Origin: Eledone cirrhosa | Lineage: Eukaryota | Reading direction: 5' to 3' | NCBI GenBank assembly: GCA_964016885.1 | Contig: OZ024747.1 | Span: forward strand, 1,984,001 to 2,048,000 | Length of the DNA stretch: 64,000 nt | Shown here: positions 1 through 64,000 of the stretch, one piece after another | Numbering within the stretch: the first letter of the stretch is position 1 | How the letters are laid out: each line of letters starts with the position of its first letter | The notes under the pieces: model-generated | Told to the model about the DNA's origin: nothing | Seen by the model: the letters and a program-made list of their open reading frames with translations, nothing else | Databases searched by the model: none | Position numbers and translations under genes: made by a program

Positions 1-111
1 TGTAGGAAGTTTACTGTTAAATATATATTTTTCTGAAATATGGCAATGAGTCTGCATAAGGAATGGCAAGTGTCCACGTAGACAACATCCGCCCATATAT
101 ACATATAGTTA

Positions 112-190
112 TACAAGGGTCTGCTGAAAAGTTCATAGGCTGACCAAGATACTTTCATGGAATGACCAAATGAGGTTTATTTTTCAACAT
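112..190. mobile_element. Mariner-like terminal fragment
   Basis: TA-CAAGGGTCTGCTGAAAAGTT resembles a mariner TIR start; no partner TIR found. Confidence 0.35.
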
Positions 191-375
191 GTCTCTAGAA
201 AGAAACAATACAATTATTAATAAGACAAGTTGAAATTAATGCAAGATTGCAAATTCTGGAGTGTTTGAATCATGGTAGATAGGGTGTAAAGTCATGACTT
301 CCATTCCAGAGCTGGGGTATGCATTGTGTCCTTGAACAAGACACTTTATTTCATATTTTAGTTACTCAGTTTCAG

Positions 376-550
376 CTTGTGATTTAAGGAAGCCTTTTCG
401 AGAGTACACCCTTCAAAAAGGCTTGCTGAACATACAAGCCAAAACCGCTTTGTGTTGTGGTTGAGTTCACACCTCTCTGTATACCCACTCTGCATCTTCC
501 CATGCATTGAGTACTCCCATGATTTGTAGTTTCCCTGATCTCAGCACTGC
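376..550 (+). mobile_element. Decayed Penelope-like terminal module related to the 22367 and 60261 elements
   Basis: TACCCACTCTgcatcttcccatgcATTGAGTACT matches TACCCACTCTactaccccaagtATTGAGTACT at 60377; upstream AAGCCTTTT...AAAAGGCTT hairpin. Confidence 0.4.
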
Positions 551-567
551 AGACTCTCTCTCTCTCG

Positions 568-610
<43 letters not shown>

Positions 611-1001
611 ATGATGATGATATATGTATGTGTGTGTATGTGTGACAGGCTTCTAGCTACAAAATACACTCACAGGGCATTGGAGAGCCTAAGATTATAA
701 CAGAAGGTACTCAGCCCAAGTGCCACACAGTGGAGTGCGATAGAAGAGTCTACACTTGTGTATGAAAAATTATTAGCAAGAAGAAAAGATCTTCAAAAAT
801 ATTTAATAACATCTCCAACAGTTTTTATTCTACACCCAGCTTAGATATTTCTTCTATTTCCAATTATTTCAGATATACACACATTTTTATCTAGGAGTTA
901 CTTTCAAAAGAATATTCTCATGATATATGATATTCTCCTGCAGCATACAAACCAAATAAAAATAATATATTTTGTATAAGCTTTAAAATGGTTTATGATT
1001 T

Positions 1002-1200
1002 AGGCACAAGGCCAATAATGTTTTGGGAGGGGAAAGCTGATTAACCCAACCACAGTACATTACTTCTACTTTATTTTATCGATCTCTTATGGATGAAAGT
1101 CTAAGTTAACTTTGGTGGGATTTGAACTCAGAACGTAAAGAGATGTAACTCTATACTGCAAAGCATATTGCCTGATGCTCTACCAATTCTGCAAATAAAC
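1002..1200 (-). mobile_element. Diverged tRNA-derived SINE (family S1)
   Basis: Reverse-complement similarity to the 10340-10517 copy (ggcacaaggcca, tactttattttatcga, gatttgaactcaga). Confidence 0.7.
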
Positions 1201-1689
1201 CACGCTATAATAACAATCTTTCATTAAAGTTTTGTGTCATATGGAAGGCATGTGATGAGGTTGTTCTATATGAAGGGGGGAAATATAACTAACTGATCAA
1301 GTAACAACTGAATCCTTCTGAATTTCACTGGTTAGTCAGGAAGTGAAAATTGGTGACTTGTGACTTTTTTCTTGGCCTCTGAAATTGATGTAAGGAGGCA
1401 GATATCTTCAAATCAAAGAGCTGGCCTGAATACTTGCCACACAGTAAACTCCACTAAAAGCACCCCATAGCCATGGTACTAAAGAAGGGGAGGAATTAAA
1501 TCTGTCACTCAAGTAGGCTAAAGTAGGATTTGATATAAAAAAAACAGAACCAGAAGAAATAATGCAAGACATCTTGTCCAATGTTGTAACAATTTCATCA
1601 ATTCACAGCCCTGGACTGTAAATTTTATTATTCATACTTTATTTAAGATGGTAGGGTGTAATTTGAGGGAAATTTTATTGCCATTTCTA

Positions 1690-2450
1690 GCTGTTCCTTT
1701 TAGCCTAGTAGGAGGAATTTCAGGCACTTTTAAGACTGATACCATTAATGTTCTGCTGGAACTGTTGCAAGTTGATAGCTCCATAAATAACATGTACAGG
1801 AAGGGAATTCCAGGGGGAGTACAATTCTGAGAAGGAAGTACTTAGCATAGTCAGAACAGCACAGAATGAGAGCAGATGTAATATTGATGAGATGTAGAGG
1901 AAACATGAGTGAGATTTAAGAGCCTAGGTAGACTCAATATGAGACCAACCAGCTCCGAGAAGAAGCAGAGGCAATTCTAGTAACTGTTGAAAGTACAGAG
2001 ATGAGGCAGCATGTCTGTGGGCCAGAGGTTTAGAGTATATTTGTGAGTGGCTTTATTCCAATAAGCTGAATAGCCTATCTTCAGATGTGATCAAGGATGT
2101 TTGTGTATAGCAATAACAACATCTCTGATGCTATCAAGTCAGACTCAATGTTTTATGGTATAAAATTTGGTGTCAGAATTTTTTTAGGACTTAGAAGAGG
2201 AAGGATAGCATCCATGATATTTTTCCGAGGCATTTTGAGGAAATTATCTTCAAACTGATGATGTACCCCAAATGCTTGCAACAGAGGGGAACTGCTCTGA
2301 AGGTATCCAATGACTAAGTGGTGGCATAGTTATACAGTAGAATTGAGGTATGATTCATCATCTTCAACTGAATGCCAGAAGGGGGATGTGTTTTATTTTC
2401 TAGCCATTGTAGTAACTGAAGTTAGTATAGGTTCCCTGCCCTACATAGAT
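1690..2450 (-). mobile_element. Highly decayed LINE (CR1/L2/Jockey-like) 3' region
   Basis: Purine-biased non-microsatellite sequence with faint RT C-terminal-like character; no intact ORF. Confidence 0.25.
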
Positions 2451-2695
2451 ATTTGAAGGGACAAATATGTACAGAATATAAGATACAGATTTCATAAAAA
2501 CAAGCAAACAAATCATCACATAAAACCAGGGGTATGATATTATAGATATATATTAGATGATATAGAAATAGAATGTGTAATATCAGATATTGAATATGTA
2601 ATATACTATAATATTGTAGAAGTAGTAACTTATCAGACTTCAATACCACAACTGATATACCAGAGTTGTTTACAGTTGTTCATTTGTCTTTTCAG

Positions 2696-2861
2696 CCTAA
2701 AATAAATATTCAGAGAACCATCACAAGCCCTGATACTGCAGGAGACAAAGAAACAAAGTTTACTTCACCTTATTGCTATAGTGATTTATCAACGATATCC
2801 TATGCCGACAGTGGCCGTGGTTACAGTGAAGGATACACAACACACTATGAAGAATTACCAG
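2696..2861 (+). CDS. Penultimate coding exon of an unidentified gene (PKINIQRT...GYTTHYEELP)
   Basis: Acceptor tttgtcttttcag| and donor G|gtatag; phase 0 in, phase 1 out, matching the next exon. Confidence 0.7.
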
Positions 2862-3062
2862 GTATAGAGAAAATGGAAATTATTTGTGAATACTCCAGTT
2901 TTTTTCCTATAATTTCATTGACAAAGCCATGTCGATAGGATTGAATACATTTCTGGTTATTTTAGTTATTTTATTTCACCCCTTCTCACTTTATATATAT
3001 ATGTTATATACATTCTATTACATGTTCCAGCCAACAGACTGAGGCCATACTGGGGCACTGCC

Positions 3063-3105
<43 letters not shown>

Positions 3106-3112
3106 CACACAG

Positions 3113-3161
<49 letters not shown>

Positions 3162-3433
3162 CATATATATTTATATATGTTCAGGTATCTAATTTAAGAT
3201 GTTAAGAGTTGTCCATTGCTTTAATGGTTTAAAGCCCCTAGCTATTATCTGGGAGATATGGGGTTCAATTTCTCATAGCAGCCGATGGAAACTTCTTTTT
3301 CTGTCTTTAAGGGTTTTCGTACTATTTTATAGGCTATTCTATAGCACCTCCGTCCATGAGAACACCATTCTCTATATAAACTCTTCTTTATGGTATAAGT
3401 TTCACATTTTAATTTTTTTTTGTTATTCTGCAG

Positions 3434-3675
3434 ATCCTTACCCCAGAAGACAAGAGAAGGTGCCAGAAGAAGAAACAGCAGAGACAGAAGCTGCACACCT
3501 AACAGATACCAATGTAGCTACATTGCCACGCTCTAATGTAGTAGATATTAACATTGATGAGAATACAAAATTAAAATCTTTTCCATCTGACAGTTCAACA
3601 TTTCAACAGCTACCATTAAAAAATAGCTTTTCTTCAACAAACAAGCCCCTGCCAGCTATCCCAAATGTGCCATAG
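3434..3675 (+). CDS. Terminal coding exon (DPYPRRQEK...NKPLPAIPNVP*), receptor/adaptor-like cytoplasmic tail
   Basis: Acceptor tttttgttattctgcag|; G+AT rebuilds Asp in frame with the upstream exon; TAG at 3673-3675 followed by AT-rich UTR-like sequence. Confidence 0.7.
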
Positions 3676-4025
3676 TGAAACAAGCTTAAAAAAAAAATAT
3701 ATATATATATATATTTTATTCACAAATTGAAAATAACACTTTTTTATAAAAAAAACAAAAAAAGAAAACAAAAAAATTCTTTTTATCAGTCAGTAAAAAT
3801 GTGTGCGTGTGTTGTTTTTAAATTTTCAATAATAACTAAAAGTTTATTAAGATCATTTACATATTTTTTTTATTCATAAGCATTAAACTTTTTGGGTCAT
3901 TGTTCATAGATCCAAGAATTATTGTGTGTTCTTGAAAAAAAAAAACAAAAAAATTAGAAGAAATTAAAAATTTTCATTATTTCATAACTGAGGGAATGAT
4001 GTGTTGAAAAACCTGAGTGTATTCA

Positions 4026-4590
4026 GTGAATTGGCAGAGCATCGGACCAAATGTGGAATTTATTCCAGATATGTTGTGACTTTAAATCCTTCTGAGATCA
4101 ACTTTGCCTTTCATACATCCAGGGTTAATAAAATAAAGTACCAGTTACATACTGAGGTGAATTTAATTGATATCGTCTCTCAACAAATTGTCAGCCTTGA
4201 ATTGGCAGTATCGGTAGAGGGCCGGACGTCATGCTTTGATGCATAGAGTTACGGCCCTTTCCATTCTGAGTTCAAATCCCGCCGAGGTCAACTTTCCCTT
4301 TCATCCTTATGGGGTCGATAAAATAAAGTACCAGTAATGTACTGGGTAATTGCTGGCCTTGTGCCAAAACTAGAAACAATTATTATTTAATGAATAAGGC
4401 GGTGGATTGACAGAATTGGAAGAGGGTCGGACACCATGCTTTGCAGCAAAGAGTTATGGCCCTTTATGGTCTGAGTTCAAATCCCGCCGAGGTTAACTTT
4501 GCCTTTCATCCTTATGGGGTCGATAAAATAAAGTACCAGTAATGCACTGGGATAATTGCTGGCCTTGTGCCAAAAGTAGAAACAATTATT
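4026..4590 (+). mobile_element. Three head-to-tail S1 SINE copies (about 4026-4200, 4204-4384, 4399-4590)
   Basis: A-box-like TGGCAGTATCGG, B-box GAGTTCAAATCC and shared body GCCTTTCATCCTTAYGGGGTCGATAAAATAAAGTACCAG (reminiscent of the MetaSINE central domain). Confidence 0.85.
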
Positions 4591-6164
4591 TAATGAATAA
4601 TTTTAGATGTGTAAAACCAATGTATTGTTCATAGTTTAGGCAATACGACTCTCTAAAGATCTTTGTGTTTTGATATTAATACAAAAACTCTCTATAAGGC
4701 CCTAACTACAAGTTTTAAAAAATGCCTGGAAGAAATTAATAGATATTATTGTCATGTCAAGAATGTGAAACAATTCCAATGTGACTCAAATTTTTTTGTG
4801 ATAATATCCTGAGTATTGATTACTTATGTAAGCTAGAAACTTTAGAGGAGGGGTTTAGTACTTGACTATTAGTTTACCTTATCAACCCAAGAATGATGGA
4901 AGGAAAAGTTGACTGTAGCTGGATTTAAACTTAGAATTCCAAAAGCTGAAACAAATAGTACAAAATATTTTTCCTGATGCAGTTATGGTGGTTAAGCCAA
5001 TCCCAGAATCATTTGAAAATTTCACTCCCTCCCAGATGAATTGTCCTAGCCAATTACAAAATAACAAAACCATAAAAAAATGTTTGAAAAATAGACATTA
5101 ATAAATGATCTTCTCACATCCAGCATGTCACATGTCAGGAAAAACCTCCACCTCAACAATGATCGGGAACAAAAGATTTATGAAATAATTACAAGAATAT
5201 TTTCAGTTTTTAAAAAAAATTATATATTTAAAGAATAAAAAAAAAATGAAAGAAAAATACAAAGTAGACGCATTTGAAAAAAAATGAATTGATCATGAAA
5301 TTGGAATGAATCTCCATCGGTTTTGTTGATGAGTGTTTCAGCTATTCATTCAACAGAACAGCTTACTTATAGGATTAACGTGCAAGTGGCTGAGCATTCT
5401 ACAGACACGTATATCCTTAATGTAATTTTCAGGGAGATTCAGCATAGAAATTCAACAGTCTGTGACAGGCTTCCAAACAGTTTCAGTCTACCAAATTTCA
5501 CTTTTAAGGTGAGGGTCACACTGTGGTCATGGGAACTGATACTTTACCCAAGATACCACATGGACCCAGGACCTAAGGATTGTGAAGACAACTTTGTTAC
5601 CATAGAACCATGCTGTGCCCACAGATCAAGAGATTATCTTCACATCATAGGTTTACTTCATTAGAGCTAACTTAACAACAACTGCAACAACATCAGTTGT
5701 AGCATCAACAATAACACTATCAAACATATAACAATCATAATAATGTGGAAAGGAAAACAACAACAAAATGATGTTCATATTGGTGCTTGACTTGGAAGTA
5801 GAGCAAATATATATATATATGAATATGGATATATATATACCTACATATATGATTATGTATATATATATATATGGATAAGTATATGAATATGGATATATAT
5901 ATATATGTATATGAATATGGATATATATATATATGTATATGAATATGGATATATATATATGTGGAATGTCCGTATGGTAATAATACAGATGGTGAGATAA
6001 ATGTATAGTATTTGAGAAAAATTATGTAAATATAATGTTGTTAATAAAAATAAACAAAAACTGTATTTCAATATATGTCTGTAACTAGAATTACTTAGAA
6101 TTACTTAGTTTCAGTAGATTGCTGAAATAGTGAATATTTCTTTTGTCTCTCTCATATATATATA

Positions 6165-6340
6165 ATTGTTTCAACTTTTGGCACAAGGCCAGCAATTATC
6201 TCAGTGTATTACTGGTACTTTATTTACCCCGTAAGGATGAAAGGCAGTGTTAACCTCGCCGGGATTTGAAGTCAGACCGTAAAGGGCCGTAACTCTTTGC
6301 TGCAAAGCATGGCACCTGACCCTTTACCGATACTGCCAAT
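6165..6340 (-). mobile_element. S1 SINE
   Basis: Reverse complement of the 4399-4590 type sequence. Confidence 0.85.
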
Positions 6341-6344
6341 CCAT

Positions 6345-6460
6345 CATTTGGAACTAGCTGTTTAAACCTCAAGAACTCAGCTATTGGGGTCTCAACGCTT
6401 TATAATATAACGATACTCTACTACCCCAAGTATTGAGTACTTTGTTGAGTGATGGTTCAA
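6345..6460 (+). mobile_element. Diverged fragment of the 60261 PLE-like family
   Basis: actctactaccccaagtattgagtacttt is identical to sequence in the 60377-60410 segment. Confidence 0.55.
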
Positions 6461-7569
6461 ATTGAATCCATATGATGATGATGATACATGTATATGATGT
6501 GTGTGTGAGGGGTTTCTGTACATTTTCCATTTACCAAATTTCACTTACAATGTCAACACAAGTCTATAGCGGAACATGACTAAAGTGCTATAGAGTATAA
6601 TTAAACCTGAAACCAGAGGGATGTGATGCAAACTTTATAGCATAGCAGCATGGCCGTGTCTGTGTCTACTGTTAATGTAGAATCTAACAGTGTTTACTGA
6701 TGCATATCACTAATTCTGTTGACATTTTTTCATATTTTATATGAATTTGGAATTTGGATATGCAATTAGTTTAGGGAATAACAACAATTATATAATTTAA
6801 TTAATCTAATGAAATATTTCTTTTGTACTCATGTGATCATATCTCAGAGAGCTTTCCATTTAGAGAAGTGGAATTTGGGGGGAAAAACAAAGGATCAATC
6901 AGTATTCTCAGCAAATGTAATATTCTTTTATAGAATTTTAAATTAATATATTGAATCAATATTTACGGATCTCTGAATTAGTAAGGAGCGAATAATTCTG
7001 AAATTTCTACTGATGAGATAATAGGGTGCTGCACGGTTAGTAAAGGGTCAGTGAATTATGTGTTGTGATCATGGCCAAATCATGTTTAAAGCTGACTGAG
7101 TTCATCTAACTATTAATAAGAGATAGTAAGAGTTACTTATGCATGCAGCAGTAGTACGGCAAATTTAATGAACATCTTCATGTACTTGGAGTCCTGAATT
7201 TAAAATAGCATTAAAAAAAAAAAAAATTATGCTATGTGGTCGCTCAATCTGTTAAAAATAGCAGCTAGGTTTACTTCAAATCACACACTGTCTGTAAAAA
7301 AAGATATACATTAAATATATTGTAGTCATAGATATGTCCCAGAAAGACATGATGGTCTTGGTTGGAAAGCGTTTGATTACAGTTAACAACCAGCTTAATT
7401 TGAGTTGACTTGAGTATAAGTTATTTATGGAATCACCTTTTCCCCTGATTGTTGTCTACTTTTGGCTATTAGAATCATGTTGTTTTGGTTTAGCCACAGG
7501 GCAGTCCAGGTCAACAACACTTAGGTTCAAAAGCTTGTCTATCCCCATATATTTATATATATATATATA

Positions 7570-7638
7570 ATGAAGGAAGTGTGGTAAGGAACCAGGTGGA
7601 CCATAACACACAAGAGCTCCACCGTTGAGGTTAACATT

Positions 7639-7642
<4 letters not shown>
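7570..7642 (-). mobile_element. Stub of the 60261/22367 PLE-like family (ORF-start end)
   Basis: gtggtaaggaaccaggtggaccataac is shared; the minus strand reads MVHLVPYH. Confidence 0.6.
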
Positions 7643-7703
<61 letters not shown>

Positions 7704-7706
<3 letters not shown>

Positions 7707-8585
7707 GGTGTGGATGATATTTGTTCGCAATTTTCAACTGCTAATTTTATGCAATTTTTTTTACTTCCGTTGTCACTCTTATCTTCATAAAAACAGTGAC
7801 TATATTTCCATTATTTATTTTCAGAATAATTGATTATGAATAATTTTGAACCTCCAAATTTGTGGAAGAGACACGGAGTTCTTCTTGGAATCCGCGCCGG
7901 GAGGACAAATAAGACCAGAAGATCAACTCCCAGAACAACAGGTGGCTCGCTGTCTCATCCAAAGACGTATCATGCAGACAAAGTTTCCAGCGACAACATT
8001 GGTCTTGGGTGTCGTCAGCAGTCAAGGTGACGTCATGCCACCTCACTTCTTTCCTGAGGCCTCAAGCTGAACACCGATGGCTACATCCGCGTTCTGAGCG
8101 AGATAGTAAAGCCCTGGATCGACCAGGTAGCTGCAGGTAGGCCTTACATGTGGCAGCAAGACGTGTGGCGCCCTGCCATTCCAGCCAAAAGACCCAACCC
8201 TGGCTGTCAGAGAACTTCGTCAACCACACTTCACCTGACATCTGGCCTCCCAGCTCACCTGACTGCAACCCCCTCGACTTCTTTGTGTGGGGCGCAGTGG
8301 AACGAGACACCAACAGATCTAGCTGCAATACAAAAGACGTGCTGAAGGTCAGGATCACAAATGCTTTTAGGGGCCTAAGTTGGGGGACAGTGACGAAGGC
8401 CTGTAGCCGGTTCCGAGGCCACCTTGAGGCCGTCATCAAAGCCAATGGCGGGTTTATCGAGTGAGATCGAAAGAACAAGTCATGAAGACAAACTGACCCA
8501 AGTTTGATAAATAAATCTTAAAAAATAAAACTACTGTGTTAGTTTTTCCTAGACAGTAATCTTGCGAACAAATATCGTCCGCACC

Positions 8586-8588
<3 letters not shown>
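7704..8588 (+). mobile_element. Internally deleted Tc1/mariner transposon, DD37D (maT-type), frameshifted transposase
   Basis: About 27-bp TIRs CAGGGTGTGGATGATATTTGTTCGCAA / TTGCGAACAAATATCGTCCGCACCCTG with TA flanks; WQQD..APCH...WPPSSPDCNPLDFFVWG with 37 residues between the 2nd and 3rd Asp once a 2-nt frameshift is corrected. Confidence 0.9.
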
Positions 8589-8629
<41 letters not shown>

Positions 8630-8802
8630 GATAGTTAAGTGTGTAACTACAGTTACAGGCAGCATGCCTTTTGAAGCATTCAATGCTGTTACAAGGTCTG
8701 TCTTGTGTTGTGTTGTATTTCAGAGTTAACGTGGCTGCAGTGGGCAGATTCTACTTACTTTCTCTCTCTCTCTTATATATCTATCTATATATATACATCT
8801 AG

Positions 8803-9362
8803 TGAAGCATCCAGCCCACACTGTAAAGTGGTTGTGTAGGTGTCATGACAAAAAGTGCCCAGCCCACACTGTTAAGTGGTTGTGTAGGTGTCATGACAAA
8901 CAGTGCCCAGCCCACACTGTAAAGTGGTTGTGTAGGTGTCATGACAAAAAGTGCCCAGCCCACACTGTAAAGTGGTTGTGTAGGTGTCATGACAAAAAGT
9001 GCCCAGCCCACACTGTAAAGTGGTTGAGTAGGTGTCATGACAAAAAGTGCCCAGCCCACACTGTTAAGTGGTTGTGTAGGTGTCATGACAAACAGTGCCC
9101 AGCCCACACTGTTAAGTGGTTGTGTAGGTGTCATGACAAAAAGTGCCCAGCCCACACTGTAAAGTGGTTGTGTAGGTGTCATGACAAAAAGTGCCCAGCC
9201 CACACTGTTAAGTGGTTGTGTAGGTGTCATGACAAAAAGTGCCCAGCCCACACTGTTAAGTGGTTGTGTAGGTGTCATGACAAAAAGTGCCCAGCCCACA
9301 CTGTTAAGTGGTTGTGTAGGTGTCATGACAAAAAGCGCCCAGTCCACACTGTCAAGTGGTTT
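8803..9362 (+). repeat. 48-bp minisatellite, about 11.5 copies, inside an RTE-type 3' tail (tail continues to about 9510)
   Basis: Unit AAAAGTGCCCAGCCCACACTGTWAAGTGGTTGTGTAGGTGTCATGACA; homologous to 25948-25995. Confidence 0.95.
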
Positions 9363-9619
9363 GTATTAGGAAAGCATCCAGCTATAGAAAGCAAGCCAGA
9401 AACAGTTCTGTGTGAGCACGGCACAGTCACCTCACCTGACTTGTCTCACAACAGGACAACTCATCTATCCCAGGCTAGCATGGAACATTAAACAGTGATG
9501 GTAATGATGATATATATATATTTGTATATATAATAAAATGTTGTAGTTTGCTTGAAGCATAGTATATAATATATACAATGCAGAACAATAGGAACATTAT
9601 CCACTGAAAGTTCCTTAAA

Positions 9620-9650
9620 TCCTGATGAAGGGTCCCGAAATATGGGACAG
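9620..9650 (+). ncRNA. Degenerate minimal hammerhead ribozyme motif (PLE-type)
   Basis: CTGATGA-aGGGtCCC-GAAA; no valid NUH site evident. Confidence 0.4.
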
Positions 9651-9903
9651 ATAAAAGAACAGCAACAAAACAAAACAAAGATTACCAGGTAACTTACTTT
9701 TACTTTTTGTTACCTCAGCTTACAGTCCATTTTGAATTGTTTAGTCTTCTATCTCTTTCAACGTTATATATATGTATATATATATGTATTGGAATAACGA
9801 ACCAATGAGCAGGGACTGCAGAATACCACGTTGTTAGAATGTGCTGAATATAACAAGCTGCTGGAGAAACTTGGACAAAATCAGAGACGAGCTTTCATAC
9901 TGA

Positions 9904-9997
9904 GGCATATCTGAGGATCTTTCGATTCCAGAGTCAGGTTCGACCAATAATAGATCGTTCCTCGAACTGATTGACAGTGAAACATATGTAATTTGTT
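9904..9997 (+). ncRNA. Type I hammerhead ribozyme-like motif with extended stem II
   Basis: ggcatat-CTGAGGA-(61 nt)-GAAAC-atat-GTA-atttgtt; palindromic stem III ACATATGT. Confidence 0.55.
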
Positions 9998-10097
9998 ATT
10001 AAATATGTAATGATGCAACACTGATTCTTTGCTCCTTTATTCTTATACTATATATATATATATATATACATATTGGAAACTCTATTTTGTAGAATCG

Positions 10098-10194
10098 AGA
10101 TGTATCTGAGGACCTTGCGATTTCAGAGTCAGGTTCGATCATTACATCAATCGTGCCTCGAGCTGGTCACCAGAGAAACGATTGTAATATGTCT
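10098..10194 (+). ncRNA. Type I hammerhead ribozyme-like motif with extended stem II (second copy)
   Basis: agatgtat-CTGAGGA-(62 nt)-GAAAC-gatt-GTA-atatgtct; 8-bp stem I including two G-U pairs. Confidence 0.6.
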
Positions 10195-10240
10195 AATAAA
10201 TTTTATTCGTTGCAACACGGATATTCTGTTTCTTATGTGA

Positions 10241-10291
<51 letters not shown>

Positions 10292-10339
10292 TAGTACAGT
10301 AGTATAGTAGTATATTAAGCAGTCATTATCATGTGGATT

Positions 10340-10517
10340 GGCAGTATCGGTAGAGGGTCGGACGCCATGCTTTCCAGCATAGTTACGTCCCTTTACGATC
10401 TGAGTTCAAATCCCGCCGAGGTTGACTTTGCCTTTCATCCTTACGGGGTCGATAAAATAAAGTACCAGTAATGCACTGGGTAATTGCTGGCCTTGTGCCT
10501 AAAGTAGAAACAATTAT
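10340..10517 (+). mobile_element. Young S1 SINE
   Basis: Near-identical to the copies at 31386, 46018 and 57266. Confidence 0.9.
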
Positions 10518-10853
10518 CATTTAGATTGTCATGAGACCCTGCTTCCTCAGTTTTATCCCATCCCTTCACTTAACCTATCTTTTACCCTGTGTCAGTCAAC
10601 AACTGCCACACCTCCTAGAATACATAATCATCTCTAGTTCACTGCAACTCCCTTCCTGTTCTTAAATTGTCCATCAATTAGTGACAAAACATGACCAACC
10701 AACACAATAGTAACTAAACCAAATAGTATTTTCTCCTCTACCATCCTGTATTGATTATGTAAGACAATGCTTAGAATAATAAAAAGTATGTACACTGTCA
10801 AAAAAGAATTAAATGAAACACGAGTCAAACCAAATTATCCCAAATTATGTCAA

Positions 10854-10884
<31 letters not shown>

Positions 10885-10885
<1 letters not shown>

Positions 10886-11683
10886 GTGGGTGTTCAGAAA
10901 GTACAATAACTAGGGTAAGAACGGGATGTAAGAAGTTCAGGGAACTACTGCCACTTGCTAGCTGCAAAAGGCTTCTCCCTCAAAATGAAAGGCAGACTGT
11001 ATGATGCGTGTATCCGAACAGCAATGTTACATGGTAGTGAGACCTGGGCGCTGAAGGTGGAAGACTTACGTAGATTAGAAAGAAACGAAGCCTGCATGCT
11101 CCGATGGATGTGTAATAGTAATATACGCGAACGACAAAGCATAAATGAATTGAGAGAGAGACTGAGCATAAGAGGAATCAAATGCTGTGTGCAGGAGAGG
11201 TGGTTGCGTTGGTATGGACATGTGATGCGTATGAAGGATGACAGCTGCATAAAAAGGTGCAGAGCAGTAGAAGTCGATTGAAACTGCGGAGCGGGGAGAC
11301 CCAAGAAGACCTGGGATGAGGTGATAAAAGCCGACCTTACCCAATTACACCTCTCAAAGGCGATGACACATGACCGTGACCTCTGGCGTCACGCAGTAAT
11401 ACAGAGTACCCGACCTCCCATGGGTACAAGCTGAAGCATATAGACAATATTCCCCCACACCCTCCCACTGCAAGGTGGTCGTGGAGGTGCCACGGCAAAA
11501 AAGCATCCAGCCCACACTGTAAATGAGGTTGGTGCTAGGAAGGGCATCCAGCTGTAGAAATCAAGCCAAAATCAGTTCCTGTATGAGCAAGGCATGGTCA
11601 GCCGACCAGACACTGCCCACAACAGGACAACCCGTCTAACCCATGCTAGCGTGGAAGAACGAACGTAAAACGGTGATGATGAT
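10885..11683 (+). mobile_element. 5'-truncated, defective RTE LINE (family A) with 3' UTR and (GAT)n tail
   Basis: KGRLYDACIRTAMLHGSETW...WLRWYGHVMRM; homologous to 14333-15170. Confidence 0.92.
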
Positions 11684-12535
11684 ATATATATATATAAAGA
11701 AAGAATAATACAAAGCAATCTATCTTAGAGAAGATGGTATGTGGGGTGGAAGGAAAGAGAGAGAGCTATGTGTGTACCCCCCAGGATGTCCACAGTCTAA
11801 TGCACACACACATACACACATGCACACACATACACATGCACACACACACACACACACACACACATGCACACACATACACATGCACACACACACACGCACA
11901 TTGGTTTCTAATGTAGGCATAAGGCAACAATTTTTAGGGGAGAGAAATGTGCATTACTGGTACTTTATTTTGCCCTGGGGCCCCCTGCAGTAGGAAGCCC
12001 CCCCCCCAGCAAGAGCTGTAGCAATTTATTTGTGCCCTCTGGGCATTTTAATTATAGAATGGTTAGAATTTAATACCTTTATGTATAACTTTTCAATTCC
12101 AATTACTTGTGCCAAGCTAACTTTGATATAAGGGTGGGGGTGCTGTATATTCTAATCTTTTGTGTATGAGAGACCCCACAAACATGGAGGGCCACGAGTC
12201 CCTCAAGATCTAACTCCAGCCCTGGACATCGGTAGATTTTGAACACAAAATGTAAAGAGGTAGAACTAATATCACATGACATTTTGTCAGACTCTCCCCT
12301 GCCAACCCACTCCCTCATTAATATCAATGTTATTATTCATTATAACAATTATTCCAGAGATATAGGTCAAACTAGGTGCTGCCTTTAATCTGGGAGAGTC
12401 CCAAACATACTTGTTAAGGAAATATATTAATTTGTTTAGCATTTAGAGCTTAGGAAAATACACATCCATTTTGTTTGAATGTGACGAGCATGTAAAGGAA
12501 AAAGTCATTAGTAATTTCTAATGCACTAACATTAT

Positions 12536-12710
12536 AGTATCGGTAGAGGGTTGGACGCCATGCTTTCCAGCATAGTTACGTCTCTTTACGATCTGAATTC
12601 AAATCCCGCTGAGGTTAACTTTGCCTTTCATCCTTACGAGGTCGATAAAATAAAGTACCAGTAATGTACTAGGTAATTGCTGGCCTTGTGCCAAAAGTAG
12701 AAACAATTAT
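12536..12710 (+). mobile_element. S1 SINE
   Basis: Same family sequence as 10340. Confidence 0.88.
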
Positions 12711-13771
12711 ATATACATTGATGCAGTGTGTGAGTGAAAGAGGGAGAGTTAGAGGTTGGGAGAAGAATTACTTTTTCTTCATCTTACTGTGTGTTTGTAT
12801 ACTCATAGGAATGATGTGTGTGTATGTACATACATATCTCTCCCCTCTCTCTCTCTATATATATATATTTTTATATATATCTGTGTGGGTGTATCATCAT
12901 CATCATCGTTTAACGTCTATCTTCCACGCTAGCATGGGTTTAGATGCCATATATATATATATATATATATATAAGCTATTGTTAAAAATGTTGACTAATC
13001 AGCATTGTGTATGGAACACCCCAATCAGAGAATGATGATGCAATTAGATTTAAGCACTCAACGTCATGAGTATTCTTCAAATATGATTTGTTAGTTAATG
13101 ATGAAGAATATATATGGTAAAGATAATTACAAGGGTTAGGTGTAGATATTCCTTTATTCCTAATCAGCCTTTATACATATTTCTGTGGCACTCATGATTA
13201 GATGATGTAGTGATCATGCAAACACCAAAGCTACTTCCTCAGACAGCATCTTATGTAACACAAGCTATGGAGAAATAATAACAACAACAACGATAACAAA
13301 AACAACATCAATGATGATAACGACAACAACAGTGATAACAACACCAACAACAACAACAGTGTGGTTGTTACTAGTAACTAGTAAAACCAAACTAGTAAAT
13401 TTGTTTTACTTAAAACAAGTCTAATAAAAATTTATCTTTTTCAATATAAAATTCTCAGAGAAATTCAATATTTTTTGTTCCTGCATAATGAACTCAACAT
13501 TTAACTCATGTAAAAGAGCAATGTCCAGAGTTTATCACTTCTGCCAGTATTTCTGATCTCGTCCAGGACTGTTATACAGCAGCACTGACTAGTCAGTGAT
13601 AGGATTGAATGATATTTTTCAGAGCTTGTATTTTGTAAGAGAGACCTAGAGGCAGACTTAGGCAGTTACATTTAGAAAATAATCTGATAAATTACTTCAG
13701 CTTTCATTGGTAGCTTTATTGAGATGAGATATATATATATATGTGTGTGTGTATATATATGTATATGTCCA

Positions 13772-13829
<58 letters not shown>

Positions 13830-14054
13830 TATAAGGAGAGAAAGAGAATTTCTTGGAAAGTAGTTTTTAAATAAATCTCAGTTATAAATAGCTTTTAGGT
13901 CATGTCTATATTGAATGTATATTTTTAGGGTTCTTTTACTTTGTATTTCTCATACAAACATATGGACATACATATCTCAATACAGAAATAAATAAATATA
14001 TATATCATAACCAATTAACATCAATTTTCCATTTTAGCATAGGTTAGACTCCCC

Positions 14055-14111
<57 letters not shown>

Positions 14112-14332
14112 AAAACAAAGTGATGTTTCACATTAAGGTCTTTATTTATTATACATAGTTACAACCACATCACAGATGACTGGCTCAGGATCTATATTAA
14201 TGATATAGACCTGACTCCAACCAGATCTGCTCTTCAGACTTGTTAATCATGCAAAGCCAAAATCTCATCTAACTGTATCCCATACCAGACAATGTATATA
14301 TATATGTGTGTGTGTGTATGTATATATATATT

Positions 14333-17038
14333 ATCATCACCGTTTTACGTCCGTTCTTCCACGCTAGCATGGGTTAGACGGGTTGTCCTGTTGTGGGCAG
14401 TGTCTGGTTGGCTGACCATGCCTTGCTCATACAGGAACTGATCTGGCTTGATTTCTACAGCTGGATGCCCTTCCTAACACCAACCTCATTTAGAGTGAGT
14501 GCTGGGTGCTTTTTCGTGGCGCCTACACGTCCACTTTACAGTGTGGGCTGGGTGCTTTTTTGCCGTGGCACCTCCACGACCACCTTGCGGTAAGGGGGGG
14601 GGGGATGTTGTTTATATGCTTCAGCATGTACCCATGGGAGGTCGGGTACCCTGTATTACTGCGTGCCGCCAGAAGTCACGGTCGTGTGTCATTGACTTTG
14701 AGAGGTGTAGTTGGGTAAGGTCGGCTTTTATCACCTCATCCCAAGTCATCTTGGGTCTCCCCACTCCGCGGTATCCATCAACTTCTAGTGCTCTGCACCT
14801 TTTTATGTAGCTGTCATCCTTCATACGCATCACATGTCCATACCAGCGTAACCGCCTCTCCTGCACACAGCATTTGATTCCTCTTATGCTCAGTCTCTCT
14901 CTCAATTCCTTTATGCTTTGTCGTTCACGTATATTACTGTTACACATCCATCGGAGCATGCAGGCTTCGTTTCTCTCTAATCTACGTAAGTCTTCCACCT
15001 TCAGCGCCCAGGTCTCACTACCATGCAACATCGCTGTTCGGATACACGCATCATACAGTCTGCCTTTCATTCTGAGGGAGAAGCCTTTTGCAGCTAGCAG
15101 TGGTAGTAGTTCCCTAAACTTCTTCCATCCTGTTCTTACCCTAGTTATTGTACTTTCTGAGCACCCACCTCCGTTGCTAATTCGGTCACCTAGGTAGCAG
15201 AAGCTGTCTACTGTTTCTACAGGGCCCTCCCAGAGATTGGTGGTACTTGTTTCCTGTGGCTGTTTGCTTGCTGTTTCAGCACAGCTGCTGCATGTGAATC
15301 CTACATTCTTAATTAAGCTTCCTGAGATCCCGCTACATCTCTTGTGTACCCATTGTTTGCATTTGGGGCAGAGAATGGAGTTCCTACCTACACCTTTCCT
15401 ACATACTGAGCAAGGCCATTTCCCTGAGGGGATCTGGGTTCTGTTTTCTCGTCTACTTATAAGGACCTTAGTCTTTGTCATGTTGACTTTGAGGCCCTTT
15501 CTCTCTAGTCCCTGCTTCCAGGTTTGGAATTTATTCTCTAGTTCTACCATAGATTCAGCTATGAGTGCGAGGTCATCAGCATACAGGAGTTCCCATGGGC
15601 ATCCGGTCTTAAACTCCTCCGTTATTGCCTGCAGGACTATGATGAACAGGAGAGGGCTAAGAACAGAGCCCTGGTGGACCCCAACCTGTACGCTAAATTC
15701 CTCGCTATACTCATTGCTAATCCTAACTTTGCTGACTGCTCCCCTATACATGGCTTGTACCGCTTTCACAAGCCATTCATCTACTCCTAGTTTTCTAAGA
15801 GCCCACCAGATTACTGCACGTGGAACTCTGTCAAAGGCTTTCTCAAGGTCGACAAATGCCAAGTAGAGTGGCTTACTTTTAGCTAGGTACTTTTCCTGTA
15901 ATTGCCTCACAAGGAAGAGGGCATCAGTGGTGCCTTTCCCTGGTACAAATCCAAATTGCATCTCGTCTATATTCACCCGGTCCCTAATCAGCTGTGCTAT
16001 AACTCTTTCTGTTACTTTCATGACCTGGTCCATCAACTTTATACCTCTATAGTTTCCTCTATCTAGTGCATCGCCTTTACCTTTGTAGCAGTTGACAATG
16101 ATGCTACTGCACCAATCTTTTGGTATGGCCCCCTCTAGTATTACCTGGTTAACGATACGTGTGGTTATAGTGTGACCTACAGACCCAGATGCCTTCAGCA
16201 TCTCGGCAGCTATACCCGATGGACCGGTTGCCTTCCCTATCTTCATATCTCTGATTGCCTTACTTACTACGCTGCCGCTGACTTGTACTGCTGGTCCCTC
16301 TATAGGGTCTACGTGGGGTAGGGTCTCTTCTTCCCATGCATTCTCCTCATTTAGTAATCTATCATAATGACTCTTCCATGCATCTTTCTTCTCAGCACTT
16401 GTGAGGGCAAGCTCACCTTTATCATTCCGGATACACTTCTCTCCAATGACATCACAACTATCTCTGACACACTGCCTCGCAATCTTGAATACCTCCTGTT
16501 TCTGGTCCTCACATTGTAAAACATGCTTGAATTTTCTATCCTCTGCTTCCCTCCTAGCTAAGTATACTTGTCGCCTAGCTTCCCTCTTGGTCTCTATGTA
16601 ATGTACCCTGCTCCCCCCGTTCTTCCATTCTTTCCATGCCTGTCTCTTGGCCTTGACTGCTTCATCTACCTTATTGTTCCACCACCAAGTCACTCTCCTC
16701 CTGCTTGAGGTCTTACTCCAGCCACAAACCTCATCCGTCGCCTCTAGTAAGTTATTTTTTAGGAACTTCCAGTTCTCTTCTACGTTAAATGTCTCTATCT
16801 GTTCTTCTTTACTGTCGTAGGCGTTGAGTAAAATATCTTTAAATCTGTTACTGGTTGAGGGGACTTTCAGCTTCCAGATCTTTCTTCTGCAGGTTGGCCT
16901 CTGTTTCAGGACTCGTCTAGTTCTGACCGTGAGGTCGCTGACAACTAAGCTATGTTGGGATGTACATTCCTCACTAGGGAAGGCTTTTGTGTTTACGACC
17001 GTCCATCTGTCACGTCCTCTGATGAGGATAAAATCTAA
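14333..17038 (-). mobile_element. RTE-clade LINE family A, 5'-truncated, with long uninterrupted ORF
   Basis: End of APE domain (LDFILIR...SQH), RT motifs (NYRGIKL, QFGF, FVDLEKAFD, GVHQGSVLSPLLF, YADD), Cys-rich insert, about 290-bp 3' UTR with hairpin and GAT tail. Confidence 0.95.
14621..17038 (-). CDS. RTE endonuclease/reverse transcriptase ORF (N-terminally truncated, about 806 codons)
   Basis: The 690-aa track ORF reads in frame for a further 115 codons up to the truncation at 17038. Confidence 0.85.
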   Translation of the reverse strand, partial: LDFILIRGRDRWTVVNTKAFPSEECTSQHSLVVSDLTVRTRRVLKQRPTCRRKIWKLKVPSTSNRFKDILLNAYDSKEEQIETFNVEENWKFLKNNLLEATDEVCGWSKTSSRRRVTWWWNNKVDEAVKAKRQAWKEWKNGGSRVHYIETKREARRQVYLARREAEDRKFKHVLQCEDQKQEVFKIARQCVRDSCDVIGEKCIRNDKGELALTSAEKKDAWKSHYDRLLNEENAWEEETLPHVDPIEGPAVQVSGSVVSKAIRDMKIGKATGPSGIAAEMLKASGSVGHTITTRIVNQVILEGAIPKDWCSSIIVNCYKGKGDALDRGNYRGIKLMDQVMKVTERVIAQLIRDRVNIDEMQFGFVPGKGTTDALFLVRQLQEKYLAKSKPLYLAFVDLEKAFDRVPRAVIWWALRKLGVDEWLVKAVQAMYRGAVSKVRISNEYSEEFSVQVGVHQGSVLSPLLFIIVLQAITEEFKTGCPWELLYADDLALIAESMVELENKFQTWKQGLERKGLKVNMTKTKVLISRRENRTQIPSGKWPCSVCRKGVGRNSILCPKCKQWVHKRCSGISGSLIKNVGFTCSSCAETASKQPQETSTTNLWEGPVETVDSFCYLGDRISNGGGCSESTITRVRTGWKKFRELLPLLAAKGFSLRMKGRLYDACIRTAMLHGSETWALKVEDLRRLERNEACMLRWMCNSNIRERQSIKELRERLSIRGIKCCVQERRLRWYGHVMRMKDDSYIKRCRALEVDGYRGVGRPKMTWDEVIKADLTQLHLSKSMTHDRDFWRHAVIQGTRPPMGTC

Positions 17039-17147
17039 AATCTATATATATATATATATATATATCATCATCATCATAAAATCTAATATCTATATATATA
17101 TATATCATCATCATCATAAAATCTAATATCTATATATATATATATAT

Positions 17148-17447
17148 CATCATCATCATCATTTTACGTCCGCTTTTCCCTGCTGCAAGGGTGGGACGGG
17201 AACTGATTCTGGCTTGATTTCTACAGCTGGATGCCCTTCCTAACACCAACCTCATTTACAGTGAGTGCTGTGTGCTTTTTTGCCGTGGCACCTCCACGAC
17301 CACTTTGCAGTGGAATGATAGGGACCCCAGTCCCTATCATCTCATTTCTACAGCTGAGTAAACTGGAGCAATGTGAAATAAAGTGTCTTGCTCAAGGAAA
17401 CAACACATCATCCGGTCTGAGAATTGAACTCACAACCATGTGCCTCC
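17148..17447 (-). mobile_element. CORE-type tRNA SINE (family S2) with RTE-B terminus; head partly deleted
   Basis: CORE-like ttccttgagcaagacacttt...cagtttactcagctgtagaaatg, RTE-A UTR segment, then the RTE-B 3' end. Confidence 0.85.
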
Positions 17448-17481
<34 letters not shown>

Positions 17482-17764
17482 TTGTGTAAATACACACACA
17501 TATATACATATATAATAAGGGAAGAAGCTTTTATTTTTTCAACTCCTTTTATTTCCTTTCTCTCTATCTCTCTCTCTCTCTATATATATATATTATACAC
17601 ACACGTGTATATATATTTACATACTTATACATATACACATTTACATATAGAAAATGTAAATAAGATTATGAATAACCATAATGATACATTGCTGGTGACT
17701 CTGTATTAATGAATATGTATATAAAATGATTTTAATAAATATATATTTAGCCTTGCTCTGAATA

Positions 17765-18500
17765 AATGACCATGTGAATGTATCAGCTTAGTTTCCTCAC
17801 TCGATGCTGTCAAAAGTCTTGTATCTGCCCACATGGTCAGCTTTGACACAAAGACAAGATATTTCTATGTTCACAGTAACAACAAATAAAGAGGAATACA
17901 CTGCGACTAATGGCTCAAAAGAATTTTAGAGGAACCTAAAAATAAAACACAACCAGCTTGATATTGGTGTTTGGACCACACATTTAAAATATGTTCACAC
18001 ACGGGGTTAGATTTAGACTTGTTGGGGCCTGGGTCACTTCAGGTTGGGAGGTTCCTCATATAAAAACAATGGAACACACAGCAAGTTAACTTGGTGCAAG
18101 TAGGTGGAATTGAAAAGTTATACCTACAGGTATTAAATTCAAAACTTGTAACCATCCTAAAACTAAAAAGCCCAGCTGAGGGCACAAATAAATTGCCACG
18201 GCTAGGGACCCCCATTGCAGGGGGCTCAGGGCAGTTGCCCCCTTTGTCCCCATTAAATCCAGCCTTGCATACACAATGACCATGTAATTATAGAAATTCT
18301 AGAAAAAGAAGATACCAATCATTGAGGAGTTTACAGATCCAGTACCCAAGATACACAGTCTCGTACCTATTATTGGAGCTACAGGATATATACCACCCCA
18401 CCTGGACCAAAATATGACTGAACTTGGATTTATGGAGAAAGGTTGTAGATCCTGTGATATCTGTTACCTTCAAAATCTCTAAAAAGATTCTTATGATTCA
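17765..18500 (+). pseudogene. Relic of a restriction-like-endonuclease non-LTR element (R4/Dong-like) C-terminus
   Basis: Frameshifted peptides KEF*RNLKIKHNQLDIGVW, LRSLQIQYPRY and VPIIGATGYIPPHLDQNMTELGF. Confidence 0.55.
18000..18267. mobile_element. hAT-like MITE interrupting the RLE relic
   Basis: Imperfect termini GGGGTTAGATTTA / TAAATCCAGCCTTG and GGGGCC-rich subtermini. Confidence 0.45.
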
Positions 18501-19247
18501 AAGAATGAATGACTGTAAAAGGTGCAATGAGAGTTACCTTTTCTTTACAACGTTGCCACTGGGAAGGTGACTAGGAAAACTGTCAAAATTAAGATAAAGA
18601 AACTACTTACATATATAGGTGTGAGTGTGTGTGTTCACACTTGATAAGTAGACACAGGAAGTTTTGCTAAGTCAAAATATAATATGATAGAATTCTTCTA
18701 TAACATATTTCTTTATTTCCTTTGTCTTTGGTACTTCCCTACACTTTCATATTCCAACTTAAAATATGGAAGTTTACAAACAGAGCTATAAGATGTATAA
18801 AAATATAATAATATAATGCTTGATATTTTCTCTATGTAGAACACACGGAAATCAACAAAACTTTCTGAAAACAGGAAAAATATTATGAAAATTTAGAAAT
18901 TTTGAGTTAAGAAGAAAAAGAAAATGAAATATAATAATGTAGAAAGCTCAATTACAAATATAAAGCAGACATTTTGATTGAGTGCCATAAAAGAGAAAAA
19001 TCAATTATGGTAGGGCTTCAGGTACTGACCTAATGTTGCTACCTAGTGATCAATCATCAGGTCATTATGACACCTATTCTTACTATAATACTTGTTTATA
19101 TCACAACACCATGTTGTAGACACCTTTATATATGTGTACATAAATGTGTGTGCATATATATATATGTATATGTGTGTATATATATATATATGTATATATA
19201 TATACGCATACATATACCCACATATATATATACATATATAAATACAC

Positions 19248-19279
<32 letters not shown>

Positions 19280-19559
19280 GCATACATATACCCACATATA
19301 TATATACATATATACATATATAAATACACATATATAAATATATATATACACACATTCATATACATACATATATGTGTGTGTGTGCGTGTATATATATATA
19401 TACACACACACACATATATACATACATATATATTTATATTTGTGTGAAGAGTATCTAATTATTAAGAAGATATATTTCAACGAGGGTATAAATTTATATG
19501 ATCTCAAATTTATGTCCGCTTTTCAATGTTTGCAAGTGTTGAATAGATCTTTCTCACCT

Positions 19560-20160
19560 AACCCTCCCTCTACTCACTGTGTTATGTTTTCCATCTTATC
19601 TGTAGGCTTCAGTGGTCTGTGATCAGCTCTCACTACCCAAGCCCAGGTCTTCCTTAGTCTTCCTCTAATGCAGTTCCTTTCCACTGGGGTTTCTTGCTAC
19701 TTATTCGCCCAATCATTGTCATCCATACATATCACATGTTCAGCCAATGCAACCTTCCCTCTTACCCACTACATCTGATTTCTCTTAGTCCATTCATGCT
19801 TTGTTGTTCATGCATATTACCATTGGACATCCATTGTAGCCTGCACACTTCATTTCTCTCCAGCCTTTGCATATCTTCTACATTCACTACCCATGGTACA
19901 TTGTTTATTTCACTGCGGCTCTACCATCTATCCATGTGCCAAAGTCTACGTTGTCTGTTATTCTGTCAGCTATATTACTACATCTCTTACACAATGAAGA
20001 TTTATATTGTGTACTTTACATATGAAACAAGGCCACAGTTCCCTGATCAGGGTCCTCTTTTATTTCCTACTTACTAAATCTTTGGTTTTGGTCAAGTTCT
20101 CTGTTTCCACAGCTGGAGTGTCTTTTCTAGCTCTTCCATAGATTCTCCTATAATTTTGTA
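19560..20160 (-). mobile_element. Old decayed RTE fragment
   Basis: Minus strand ESMEELEKTLQLWKQ..NLTKTKDLVSRK plus a degraded C-terminal region. Confidence 0.65.
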
Positions 20161-20410
20161 AGTGTAATTTGGTAGGTAAAACTGTGCAGGAGGCCACTGT
20201 GTGTGTGTGTGTGTGTGTGTGTGAATACACATATTTTCTTTGATACAAATGACGAAAATGATTTGTCAATCAGTAAGACTAACTTTGGGAAACTGACCAA
20301 ACCATTCCATGTGGAGTTACTTTCATCTGTCTATACTCTTAGATTATTAGAATCTGTTCAACCCATGCCAGTATGGATACGGAAATAAAATGATGATATA
20401 TGCATATATG

Positions 20411-21027
20411 TGTGTGTGTGAAAGGGTTTCGTGTGTGTGTGTGTAAGGGTTTGGTGTGTGTGAAAGGGTTTTGTGTGTGTGTGTGAAAGGGTTTGGTGTG
20501 TGTGTGTGTGAAAGGGTTTGGTGTGTGTGTGTGAAAGGGTTTGGTGTGTGTGTGTGAAAGGGTTTTGTGTGTGTGTGTGAAAGGGTTTGGTGTGTGTGTG
20601 TGTGAAAGGGTTTGGTGTGTGTGTGTGAAAGGGTTTGGTGTGTGTGTGTGAAAGGGTTTAGTGTGTGTGTGTGTGAAAGGGTTTGGTGTGTGTGTGTGTG
20701 AAAGGGTTTGTGTGTGTGTGTGAAAGTGTTTGGTGTGTGTGTGAAATGGTTTGGTGTGTGTGTGAAAGTGTTTGGTGTGTGTGTGAAATGGTTTGGTGTG
20801 TGTGTGAAAGTGTTTCGTGTGTATGTGTGAAATGGTTTGGTGTGTGTGTAAGAGTTTCGTGTGTGTGTGTGTGTGTGAAATGGTTTGGTGTGTGTGTGAA
20901 AGTGTTTCGTGTGTGTGTGTGAAATGGTTTGGTGTGTGTGTGAAAGGGTTTGGTGCGTTTGTGTGAAAGGGTTTGGTGCGTTTGTGTGAAAGGGTTTGGT
21001 GCGTGTGTGTGAAAGTGTTTGGTGTGT
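20411..21027. repeat. Compound minisatellite (GT)n-GAAAGGGTTTG, variable unit about 20-26 bp
   Basis: Direct inspection. Confidence 0.9.
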
Positions 21028-21233
21028 CAAATAATGTAATTTGCAATATTCAATCCATACTGATAATGATTTACTGTACCCAATGAACTTTGTCATTTGT
21101 CAATAAAACATTTACAAAATATATATCAGCTAATGTATTGAGGTTGATATACTTGACTAAGAGCACTTAAAGTTTCTACCCCAGCATGGCCACATTTCAG
21201 TCTGTCTGTCTCTGTATATATACACACACAGAT

Positions 21234-21264
<31 letters not shown>

Positions 21265-21582
21265 CACGCCCACACACATATAAACATTCTCATATATAAA
21301 CTGATGTAAAATCTTTTAATGCTACGGTCATTCTGTAGAAATGGTAGTTACTGATTTCTCTGTGATGTTTTATGATACAATTCTTTTGTAACTTGTTTTG
21401 TTGTCTGTAGTGATTCCCTTTTAAACACCTCTCCCTCTCCTGCCACTGTCTCTCCCTCCACCCACTCCCTCTCCTTTCTCATCAGCTAATCAGAGACAAC
21501 AGATACACTGGAAAAACTGTGACCTTACTTCATAATCTAATAACACTTCTTCTTAAGATGACAAAACTTGTGCAATGACATA

Positions 21583-21626
<44 letters not shown>

Positions 21627-22366
21627 GTATATATATATGCAGCATGTGTATATATATATATATATATGCATGTGTATATATATATATATATGCATATGTG
21701 TGTGTATATAAATAACAAGTTGCAGTCTGATTAGTAAAAATGCATCTGTATAATATGGTTTTAGATATTGTATCTGACTTGGTGTGTGTGTGTGTGTGAG
21801 GGGGGGGGGGTAAAAGAGGAGAGAAAAAGGAGAATTATCTCAAGTTTTATTCAATTTCAATTTTCTCATTTATTTTATTTTGTTTTTGTTTTTTTAATCA
21901 AGTTGGGTATTTTTAAATCATGTTAGGTATTAGAGGGGCTAAACATGATATGAAATTAATCTAAAATACAATTTGTGAGTGTAAATATAAAAAATATAAG
22001 TGTATATATACATAATGTATAATGTACATTACTGTTTTTATGTGTTTCTATAAATTGGTTGGAATATATATATATGCAATAATCTCTTTTTTTTTTTATT
22101 AAAAAAAAAAGATGATTTGTTTAGAGGAATTTTTCAAGATATGATTAGCAAAATTGATCTTCGAGAAGAAATAATAATTCTAAGGGGAAAAAATATTGAT
22201 ATGAGTAAAAAGAAAAAAAAAGTCAATTTGTTGAAAATAATACGTGGAAACATATTAAACCTCCATAACTTGAAACAAATCAGTTTTTTTTTAAAAAAAA
22301 ATCATACACAAATGACAAAAGATGTGTGAACAATTTATATACATATATATATGCCTATATACATAT

Positions 22367-22544
22367 ATAACAAAGGAATTGTGGTAAGGAACCAGAGGGA
22401 CCATAACGCACCAGAGTACTCAATACTTAGGGTAGTAGAGTGGGAAATAGGAAAAAAGTATGACCCCGACGGCAGAGCTCAAAAGTCTAGAAATAGCCGT
22501 CGAAACGGTTTGAGCTCTGCCGTCGGGGTCATACTTTTTCCTAT
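22367..22544 (-). mobile_element. PLE-like module with fold-back hairpin (arms 22447-22483 and 22509-22544)
   Basis: About 36-bp inverted arms; homologous to 60261-60455 in the opposite orientation; sits in TA-rich microsatellite. Confidence 0.7.
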
Positions 22545-22553
22545 ATACATATA

Positions 22554-22591
<38 letters not shown>

Positions 22592-22691
22592 CACACACAT
22601 ATATATATACATATATATATACACATATATATATACATATATATATAGAGATTACAGTAATCAAAGTTCAGTTTAAGTCATTTATTAATAC

Positions 22692-22738
<47 letters not shown>

Positions 22739-22745
22739 TATATAT

Positions 22746-23883
22746 CATCATCATCATCATCATCATCATTTTACGTCCGCTTTTCCCTGCTTGCAAGGGT
22801 GGGACGGGTCTTATTCAGCACAGCATCTCTCCACTCGTCACGGTCCCTCGTCATCTCCACCGTGAGCTTCAATGATCTGAGGTCTGTTCTCACCACCTCC
22901 GCCCATGTTTTTCGTGGTCTACCTCTACCACGTCTTCCTTCAACTGGCATTTCCTGGCACTTCTTCACCCATCGGTCATCCTCCATGCGCATCACATGTC
23001 CATACCACCTCAGTCTCCTCTCCCGTACACTACATTCTATCCCTCTCAGACACAGTTTCTCTCTCAACACATTTAAGCTGGGTCGTTCACGCACATTTAC
23101 ACTGCACATCCAACGGAGCATGCTTGCCTCATTTCTCTCCAGCCGTCGCATATCTTCTGCGGTAGCTGCCCATGTCTCACTACCATGCAGCATCGCGCTC
23201 CTCACACAGGCATCATACAACCGGCCTTTCGTACGCAGGGAGAAACCCTTCTTCGTCAACAGAGGAAGCAGCTCCCTAAACTTCTTCCAACCCGTCCTTA
23301 TTCTAGATACTATGGCCTCGGAACACCCTCCTCCCATGCTAATCTGATCTCCTAGGTACCGGAAGCTATCCACCACTTCTATAGCGCCCTCTCGCATTTG
23401 AAAAATGTGTCTATCAGTGCGACTTCTACTGTCTAATTTCCCTGTACATCTACTGCATACATATTTCTCCCTACCTGTTAGTTTGCCTGCTATCCCGCTA
23501 CATCTCTTGTGTACCCAGGACCTACATTGTGTGCATTTTATAGAATTTATGCCAGTTCCTTTTCTGCATATCGAACATGGCCATTTCCCTGACGGAATCA
23601 GGGTTTTGTCCTCTTTTCTACTCATCAACACTTTTGTCTTAGCTAGATTTACTCTCAGTCCTCTTGCTTCCAACTGCTGTTTCCATAGCCGGAATTTATT
23701 CTCTAGCTCCTCTACTGATTCTGCCATAAGAGCCAGATCGTCAGCATAGAGAAGTTCCCATGGACAGCCAGTCTTAAACTCCTCTGTTATGGCTTGGAGG
23801 ACTATAATGAACAAGAGCGGGCTGAGGACCGAACCCTGATGTACTCCTACTTGTATCTGGAATTCCTCACTAAACTCCATTCC
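22746..23883 (-). mobile_element. RTE LINE family B, 5'-truncated, open ORF ending at the (GAT)n tail
   Basis: GVHQGSVLSPLLF, YADD, RRLRWYGHVMRM, ...[13 protein letters not shown]; essentially no 3' UTR. Confidence 0.93.
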
Positions 23884-23889
23884 TATGTA

Positions 23890-23922
<33 letters not shown>

Positions 23923-23935
23923 GTATGTATATATA

Positions 23936-24122
23936 TTTCGTTTCTGAATTTGTTTAGCAAGATTCTTTATCTGAAAACGTGTGTTGAAACCGATATTGTT
24001 ATACTTTGGGAGGGTCATGTTGCCAATAAGAAACACACGCACCAGTTGCTTTCACTTCAATTTATTATAATAAATTTATATATGTATATATAAATATATA
24101 AATGTATAAATATATATATGTA

Positions 24123-24155
<33 letters not shown>

Positions 24156-24500
24156 GTATGTATATATATTTCGTTTCTGAATTTGTTTAGCAAGATTCTT
24201 TATCTGAAAACGTGTGTTGAAACCGATATTGTTATACTTTGGGAGGGTCATGTTGCCAATAAGAAACACACGCACCAGTTGCTTTCACTTCAATTTATTA
24301 TAATAAATTTATAAATTTAGGAATTTATAAATTTCCGGTTGGGTGGTTGGTTCCACAACCAGATGGTTGTTTATATATTGTCAAAGTTCTTTCGTCACGC
24401 ATTTTGTGACCTCTTCAGTGACTGGGGATTCTTTTCTTTGTTTTTGTGCCTCTCCTTTGTTCTGACCTACGCCATCTTGTTTCTGTGTGTGTTTCACATC
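23936..24500 (-). mobile_element. PLE-like terminal repeat (family P1), partially duplicated in tandem
   Basis: 23936-24080 repeated at 24168-24312; hammerhead at 24380-24422; ORF start [28 protein letters not shown]. Confidence 0.7.
24380..24422 (-). ncRNA. Minimal type I hammerhead ribozyme
   Basis: GTCA-CTGAAGA-g-GTCAC(loop)GTGAC-GAAAG-aa-CTT-TGAC. Confidence 0.7.
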
Positions 24501-24506
24501 TTGTTT

Positions 24507-26186
24507 CACAGTTGATTAGGGACCGGGTGAAACTAGATGAGATTCAATTTGGGTTTGTACCAGGAAGAGGCACCACTGATGCCCTCTCCCTTGTGAGGCA
24601 GTTACAGGAAAAGTGCCTAGCTAAAAGTAAGCCACTCTACCTGGCATTTGTAGATCTCGAGAAAGCCCTTGACAGAGTTCCACGTGCTGTAATCTGGTGG
24701 GCTCTTAGAAAACTAGGAGTAGATGAATGGCTTGCGAAAGCGGTACAAGCCATGTATAGGGGAGCAGTCAGCAAAGTTAGGATTAGCAATGAGTATAGCG
24801 AGGAATTTAGCGTACAGGTTGGTGTCCACCAGGGCTCTGTTCTTAGCCCTCTCCTGTTCATCATAGTCCTGCAGGCAATAACGGAGGAGTTTAAGACCGG
24901 ATGCCCATAGGAACTCCTGTATGCTGATAATCTCGCGCTTATAGCTGAATCTATGGTAGAACTAGAGAAGAAATTCCAAACCTGGAAGCAGGGACTAAAA
25001 AGAAAGGGTCTCAAAGAAAGTCAACATGACAAAGACTAAGGTCCTTGTAAGTAGACGAGAAAACAGAACCCAGATCCCTCAGGGAAATGGCCTTGCTCAG
25101 TATGTAGGAAAGGTGTAGGTAGGAACTCTATTCTCTGCCCCAAATGCAAACAATGGGTACACAAGAGATGTAGCGGGATCTCAGGAAGCTTAATTAAGAA
25201 TGTAGGCTTCACATGCAGCAGCTGTGCTGGGACAGCAAGCAGCAAACAGCCACAGAAAACAAGTACCACCAATCTCTGGGAGGGCTCTGTAGAAACAGTA
25301 GACAGCTTCTGCTACCTAGGTGACCGAATTAGCAGCGAGGGTGGGTGTTCAGAAAGTACAATAACTAGGGTAAGAACGGGATGTAAGAAGTTCAGGGAAC
25401 TACTGCCACTTGCTAGCTGCAAAAGGCTTCTCCCTCAAAATGAAAGGCAGACTGTATGCTGCGTCTATCCGAACAGCAATGTTACATGGTAGTGAGACCT
25501 GGGCGCTGAAGGTGGAAGGCTTACCTAGATTAGAGAGAAACGAAGCCTGCATGCTCCGATGGATGTGTAATAGTAATATACACGAACGACAAAGCATAAA
25601 TGAATTGAGAGAGAGACTGAGCATAAGAGGAATCAAATGCTGTGTGCAGGAGAGGCGGTTGCGTTGGTATGGACATGTGATGCGTATGAAGGATGACAGC
25701 TGCATAAAAAGGTGCAGAGCAGTAGAAGTCGATTGAAACTGCGGAGCGGGGAGACCCAAGAAGACCGGGGATGAGGTGATAAAAGCCGACCTTACCCAAT
25801 TACACCAAAGGCGATGACACACGACCGTGACCTCTGGCGTCACGCAGTAATACAGAGTACCCGACCTCCCATGGGTACAAGCTGAAGCATATAGACAATA
25901 TGCCCCCACACCCTCCCACTGCAAGGTGGTCGTGGAGGTGCCACAGCAAAAAAGCACCCAGCCCACACTGTAAAGTGGACGTGTAGGTGCCACGAAAAAG
26001 CACCCAGCACTCACTGTAAATGAGGTTGGTGTTAGGAAGGGCATCCAGCTGTAGAAATCAAACCAAAATCAGTTCCTGTATGAGCAAGGCATGGTCAGCC
26101 GACCAGACACTGCCTACAACAGGACAACCCGTCTAACCCATGCTAGCATGGAAGAACGGACGTAAAATGGTGATGATGATGATGAT
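24507..26186 (+). mobile_element. RTE family A copy, 5'-truncated, with stops and frameshifts
   Basis: QFGFVPGRGTTDAL, GVHQGSVLSPLLF, TAG at 24908, mutated YADN; full 3' UTR. Confidence 0.93.
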
Positions 26187-26953
26187 ACATATATACATAT
26201 ATATATATGTATATACATATATATATGTATATACATATATATATATGTATATATATATATGTATATACATATATACATATATATATGTATATATATATGT
26301 ATATACATATATACATATATATATGTATATATATCTATCTATATATGTATATACATATATACATATATATATGTATATATATCTATCTATATACATATAG
26401 ATATATGTATATATATCTATATGTATATATATATATCTATATGTATATATATCTATCTATATACGTATATACATATATATATGTATATATATCTATCTAT
26501 ATACATATATATATATGTATATATATCTATCTATATATGTATATACATATATACATATATATATGTATATATATCTATCTATATATGTATATACATATAT
26601 ACATATATATATGTATATATGTATATACATATATAGATATACATATATATATGTATATATATCTATCTATATATGTATATACATATATACATATATATAT
26701 CTATCTATATATGTATATACATATATACATATATATATATATCTATCTATATATGTATATACATATATACATATATATATATATCTATCTATATATGTAT
26801 ATACATATATACATATATATATATATCTATCTATCTATATATGTATATACATATATACATATATATATGTATATATATCTATCTATATATGTATATACAT
26901 ATATACATATATATATGTATATATATCTATATATATATATATATATACATATA
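26187..26953. repeat. TA-rich complex microsatellite
   Basis: Direct inspection. Confidence 0.9.
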
Positions 26954-27177
26954 TCATCATCAACGTTTAACGTCCGTGTTCCACGCTTGCATGGGTTTGG
27001 ACGGGGGTATTCCCACTTGAGGCAAGAGTGATTGTCTTGCTCGCATAGGACTGTCTGGCAGGTTTTCTACAGTTGGATGCCCTTCCTAACACCAACCACA
27101 TTTACAGTGTGGGTCTGGGAGGTTTTTACCGTGTTGCCTACACGGCCACATTACAGCGTGGACTGTGTGTTTTTTTA
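26954..27177 (-). mobile_element. RTE-type 3' tail (family C)
   Basis: Hairpin CCATGCAAGCGTGG, GGAAGGGCATCCA motif, GAT tail; near-identical to 48858-49082. Confidence 0.8.
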
Positions 27178-27227
27178 TGTATATATATCTATATATATAT
27201 ATACATATATATGTATATATATCTATC

Positions 27228-27259
<32 letters not shown>

Positions 27260-27261
27260 TA

Positions 27262-27637
27262 CAAAGCGAAACCTAGTCAGTAGGCACCTCTAACAAAAAT
27301 AGACCCCCCCCCCCCCCCCCCCCCTTCATCCACACCACCCCTTCCTATGTAAAGTTATGTTGGTACCACAACATCCAGCCCGAAACAAATGAGGTCGTGT
27401 AGGTGTCACGACAAAAAACACACAGTCCACGCTGTAATGTGGCCGTGTAGGTAACACGGTAAAAACCTCCCAGTCCACACTGTAAACGTGGTTGGTGTTA
27501 GGAAGGGCATCCAACCATAGAAAACCCGCCAGACAGTCCTATACGAGCAGGACAACCAATCCTGCCTCGAGTGGGAAAAGTCCCATCCAAACCCATGCAA
27601 GCGTGGAAGATGGACGTTAAACGATGATGATGATGAT
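27262..27637 (+). mobile_element. RTE-type 3' UTR (family C) with poly-C tract
   Basis: Same architecture as the RTE-A UTR: C-run, degenerate ~48-bp units, terminal hairpin, (GAT)n. Confidence 0.8.
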
Positions 27638-27711
27638 ACATATATATATACATATATATATATACATATATACATATACACATATATACATATATATATA
27701 CATATATATAC

Positions 27712-27745
<34 letters not shown>

Positions 27746-27748
27746 TAC

Positions 27749-27783
<35 letters not shown>

Positions 27784-28074
27784 CATGTATATACTAGACA
27801 GTATGGAAGAGAAAAACAGCAAAGTTTATTTGTGTATGAATAGTGGATAAAAATAGATATGAAGTAATCATTGTAGCACCTATTGTTGACGGTGAAATGA
27901 AGGAAAGATAATTAAGGTAAACATGAAATGATATGATCACGTTAAAGATAAGGCAACAAACATTTTATATGAAATGTCAGAAAACAGAATTGGGAAAATT
28001 CTTTTTGAAAGATAATGTAAAGAGAACTGTGAAACATTAAATAATAATAATGATATCACTAAATAAATAATAAT

Positions 28075-28252
28075 AATTGTTTCTACTTTTGGCATAAGGC
28101 CAGCAATTACCCAGTACATTACTGGTACTTTATTTTATCGACCCCGTAAGTATGAAAGGCAAAGTTAACCTCAGCAGGGTTTGAACTCAGATCGTAAAGG
28201 GACGTAACTATTTGCGTCAAAGCATGGCGTCCGACCCTCTACTGATACTGCC
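28075..28252 (-). mobile_element. S1 SINE
   Basis: Family similarity. Confidence 0.88.
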
Positions 28253-28607
28253 AAATAATGCCAAAAATGGTAGAGAGGTTTCTTCAGTTATGTCATTGGC
28301 ATAATGACCTCTCTAGTGCTGGTGCCACAGCTTTGCACCCAGAACAATCTGTAAAAGGGTTACCATTAGAAAGTGCATTTAGCTGTAGAACCATGCCAAA
28401 CAGCAATGTATGTAAATAATAAGTGGGCCCCACACCTACTTTTGAAGACAGTAACTCCAGGTATGTGTACTGCCCTGGTCTATAATCTCAAGAAAGGCAA
28501 ACGTAAATGGAGAGAGAGAGATTGGAACCATATTCGATTTTCACATGCTTCTATTTCTGTTCCATGATCAAGATAGTAACTTGAACTGATGATATATTGT
28601 TGGGACT

Positions 28608-28742
28608 CATCATCATCATCTTCGTTTAACGTCCATTTTCCACGCTAGCATGGGTTAGACGGGAGTTGTCCCACTTGAGGCAAGGCTGGTCGGGTGACCG
28701 TGTCTCGCTCACATAGGACTATCTGGCAGGTTTTCTATGGCT
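28608..28742 (-). mobile_element. RTE-type 3' tail fragment
   Basis: catcatc...cgtttaacgtcc...ccacgctagcatggg. Confidence 0.75.
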
Positions 28743-29396
28743 GTATAATATTAGGTGGTTGTGACTTGTGTATAATATTAGGTGATTGTGACTCGTGTAT
28801 AATATAAGGTGATTGTGACTGGAGTATAATATAACATGATTGTGACTCATGTATAATATAAGGTGGTTGTGACTCATGTATAATATAAGGTGGTTGTGAC
28901 TCCTGTATAATATTAGGTGGTTGTGACTCGTGTATAATATAAGGTGGTTGTGACTCGTGTATAATATAAGGTGGTTGTGACTGGAGTATAATATAAGGTG
29001 GTTGTGACTGGAGTATAATATAAGGTGGTTGTGACTGGAGTATAATAAAAGGTGGTTGTGACTGGAGTATAATAAAAGGTGGTTGTGACTCATGTATTAT
29101 ATTAGGTGGTTGTGACTCATGTATAATATTAGGTTGTTGTGACTGGAGTATAATATAAGGTGGTTGTGACTGGAGTATAATATAAGGTGGTTGTGACTGG
29201 AGTATAATATAAGGTGGTTGTGACTCATGTATTATATTAGGTTGTTGTGACTGGAGTATAATATGAGGTGGCTGTGACTTTTGTATAATATGAGGTGGTT
29301 GTGACTCATCATCAGCATCATTTTATGTCCGCTTTTCCCTGCTTGCAAGGGTGGGACTCGTGTATAATATGAAGTTGTTGTGACTCATGTATAATA
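28743..29396. repeat. 27-bp minisatellite, about 22 copies, interrupted by a ~50-bp RTE-B terminus (29308-29357)
   Basis: Unit GTATAATATAAGGTGGTTGTGACTGGA. Confidence 0.93.
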
Positions 29397-29508
29397 TCCT
29401 ACAGAACTATCTTTCCTTTCCAATCAGATTCTCTATAACATTTGAGTTAAGGTTTTCTTCTCCCCACTATATTAACATTATCAATTCTACACCACGTTAA
29501 ATACAAAC

Positions 29509-29950
29509 GTACTAACTTCACTGTTATACTACAGTTTGGTACTAACTTCTCTGTTATACTACAGTTTGGTACTAACTTCACTGTTATACTACAGTTTGGT
29601 ACTAACTTCACTGTTATACTAGTTTGGTACTAACTTCACTGTTATACTACAGTTTGGTACTAACTTCACTGTTATACTAGTTTGGTACTAACTTCACTGT
29701 TATACTACAGTTTGGTACTAACTTCACTGTTATACTACAGTTTGGTACTAACTGCACTGTTATACTAGTTTGGTACTAACTTCACTGTTATACTACAGTT
29801 TGGTACTAACTTCTCTGTTATACTACAGTTTGGTACTAACTTCACTGTTATACTAGTTTGGTACTAACTTCACTGTTATACTACCGTTTGGTACTAACTT
29901 CTCTGTTATACTACAGTTTGGTACTAACTTCTCTGTTATACTACAGTTTG
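29509..29950. repeat. 30/28-bp minisatellite, about 15 copies
   Basis: Unit GTACTAACTTCACTGTTATACT(AC)AGTTTG. Confidence 0.95.
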
Positions 29951-30597
29951 ATTGGAGCCCAATTTTAAATCTTTATTTCAGAACTCTTTTATTTTATTAG
30001 AATAGATTCATTTCACCTTTTTATTGGTCTTTCTACTTCATTATTCTTTTGGAAATATTTTTCTCTCAAAAGTTTTTCTTGCTTCTATATATTTGTTGGA
30101 CAATTTTAATAAACAATCTTTTATTATTTTTAATATATGAAGCTTAATAAACAGCTCCATCTTGTTCATAATTCTGAAGGTTTTTATAGGAACAACAGAG
30201 TTTATTGAATTTGTTATTATTAATATTGAAAGTGAAAGTAGAAATTAGAAATGGTAGAAATTATTGAGTTTAGAGGATTGGCAAAAGAGGAAAAGTGTTG
30301 GGAAATATACATTGCAGTACTTGTTTCGTTTCTTCACAATCTAAGTTCTATTTCAACAACAAGAATTTACTCTCTAGCTCTTTCTCAGATTCAGCTATAA
30401 AACTCAAGTAGTTAACACAGAGGAGCCCCCATGGCCAGCTGGTTCTCAGCTGTTCTATAATAAACAAGTTGGCTGAGGAGAAAGTCTTAACAAACAGCTA
30501 TCTACACTTTGAATTCCCCATTAAATTTGTTTCCTCTTCTCACTCTACTGACAATAAATCTGTACATGTCTTGCACTGCTCTTACAAGCCACTCATC

Positions 30598-30755
30598 TGC
30601 ATTGCTATGTGGTTAAGGAGTTTGCTTTGTATACCTCACGGTTCTGGGTGCAGTCCTGCTGCACAAAAATTTGGGTAAATGTCATCAGCTATAGCCTTGG
30701 GTTGACCAATGACTTGTGAGCCAAATATTCTGCAGACACTGCAGATATCTATTGT
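30598..30755 (+). mobile_element. Old tRNA-derived SINE (family S3); related copies about 645-740, 5460-5620, 6510-6660 and 51055-51225 on the - strand
   Basis: Degenerate A/B boxes followed by ttgggtaaatgtc..ctatagcc..gaccaatgacttgtgag. Confidence 0.5.
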
Positions 30756-31385
30756 ATATATATATATATATATATATAATCATTTTAACATCTGCTTTCC
30801 CTGCTAGCTTGGGGTGGATGGTCTACACAGACCAGTACTGAAGTGGGGTCACTGATCGCCCAGACAGTCCAGGGACCTGCATCTCATGTTCTACTGAGTG
30901 CACAGGAGAGGTTGCCATCTCTTTGACACAACTGAAAGGGCCTACCACTTTCAATTACAACAACACAAGTGTTTATCAACTGGTTCTTATTTTTATTAAC
31001 TTTAGATGAATGGTAAAGTTCCCCTGCCCAGTATTTTAACTCAGTTTGTAAAGAGATGTAACCAGAATACTACAAAGTATTTAGTCTGTTGCTCTACTGG
31101 TTTTTAACTTCTTTATTCTTACTTCACTTGAAAATAACTATGGATTGAATATTTCACTATTATTTAATTCTGATACTTTAACAAACAAACAAGAAAAATG
31201 TAAACAAAAACACAGGCGTAGACATGCAGACACAAATGAAATAGCAAAGAATTTGTTTATAATTTAATTTTGAAAATGTTAATTCTTAAGGTACTAAATT
31301 ACTGTTCAGTAATTAAGAAGAATTTTTTTAACCTTTCAAGACTATAATTGAAAAACCATAAAAAACTTGTCAAACCAACAGATAT

Positions 31386-31558
31386 AATTGTTTCTACTTT
31401 AGGCACAAGGCCAGCAATCACCCAGTGCATTACTGGTACTTTATTTTATCGACCCCGTAAGGATGAAAGGCAAAGTCAACCTCGGCGGGATTTGAACTCA
31501 GATCATAAAGGGACGTAACTATGCTGGAAAGCATGGCGTCCGACCCTCTACCGATACT
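31386..31558 (-). mobile_element. Young S1 SINE
   Basis: Near-identical reverse complement of 10340. Confidence 0.9.
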
Positions 31559-31574
31559 CCATCCTCCTGATTAC

Positions 31575-31629
31575 CTTTGCAGACTTAAACGAAGGCACTG
31601 AAAATAATGGGAGCAGAGAATCTCTAAAC
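31575..31629 (-). other. Candidate 55-nt exon
   Basis: Minus-strand acceptor tgtctttcag| and donor AAG|gtaatc. Confidence 0.3.
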
Positions 31630-32018
31630 CTGAAAGACATCATATTCATTGGTTTCTCAACTATTTAAATATTGATGTATAGATATACAAATGTGGAGAG
31701 AACGGTTTTGAAATATGGGAACATGACAACTTTATATATAACTCATTGTGCTAAGAGAAATAGTTGGCTGATGTTTCAGCACTTTCTCTTGGAGACTATG
31801 TTTTGAACACAGAAATATTATTTATGCAGGCAGAGTGTAAGAAATGCCATTATTTATGTATATGTGTATGTATGTATAAATGTGTATATATGTAGGTTAA
31901 TACATGTATGTGTATGTACATATAAATACACATATATACCTATATATATATATATAGATATCGATCTAAACCCTTATTATATATATTATATTTCCTCATT
32001 GTACTGTGTTGTTTGCTT

Positions 32019-32125
<107 letters not shown>

Positions 32126-34151
32126 CTGTATATTAATATAAATACATTGTATGAGAAAAGTCTTTAGTTGCCAATTCCTGATTAATCACTTCCAAAAATA
32201 AAGAATGTTGAATTGATCAGCAAATATAACCATAAATGACAAGAATGTTCAATGTTTTAGCATTGAAACAGTGAGAGCTAATAGTTACTTACCATCCTAA
32301 CATAGTTTCTTGAATTATTCATAATGACTGATAAGTGCTGAGAGAGAGAGATTTATAATTGGTGATGTTGTGAAAGCTCCCAGCCCACTTCACTCTCTCC
32401 CTACTTTACTGTCATAGTTATTCATGAAGACAGCCATTTTTAGTGAAAGTGTGCACGCTATTAACAAATGGCAACTTCATTGCTAGGTAGGAAATTACTT
32501 AGATTTCACTCAGCTTTATTTCAGATCAGGTGAATACATTATGACAATCATTAAATTTGTTTTTATTTTCCCCCTTTTTCATTGTGCAAATGTAATGAAA
32601 GTTATAAACAGCTAGTTTAATGATGGCAAATTATCATTGTGTTTACTCCTATCTACTTATGACACAATATTGATTATTTATGTCATCAAATTTTAGTATT
32701 TAATTGTACTTAATGGACATTTTTTTCTTTCCCTAACTTTGGCAAGGCATATTTTCATTTTCACAGCAGAATTGTTGAGTTGAAGTGAAATATTTCATTG
32801 TTTGTTCACTGTAGCAACATCTAAATTATGCTGACACTCTAATGAAGTTTTACTTTCACCCAGTCTACCAAACATTTCAAATCATTTCCTTTACTTCTGT
32901 TAGCTTTTAAATGAGATTCTCCACCCCAATACCTCAATAATAAATGTTCCTATTTACAACATTATTGGAATTAGACCATCTTGCAGTGACCATCACAGCT
33001 GGTCAAGTCAAATAGCATGTTAAAGGTGACTATAGTTACGATATAATATTATACAGCATTAACATATAGTTTAATATACAGTGTTAACATATAGTTTAGC
33101 TGGACAGTGATTTGGCTTATGTCAGATGCTGTGACCCTGCTGGACCAGCAGTACCGTTGATAGGGGTCGAAACTACCAAAGTCCATCTCAATGGTCAATG
33201 ACCCTGGAGTTCTGTCTTTCATTGTATTTTAATTTTTTAAAATATCTTTTAAAGGTTTCCCCTAAAAAAATGTTTTTCATTTTGCCTTGTTTTCATTTGT
33301 TGTCTTATCCTCTCTTTGTTAATTTTCCTAAGTTTATATAACAACCATTTCTCATTGAAAACCTAATATACAACTGTAACTGTCCAAGGATGGAATAATG
33401 AACAGTACAGATCAAAAATAAAGAAAACTAAATAATTATCAAATGTGTTCTTCCTTTTAGGAGAAATTTGGCTGCTGCTTCTAGCAATTGTAATGATCAC
33501 ATAGAAGCTCCCTATATACTGTTGTTGATGCTATTATAGTTAAGTTAATTAATGCAAGTCAGCTTGTATGTCTGTTATTACAATTTACACTGTTGTAGCG
33601 CTTAGCTCCTAGAAATCAATCAATGTTATTGATGTTGTAATCATTCTTGTTTAGTAAACACTGTTGAAATAGGTTAGCTTTTGTTGATATAATGAGTTCT
33701 ATTTAGGTATAAGTGATCATCTATGCTTGATCAACAAAGGCAAGATGGCAGAAAGTTTAAGGTTAAGTCACACTTATAAACCAATATTGGGTCAAGTATG
33801 ATATTAACATTGGAAGATGTGTGAATTACAAACAGAACTCTTAACCATAACCCTCATCATTATTGATAAAAGCCAGTGAAAGTCTCAATATAGTATAAAT
33901 ATTTAAGTATTTGAAAGCAAATGTCAGCAAAGATAGTTCTGCTTTTGAATATGGCCATGCATACTTAAATTAGAATGGCATAACATGCTTCACATTATGA
34001 AGAAGTAACTTTTGTAGATGAAAATATTTATCTGCCTAAAGATTTCTTCTAAATAACAAATATTGCTTTAATTTTCTGTCTCTTTTGTAAACAATTAAAT
34101 TTAATTAATCTAATCAATTTTCATATAATTTCATAAAATTGGGAAGTAGAT

Positions 34152-34360
34152 TGGCAGTAATCGGTAGAGCATCAGACACCTTGCTTTACAGCATAGAGTT
34201 ACGGCCCTTTGCGTTCTGAGTTAAAATCCCACCGAGGTTAACTTTGCCTTTCATCCTTACGGGGTCGATAAAATAAAGTACCAGTAACACACCGGCGTCG
34301 ATTTATTCAACTTTCCCCTCCCTCAAAATTGTTGGCCTTGTGACTATAGCAGAAATCTTT
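34152..34360 (+). mobile_element. S1 SINE (longer subfamily)
   Basis: Family similarity. Confidence 0.8.
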
Positions 34361-34390
34361 ATTATTCGGCCCTTGTGGCCAATAAATGAA

Positions 34391-34423
<33 letters not shown>

Positions 34424-35873
34424 GTATATTTCAATTTGTATTTTAACAGTTTCACATCTTTTGGGAACTATTTTAGTCAACAGTGATTGTGATGTTTATC
34501 AATGTGAATGTTTTCTTTATTTTTCAGTCCTTGATTATTATGTCTGCCTGGTTTACCTTACCTCCTTGTCAGCCTAGATGGACATATCCCAGATGATTGA
34601 GGCCAGGTTATTTTCATGTATCAGGTTTCACATAGATGTAATGGCATATAGTCCAGTGGATAGAGATGTATACCTAACTACAGCTCTTGTATTTATAACT
34701 GGGAAGCTATTTCTACTGGTTATGAAATAGAATGGGACCTCACTTAATATAGAATGTTGGTGTAACACAATGGCTGTAGTAGAATGGTTTCAACTCATTG
34801 CCACACAACCAACTTTCTGATATTTTTACTATAAGCTTATTATTCATATCTACTTTTATTTTCATATATTTTCAGGTCTAATTTCTTGTTTAAAACACCA
34901 ACAAAAGAATCAAAGGAAAGTGTTGATGGCAAAAATGATTCAATAAATTTCATGGGTTTTGATAAATTTGGAGAAGAGGAAACTGAAGGCTAAGAGAATA
35001 ACAGTTTTAAATTAAAAAAAAGATGTTTTCTCTCAGATGAAGTGTCAGTCTGAAAACATTACATTCCTCTTCTCTTCATAGAAATAATCCAAACTTCACT
35101 CTATAATTTCTTGATTGATTGGGGATTGATTTATTTAAATCATAAGTCTTGTGCAATTCCAAGATGTGTTTTATTCTCTATATTTGGGTCAATACTCCCT
35201 CTCTCTCTCACTTTTAGAATTAGAGTTGGAGGTACAGTTTTTCATTAGGTATTAACTTGATATAAAATACATTTGTTCATCACAACAAAAACATTTTCCA
35301 TACTTACTCTACAGTATAGAATCTCTGACAAATGGATATTTAATCAATATATCTAAATTCATTATTAAATTCTTTCTAGCGCTCATATTCTATTCCCATT
35401 TTTTACTCTTCAAAAAAAATTTCTTTTTATCATTCTTTTACTTCTTTTATTTTTATTCCCACCTTTTCTTGGCTATTTACTTCTCCCTATATACTTCCCT
35501 ACTACCCCCGAAAATATTCAATCAATACTCACATAACCAGAAATTTCCTTTTTGTCTCTCTCTCTCTCTTTGTCATGCTATCCCTATCTACGCACCAACA
35601 CCACCATCATGAGTATAGCACCTGATAATGCTGGGAGACTTCTAGTGTTTTCAGTTGTTAGAAGTGTAGAAGTGAGAAATTATAGTGATTTCATTGAAGG
35701 ATTATTCATAGAAATTCAAATGAGAAGCATTCAACTATAGAAAATATTTAATGTATGTATATATATATATATATGCTTGGATCTAGTTCTAGTTTAAAGT
35801 AATCCAATATTGCATTATACTTATTATTTGATTTCTAAATCAGTTTATCAGAGTCTTTTAAGCAAATCAAATG

Positions 35874-35938
<65 letters not shown>

Positions 35939-36248
35939 ACACACATATATATATATATATACATATATATATAATATATATATATGTATGTATATATATA
36001 CATATATATATGTATATATATATATATATGTATTTCGTTTCTGAATTTGTTTAGCAAGATTCTTTATCTGAAATCGTGTGTTGAAACCGATATTGTTATA
36101 CTTTGGGAGGGTCATGTTGCCAATAAGAAACACACGCACCAGTTGCTTTCACTTCAATTTAATTTATTAAATATTTATAAATTTACAAATTTATAAATTT
36201 CTGGTTGGTTGGTTGGTTCCACAACCAGATAGTTGTTTATATATATAT

Positions 36249-36295
36249 AGTCATAGTTCTTTCGTCACACACACTCTGTGACCTCTTCAGTGACT
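36249..36295 (-). ncRNA. Minimal type I hammerhead ribozyme
   Basis: AGTCA-CTGAAGA-g-GTCAC(agagtgtgt)GTGAC-GAAAG-aa-CTA-TGACT; CUA cleavage triplet. Confidence 0.75.
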
Positions 36296-36345
36296 GGGGA
36301 TTTCGTTCTTCGTTTCTGTGTCTTTCCTTCCTTTCTTCTATCCTA

Positions 36346-36392
36346 CGCCATTTTGTTTGTGTGTGGGTTGCGTGCTCAGTTTGCGCATGCGC
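36346..36392 (-). promoter_or_regulatory. YY1-like (CAAAATGGCG) and NRF1-like (GCGCATGCGCA) motifs upstream of the hammerhead
   Basis: Consensus matches; YY1-like motif conserved as CAAGATGGCG at 24470-24479. Confidence 0.4.
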
Positions 36393-37038
36393 CACATCCG
36401 GGTGTCTGTGTGTGTTTGTGTTCATTTTTCTATTTTTCTATTTATATTTTTCTATTTGTTTGTTTATTTATTTATTTATTGTTGGTTGGTTGGTTGTTTG
36501 TTCTATGTGTGTGTGTGTTTTCATTTTGTGTGTGTTTTCAATTGTAAGTTGTTTGTTCTATGTGTGTGTGTGTTTTCATTTTGTCCTTAATTGTAAGTTG
36601 TGATGTTGCTGTTCCACTCATATTTTCTATTTAATTTTGGTTTTAATTCTTTTATGCTTACTGCCTCTGTAATTACAACCAACCAACCAGAAATTTATAA
36701 ATTTGTAAATTTATAAATATTTAATAAATTAAATTGAAGTGAAAGCAACTGGTGCGTGTGTTTCTTATTGGCAACATGACCCTCCCAAAGTATAACAATA
36801 TATATATATGTACATATATATGTATATGTATATATGTACATATATATATATATATACGTATATATATATACACACATATATATATATATATATGTACATA
36901 TATATATATATATGTATGTACATATATATATATATGTATGTACATATATATATATGTACATATATATATATATGTACATATATATATATATATATGTACA
37001 TATATATATATTATATATATGTACATATGTACATATAT

Positions 37039-37421
37039 CAGCATCACCGTTTTACGTCCGTTCTTCCACGCTAGTATGGGTTAGATGGGTTGTCCTGTTG
37101 TGGGCAGTGTCTGGTCGGCTGACCATGCCTTGCTCATACAGGAACTGATTCTGGCTTGATTTCTACAGCTGGATGCCCTAACACCAAGCTCATTTACAGT
37201 GACTGCTGGGTGCTTTTTTGCCATGGCATCTCCACGACCACTTTGCAGTGGAAGGATATGGACCCCAGTCCCTAGCATCCCATTTCTACAGCTGAGTAAA
37301 CTGGAGCAATGTGAAATAAAGTGTCTTGCTCAAGGAAACAACACATCACCTGGTCTGAGAATTGAACTCACAACCTTTCGATTGCAAGGCCAATGCTCTA
37401 ACCACTAAGCCATGTGCCTCC
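37039..37421 (-). mobile_element. Full-length CORE-type SINE S2 with RTE-A tail
   Basis: tRNA head TGGCTTAGTGGTTAG / GAGTTCAATTC, CORE-like body, tail matching the RTE-A 3' UTR at 14333-14590 (with one fewer 48-bp unit). Confidence 0.9.
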
Positions 37422-37422
37422 A

Positions 37423-38520
<1,098 letters not shown>

Positions 38521-38904
38521 TGTGTATGTAATAAAATTATAATTTCTATAATACTTTCATTTAAAAACAGACAAAAAAGAAATTTGATTTCATATTTTGC
38601 TTTTCATTTCTACAATTATGTTGTTTTTTCTCTCCATAGAAGTCACATATTGGATTTTGCTTGAGGGTGAGATAATATTCTATTATTAGTTTGGGCTTAA
38701 TTTTCTATCAGAGCTTTAAATATTTCTGTTCAGAAGTCAGAAAATGTTTTATGATTTTGGGGGGAGATTTTTTTTATATCTTTCTTGTTTATTATTTATT
38801 TGTCATTTTGATTCATGGTGGCCAGTGTATATCAGTTCTATTTCTGTTACTGCAACATTTACAACCACCACTATTTTGTTTCACGCTATAAACATTTCTT
38901 TTTC

Positions 38905-39113
38905 TCTACCACTACCACCACCCCTACTATTATCACCTCTACTGCTACTACCCCTACTACTACTACTATCACCACTGCCACTACCACTACTACCACCACT
39001 GCCACTACTACTGCTACTACTCCTACTACTGCTACTACCCCTACTACTAGTACCACCTCCACCACCCCTGCCACTACTACTACTATCACTACTACTACTA
39101 CTACTACTACTAC
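38905..39113. repeat. (ACT/ACC)n trinucleotide repeat
   Basis: Direct inspection. Confidence 0.9.
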
Positions 39114-39399
39114 ATCAGTTTGGTTAATGAATTGTGTGTTTTGATTTCAATAAAATTACATTATTCTTGGTTCCTAACTTAAAAGAAAACTCAGAGTTTG
39201 TATTCAACTCACTCACACACAGACACACTCACACACAGACACACACATGCAGACATACATATACATTCAAACACTCACATACATGCATATACACACACAT
39301 TCAGATAGACAGACATATACATGCACAAAAACATGCAAACACTCCACTAAAGAGTTAGATAAACTAAGGGCCTCAATCTTACAACTTTCAATTATAAGG

Positions 39400-42300
39400 G
39401 TTTGGTGGGCCGACAGTTCTAGTAGAATACATAGGTGGACCGACAGTTCTAGTAGAAGACATTGGTGGGCCGACAGTTCTAGTAGAAGACTTGGTGGGCC
39501 GACAGTTCTAGTAGAAGACATTGGTGGGCCGACAGTTCTAGTAGAAGACATTGGTGGGCCGACAGTTCTAGTAGAAGACATTGGTGGGCCGACAGTTCTA
39601 GTAGAAGACATTGGTGGACCGACACTTCTGGTAGAAGACATTGGTGGACCGACAGTTCTAGTAGAATACATAGGTGGACCGACAGTTCTAGTAGAAGACT
39701 TGGTGGGCCGACAGTTCTAGTAGAAGACATTGGTGGGCCGACAGTTCTAGTAGAAGACATTGGTGGACCGACAGTTCTAGTGAAAGACATTGGTGGACCG
39801 ACACTTCTGGTAGAAGACATTGGTGGACCGACAGTTCTAGTAGAATACATAGGTGGACCGACAGTTCTAGTAGAAGACATTGGTGGACCGACAGTTCTAG
39901 TAGAATACATAGGTGGACCGACAGTTCTAGTAGAAGGCCTTGGTGGACCGGCAGTTCTAGTAGAAGACATTGGTGGACCGACAGTTCTAGTAGAAGACAT
40001 TGGTGGACCGACAGTTCTAGTGAAAGACATTGGTGGACCGACAGTTCTAGTAGAAGACATTGGTGGGCCGACAGTTCTAGTAGAAGACATTGGTGGACCG
40101 ACAGTTCTAGTAGAAGACATTGGTGGACCGACAGTTCTAGTAGAATACATAGGTGGACCGACAGTTCTAGTAGAAGGCCTTGGTGGACCGACAGTTCTAG
40201 TAGAAGACATTGGTGGACCGACAGTTCTAGTAGAATACATAGGTGGACCGACAGTTCTAGTAGAAGACATTGGTGGACCAACAGTTCTAGTAGAAGGCCT
40301 TGGTGGACCGACAGTTCTAGTAGAATACATAGTTGGACCGACAGTTCTAGTAGAAGACATTGGTGGGCCGACAGTTCTAGTAGAAGACATCGGTGGACCG
40401 ACAGTTCTAGTAGAAGACATTGGTGGGCCGACAGTTCTAGTAGAAGACATTGGTGGACCGACAGTTCTAGTAGAAGACATTGGTGGACCAACAGTTCTAG
40501 TAGAAGACATTGGTGGGCCGGCAGTTCTAGTAGAAGACATTGGTGGGCCGACAGTTCTAGTAGCATACATAGGTGGACCGACAGTTCTAGTAGAAGACAT
40601 TGGTGGGCCGACAGTTCTAGTAGAAGACATTGGTGGACCGACAGTTCTAGTAGAAGACATTGGTGGGCCGACAGTTCTAGTAGAAGACATCGGTGGACCG
40701 ACAGTTCTAGTAGAATACATAGGTGGACCGACACTTCTAGTAGAAGACATCGGTGGACCGACAGTTCTAGTAGAAGACATAGGTGGACCGACAGTTCTAG
40801 TGAAAGACATTGGTGAACCGACAGTTCTAGTAGAAGACATTGGTGGGCCGACAGTTCTAGTAGAAGACATTGGTGGACCGACAGTTCTAGTAGAAGACAT
40901 TGGTGGGCCGACAGTTCTAGTAGAAGACATCGGTGGACCGACAGTTCTAGTAGAATACATAGGTGGACCGACACTTCTAGTAGAAGACATCGGTGGACCG
41001 ACAGTTCTAGTAGAAGACATAGGTGGACCGACAGTTCTAGTGAAAGACATTGGTGGACCGACAGTTCTAGTAGAAGACATTGGTGGGCCGACAGTTCTAG
41101 TAGAAGACATCGGTGGACCGACAGTTCTAGTAGAATACATAGGTGGACCGACACTTCTAGTAGAAGACATCGGTGGACCGACAGTTCTAGTAGAAGACAT
41201 CGGTGGACCGACAGTTCTAGTGAAAGACATTGGTGGACCGACAGTTCTAGTAGAATACATAGGTGGACCGACAGTTCTAGTAGAAGACATTGGTGGACTG
41301 ACAGTTCTAGTAGAAGACATTGGTGGACCAACAGTTCTAGTAGAAGACATTGGTGGACCGACAGTTCTAGTAGAAGACATCGGTGGACCGACAGTTCTAG
41401 TAGAAGACATTGGTGGACTGACAGTTCTAGTAGAATACATAGGTGGACCGACAGTTCTAGTAGAAGGCCTTGGTGGACCGACAGTTCTAGTAGAAGACAT
41501 TGGTGGACCGACAGTTCTAGTAGAAGACATCGGTGGACCGACAGTTCTAGTAGAAGACATTGGTGGACCAACAGTTCTAGTAGAAGACATTGGTGGACCG
41601 ACAGTTCTAGTAGAAGGCATTGGTGGACCGACAGTTCTAGTAGAAGGCATTGGTGGGCCGACAGTTCTAGTAGAAGACATTGGTGGGCCGACAGTTCTAG
41701 TAGAAGACATTGGTGGACCGACAGTTCTAGTAGAAGACATTGGTGGACCGACAGTTCTAGTAGAAGACATTGGTGGGCCGACAGTTCTAGTAGAAGACAT
41801 CGGTGGACCGACAGTTCTAGTAGAAGACATTGGTGGGCCGATAGTTCTAGTAGAAGACATTGGTGGACCGACAGTTCTAGTAGAAGACATTGGTGGGCCG
41901 ACAGTTCTAGTAGAAGACATTGGTGGGCCGACAGTTCTAGTAGAATACATAGGTGGACCGACAGTTTTAGTAGAAGACATTGGTGGGCCGACAGTTCTAG
42001 TAGAAGACATTGGTGGACCGACAGTTCTAGTAGAAGACATTGTTGGGCCGACAGTTCTAGTAGAAGACATCGGTGGACCGATAGTTCTAGTAGAATACAT
42101 AGGTGGACCGACACTTCTAGTAGAAGACATCGGTGGACCGACAGTTCTAGTAGAAGACATAGGTGGACCGACAGTTCTAGTGAAAGACATTGGTGAACCG
42201 ACAGTTCTAGTAGAAGACATTGGTGGGCCGACAGTTCTAGTAGAAGACATTGGTGGACCGACAGTTCTAGTAGAAGACATTGGTGGGCCGACAGTTCTAG

Positions 42301-42882
42301 TAGAAGACATCGGTGGGCCGACAGTTCTAGTAGAATACATAGGTGGACCGACACTTCTAGTAGAAGACATCGGTGGACCGACAGTTCTAGTAGAAGACAT
42401 AGGTGGACCGACAGTTCTAGTAGAATACATAGGTGGACCGACACTTCTAGTAGAAGACATTGGTGGACCGACAGTTCTAGTAGAAGACATCGGTGGACTG
42501 ACAGTTCTAGTGAAAGACATTGGTGGACCGACAGTTCTAGTAGAATACATAGGTGGACCGACAGTTCTAGTAGAAGGCCTTGGTGGACCGACAGTTCTAG
42601 TAGAAGACATTGGTGGACCGACAGTTCTAGTAGAAGACATCGGTGGACCGACAGTTCTAGTAGAAGACATCGGTGGACCAACAGTTCTAGTAGAAGACAT
42701 TGGTGGACCGACAGTTCTAGTAGAAGGCATTGGTGGACCGACAGTTCTAGTAGAAGGCATTGGTGGACCGACAGTTCTAGTAGAAGGCATTGGTGGACCG
42801 ATAATTCTAGTAGAAGGCATTGGTGGACCGACAGTTCTAGTAGAAGGCATTGGTGGACCGATAATTCTAGTAGAAGACATCA
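39400..42882. repeat. 30-bp minisatellite, about 116 copies
   Basis: Unit TAGAAGACATTGGTGGACCGACAGTTCTAG; two 29-bp units near 39490 and 39700. Confidence 0.98.
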
Positions 42883-43334
42883 AAGGTTCAGTGGGAAGGG
42901 ATTAAAACATAAACCACATAATTGTAAAGGAAACTTCTTAAATCCAATACTGTGCCTGAAACAATGGTGTAATACTAACACATTTCTAATTATATTTTTC
43001 ATCCTTATGGAGTCGATAAAATGAAGTACCAGTAATACACTGGGGAAATTGCTGGCCTTGTGCCAAAAGTAGAAACAATTATATTTCTAATAAAATACAC
43101 TATAAAGGTCAGTTGAAAAGTAACAATGCAGTTACTAATAAGAAGAGTTGAAATTAATGCATGCAAGATTTCAAGGCTCTAACATCACTCCTTCATAGTC
43201 AGCCTAGGAACTATTCAGCTGACCTTTATACCAATATGTTACAATTAGTTGACCTTTATACCAATATGTTACAATTAGTTTGAACATAATCCAAAATTTT
43301 GAGGGATTTAATAAAATAACTAACATAGATGACA

Positions 43335-43521
43335 TAAAGCAGCCAGCACATACTGTAAATGTGGTTGGCATTAGGAAGGACATCCAGCTGTAGAAACTAA
43401 GCCAGAATCAGTTCTGTATGAGCAAGACATGGTCACCTGACCTGGCATTTCTCACAATAGGACAACTTGTCTAACCCATGCTAACATGGGGAAATGGACA
43501 TTAAACAGTAATGATGATGAT
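43335..43521 (+). mobile_element. RTE-type 3' tail fragment
   Basis: ggaaggacatccagctgtagaaa...cccatgctaacatggg...gatgatga. Confidence 0.75.
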
Positions 43522-44069
43522 AGAGAGTATTGCTGGAACCTATGACCAATGTTTTATATGTTCAACATCCTTAGTTATTCTGTGTCTATTGCATTCATAA
43601 GTTGTTTAATTCAATTATTCATCTACTGAATTTTTCATCTAATGCCAGTTATTTCTTTCAATGAAACGTGAAATTAATTGTAAAGAAAATGAACATTTAA
43701 TTTGATTTACTAATTTAATTAACAACCATCATATTACTGTTTGAATCATAGAATCCATAGCTTTGAGATTATTCATTTACAAATTATACAGCAATAAAGT
43801 ATTTAGGATAGATAATTAAAAAGTATACACAAGGAGGATGCCTGGCTACAAGTATATTCAATGCTGCCTAGCTACAAGTATATTGAAGGATGGCTAGCTG
43901 GGAATATATGTGAAAATGGCTAGCTAAAAGTACATTGAAGTGTAGCAAGCTAAATGTTGGTTTGAAGATGGCCAGTTACTTAAACATAGATTCACACTAC
44001 ACTGACGACTCAGTGTTACTACCACTTTCTCAATGACAGGATTTTGATGGTAGGAAAGGGAATATATAT

Positions 44070-44744
<675 letters not shown>

Positions 44745-45361
44745 GATAAGCTATAATAGTTGAAATGAAAATTTTAATTTCATATGTCAATTCTTAGAGG
44801 AATATAATTATAGTTATAATTTCTGATCGAGTTCATGAAATCTCAGAACAGAATGGAACAGAAAGGGGGAAAAATCCAGCAGTCAAGGTGGACGTTATAG
44901 CTTAGGTGATCATTGAACTGAAAAATCGGAATGTGTTGGGGGCTATACAGAAGGAACTTATTTGTTAAGTCAAATAGAAATATTTTCTGATTCATTTTGC
45001 CTTTTTGAGAAGATTCTATTGATTTTCCAAACTAAACCACATTTTTACCTCGATGAACTACCGAAGAAGGCTGAAAGTAGAGAAGTTTTTTTCCTTAATT
45101 TTCTTATATATTTATTCATTTATTTTTACTATTATTATTTAAATGAAATTCTTAAGTTTTTTAGAGGAATATATTATTAAAAATATTGCCTCGACCACAA
45201 ATATGGCCTTTGATATGTGGAACTTGTCAAAAAGACTTCAGTTATATTTACCTTCATTTGGCTTTTAAATTAGGTTTTTGTATTTCTGTCTCTTCTTTTA
45301 AATCTAACCTATCTATTGAATATTTCCATTTGGACAACTCCCTTCCATCTACCACCCCACA

Positions 45362-46020
45362 CACATATATAATGTACATATACATATATAATGTATATAT
45401 ATACATATATAATATATATATATACATATATAATGTACATATACATATATAATGTACATATACATATATAATGTACATATACATATATAATGTACATATA
45501 CATATATAATGTACATATACATATATAATGTACATATACATATATAATGTATATATACATATATAATGTATATATACATATATAATGTATAAATACATAT
45601 ATAATGTATATATACATATATAATGTATATATACATATATAATGTATATATACATATATAATGTATATATACATATATAATGTATATATACATATATAAT
45701 GTATATATACATATATAATGTATATATACATATATAATGTACATATACATATATAATGTATATATACATATATAATGTATATATACATATATAATGTATA
45801 TATACATATATAATGTACATATACATATATAATGTACATATACATATATAATGTATATATACATATATAATGTATATATACATATATAATGTACACATAT
45901 ATAATGTATATACACATATAATGTACACACACATATAATGTACACACATATAATGTGTACACACATATAATGTACACACATATAATGTGTACACACATAT
46001 AATGTATATACACATATAAT
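45362..46020. repeat. 19-bp TA-derived minisatellite (CATATATAATGTAYATATA)
   Basis: Direct inspection. Confidence 0.9.
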
Positions 46021-46192
46021 TGTTTCTACTTTAGGCACAAGGCCAGCAATTAACCAGTGCATTACTGGTACTTTCTTTTATCGACCCTGTAAGGATGAAA
46101 GGCAAAGTCAACCTCGGCGGGATTTGAACTCAGATCGTAAAGGGACGTAACTATGCTGGAAAGCATGGCGTCCGACCCTCTACCGATACTGC
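46018..46192 (-). mobile_element. Young S1 SINE with probable target-site duplication ATACACATATAAT
   Basis: Family identity; same 13-mer on both flanks (it could also be array sequence). Confidence 0.9.
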
Positions 46193-46351
46193 CATACACA
46201 TATAATGTACATATACATATACTACATACATGCATACATTCAGATTTTCTTCTTTTACTGGTTTCAAGGGTTTTTAGTCAATTGTATTAATCCCATTACT
46301 TATTCTAGTTTGGCATCATTTTATTAATCTCTATCATTTCTCTCTCTCACG

Positions 46352-46413
<62 letters not shown>

Positions 46414-46444
46414 ATGTATGTGTGTATAATTAAGTATATATATA

Positions 46445-48208
46445 TAATAATAATAATAAAATTATTGTGTACAGTGCTCAGGTGCACTACAACTCATCAA
46501 AGGTGCATGTATAGTACATAGAATAATATACAAATGTCAGGAAAATGAACAGTGTATGAGTCATGATAGACATGTGTGTGTGTGTATGGAAGGAGACATC
46601 AGGTGTAGTGTTGGCGAATCTCAGGGAGCATGGAGGTTTTAAAGGATGCAGTGTCCCGTCAGCTAACAACTGACGCAGGCAATTTGTTCCATGCTTCAGC
46701 AACTCTGAGCATGAAAAAAGGTTTCCGAAAGTCATGGGAGCTGTGCTGTTTTCTGACTTTGTAGGCATGCCCATGGGTGTTAGACACATGGAGATCAAAA
46801 AGTTGCTCAGGATTGTTGTTGGCAAGATGGTTAATAACTTAAAGGTGTTTACCAAGTTAGTTGCCAGATGTCAGAGCTTCAATGTATCCTTTAGTATGAA
46901 AAGCCTTAAAAAATCCTTTAGTATGAACATATAACAGTAAATATTGAGTCATGTAAATAGTAAATGGTTAAAGATGGTTGGATTTGAAGGAGATTTGGCT
47001 CCTATTTCAAGCAGGTAAAATAACCACAAAACAGTTGACATTTGTTAACTTAGTGATTAAAAAACCCATGATGTTTAGGAATATATTTAGCCAACTTCTA
47101 TGCTGACTCTGCAAGAGAGAAATAACTGTATTGTATATACCTTGACAGTATTCATTAGTATATTTAGTTTGTTATCATTTTTACATTTGTTTTTCCATGG
47201 TTAATCGGTTTGGACAAGGCTTTTTAAGCTGTATTTTTTTGCTGGATGGCTTTCCTGACCCCCTTACCTATGGTCAGGAATCTTGGGTAATGAGTTGCCA
47301 GTCTGTGATCCATTGTTGCATTGTGTCAGATTGTAGGCAAGATCTATAGTGTTCAGGATCTGTCCTTTTTATCTCAAGGTACAGCTTGATGTCATCTGCA
47401 TATTTCAGTACTGTGGCATTCTTTAAGTTGGCATCTATGTCATTAATATATGCCACAAACAAAAGGGGGCCAAGAACAGATCCCTGTGGTACACCAGATG
47501 ACATCTCATATAGTGAGGAATGCTGTCCCAGAACCGTGACAACCTCTCTGAGAATGAAGGACCTCTCTGAGAATGAAGGACTTCAACCAGTTAAAAAGAT
47601 CACCCTTCACACCCATTGCAGAGAGTTTTCTATAAGCCTTTTGTGTGGCTCAAAATTGAAAACTTTAGTAAAGTCAAGGTAAACAGCATCCACCCATGAG
47701 CCACCATCAGTGATCTGGGTGATGTCTTCAAGAAACTCGATGAGTTGATCACAGAAGCTGGAGTTAGGGATAAATCCAAATTGCGAGGGCCGGATAAGCC
47801 TGTGAGAGTTCCAGAAGTTCCAAAGTGTTTCTCTGACACAGGATTCCATCAGTTTGGCCATGCAACTAGTAAGACTGACTGGACGACAGTTCACAGGTGA
47901 TGTGCGGTCACCCTTTTTGAACAGAGGAATGACACTGGCAGTTTTCCACTGTTCTGGAGTAGCACCGTTATTCAGACAGAATTGGAAGTGTGATAGCTGG
48001 TGCAGAAGGAAGTACCCACCATGTTTGAGAAGTAGGTACGTAACACCATCAAGACCAGGAGAGGCATGGTTGCGTTTATTTTTAAGGTGACGTTGCAGCA
48101 TTGCAGGTGTAAATTCCATAGTTGTAATAGAATCCGGTGTCAGAGGTGGTGGAGACGGTACACTCTGGTATTCAATAGTGAAAATGCCTGCATAGCATTC
48201 AGCAATGA
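46445..48208 (-). mobile_element. CR1-type LINE, truncated and disrupted (RT about 47272-48208; 3' end about 46445-46900)
   Basis: SPGLDG, WKTASVIPLFKKGD, RPVSLTS, QFGF, VYLDF, SGVPQGSVLGPLLF, YADD; (TAT)n tail. Confidence 0.9.
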
Positions 48209-48478
48209 GCTCTTATATTTCTTATATATATATATATATATATCTTTCTATATATATATATATTTCTTATATATATATATATATATATATATCTGTCTAT
48301 ATATATGTATATATCTTATATATGTATATATCTTATATATATATATATCTTATATATATATATATATCTATCTTATATATATGTATATATCTTATATATA
48401 TATATATATCTATCTTATATATATCTATCTTATATATATGTATATATCTTATATATATATATATATATATGTATATAT

Positions 48479-48513
<35 letters not shown>

Positions 48514-48773
48514 TATATATATATATCTATCATATATATATATATATATCTTATATATATATCATATATATATATATATCTTATATATATATATATATAT
48601 ATATCTCATATATATATATATATATATATCTCATATATATATATCTCATATATATATATATATCTCCTATATATATATATATCTCATATATATATATATA
48701 TATATCTCATATATATATATATATATATATATATCTCATATATATATATATATATCTCATATATATATATATA

Positions 48774-48808
<35 letters not shown>

Positions 48809-48857
48809 ATATATATATATCTTATATATATATATATATCATATATATATATCTTAT

Positions 48858-49110
48858 CATCATCATCAACGTTTAACGTCCGTGTTCCACGCTTGCATGG
48901 GTTTGGACGGGGGTAGTCCCACTTGAGGCAAGAGTGATTGTCTTGCTCGCATAGGACTGTCTGGCAGGTTTTCTACAGTTGGATGCCCTTCCTAACACCA
49001 ACCACATTTACAGTGTGGGTTTGGGAGGTTTTTACCGTGTTGCCTACACGGCCACATTACAGCGTGGACTGTGTGTTTTTTTGTCGTGACACCTACACGA
49101 TCTCATTTGT
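48858..49110 (-). mobile_element. RTE-type 3' tail (family C)
   Basis: Near-identical to 26954-27177. Confidence 0.8.
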
Positions 49111-49421
49111 TATATATATATATATCTTATATATATATCTTATATATATATATCTTATATATATATATCTTATATATATATATATATATCTTATATATAT
49201 ATATTTTATATATATATATATCTTATATATATATATATATATATATATCTTATATATATATATATCTTATATTTATATCTTATATATATATATATCTTAT
49301 ATATATATATATCTTATATATATATATATCTTATATATATATATATATATCTTATATATATATATATATATATCTTATATATATATATCTTATATATATA
49401 TATATATATATATATATAAGA

Positions 49422-49633
49422 TCATCATCATCATCATCATCGTTTAACGTCCATCTTCCACGCTTGCATGGGTTTGGACGGGAGTTTTCCCACTTGAGGC
49501 AAGAGTGGTTGTCTTGCTCGCATAGGACTGTCTGGCTGGTTTTCTACGGCTGGCTGCCCTTCCTAACACCAACCACGTTTACAGTGGGGACTGGGAGGTT
49601 TTTACCGTGTTACCTACACGGCCATATTACAGC
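49422..49633 (-). mobile_element. RTE-type 3' tail (family C, second variant)
   Basis: Closest to the reverse complement of 27415-27637. Confidence 0.8.
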
Positions 49634-49642
49634 ATATATATA

Positions 49643-49975
49643 TAAACCAAACAAAAACCAATGTACCCTAATGAACTGCCCCATCTACGATATGAACATA
49701 TGCTTATGGACATACTTGATATACCATATCTAATGCACCAAATATGGTAAAGTTTACATAGGTAGCACTATATATAAGACATCCATAGCAAAGAAGACTT
49801 CAACACACATGTATCCTCCTTCAAGAAACACATAGATAAGTGCAGGAACATTTATAAAGATATAGTTGTCACTATTGAAGCCAGGATAAGAATATCAGAA
49901 ATCTCGGCATATATAAAAAATGTATAATAGATTGAAACCTGAAATCAACAATAGACAACAACCCAGATTCTAACA
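49643..49975 (+). pseudogene. Penelope-like GIY-YIG endonuclease relic
   Basis: CTLMNCPI...C...LIYHI*CTKYGKVYIGST and C-terminal LKPEINNRQ. Confidence 0.7.
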
Positions 49976-52900
49976 TATATATTGTATAACACTTGATTCT
50001 ATTTAAAAAAATGATACAATAGCTTAAATCATATACCACATGAATCATTCACTACTTCCAGAGTTGTGAGTTCAAATCCCACCAACGTCAACTTTGCCTT
50101 TTATTCTTCAATAAACTAAATTACTTCTTACATACTGGAGTCAATGTAATTGACTTTCCCCTCCCCACAAATTGTTGCCTTTGTTTCTAAATTAGACACC
50201 TTTATTATTATTATTAGTATTATTATTAATCCTGACGAGGTTAGCTTCAGCTTTCATCTTTACAGGGTCAATAGAATAAAGCACCATTTACTCACTTTCC
50301 CATCCCCACAAATAAATGTTGGTCTTGTGCTTAAATCAGAAATCATTATCATTATTATTATCATCACCATCATGCAGCTTTAATGAACCGACATTGTCAG
50401 CATTTTTTTTAAAAGCTCTTGGTCAAACCTAAGATAAATCCTACAGACCTTCAGAATTGACAGAAACTGTGTAACAGTAATATGATTTCTTTGAAGATTC
50501 ACAGAGCTTAGTGTAAACAGAAAGAAAACAAAAGAATTAGTGCAGGCTGCAAGAAGTAAACACGGTGACAAGATGAGAGAAAAATCTTGTCAGATCACAG
50601 TTAATAATCAGATAAATCGTTCTCAATGGATGTCGACAGAATGATAGTATCTTCATTAAGTCTAAGCACTGATTTAGAAAAAAGATTAGGATGAAAAGGT
50701 AGATTTTATAGATTTAGTTGTTAATGTATCAAATAAAATTGAAATAGATTAGAAAATTGATGATGGAATTATTGAGTCAAATACTGGAAAGATGTTCTAA
50801 ACATGGAAATTATCTTTTATCATGATAGTTATAGAAGTTTTCTTTTATTGAAAGGAGAAGGAGCAGCATCCATGACCCATTTCAGTCTCTCAGAAACTGG
50901 TGACAAGAAGGGAGGTAGATATCTTCAGGCAGAATTCTAACCTTAATGTTTATAATGGATTGGACTTTTCTAAAATCAACCAAGGAACAGGTAATGATGT
51001 GAAATAAAACTGGATGTCAGATTATGTAAACCCCACAAAATCAGAATGATCCCTCTGATAGGCTTTTACATGGTTCCTATCCACCAAAGTCCACTCACAA
51101 ACTTATAGTTGACCTGCAGCTAAGGTAAAATACACTTGTCCAAAGTTACTGCACTGTGAACTTAAACTCAGAACCATATGTTTGTGAAGCAGGCTTCTTC
51201 ACCACACTGCCATGTCTGCACCCATATAAATGTGTATACATAATCACCATATAGACATGTATTTAGATCTAATTGTGAAAAAAAAAAAGAATTACAAACA
51301 GATGCTATATATTTTTCTTTTCTTTCCATTAACAATCTGCTTCAATAATTTCCTTTCATTTAGCACACAGCTTTATACAGAGATGTGACTGAGATAAATG
51401 AGGAGAAATAAAAGTTCAATCTTCTCTTTAAGAAAGAAGACCCAAACTTAAGTATATCAAATTAATTTGTTGGCGTGCTGAACTTGAGATCAGAAATATT
51501 TCTGTGGTAATTAAATCTCAACTCTTCTTGCATGAATTCTCATTCTCTATAAATATTGACATGTAAGCTACTTCAGTGCACTTCAAAACTTCACTCAAAT
51601 CTCATTTAAGTTTCAATAGCTCCATTGTAGTTCTCCCTCTGATAATGCAACTATATTTATCTATATCTATATTGGAATATAGGTCTTCATCGTATTCATC
51701 TTCAACATTCTAGTCGTCCTTGTTGTTGTTGTCTTCATCATCGTCATCATCACAATTGCTTCTTCCTCCTTTTCGTCATCATCAACACTTTTGTCTGTCA
51801 CTAATGTCACTAACACACTCACCAGCATTGTTACTACTCTTGTCAATATTACCGCCACTACCATCACCCCAACCACCACCACCACTGTAATAATTCTATC
51901 AAAGTCGTTATGTATTTGTTGTCCAGCCTTTCACTGATTGGTGCATATGTATGTAATTTATGCGGGATAATTTGTTAGGCCATGTAATATATAAAAGTTA
52001 CATCTCTCAAGAAATTTGTAATGTTAATGAAATTTACACATTTCCATATAATCCACAAAGTTTTCTTCATATATAAAACCTAATGATCAGGCTGTTTATC
52101 ATTCCTTACTATTTATTTATCATTCCTTACCATTTATTTCTGATATTCAAATTCTTCCCTTAAGCTGCACTAGTCATCACTATCTTGCCTCAATTACACA
52201 TATATGCATCTGCCAGTGTACAGTCAATAATATTTGCATCTACCATGGCCAGTATGACATTCACATCCATCATGAAGTCTTATTATGCATCTATTGATTT
52301 ATGTATGATTGCTCACTCAGAACGTACATCATAAAAAAGTCAGTTTCTTATTTTTATTCATCGTTTGCAACTTTCAGTTTAGACTTGATATAGAGAAGTA
52401 ATCACTTGTGAATACTTCAGTGGCCAAAAGTCAAATTAGATCCTTCAGTCGTCCAATCAGAGAAGGAAGAAGAAAATTAATAAAAAATCTAAAAATCATA
52501 AAAACAAAACAAAACAAAAAACAAAGCATCAATGAGAAATTTAGGTTAGAAGATAAAAGACTAAGGCTTTGAAAGATATCTTTTGCTCCTTTATCTTCTT
52601 ATTACACCCTAGGGTATCACCATTCAGCTGTAGAGAAAATGAACAATTTTGCAACACTGCTTAATTGATTTTACTTCTTTATGAATTGTTTGTTATCAAA
52701 TTCCCAAATGGACAATTTTGTTGCCTTAGTTGAATGATCAGAAATGCATGTTTGTTTCTGCTTGTAAACATTTGTTTTATACTTTATGTTAAATTATGAT
52801 GTTATAATGATTTATCCCAAAGTGTTTGCTTTTTTTTCTTTTCATTTTCTTTTGTTTCTTTCATATTTTTCTTCTTATAATCCATGTTTTTTGTCTTTGT

Positions 52901-53739
52901 TTCTGTTTTTAACCCAGCTCTATACTCCATTAGTGAGATACCATGGCCACTGAAGCAGTATACACTGAACATTATAACAAGATAAACTTATTATTTTATT
53001 AACTAGTTCAGTTATTTTATTAACAAAAATACAATGTTTCAATGACAGTATTCTACATTTATAAATAGTGGAATTAATTATAAAACAGATAAAAATGTGT
53101 AAAATATGAAAGTATGTTCATCTCTTGTGTGAAATTTCAATTTCTGATGTTTTATTCAAATTATTATTTTTTATTTATTTTTGATTATTAATTTTTCAAA
53201 TTATCTTTCCATTTTATCTCAACAGATTTCAATAAGAAACAATTTCATTATATGATATAAACTATGTTTTTCTTTCTTCTCTTATAAATTGGTTATATGG
53301 ACTGACAATAATAATTTAGCATAATTTCTTCACATTGCTTTCCAATAAAACATCTATTAATTTTCAAATAAAGCTTGACCAGCCACATGCCATACAATCT
53401 ATTTTGTTTTCTAATCCATATTCTAAACATTTATATTCTCATGTCAGTGGATAATTATTGTAATTTAGCAGACTGACGAAAGTTTTAAAAGAAATAATTA
53501 AGAGAAAATTAGGTGAACTTTATGAATTCTAAAACATGTTGCTTATAAGACAAAAATATATTGTGTATCTGTCCTGTATATGAAGCTAGAATAATGTTTA
53601 GTATTTTGAAGATAAAAGATACAATTTTAAAATCTGGTTAATACCCAGCCAAAGGTAATTTATATTTTTTGGTTGGGTGGGGTGGGGTGGATTATCCATT
53701 TGATGAGCACATCATGAGGAACAAAATGGAAGACCTTTA

Positions 53740-54100
53740 CAGGATCGATAAATAAAGTCCCGGTAATGCATTTATGTTATCGAACCCATAAAAATGAAAG
53801 GCAAAGCCAACCTTGGCATGATTTGAACTCAGAATGTAAAGGGACGTAACTACATGCCGTAAAGTATGTTGGTTGAAGCTCTACCAAAACTGCTAATCCA
53901 CTATAATAATGGTTTCTGATTTAGGCACAAGGTTAATAATTTGGTGGGGTAAGGAAAGTTGACCCTAGTGCATTACTGGTACTTTATTTTATCGAACTCG
54001 TAAGGATGAAAGGCAATGCTAACCTTGAAAACAGAATGTAAAAGGCAGGAACTCTCTACTGTGAAGCCTGGTGTTCAATACTCTACCAGTACTGCCAATC
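53740..54100 (-). mobile_element. Two diverged tandem S1 SINEs
   Basis: Family similarity. Confidence 0.7.
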
Positions 54101-54254
54101 CATAACCCTTACATTAATAGTAAAATATATTCATATAGGCCTAAACATTGCTTTGCGTCCCCAGGTTCAATTACAAATGTCTTCTCTCTCAGCTATTGGA
54201 TGTTGAGTAGACCAATGGCTTCTGAGAGGAAGTTGGAAATATATATTTGAAAAT

Positions 54255-54420
54255 ATAATAATAATAATAATGAAATTATTGTGTACAGTGCTCAGGTGCA
54301 CTACAACTCATCAAAGGTGCATGTATAGTACATAGAATAATATACAAAAGTCAGGGAAGTGAATAGTGTATGAGTCATGATATACATGTGTGTGTATGGA
54401 GGGGGAATATCAGGTGTAGT
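54255..54420 (-). mobile_element. CR1 3'-end fragment
   Basis: Near-identical to 46445-46610. Confidence 0.85.
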
Positions 54421-55104
54421 TGTCATCTTCCAAGAAATTCTCAGAAGTAGCTAAAACTGAAATACAGAACTGGAACTGTAGACTCAGCTCCCTCCATACT
54501 TCTTTTCCACGTTATGGAGATTACCAAAGATTTTACAATCCTTACAAAACACAAAACCATCATCACCATCATAAATAACAACAGCAGCAAGAAAAAATAA
54601 TTGTTTTTCACTTTAAGAAAAATAATTTCTCTCTATAATCATAAATACAACATGAACCATAATTTGAAACAGCAACGAGTGAAAACAAAACAAAAACACA
54701 AAAAAACACAAAACAAACAAAAAGATGCAAATCAAATAAAAAACCCAACAAAAACCAAATATTCTCCACTAACATTATTGAAACTTGGAACTGGCAAATA
54801 AAGGAAACATACATATATATATATACATACATACACACATACATATACATACATACAAATACATACATATATACATACACACATACAAATACATACATAC
54901 ACATACATACAAATACATACATATATACACACACACAAATACGTATGTATACATACATATACACACACTGACACATATATACACACATACAATGAGACTT
55001 CAATAACAATAAACAACGACAAAAACGAAACATAAAATACAACAATCAGGTAAACAAAAACAATACAAACAGTAAAACATAAAACTAAGAAAACAATAAC
55101 AAAA

Positions 55105-55306
55105 TTACTACCACTACTACTGCTACCACCACCACCACCACCGCTACTACCACCACCACTGCTATACCACCACCACTGCTACTACCACCACCACCACCAC
55201 CACAACTACTACCCCCACCCCCACCACCACTGCTACTACCACCACCACTTCTACCACCACCTCTTCTACCACCACCACCACTACTACTACCACTACCACC
55301 ACCACC

Positions 55307-55337
<31 letters not shown>

Positions 55338-55338
55338 A
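55105..55338. repeat. (ACC/ACT)n repeat
   Basis: Direct inspection. Confidence 0.9.
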
Positions 55339-56169
55339 CCAAGCTTAAATCTATTTTGACGAAATTATGCAAAAAAAAAAGAAAAAAAAATGAAATAAAA
55401 TGTCAGAGTTTCTCAAGGCATAAAACGATCTCATAAAAAGTGATTAAGTTGGGTAATTATTGCAGAAGAAATTCTGTGTGTCCTTCCAAGTGAAACTGGA
55501 ACCAAATAGAGACACCACTTTCTTTCCACATTGCTTTTTTTTTTTTTTGTTCATTCTAGTTATAAAACAACCAGAAAATGAAAGCAGTCTTTAAAAAATA
55601 AAACTAAAATGAGATGTAGTCATTACTGTTAAGTTTTATGGACCAACAATGTGAATAGTTTTACCTTGGTGTCATAAGCTTAATTATAATGAAGTTCAGT
55701 TTAAGCAAAAATCAATATTATGTGTGAAATTATTGTGAATTAAGCAAAATACCATCTAAAAATATATTTAATTACGTTTATCTGTTTTTTTTTAAAAGAA
55801 AAAATAAATATATATGTTTTCCAATTTCATTAACAGATTCAAAATATATCCGTAAGTCTTGTTCTTTGTGAATGTGTTTCCAATGGTGATTAAGATACAG
55901 TTTCACATCACTTCACAGATGTACAAAACATAATTATCAAAGAGGAAAATAACAGAAAAATAATGCAGACATTGTCTTTGATCCTTCTATTTCCAGTGGC
56001 ATTATCTTCATTTATTTTTATTTTTATTTGGAGAAGACAGTTTTAAGACAGTTTTTTAAATGCTGTTCACATTTCATATAACAGAGCTATCAGATTTATT
56101 ACTTTATCAAGAGAAGAGCAGTGAAGGTTTCTTTTAATTTTCTTCCAGTTCCTTTGAACAATAATAATA

Positions 56170-56345
56170 GTGGTTTCTGATTTAGGCACAAGGCCAACAA
56201 TTTTTGGGGTGGGGAAAGTTGATCAAATAAACCTCATTGTATTACTGGTACTTTATTTTATCGACCCTGTAAAGATGAAAGGCAAAGCTAACTTTAGTAG
56301 GATTGGAACTCAGAATGGAAAGGGATGTAACTATATGGCTGTAAA
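56170..56345 (-). mobile_element. S1 SINE
   Basis: Family similarity. Confidence 0.75.
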
Positions 56346-57265
56346 GGAAAGTAGAGGAATGGACTGTAAATGCCATAAATGAGAGGAAAAGGAAGGAAAA
56401 GCAAATACTCTTGGGCCACAGAAAAAGAGGGAAGAGGAGAGGGCTCTGGGCCTAGGGCGTGGTGAGGCTTGGGCTGTGTTTTTGTACTTTTAGATATATT
56501 TTTAAATTATTTGTATTGCTTAGCTTGAGGAGGAAGTGAATCTCTGATGACTTTTTTTTAGTTCCTCTGAGACAGTTGGAAGAAATGTATTGCAATAGAA
56601 TGGATTCTGCTAAAGGCAGCCAAGTGCCAGATGGTGATTTTATTACTGCTATTGAATTTTGTGGTCAAATTTAGCCAGTGTTTGTATACTTCTTTGGTAT
56701 GTTAAATGAGATTTGTCTCTCTCAGAAGAGAAAGATTACAGTGAAGTTACTTGGAGATTGTCAGAAAATAGTGAAATTGTAGTGAAGAAATTGAAACAGC
56801 AATTACATGTGATTGTGAATTATTTACAGAAGTGTCTGAATAGAATAATTTATTTGGTGTGAGAGTCCAACAGCTGAATTCATTTCTTGTGTGTATTGGC
56901 AAGTGTTATCGTTCTTACCAATTTGGAATTCTATATTAAACAGCATACTTAGATTGCAAATGTGTTACACTTGAGAGACAGCCGATTGCTGGATCAGAGA
57001 AAGAAAGTTAGTAGAAGAAACAGCTGTTGTTGTAGTGAATAAATACAATGGTCCACTGATGGAATAAAGGATATAGATTTGGTTTCTAAGTAAAGAAACA
57101 TACTATAATGATATCAAGGAATTTGCTGTGTTTTATCATTTTTTTTTAATTTCGTCAATAGCATCATTCCTTAGTTATATAATGTAAATTTCAGTAACCT
57201 GATTAATTTTTGTATTAGAACATTTTGAAGTTTATTTTGATTCTATTCCCGTTTGAAGCCCATAT

Positions 57266-57443
57266 GGCAGTATCGGTAGAGGGTCGGACGCCATGCTTTC
57301 CAGCATAGTTACGTCCCTTTATGATCTGAGTTCAAATCCCGCCGAGGTTGACTTTGCCTTTCATCCTTACGGGGTCGATAAAATAAAGTACCAGTAAGGC
57401 ACTGGGTAATTGCTGGCCTTGTGCCTAAAGTAGAAACAATTAT
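57266..57443 (+). mobile_element. Young S1 SINE
   Basis: Near-identical to 10340. Confidence 0.9.
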
Positions 57444-58389
57444 GAGCTAGTATCATAAATCTTATATATTATTCCTGCTAACATCCTTGGAATGAAGTTT
57501 GAAATTTGATAAATGACAAAGAATAATTATAAGGTTGGATATCAATATTATATTAGAAACTCACTATCTGGGTAATTGACTTGAACGGTTTTACTATTTC
57601 AGATAAATTTCAATGACTGCAAAGCCATTAAAATTTATAATTCACAGGTAGAATAAATAGACTGAAACAATGTGTGTATATTCTCTCTTCTGTATATTCT
57701 GCTTGCATATTAATCACTAAAGTTATCCATCAATTCATGATTAGATGTGTTGGCTAAACATGTCAGGAGAAATGGGAGCTATGAGATCTCTGTCTTTCTC
57801 AAGTACAATGGAAGAAACTTGTTGTGTAGTCCCAGGCCTAGCTTAAGGGAACTTCTCATGCTTTTCTAACTATGACTATTCTATCGTTCTTTTTTTTAGT
57901 CTTGGTGTATCTAAGACTAGAGGTCTTTATGTTTTAGGAGAGTAGAGTAGGAGTGATTTGAGGGAAATTTGGCTACTATTTCTAGTAGGACTGGTGATTG
58001 CATAGGTTTCTGTATTAGTTGAAATGTGGAGCAGAGTTTAGACTCAGGTAATTCAGGATTCAACAGTCTTCCAACCATGACTAACTTATTGTTTTTATAT
58101 ATCTAGGAGAACACTGACCTATATGTCTATTATATGAACATCATTTTTGCTTAAGTCACAAGGGCATGATTTCAAATATTTTGACTGCTGTTTCTAGCAG
58201 ATCTAGATTTTCTTTTCATTGCTTTTGATGTAAATAAGTTGAATCACTTTGTGAATTGGCAGGAACTTACCATTACTCTGCATGAAGTTGAATAAAATCT
58301 TATTTGCTAACTATGTGATTATTTACATAGGAACCATAGCATGGAGTTAGCCAGAAAATATGGTAATTGAGTGAAAACTCTTCTGAAGG

Positions 58390-58715
58390 AAACCTGCTCT
58401 GTTGGAGGTTTAACATTAGTGTGCAGAAATCTCAAAGCACAAATGAGTTGAAAGTAAAACTGGGTATATGAGCAATCAGATGTTGCATGCAAGAAAGCAG
58501 ACTGCACTGGCATGACATGTGATTGAATGATGACGGTTAAAGAAGAGACAGGGTATCCAAGTGTAAAGAAAGAAAGGAAGAGAATGGCTTAGGAAAACAT
58601 GGGCAGAAATGGTGAATGTTGATGTCAGGATACTGAACCTAACAAAGAAGATAAGAAATGAACTGCTGAAGAGGACTTGTACAATTAGGGAAAACAGACA
58701 TGAAATAATGATGAT
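58390..58715 (+). mobile_element. Old RTE 3' fragment
   Basis: Degraded homology to the ELRERL..IKCCVQERRLRWYGHV region. Confidence 0.5.
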
Positions 58716-59131
58716 TGAGATTTATTTTGTATAATTTATATGAGAGGCATATAAGCTGTGCCATTATCTAAGTCCTGATTCATCATAAATCCCTTCTGTT
58801 GACATCACCTTGATCGACCTTATAAATCCAGATGTTTGTATTTTTCATTCAGTTTAGGAGCAGCTGTACTTGTTTTAGAACAGTTCTTATGATGTAGACA
58901 ACACGACAGGTAAGAAGTGTTAGTAGTTAAGTCATAAGTTAGTCTGATGTCAACAACACATACTAATACTTTATATCAACAACACATGTACTAATACTTT
59001 ATATCAACAAAACATGTACCAATATTTTATATCAACAATACATATACCAATACTTTACTGTACACCACTGAGTTTAAGGTTTATGTTTCATACCAACAAG
59101 GCTGACTCCATATTTGGAGGTGAGGATTTAA

Positions 59132-59326
59132 CCCTTTAGCATTTACATTACTTTATATTTACTATTGTATTTTATTTATCCCATATAATATCGAATCTGA
59201 GATTTTAATATTATTTATTTTGAGAACAATACCTTAATATAAGTATGAGCAGCTGGTTATGGTTAGTGTGAACAGAAAGAGGTGAGAGAATTCTGGCCAG
59301 ATACAGCCAGATTAAATGTTGAAGGG
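59132..59326. mobile_element. piggyBac-like MITE
   Basis: TTAA|CCCTTTAGCATTTA ... TAAATGTTGAAGGG|TTTA. Confidence 0.55.
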
Positions 59327-59768
59327 TTTAAAGTTAAAAGGTTATTTTATGTGGTGTTATTTACAGGACTAATATTTTAGGTTGGTTTAGCTTCTTCCTA
59401 TCATATTCTCTCTCTATGGTATAACAAATATACATTCCTTGGCATATGAAGGTATAAAGAGACCTGGACTACTGCTTAGTTCACATCTAATCAATGAATC
59501 AGAAATAAATGTATAAAACCAATATATTCATAGAGAATATTTAACTTATATTTAAAGAATTATTGATTTTTTTCATGATACATGATTTGTTATTGTTGTT
59601 TAGCTCTTCACTAGACCTGAATAAACAGATGCAGTATGGTCGAATGATTAACAAGTTTACAATCATGAGGTTCTCAGTTCAACCTCACTACAACTTAAAT
59701 ATTTTGACTGTAGTCTCAGCTTGCTCTAAGACTTGTGGGTGCAATTGGTATATGGGAACAGTCTGGAC

Positions 59769-59880
59769 AAATCCCGCCGAGGTTAACTTTGCCTTTCATC
59801 CTTACGGGGTCGATAAAATAAAGTACCAGTAATGCTCTGAGATAATTGCTGGCCTTGTGCCAAAAGTAGAAACAATTATT
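59769..59880 (+). mobile_element. 5'-truncated S1 SINE
   Basis: Family similarity. Confidence 0.85.
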
Positions 59881-60115
59881 TTGTTTGTAAAGTGGAATAC
59901 TTTGTGAAGAAGATATTAATGCTGTTAATACGGTTGACCCCTCCTCATCCAATATGTAAAGTTGGATTGATCCGGATTTGAACACAGCAAAGAAACCACA
60001 TTTCTTAATGCATTCAATCAAACGCTTTGGCTATTTTAAACCACCTTATATATATATATATATGGTGGCTGCCAACTTGTTTTCGAGTACATACATATAT
60101 ATACATACATATATA

Positions 60116-60197
<82 letters not shown>

Positions 60198-60260
60198 TAT
60201 ATATATATATACACACATATATATATATATATATACACACATATATATATATATATATAT

Positions 60261-60455
60261 ATAGGAGTAAGTAAGACCCCGACGGCTGAGCTGAAGCCGT
60301 TTCGACGGCTAATTCTGTACAGAATTAGCCGTCGAAACGGCTTCAGCTCAGCCGTCGGGGTCTTACTTACTCCTATTACCCACTCTACTACCCCAAGTAT
60401 TGAGTACTTTGGTGCGTTATGGTCCACCTGGTTCCTTACCACTTTTCCTTCGCTA
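60261..60455 (+). mobile_element. PLE-like module containing a 116-bp perfect palindrome (60261-60376)
   Basis: 58-bp arms are exact reverse complements centred on TGT|ACA; followed by a conserved tail with ATG at 60419 (MVHLVPYH); (TA)n flanks. Confidence 0.75.
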
Positions 60456-60568
60456 TATATATATATATACATACATATATATATATACACATATATATAT
60501 ATATATATATACATATATACATACATATATATATACATATATACATATAAACCTACATATATATATAT

Positions 60569-60902
60569 CATTCATCATTTCATTTCATTTTACGTCCGCT
60601 TTTTCCCTGCTTGCAAGGGTGGGATGGGAACTGATGCTGGCTTGATTTCTACAGCTGGATGCCCTTCCTAACACCAACCTCATTTACAGTGAGTGCTGGG
60701 TGCTTTTTTGCTGTGGCACCTCCACAACCACTTTACAGTGGAATGATAAGGACCTCAGTCCCTATCATCTCATTTCTACAGCTGAGTAAACTGGAGCAAT
60801 GTGAAATAAAGTGTCTTGCTCAAGGAAACAACATCACCCGGTCTGAGAATTGAACTCACAACCTTTCGATTGCAAGCCCAATGCTCTAACCACTAAGCCA
60901 CA
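60569..60902 (-). mobile_element. CORE-type SINE S2 with RTE-B terminus
   Basis: Same chimeric tail as 17148-17447. Confidence 0.88.
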
Positions 60903-60918
60903 TATATATAAACATACA

Positions 60919-60956
<38 letters not shown>

Positions 60957-61026
60957 AACATACATACATATATACATACATACATATATATATATACATG
61001 GTGGTGGGTGCCAACTCGTTTTCGAG

Positions 61027-61086
<60 letters not shown>

Positions 61087-61155
61087 TATATATATATATA
61101 TACGTACATATATATATATATACACATATATACATATATATATATACATATATAC

Positions 61156-61186
<31 letters not shown>

Positions 61187-61439
61187 CACATATATACATA
61201 TATATATATACATATATACATATATATATATATACATATATACATATATATATACATATATATATACATATATACATACATACATATATAAATACATACA
61301 TATATACATACATATATATATACATACATATATACATACATATATATATACATACATATATACATACATATATATATACATACATATATATATACATACA
61401 TATATACATACATATATATATACATACATATATACATAC

Positions 61440-61470
<31 letters not shown>

Positions 61471-61524
61471 CATACATATATATATATATACATACATATA
61501 AACATACATATATATAAACATACA

Positions 61525-61562
<38 letters not shown>

Positions 61563-61601
61563 AACATACATACATACATACATATAAACATACATACATA
61601 T

Positions 61602-61632
<31 letters not shown>

Positions 61633-62037
61633 CATGGTGGTGGCTGCCAACTCGTTTTCGAGTATGGCCACTACTTTATATCCATGTAGGAGGACCCCTA
61701 CCGATGCGCTAAACAAGTGTGACTTTTTAGTCCAGCCAGCGACTTGAAAACTCTGGTACAAACACTACACTTGTGACAATTACTGACACATAGTGCTGGG
61801 CCCATGGTACCATGTGACGACAAGTGCAGAGAGATCTCCAGATATAAAGCAATGCCTCTGCCGTGAAGCTTTTATAGTGAGCAAAGGCACTGCACAAAGC
61901 CAGTCCCACTCTCTTAACCAAGATGATATTTACCAAAAAGAATAACAAGTCAACATCATTGGATACCATCAGGGTTGCAGGTGTTATATCAGAGTTTTCC
62001 TTCTCCTAGAATTCTGCCTTGACAAAGGGGTCATCCA
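61633..62037 (-). mobile_element. Internally deleted (bipartite) RTE derivative of a C2H2-bearing family
   Basis: RTE 5'-UTR-like CTAGGAGAAGGAAAACTCTGA at 61989-62009; [18 protein letters not shown] near 61700-61775; terminal hairpin ACTCG-AAAA-CGAGT and CCACCACC tail. Confidence 0.6.
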
Positions 62038-62098
62038 TACATATATACATATATATACATACATACATATATATACATACATACATATATATACATAC

Positions 62099-62132
<34 letters not shown>

Positions 62133-62206
62133 ACATACATATATATACATATACATACATACATACATATACATTCATACATACATATATATACATATAC
62201 ATACAT

Positions 62207-62237
<31 letters not shown>

Positions 62238-62414
62238 CATATATTATATATATATATATATAGTGAGAGAGAGAGATTTCTATATATATAAATCAAACAG
62301 ATCTATAAAATAATGTTAACCCAAGTTATTTTCATTGAATTGGAGTTCAAAATTAATATATATATATATATATATATACTGTATATATAGAGTGAGAGAG
62401 AGACACACACACAA

Positions 62415-62569
<155 letters not shown>

Positions 62570-62614
62570 TATAGACACACACACATATATATATATATAG
62601 AGAGAGAAAGAGAC

Positions 62615-62689
<75 letters not shown>

Positions 62690-63007
62690 TACCAAAACCA
62701 AATATTTCTAATTTAATCTCAGCTTATATTGATATATATTGTTCTTTTTCTCTAATGTGATATATGTGTGTGTGTGTATGTGTGACTGTGTGTGACTGTA
62801 TGTATATGTGACTATGTGTGTGAGTGACTGTGTGTGTGTGTGTATGTGACTGTGTGTGAGTGACTGTGTGTGTGTATGTGACTGTGTGTGTGTGTGTTGG
62901 GATGTATTTATATTAATAAAAAGATTTTTTGCATTATCTTGTTTTAAAGTGGAGAGGAATTATTGTTTGAGCAGCTAAAAATCTTAAATCTATGAAGAGA
63001 CCAAAAA

Positions 63008-63146
63008 TACACAACAACAACAACAGCAGCAGAGCAGCAGCAGAGCAGCAGCAGCAGAGCAGCAGCAGCAGCAGCAGAGCAGCAGCAGAGCAGCAGCAGA
63101 GCAGCAGCAGAGCAGCAGCAGAGCAGCAGCAGCAGCAGCAGCAGCA
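63008..63146. repeat. (CAA)/(CAG)/GCAGCAGA repeat
   Basis: Direct inspection. Confidence 0.9.
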
Positions 63147-63272
63147 ATGATTATGACAATGACATTGATGACTACAAATAAATAAAATGGAAGAATTACA
63201 ACAACAAAACAAAGGAATTACAACAAAACAAATAAAAACAAGAAAAATAACTGACTAGAGAAATATAATAAT

Positions 63273-63480
63273 GGTTTGTTATATAGGCACAAGGCCAGCA
63301 ATTTGGGGGGAGGGGAAAGTCAATTAAATCTACCCCAGTGTGTTACTGGTACTTTATTTTATCGAACCTGTAAGGATGAAAAAGGCAAAGCTAACTTCAG
63401 CAGGATTTGAACTCAGAAAGTAAAGGGACGTAACTCTATGCTGCAAAGTATGTCTGATGCTCTACTGATAATGTCAATCA
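63273..63480 (-). mobile_element. S1 SINE
   Basis: Family similarity. Confidence 0.8.
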
Positions 63481-63865
63481 ACAATAATAATAACAATAAT
63501 AATGATTTCATTTATTGGCCACAAGGACCGACATTTAGGGGACAATACAAAAGACAGGGACAGTGGGGGTTTACATTTACAATGTGTAAACAATATATAT
63601 AACAATAACAAAATAACAAAAATGCAACAAGGAAAATTCCTCAATAGTGGGGATAACCACCCAGGGTTGACTCAGGCACCCAACCAATCCTGAACCACTC
63701 GACGCCCTTATTAACCACAAAGGGTCTATAAAAACAAAACATTGAAGAAAGTAGAGTACTGCACAAGATGATACAATGAGTGACTGGACTCAGAACATAA
63801 AGGGTCGTAACTAAATACCACAAAGAATTTTGTCAGACACTCTACCACTTTTGCCAATCCACCAT

Positions 63866-64000
63866 ATAAGAAGGAGTTAGAATGGTGGAGTTGTAGACCA
63901 TATAAGGAGTTAGAATGGTGGAGTTGTACACCATATATGAAGGAGTTAGAATGGTGGAGTTGTAGACCATATAAGAAGGAGTTAGAATGGTGGAGTTGTA
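63866..64000. repeat. About 35-40-bp tandem repeat running off the window end
   Basis: AAGGAGTTAGAATGGTGGAGTTGTAGACCATAT, four copies with the last partial. Confidence 0.9.

What the first reader, a model, noticed from the sequence alone, without database searches (positions are those of the whole stretch)
36032..36800. Compact non-coding PLE/retrozyme-like unit: promoter motifs, hammerhead, ORF start and inverted end
Seen on the - strand in order: NRF1-like GCGCATGCGC, YY1-like CAAAATGGCG, an intact type I hammerhead (CUA site), then caacATG plus about 28 codons. The other end is a 125-bp inverted copy of that terminus. There is no RT. Stem II sequence is conserved with the 24380 copy while the loop differs. 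Established: inverted or tandem pLTRs with hammerheads typify Penelope elements, and non-autonomous hammerhead retroelements exist in animals. Inference: an undescribed non-autonomous, TA-targeting family able to self-cleave and form dsRNA.
Basis: partly seen in the sequence, partly recalled or inferred. Interest (0 to 1): 0.75.

Follow-up and report, generated by a model that had tools for sequence, protein, structure and literature searches.

The report
Truncated Penelope-like retroelement insertion stub
This is a dead, cut-down end piece of a very abundant Penelope-like jumping gene, lying head-to-head with a short mirror-image piece of itself inside a TA repeat, which is an ordinary footprint for this class; its hammerhead motif is predicted, not shown, to self-cleave.

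Summary
The unit is not a separate non-coding, non-autonomous family.

- **What it is.** The unit is the last 643 bp (36674-36032, minus strand) of a 4,286-bp autonomous Penelope-like element (PLE). It is joined head-to-head to an inverted 126-nt piece of the same end (36676-36801), inside (TA)n.
[quoted passage not shown] Intact tandem copies exist in the same genome. The unit's other end carries the last 28 codons and stop of the same ORF.
- **Abundance.** The genome has 15,873 exact copies of a 3'-end 25-mer and 12,112 exact hammerhead motifs.
- **Architecture.** In a position-ordered sample of 100 copies, 25 of 27 close pairs are head-to-head. In 23 of those 25, only one arm has the 58-nt "tail", as here.
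- **Hammerhead.** It fits the published minimal hammerhead of metazoan PLEs. Rfam does not detect it, and cleavage is untested. Copy 5' ends do not pile up at the cleavage site. They do pile up at the YY1-like box (12 of 66), which is likely the RNA start.

All of this matches published PLE biology. The scan has already reported such stubs elsewhere in this genome and in other genomes.

The parts
36676..36801 (+). Inverted 5'-truncated copy of the PLE 3' end (unit positions 4103-4228 of 4286). It ends at the inner RT start site and lacks the tail.
   Evidence: 126-nt arm, 100% complementary to 36090-36215. blastn of one natural unit against the window.
36675..36675 (-). Single filler base at the head-to-head junction.
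   Evidence: Sequence read. Matches in other copies start at query 128 and the arm ends at query 126.
36032..36674 (-). Direct 5'-truncated PLE copy: the last 643 nt of the unit (unit positions 3633-4286), including the tail.
   Evidence: 94-98% identical to 29 fetched genomic copies. Colinear with the tandem full-length units in L084.
36587..36673 (-). Last 28 codons (ITEAV...NITTYN) plus the stop of the RT/GIY-YIG ORF.
   Evidence: Translation. Identical to aa 1240-1267 of the intact 1,267-aa ORF.
36383..36392 (.). Palindrome GCGCATGCGC. The NRF1-like label is recalled and untested. It lies about 35 nt upstream of the cluster of copy 5' ends.
   Evidence: Conserved in subfamily B copies.
36346..36355 (-). 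CAAAATGGCG box. The YY1-like label is recalled. It is the likely RNA 5' end or transcription start region of the family.
   Evidence: 12 of 66 truncated copies have their 5' end 13 nt upstream of the box to 4 nt inside it, against 1.6 expected.
36249..36295 (-). Type I minimal hammerhead motif. Helix I is 5 bp. The core is CUGAAGA, followed by an extra G. Helix II is 6 bp with G10.1-C11.1. GAA follows. Helix III is 2 bp (AG/CU) around a 2-nt loop. The cleavage site is CUA, 3' of 36254.
   Evidence: 12,112 exact family copies against 0 for the control pattern. Not found by Rfam.
36032..36115 (-). True start codon and first 28 codons of the PLE ORF (MTLPKYNN...QKRN). Here they are cut off by the element's 3' end.
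   Evidence: The same ATG opens the intact 1,267-aa ORFs across the unit junction in tandem array L084. tblastn.
36032..36089 (-). 58-nt 'tail' between the two alternative 3' termini (query 712 and 770). It is present on this arm only.
   Evidence: Copies end at either terminus. 23 of 25 head-to-head pairs have the tail on exactly one arm.
35871..36031 (.). (TA)n-rich microsatellite flank, one half of the likely target.
36802..37053 (.). (TA)n-rich microsatellite flank, the other half of the likely target.
24168..24493 (-). Second family fragment (subfamily B, unit positions 3955-4286) with a hammerhead at 24380-24422. Its 5' end lies 15 nt upstream of its AAGATGGCG box, inside the 5'-end cluster.
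23935..24080 (-). Third fragment (unit positions 4139-4286), in direct orientation and separated from the second by (TA)n.

Best explanation
The 36032-36801 unit is the last 643 bases of a 4,286-base autonomous Penelope-like retroelement joined head-to-head to an inverted 126-base piece of the same end inside a (TA)n microsatellite, and it was most likely laid down in one target-primed insertion in which both cut DNA ends primed cDNA synthesis.

**Shown**
- The ORF's ATG lies 84 nt before the unit's 3' end, so the ORF is complete only across a tandem (pLTR) junction.
- Copies end at one of two termini 58 nt apart.
- Head-to-head pairs are the rule, and the tail sits on one arm only.

**Inferred, by analogy with the Anolis element PAc (PMC11167929) and from the copy census**
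- Transcription likely starts at the YY1-like box downstream of the GCGCATGCGC palindrome.
- The RT likely initiates internally at the two sites just inside the ORF start.
- cDNAs were likely 5'-truncated at random. Here that happened 421 nt upstream of the hammerhead site on one arm and 38 nt downstream of it on the other. The result is a copy with no RT that was dead on arrival.

**The hammerhead.** It is the family's PLE-type minimal motif and is predicted to be inactive as a monomer. Any role in processing multimeric transcripts is untested. The copy census gives no sign that cleaved RNA is the usual template.
For: **Anatomy of the unit**
- The arms are 126 nt and 100% complementary.
- blastn of a natural unit maps 36674-36032 to unit positions 3633-4286 and 36676-36801 to positions 4103-4228.
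- In 28 of 29 other loci, homology continues upstream of the breakpoint into the EN ORF. It holds over all 120 nt shown in 25 loci and over 30-100 nt in 3.
- 2 of 29 loci continue downstream into the ORF.

**Autonomous parent**
- L084 has three unit ends spaced 4,286 bp apart and two intact 1,267-aa ORFs that start at the same ATG.
- 16 of 150 scored EN matches lie in open frames of 1,268 aa or more, and all 150 are 96-100% identical to the query.

**RT and EN identity**
- YVDD is invariant in a 17-sequence alignment.
- 5 of 17 relatives hit RVT_1 (best E 5.8e-10) and 3 of 17 hit GIY-YIG (best E 6.6e-07).
- The alignment profile hits solved RTs: DRT1 at 1.9e-07 and TERT at 0.12.

**Insertion pattern**
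- The 3' flank is TA-rich in 26 of 29 subfamily A loci and 20 of 20 subfamily B loci.
- In a sample of 100 loci, 46 of 66 truncated copies abut an inverted PLE piece.
- 25 of 27 close pairs are head-to-head, and 23 of those 25 have the tail on one arm only.

**Literature match**
- The pLTR, the inverted 5'-truncated copy, the one-sided tail and the (TA)n targets are described in PMC8557442 (sections read).
- Internal RT initiation at two sites inside the ORF start, which defines the tail, and extension from both strands are described in PMC11167929 (main text read).
Against: - Pfam finds no family in this element's own ORF. RT and EN identity rests on relatives and motifs.
- No phylogeny against reference PLEs was run, so the clade is open.
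- A single insertion event for the two arms is inferred only from their 100% identity, set against 2-6% divergence between copies.
- No empty site or target-site duplication can be read in (TA)n.
- The transcription start at the YY1-like box is inferred from copy ends, not from RNA.
- Rfam hammerhead models do not match.
- Loop 3 (AA) is not palindromic, so the dimer helix III proposed for such motifs would carry two A-A mismatches.
- None of the 66 truncated copies starts exactly at the cleavage site, and only 2 start within 3 nt of it.
Confidence: 0.9

Rival explanations
1. A separate, non-autonomous hammerhead retroelement family (retrozyme-like), mobilised in trans and defined by this roughly 770-bp unit.
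For: - The locus has no RT.
- It carries promoter-like boxes, a hammerhead and an ORF start.
- Animal non-LTR retrozymes are reported to derive from PLE pLTRs (abstract of 10.64898/2026.07.22.740005).
- A class of short copies running from the YY1-like box to the tail exists: 12 of 66.
Against: - The sequence is colinear with and 94-98% identical to the 3' end of the autonomous element.
- 28 of 29 loci extend upstream into the EN ORF.
- The breakpoints of this unit are not shared: 0 of 29 loci.
- 0 of 27 close pairs are same-orientation tandems.
- The unit begins inside a coding region.
Confidence: 0.04
2. A MITE or foldback DNA transposon with 126-bp terminal inverted repeats that inserts at TA.
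For: Perfect 126-nt inverted arms flanked by TA repeats.
Against: - The right end extends 58 nt beyond the arm, so the inverted repeat is not terminal on that side.
- Inverted partners at other loci have different breakpoints and lengths.
- The interior is PLE coding sequence and 3' UTR.
Confidence: 0.01
3. The stub is not inert. As a solo pLTR it acts as a promoter or as a source of a 126-bp perfect hairpin RNA (small-RNA or editing substrate) at this locus.
For: - The boxes and the putative start region are intact.
- A transcript spanning both arms would fold into a 126-bp perfect stem, with a predicted MFE of -247.6 kcal/mol for the 712-nt unit.
Against: - No RNA evidence exists for this locus. 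Only assembled contigs were available, and one 230-nt contig in a metatranscriptome run does not show transcription.
- A transcript starting at the internal box runs away from the inverted arm, so the hairpin needs read-through from outside.
Confidence: 0.1
4. The inverted arm is an assembly artefact of a repeat-rich, TA-rich region.
For: PLE tandem and inverted structures are said to trouble assemblies (PMC8557442, section 6).
Against: The same head-to-head architecture, with a one-sided tail, recurs at 23 of 25 pairs on another contig. It is the published PLE pattern.
Confidence: 0.03

Closest known systems
Insertions of endonuclease-bearing (EN+) Penelope-like elements with pLTR, an adjacent inverted 5'-truncated copy and a one-sided tail (Craig et al. 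2021, PMC8557442, sections 6 and 11 read; it cites Arkhipova 2006, which I did not read)
   Same: - 5' truncation.
- Partial tandems that form pLTRs.
- An inverted truncated copy at the 5' side.
- An extension present at one end only.
- (TA)n targets.
- A hammerhead in the pLTR.
- A single RT + C-terminal GIY-YIG ORF.
   Different: - The tail is 58 nt here, against the 30-40 bp quoted.
- The ORF is long (1,267 aa) and has an N/T/H-rich low-complexity stretch before the RT.
- The family and clade are unnamed here.
PAc, a Poseidon-clade PLE of Anolis carolinensis (Frangieh et al. 2024, PMC11167929, main text read)
   Same: - The ORF start lies upstream of two adjacent internal RT initiation sites, and their spacing is the tail.
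- Both target strands are cut and extended.
- The targets are AT-rich.
- Hammerhead cleavage is not needed for insertion, and no RNA ends were seen at the cleavage site.
   Different: - Here the two 3' termini lie at ORF nt 26 and 84, against 111-118 in PAc.
- Here the hammerhead lies about 140 nt upstream of the ATG. In PAc it overlaps the start codon.
- Nothing here is tested biochemically.
Minimal hammerheads (min-HHR) of metazoan PLEs (Cervera & De la Pena 2014, PMC4209133, whole text parts 1-2 read)
   Same: - Type I motif with a short helix I (5 bp) and a long helix II (6 bp).
- An unpaired nucleotide between A9 and G10.1.
- A G10.1-C11.1 pair.
- A vestigial helix III with a pairable 15.2-16.2 (G-C).
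- Located in the pLTR, with thousands of copies per genome.
   Different: - Loop 3 (AA) is not palindromic.
- There is almost no sequence variety within the family here, because it is young, so no covariation is available.
Animal non-LTR retrozymes (PMC7229834, search listing only; Li et al. 2026 preprint 10.64898/2026.07.22.740005, abstract only)
   Same: Sequence related to the PLE pLTR, carrying a type I hammerhead and lacking an ORF of its own.
   Different: - No short head-to-tail arrays.
- Not a family distinct from the autonomous element.
- No evidence of circular RNA.
Hydra-clade PLEs (PMC8557442, section 11 read)
   Same: C-terminal EN, a hammerhead and (TA)n insertion.
   Different: - Hydra elements are under 3 kb, lack CCHH and have a CxCX5C linker and a DKT motif.
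[quoted passage not shown]

Membership tests
Penelope-like element, EN+ with C-terminal GIY-YIG | Reverse transcriptase domain in the single ORF | tested here: met
   - YVDD is invariant in 17 aligned relatives.
- RVT_1 hits in 5 of 17 relatives, best E 5.8e-10.
- The profile hits solved RTs: DRT1 at 1.9e-07 and TERT at 0.12.
- The element's own ORF is below Pfam detection.
- The RT is in the family, not in the window.
Penelope-like element, EN+ with C-terminal GIY-YIG | GIY-YIG endonuclease C-terminal to the RT | tested here: met
   - VVYSIRC...VYIGETARSIGERINEH lies at the ORF's C-terminus.
- PF01541 scores above its cutoff in relatives P0030 (30 bits) and P0035 (27.4 bits).
- I-TevI matches only at E 0.51.
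Penelope-like element, EN+ with C-terminal GIY-YIG | Partial tandem (pLTR) organisation, with the ORF complete only across the junction | tested here: met
   L084 has units every 4,286 bp, and the 1,267-aa ORFs start 84 nt before the previous unit's end.
Penelope-like element, EN+ with C-terminal GIY-YIG | Inverted 5'-truncated copy at the 5' side, and a tail on one end only | tested here: met
   Seen in the window unit. 25 of 27 close pairs are head-to-head, and 23 of those 25 have the tail on one arm.
Penelope-like element, EN+ with C-terminal GIY-YIG | RT groups with PLE and telomerase RTs in a phylogeny | not tested
TERT matches only weakly, at E 0.12.
Neptune/Nematis-type PLE | CX2-5CxxC linker upstream of GIY-YIG | tested here: met
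   CIDKKCITC is present, and its first two cysteines are invariant in 17 sequences. This does not tell Neptune from Nematis.
Neptune/Nematis-type PLE | [quoted passage not shown] | tested here: inconclusive
   RCTEGQC lies between GIY and YIG, and histidines follow (EHW, YQH, IEH). It was not aligned to reference ENs.
Hydra-clade PLE | No CCHH, a CxCX5C linker, a DKT motif, and length under 3 kb | tested here: not met
   The unit is 4,286 bp, the linker is CX4CxxC, and the motif reads DKS.
Hammerhead ribozyme (Rfam hammerhead models, as I recall them: Hammerhead_1, Hammerhead_3 and others) | Match to a curated covariance model | tested here: not met
   No hammerhead hit at gathering score in the whole window, nor at E<=10 in 35900-36900.
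Metazoan PLE min-HHR (Cervera & De la Pena 2014) | Core CUGANGA...GAA, A15.1-U16.1, H17, helix I of 4-5 bp, long helix II, an extra nucleotide between 9 and 10.1, and G10.1-C11.1 | tested here: met
   Descriptor scan. The MFE fold of the 61-nt and 47-nt RNAs recovers helices I and II. 12,112 exact genomic copies against 0 for the control.
Metazoan PLE min-HHR (Cervera & De la Pena 2014) | Palindromic 15.2-16.2 and loop 3, allowing a dimeric helix III | tested here: inconclusive
   15.2-16.2 is G-C, but loop 3 is AA, which is not palindromic. The cofold MFE does not form an intermolecular helix III.
Metazoan PLE min-HHR (Cervera & De la Pena 2014) | Self-cleavage | not testable with these tools
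   No raw RNA reads were available. Copy 5' ends show no pile-up at the site: 0 of 66 exact and 2 within 3 nt.
Non-LTR retrozyme | Short head-to-tail repeats that each carry a hammerhead, with no coding capacity, as a family of their own | tested here: not met
   0 of 27 close pairs are in the same orientation. The unit is colinear with the autonomous element and starts in its ORF.
MITE | Fixed terminal inverted repeats and a target-site duplication | tested here: not met
   The arms vary between loci. One end runs 58 nt beyond the repeat. A target-site duplication cannot be read in (TA)n.

The most novel reading that the evidence does not exclude
The pLTR of this family is a self-contained mini-retroelement in the making.

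- RNA starts at the YY1-like box.
- The RT can begin at the first internal start site it meets, only about 270-330 nt downstream.
- The resulting start-to-tail copies are hammerhead-bearing and have no ORF. The 24168-24493 fragment is one of them. They form a recurrent class, which could be a direct on-ramp from autonomous PLEs to animal retrozymes.

Separately, the thousands of perfect head-to-head arms would be a genome-wide source of long dsRNA hairpins, as substrates for editing or small RNAs.
Probability: 0.2. Interest if true: 0.55.

Novelty: new member of a known kind. Interest (0 to 1): 0.25.

Why it matters
For this locus it matters little. The stub is an ordinary dead PLE insertion and should be masked as repeat. 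It should not be reported as a new ribozyme element.

The family behind it is a useful natural data set for a poorly understood class of retroelement:
- It is young, with copies 94-100% identical.
- It is huge, with about 16,000 3' ends.
- It includes intact ORFs and tandem arrays.
- It has clean signatures of two RT start sites, a strict one-tail-per-pair rule, and a likely transcription start at a YY1-like box.
- It shows no sign that hammerhead-cleaved RNA is the template.

These observations bear on how PLEs integrate and on what their hammerheads are for. Both questions are still open in the papers read here.

Tried and rejected
- **Rfam, whole window (gathering) and 35900-36900 (E<=10).** No hammerhead was found. 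The sub-threshold miRNA-family hits (mir-297, mir-466 and others) all sit on TA/TG microsatellite and are artefacts.
- **Pfam on the element's own ORF.** Nothing was found, so I went through relatives instead.
- **Public runs.** Only assembled contigs were served, with no raw reads. One 230-nt contig in a metatranscriptome run covers 36536-36674, and seven 31-32-nt contigs in another cover about 36548-36584. Neither shows transcription, strand, starts or ends. One run of unknown kind holds the repeat at very high depth. Nothing about expression or cleavage can be said from these.
- **Covariation test of the hammerhead.** It was not possible. Subfamilies A and B are about 90% identical over the last 330 nt and share the same stems, and only loop II, H17 and one distal helix I base differ. 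No DNA of relatives from other species could be fetched.
- **Twin-priming reading of the two LINE pieces around the 24-kb fragments.** Rejected, because each piece runs to its own 3' end, so they are two head-to-head 5'-truncated copies.
- **Earlier notes of the scan for this place and this sequence.** None were found.
- **A cluster of 5' ends at +40 to +79 (12 of 66).** It lies in an AT-rich stretch just upstream of the sampling 25-mer. It may partly reflect the sampling floor and BLAST end effects, so I draw nothing from it.
Full report
**Observation.**
I read 35800-37000 on the minus strand.
- GCGCATGCGC lies at 36383-36392. It is the only match in the window, against 0 in 100 shuffles.
- CAAAATGGCG lies at 36346-36355.
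- A hammerhead-like motif lies at 36249-36295.
- caacATG has its A at 36115 and is followed by 28 codons ([28 protein letters not shown]) before the frame runs into (TA)n.
- An inverted arm pairs 36090-36215 with 36676-36801. It is 126 nt, 100% complementary, with 460 nt between the arms.
- (TA)n-rich microsatellite flanks both sides.

Rfam finds no hammerhead in the window at gathering score, nor in 35900-36900 at E<=10. The only sub-threshold hits there are miRNA families matching the TA/TG repeats.

**What the unit belongs to.**
A DNA search of the window's own 3.0-Gb genome, with the unit as query, scored 40 of 513 first-look candidates. The scored copies are 94-98% identical. They cover only query 128-770 or 128-712, that is, the unit without its inverted arm.

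I examined 29 other fetched loci.
- In 25, the sequence upstream of query 128 is conserved over all 120 nt shown.
- In 3 it is conserved over 30-100 nt, and in 1 it is absent.
- It encodes a GIY-YIG endonuclease C-terminus (...VYIGETARSIGERINEHW...ITEAVSIKELKPKLNRKYEWNSNITTYN*). The unit's first 87 bases (36673-36587) are the last 28 codons and stop of that ORF.
- Downstream of L006, that frame is open for 1,240 aa and contains YVDD and the endonuclease.

A tandem array (L084) gives the clean picture. Unit ends recur every 4,286 bp. Two intact 1,267-aa ORFs each begin at MTLPKYNN, 84 nt before the end of the preceding unit, and end at ...NITTYN.

A natural unit and its ORF, compared with the window, match only four places:
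- 36674-36032 (unit positions 3633-4286);
- 36676-36801 (positions 4103-4228, inverted);
- 24493-24168 (positions 3955-4286);
- 24080-23935 (positions 4139-4286).

At the protein level the window holds only aa 1-28 (three times) and aa 1240-1267 (once). The locus is a 5'-truncated fragment of an autonomous element, not a non-autonomous family.

**Is the parent a Penelope-like element?**
- Pfam finds nothing in the ORF itself.
- A search of 5.8 billion proteins gave 35 relatives. The best is a hypothetical 'reverse transcriptase domain-containing' protein of Octopus vulgaris at 69% identity.
- In a 17-sequence alignment, R-Y-V-D-D and several cysteines are invariant.
- 5 of 17 members hit RVT_1 (best E 5.8e-10) and 3 of 17 hit GIY-YIG (best E 6.6e-07). 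Both score above Pfam's cutoffs in P0035, and GIY-YIG does so in P0030.
- The alignment profile hits solved reverse transcriptases (DRT1 at 1.9e-07, Drt3a at 3.6e-04, TERT at 0.12) and, weakly, I-TevI (0.51).

A single ORF with RT followed by a C-terminal GIY-YIG, tandem pLTR organisation, inverted truncated partners, a one-sided tail, (TA)n targets and a hammerhead in the pLTR together make up the published definition of EN+ PLEs (PMC8557442, sections 3, 6, 11 and passages read).

[quoted passage not shown] They argue against Hydra, which lacks CCHH, has a CxCX5C linker and is under 3 kb. I ran no phylogeny, so the clade is open.

**Architecture is the family rule.**
I counted an exact 25-mer from the 3' region. 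It has 15,873 matches (7,859 forward and 8,014 reverse), against 0 for the backwards control. I fetched the first 100 places listed on contig C1, which is an order by position and not by score. Each was mapped onto natural A-type and B-type references.
- 34 copies extend beyond the roughly 800 nt fetched, and 66 are truncated within it.
- Of the 66, 46 abut an inverted PLE piece, 3 abut TA repeat and 17 abut other sequence.
- 3' ends fall at two places: 44 at the inner terminus (query 712), and 45 at +59 or +61 with 5 more at +52 to +58 (query 770). The other 6 of the 100 ended elsewhere (4 within 6 nt short of the inner terminus, 1 at -39, 1 not printed).
- Of 27 neighbour pairs within 6 kb, 25 are head-to-head, 2 are tail-to-tail and 0 are in the same orientation.
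- In 23 of the 25 head-to-head pairs exactly one arm has the 58-nt tail, in 2 both do, and in 0 neither does.

Both arms of a pair were sampled, so the 100 loci are not independent.

The window unit has one arm with the tail and one without, and random 5' breakpoints. It is therefore a typical member. PMC8557442 describes the tail as present 'only at one end'. PMC11167929 (main text read) shows for the Anolis element PAc that the RT initiates at two adjacent internal sites inside the start of the ORF, that the tail is the stretch between them, and that both target strands are cleaved and extended. Here the two termini lie at ORF nucleotides 26 and 84. This explains why the ORF's first 28 codons sit at the 3' end of every copy.

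**The hammerhead.**
Reading 5' to 3' on the minus strand, the motif is:
- AGUCA (helix I);
- CUGAAGA (C3-A9);
- an extra G;
- GUCACA-GAGUGUG-UGUGAC (helix II, 6 bp, G10.1-C11.1);
- GAA;
- A15.1 G15.2 - AA - C16.2 U16.1;
- A17, with cleavage after 36254;
- UGACU (helix I).

Equally, G10.1 can pair with C11.1, followed by a bulged G.

This matches what Cervera & De la Pena describe for metazoan PLEs: a helix I of 4-5 bp, a long helix II, an unpaired nucleotide between 9 and 10.1, G10.1-C11.1, and a helix III too short to form in cis (PMC4209133, parts 1-2 read).
- A descriptor with these features hits the window twice, both times in PLE fragments, against a mean of 0.005 in 200 simulations. I wrote the descriptor after seeing the motif.
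- MFE folds of the isolated RNA recover helices I and II.
- The genome holds 12,112 exact matches to the family's stems and core with a free 5-11-nt loop, against 0 for the control.

Three points weigh against calling it 'intact'. Rfam does not see it. Loop 3 (AA) is not palindromic, so the proposed dimeric helix III would carry two A-A mismatches. The published min-HHRs were inactive as monomers and weak as dimers, and PAc's hammerhead needed protein and was dispensable for insertion in vitro.

The agreement of stem II with the 24380 copy carries little weight. Subfamilies A and B are about 90% identical across the last 330 nt, and there is no compensatory change.

**A test of cleavage and of the promoter idea from copy ends.**
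If hammerhead-cleaved RNA were a common template, cDNA 5' ends should pile up at the first base after A17. In the sample, 0 of 66 truncated copies start there. Two start within 3 nt (+2 and -3), and both abut inverted pieces with ambiguous junctions.

In contrast, 12 of 66 ends fall between -108 and -91 relative to the cleavage site. That is from 13 nt upstream of the AARATGGCG box to 4 nt inside it. The density of ends further upstream predicts 1.6, giving a Poisson P of about 1e-7. In two pairs (L101/L102 and L154/L155) both arms end there.

The simplest reading, which is an inference, is that the family's RNA begins at this box, about 35 nt downstream of the GCGCATGCGC palindrome. A pause or preferred joining site is the alternative.

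The window's 24168-24493 fragment starts 15 nt upstream of its box. It therefore belongs to this class: a complete cDNA from the tail back to the RNA 5' end. The NRF1 and YY1 names are recalled resemblances. No binding or promoter test was possible.

**Mechanism for this locus.**
Shown:
- the two arms are 100% identical, while family copies differ by 2-6%;
- one arm ends at the inner terminus and the other at the outer terminus;
- both lie in one TA repeat.

Inferred: one insertion event into (TA)n, with cDNA primed from both cut strands at the two RT start sites. The two cDNAs broke off at unit positions 3633 and 4103 and were joined with one filler base. The product has no RT or EN and cannot move by itself. 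It retains the boxes, the hammerhead and the ATG. A read-through transcript would form a 126-bp perfect stem. There is no RNA evidence for this locus.

**Novelty.**
- Penelope-like elements are known to be abundant in cephalopods (passages of PMC8967140 and PMC13282606).
- My three literature searches turned up no description of this particular family. Repbase and Dfam could not be searched, and the supplements of PMC8557442 that list families were not opened.
- The scan itself has already reported such head-to-head PLE stubs in other pieces of this genome and in other genomes. I saw those notes after my reading was formed. Two of them suggest that copies break off where the RNA begins. For this family I place that point at the YY1-like box, about 50-65 nt upstream of helix I.

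**Verdict.** This is an ordinary footprint of a known kind of element and, at most, a new family member. The family-level regularities are the only part of wider interest.

Noticed in passing
G000 genome-wide; example L084 = G000:C3:66544500-66554499: The parent PLE family is very large and young.
- 15,873 exact 3'-end 25-mers and 12,112 exact hammerhead motifs.
- 38,926 first-look candidates for its EN domain; all 150 scored are 96-100% identical.
- 16 of those 150 lie in open frames of 1,268 aa or more.
- Tandem arrays of 4,286-bp units carry intact 1,267-aa ORFs. This looks like recent or ongoing activity.
   Followed up: partly
100 sampled loci on G000:C1 (L085-L184): - In 23 of 25 head-to-head pairs, exactly one arm carries the 58-nt tail.
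- 5' ends of 12 of 66 truncated copies cluster at the AARATGGCG box, against 1.6 expected.
- None starts exactly at the predicted hammerhead cleavage site.
   Followed up: yes
window 22771-23890 (-) and 24530-25740 (+): Two 5'-truncated non-LTR (LINE) copies lie head-to-head around the 24-kb PLE fragments.
- Each has RT motifs (FVPGRGTTDA...YADD) and a cysteine-rich finger (CSICRKG...CTQCRSWVHKRC).
- Each runs to its own 3' end next to TA-rich repeat.
- TA microsatellites here seem to collect several retroelement types.
   Followed up: partly
L032 (G000:C3:81710400-81717400), ORF aa ~210-470; also L031: The PLE ORF carries an in-frame low-complexity stretch of about 250 aa, rich in N, T and H. 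It lies between the N-terminal region and the RT, looks microsatellite-derived, and is kept open in intact copies.
   Followed up: no
window 24493-24520 (-): Just upstream of the 24-kb fragment's 5' end there is a short imperfect re-copy of GAAACAAGATG. This may be extra synthesis or a template jump at the RNA 5' end.
   Followed up: no
protein P0034: An Octopus vulgaris gene model named 'dynein regulatory complex subunit 6-like' matches the PLE ORF at 79% identity over 20% of the query. The annotation probably absorbed a PLE fragment.
   Followed up: no
window 60839-60902 (-): A weak tRNA-like match (31.6 bits against a gathering score of 29). It may be a tRNA-derived SINE head and not a tRNA gene.
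   Followed up: no
window 36266 region and one search list: Loop II of the hammerhead varies by GT-dinucleotide number and by single bases between copies (AGAGUGU, AGAAUGU, and the window's longer GAGUGUG with an extra A-U pair). The stems and core stay fixed in 12,112 copies.
   Followed up: partly

Follow-up and report, generated by a model that had tools for sequence, protein, structure and literature searches.

A perfect palindrome in Eledone cirrhosa as a probable head-to-head pair of run-off cDNAs from a Penelope-like retrotransposon

Introduction

Among the closest described relatives of the family studied here are the Penelope-like elements (PLEs) of the Hydra clade. According to excerpts of Craig et al. 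2021 (PMC8557442), these share with our family the RW(K/R) and DKT motifs, a CxCx5C linker, a C-terminal GIY-YIG, a (TA)n target, partial tandems, an inverted truncated copy and a tail at one end. Our family differs from them in its ~3.6-kb unit with a long 3' non-coding part, a tail of 77 nt rather than 30-40, a U3-A8 instead of a canonical hammerhead core, a predominance of 100-200-nt doublets and a fixed 5' wall.

The protein of the Anolis PLE Poseidon (PAc) nicks and extends both target strands in vitro from two internal RNA sites, as excerpts of Frangieh et al. 2024 (PMC11167929) report. An AT-rich target is common to PAc, which is a predicted dimer, and to the elements described below, as would be two adjacent internal RT start sites bounding a tail and the nicking and extension of both strands. 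In PAc the start sites are within the ORF, in our family within the 5' leader. The PAc study saw no reads that stop at the ribozyme cut, whereas in the genome analysed here arm ends accumulate both there and at a likely cap; the excerpts do not tie both-strand extension to inverted copies.

Regarding PLE hammerheads, the excerpted text of Cervera and De la Pena 2014 (PMC4209133) describes the type I pLTR fold, long helix II and palindromic loop 3 that we also find, reports the U3-A8 core variant for Cercyon PLEs and motif pairs on opposite strands, and proposes a circular template. Our elements differ in a helix III of 5 pairs and a 33-nt insert in helix II that holds a likely start site. Evidence of cleavage in vivo is lacking according to the same text, while the junctions analysed here may give an indirect sign of it.

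The Adineta vaga Penelope elements (Arkhipova et al. 2013, PMC3846280, in excerpt) likewise have inverted pLTRs, junction palindromes and pLTRs with TATA and Inr-like motifs; they were explained by antisense self-priming, whereas our data favour two sense-templated cDNAs. In L1 (excerpts of PMC11702581 and PMC3287187), as proposed here, another cDNA is started on the opposite target strand, ends are joined through microhomology and an extra G occurs at complete 5' ends. The two L1 cDNAs begin at an internal site set by chance and cover neighbouring stretches of RNA with little overlap (PMC11702581), whereas here the sites are fixed and both cDNAs would copy one and the same stretch, which gives a palindrome.

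Already described in these excerpts are truncated copies in inverted orientation, tails at one end only, palindromes at the junctions (PMC3846280), the preference for (TA)n targets and the variant core. The origin of the inverted ends and one-sided tails of PLEs, as well as ribozyme cutting in vivo, are open questions according to the excerpted parts of PMC8557442, PMC4209133 and PMC11167929. In the literature that we searched, which included few subscription papers and no supplementary figures, we found neither the run-off reading, nor the cap signature, nor genomic ends at the cut.

The palindrome in the window

The window, by which we mean the whole stretch of 64,000 nt analysed, contains at 60261-60376 an exact spacerless palindrome with 58-bp arms inside (TA)n, as a preliminary description had stated. 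Its centre falls between the GT and the AC of GTAC (60318/60319), its GC content is 52%, both of its flanks are (TA)n-type repeats, and the runner-up among the non-AT spacerless palindromes of the window has arms of just 8 bp. Positions on the element RNA are counted from +1, the A of a YAGT motif present in all subfamilies. The features of the locus and of related fragments are as follows.

60087..60260, no strand: left (TA)n-type target repeat
60261..60318, minus: left arm, without tail, copying the element RNA from +61 to +3
60317..60320, no strand: self-complementary GTAC, +2 to +5, common to both arms
60317..60453, plus: right arm and tail, a tailed copy, +2 to +138
60326..60361, plus: 3' half of a putative type I hammerhead, within the right arm
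60326-60333, plus: helix II 3' strand of this half
60334-60338, plus: GAAAC of this half
60337-60355, plus: helix III of this half, with a palindromic GAGCTC-type loop
60357-60361, plus: helix I 3' strand of this half
60356..60357, plus: predicted ribozyme cut between GUC and G (+41/+42), at other loci of the genome the second of the two places where arms stop
60377..60453, plus: 77-nt tail, which separates the two fixed 3' ends and contains a 13-codon ATG frame at 60419
60454..60569, no strand: right (TA)n-type target repeat
22363..22545, no strand: older-subfamily pair; the tailed arm stops near +28, the tail-less arm starts at +1
7563..7611, minus: family tail fragment
6351..6459, plus: decayed family fragment

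The left arm, whose 3' end is identical to that of the 'short' copies across the genome, appears to be a cDNA from an upstream RT start site, and the right arm plus tail a cDNA from a downstream one; GTAC would be the point at which the two annealed. The right arm reads TAGCCGTC-GAAAC, and its earlier reading as the 3' half of a hammerhead stands. The family tail with an ATG was also recovered, at 60419 and, in minus orientation, around 22400 and 7600, but its frame is only 13 codons long. We rejected this ATG as the ORF start, given that a stop follows after 13 codons in every shown copy extending past the tail; the frame that matches full-length relatives starts ~90 nt beyond the tail. Folded alone, the window arm yields z values of about -0.1 to -0.8. 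The palindrome of the window is probably an inert, dead-end insertion.

Family size and parent element

In the 3.0-Gb assembly, the 24 nt at the centre of the palindrome have 347 exact copies and a 24-mer of the arm has 26,133 exact matches; thousands of insertions of this kind, each with two arms, were left by a Penelope-like retrotransposon, and the window palindrome is one of them. Non-palindromic members, which the preliminary description had suggested looking for, are present (L004, L025, L026) and were the route to longer copies. One of these, L063, is a pLTR-ORF-pLTR tandem of ~3.6 kb per unit with interrupted frames that encode RWR, DKT, YRDD, CxCx5C and a C-terminal YIG. The motifs of a single RT plus GIY-YIG ORF are present in L063-L065, and the ORF is interrupted in every element copy examined. 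The linker reads CNCPDRSSC, and between VIY and YIG there is one C and no cysteine pair.

An unaltered 443-aa piece of the ORF retrieves 32 longer relatives, 30 of them with a DKT-type motif, and the element ORF is collinear with 800-aa relatives. Among the Atlas neighbours, RVT_1 and GIY-YIG occur in 48% and 47% of the members (hit 4). A Pfam scan of two ORF pieces gave no match, and on the relatives Pfam finds GIY-YIG only at sub-threshold level.

The family shows partial tandems forming pLTRs, 5' truncation, an inverted copy and an optional tail, as expected of Penelope-like (EN+) elements. Regarding the Hydra clade as defined in section 11 of PMC8557442, we found the RWK-type motif (here RWR), DKT, CxCx5C, an endonuclease without CCHH and the (TA)n target, while the canonical hammerhead core is absent. 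These motifs place the parent among the Penelope-like elements of the Hydra clade, which bears out the PLE origin proposed earlier. Arrays of full-length units, ~3.6-3.7 kb apart, are located at G000:C14:25.09-25.10 Mb and 25.39-25.40 Mb and at C26:23.29 Mb.

A putative hammerhead ribozyme in the pLTR

Judged by its sequence, the pLTR holds a putative type I hammerhead with three helices, the core boxes and an NUH site. The native order is CCCC-UUGANAA-G-YU-helix II-UC-GAAAC-helix III-GUC-GGGG, with the cut predicted between GUC and GGGG; helix III has 5 pairs and helix II a 33-nt insert. The preliminary description had anticipated a CUGANGA-GACGGCUA core on the 5' side, and this was not what we found: the core is UUGANAA (U3-A8), followed by G-YU-CGGCUA, and lies ~55 nt upstream. 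Core position 7 is C, T, G or A, and its neighbours are fixed.

In 17 chosen copies from several subfamilies, 93.8% of the cells are paired and three pairs, all in helix II, are changed on both sides, a covariation that the shuffle control overstates because the 17 copies represent essentially two independent lineages. Free folding gives the three-way junction for L267 and L030, and does not give it for L004 and L138. Rfam reports no ribozyme in the window, nor, at E up to 10, in L004, L267 and L030, and a CUGANGA...GAAA scan of the window has 8 matches, none at the palindrome. The hammerhead core is numbered in the conventional way, and YAGT is called initiator-like after the general initiator consensus.

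A non-LTR retrozyme was considered and rejected, as it needs whole ribozymes head to tail and we found half ribozymes head to head. Three other observations concern similar motifs. At G000:C3:214146600-214147800 (L297-L299), a 273-bp unit made of the ribozyme 3' half, the tail and the ORF start is repeated 5.7 times; the array resembles a retrozyme but lacks the 5' core. Another family inserted in (TA)n forms an inverted pair around copies of the palindrome's family in L011 (550-1500 and 2000-2500) and contains a small hammerhead-like motif, UUGAUGAAG...CCGAAAC. The window also has, at 9610-9650, a minimal hammerhead-like CUGAUGAAGG-GUC-CCGAAA that does not belong to the palindrome's family.

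Two fixed 3' ends

All copies end at either of two 3' sites, 77 nt apart, and continue into TA repeats. For a sample of pairs we took the 24-mer matches listed first for contig 1, using 93 out of 100, and obtained 126 arms, of which 22 have no partner and the rest form 52 head-to-head pairs; pairs with both arms stopped at +42 are missed, since the 24-mer from +24 to +47 has to be present in one arm. TATA directly follows 122 of the 126 arms. One tailed (long) and one tail-less (short) arm make up 51 of the 52 pairs, the 52nd (L109) having a diverged long arm. Tail-less copies are also found alone.

As short, high-copy inverted repeats with TA flanks, such doublets risk being filed as MITEs or taken for assembly chimeras. 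We give almost no credence to either: the junctions vary between copies, the ends are asymmetric, there is no uniform internal sequence, and the sequence is that of the pLTR of an RT element. Chimeras are further opposed by hundreds of loci with distinct flanks and by similar joints in the short-read contigs X1-X3 (one sample, perhaps the source sample). The preliminary description had itself named both possibilities without adopting either, and in this it was right.

Highly improbable, too, is self-priming on an antisense template, the account published for head-to-head repeats with junction palindromes of rotifer Penelope (PMC3846280, in excerpt). It does not explain why both outer ends lie in (TA)n at two fixed sites, nor does it explain two kinds of sense-strand stops described next, those at the initiator with an extra G and those at the cut.

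The first 5' stop

The centres of the pairs are clustered, as had been proposed; the site, however, is not the loop of stem II but the YAGT, located towards the 3' end of the long insert in helix II, with a second class at the cut. In the sample, 109 of the 126 arm 5' ends fall at -6..+41, one at -38 and 16 past -53. This first stop, or wall, is blurred from -3 to +8, and some of the ends scored at -4 are artefacts, because the scoring runs through a native quasi-palindrome. Contig cover in X1 and X3 drops at the wall, which we do not count as support, since summed depth is not a measure of copies and these contigs may derive from the source sample.

The wall is not a sequence-intrinsic block, since 33 of 38 ORF-bearing copies, some of which are array neighbours and hence not independent, pass it in their upstream pLTR; one stops there, two stop at +41/+42 and two in the tail.

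Directly ahead of +1 the native sequence has C or T; where the base there is non-native, it is G in 3,378 cases and A in 661. All 30 of the G loci inspected are junctions. The extra base has no explanation in the partner arm or the flank in 18/30 cases of G and 16/30 of A, so the excess of G stays approximately sixfold; the other 12/30 extra Gs could derive from the partner arm. In the solo copy L203, a single G links the element to (TA)n. An extra G at the 5' ends of full-length L1 and SVA is credited to the cap in the excerpted PMC3287187. We infer that +1 may be a capped transcription start inside helix II, accompanied by less frequent starts between -1 and -3. A TATA-like motif at -30 is missing in the old subfamily. 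A 3' splice site at YAG was rejected, because the ends contain the AG and no upstream exon is attached.

The same stop could instead be a folded or protein-bound barrier that two cDNAs meet solely on their first round of a circular RNA, with no cap involved. Such a barrier would account for the 33 ORF copies that pass the wall without calling for a second template, and poly-A slippage at the wall (L085, L122, L137) is in its favour. It does not predict an extra G at +1 yet A/T at +42, and arms stop on the 5' side of the helix II strand that pairs, not at the 3' foot of that strand; we regard the barrier as decidedly unlikely and retain the capped start as the preferred reading of the wall.

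The second 5' stop

At 319 loci, found with a search pattern that is blind to ends at +43 or later, both arms end within 9 nt of the predicted cut. Inspection by eye of the first 50 shows 26 in which each arm stops precisely at +42 and non-native filler is present, which is mostly extra A/T and consists of a single A/T in 12 of them; the other 24 comprise 13 zero-gap joints (ambiguous because of the CG overlap), 9 with native filler and 2 unclear. One copy, L282, has three segments, every one of which ends at +42. The filler at +42 is unlike that at +1, as expected of an uncapped end. These ends suggest that the ribozyme may cut in vivo at the predicted bond, with the +42 ends coming from self-cleaved RNA.

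One cDNA or two

The preliminary description proposed that a single cDNA snapped back at the ribozyme and copied itself; in this reading the fold lies near helix II, and the second arm is shortened by the endonuclease or by deletion at a later time. Subfamily alleles are indeed nearly always the same in both arms, with 478 same-subfamily pairs versus 6 mixed insertions (7 matches, one of which is two separate insertions), and the window copy has one rare variant in both arms. Some junctions also resemble fold-backs, for example AATTC-loop-GAATT or short templated fillers; since fillers include templated repeats and poly-A, local fold-back does happen during joining. Both arms pass the wall in 5 of the 52 pairs, one arm in 1 and neither in 46, where independence would give 9.8 single passes, so that the arms derive mostly from one RNA or RNA class, which snap-back predicts likewise.

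However, barring large later deletions, a snap-back copy cannot exceed its template or gain a tail from a tail-less strand, and it fits poorly with the fact that either arm may reach further 5'. The tail-less arm does so by at least 8 nt in 11/52 pairs and the tailed arm in 9/52. In L064, L065 and L071 the difference amounts to kilobases: a tailed arm of 190-450 nt adjoins a tail-less copy of 1.7-2.8 kb, an excess of 1.5-2.6 kb, and the joint has no palindrome. Tail-less arms themselves carry the extra G in 10 of the 18 unexplained cases. Solo tail-less copies and the mixed-subfamily pairs, among them L175 and L178, are further points against snap-back, although the mixed pairs could be due to gene conversion. 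We consider snap-back unlikely as the main route, while short snap-back-like fillers do occur, and favour two cDNAs.

Among the first 50 listed pairs of the GTAC subfamily, 17 have a spacerless centre by eye; in the GTCC subfamilies the centres are mostly imperfect. The perfect palindromes in the subfamily of the window copy would be due to GTAC at +2..+5 annealing without a spacer.

Template jumps from the wall to the 5' ORF region occur at 8 loci. In the template-jump copies L270, L272, L275, L276, L281, L282 and L292 (about 1250-1800), a short cDNA stops at the wall or at +42, resumes ~90-220 nt beyond the tail and recopies the 5' region.

Proposed mechanism

We consider it probable that the palindrome consists of paired run-off cDNAs of a Penelope-like RNA, primed on opposite target strands and joined head to head. 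Both strands of the (TA)n target would prime reverse transcription at two fixed internal RNA sites, both cDNAs would run off the 5' end of the RNA to give 5'-truncated copies, and the two cDNA ends would be annealed at GTAC and end-joined into a head-to-head pair. Ends at the wall would reflect capped RNA started inside helix II, and ends at +42 self-cleaved RNA.

The long partial-tandem copies would come from another class of template, either a circle made by the ribozyme or multimeric read-through RNA. This second class has to be assumed, because a capped transcript with a 3' pLTR predicts ORF copies that end at the wall, and 1/38 does. For the same reason, strong-stop followed by a jump via the 41-nt repeat was dropped as the main route to all long copies.

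A more general proposal, to which we give an even chance, is that PLE integration is an obligate two-cDNA reaction carried out by a dimer, which would start cDNAs on both target strands from two fixed sites of the RNA; a capped mRNA begun inside the ribozyme would lead to dead-end strong-stop doublets, and ribozyme-made circles to the long tandems. If true, the two-cDNA reaction would explain inverted ends and one-sided tails in all PLE clades, and thousands of fossil primer-extension products would locate the cap, and the cut made in vivo, with single-base precision. The family makes PLE end formation and in-vivo cutting countable, as its junctions mark the likely cap and the predicted cut, and the same test, the pile-up of inverted-copy ends and extra G versus A, is applicable to any genome rich in PLE copies.

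Other repeats

The 27-nt head of another (TA)n-associated repeat is present three times near the palindrome, at 60064-60090, about 61000-61026 and 61636 onward, set apart by expanded TA/CATA repeats. A tRNA-like Rfam match at 60839-60902 on the minus strand (31.6 bits) is probably a SINE head. LINE-type RT frames, which we take to be RTE-like, lie at 14621-17041 (minus), 22771-24051 (minus) and 24422-24910 (plus), with an open stretch of 806 aa, and account for the long inverted repeats of the window. A long minisatellite with a period of ~21 bp occupies 39479-43024, with several of its frames open. Outside the window, positions 2707-2836 of L267 form a near-perfect AT-rich hairpin of ~120 nt with sub-threshold matches to miRNA families.
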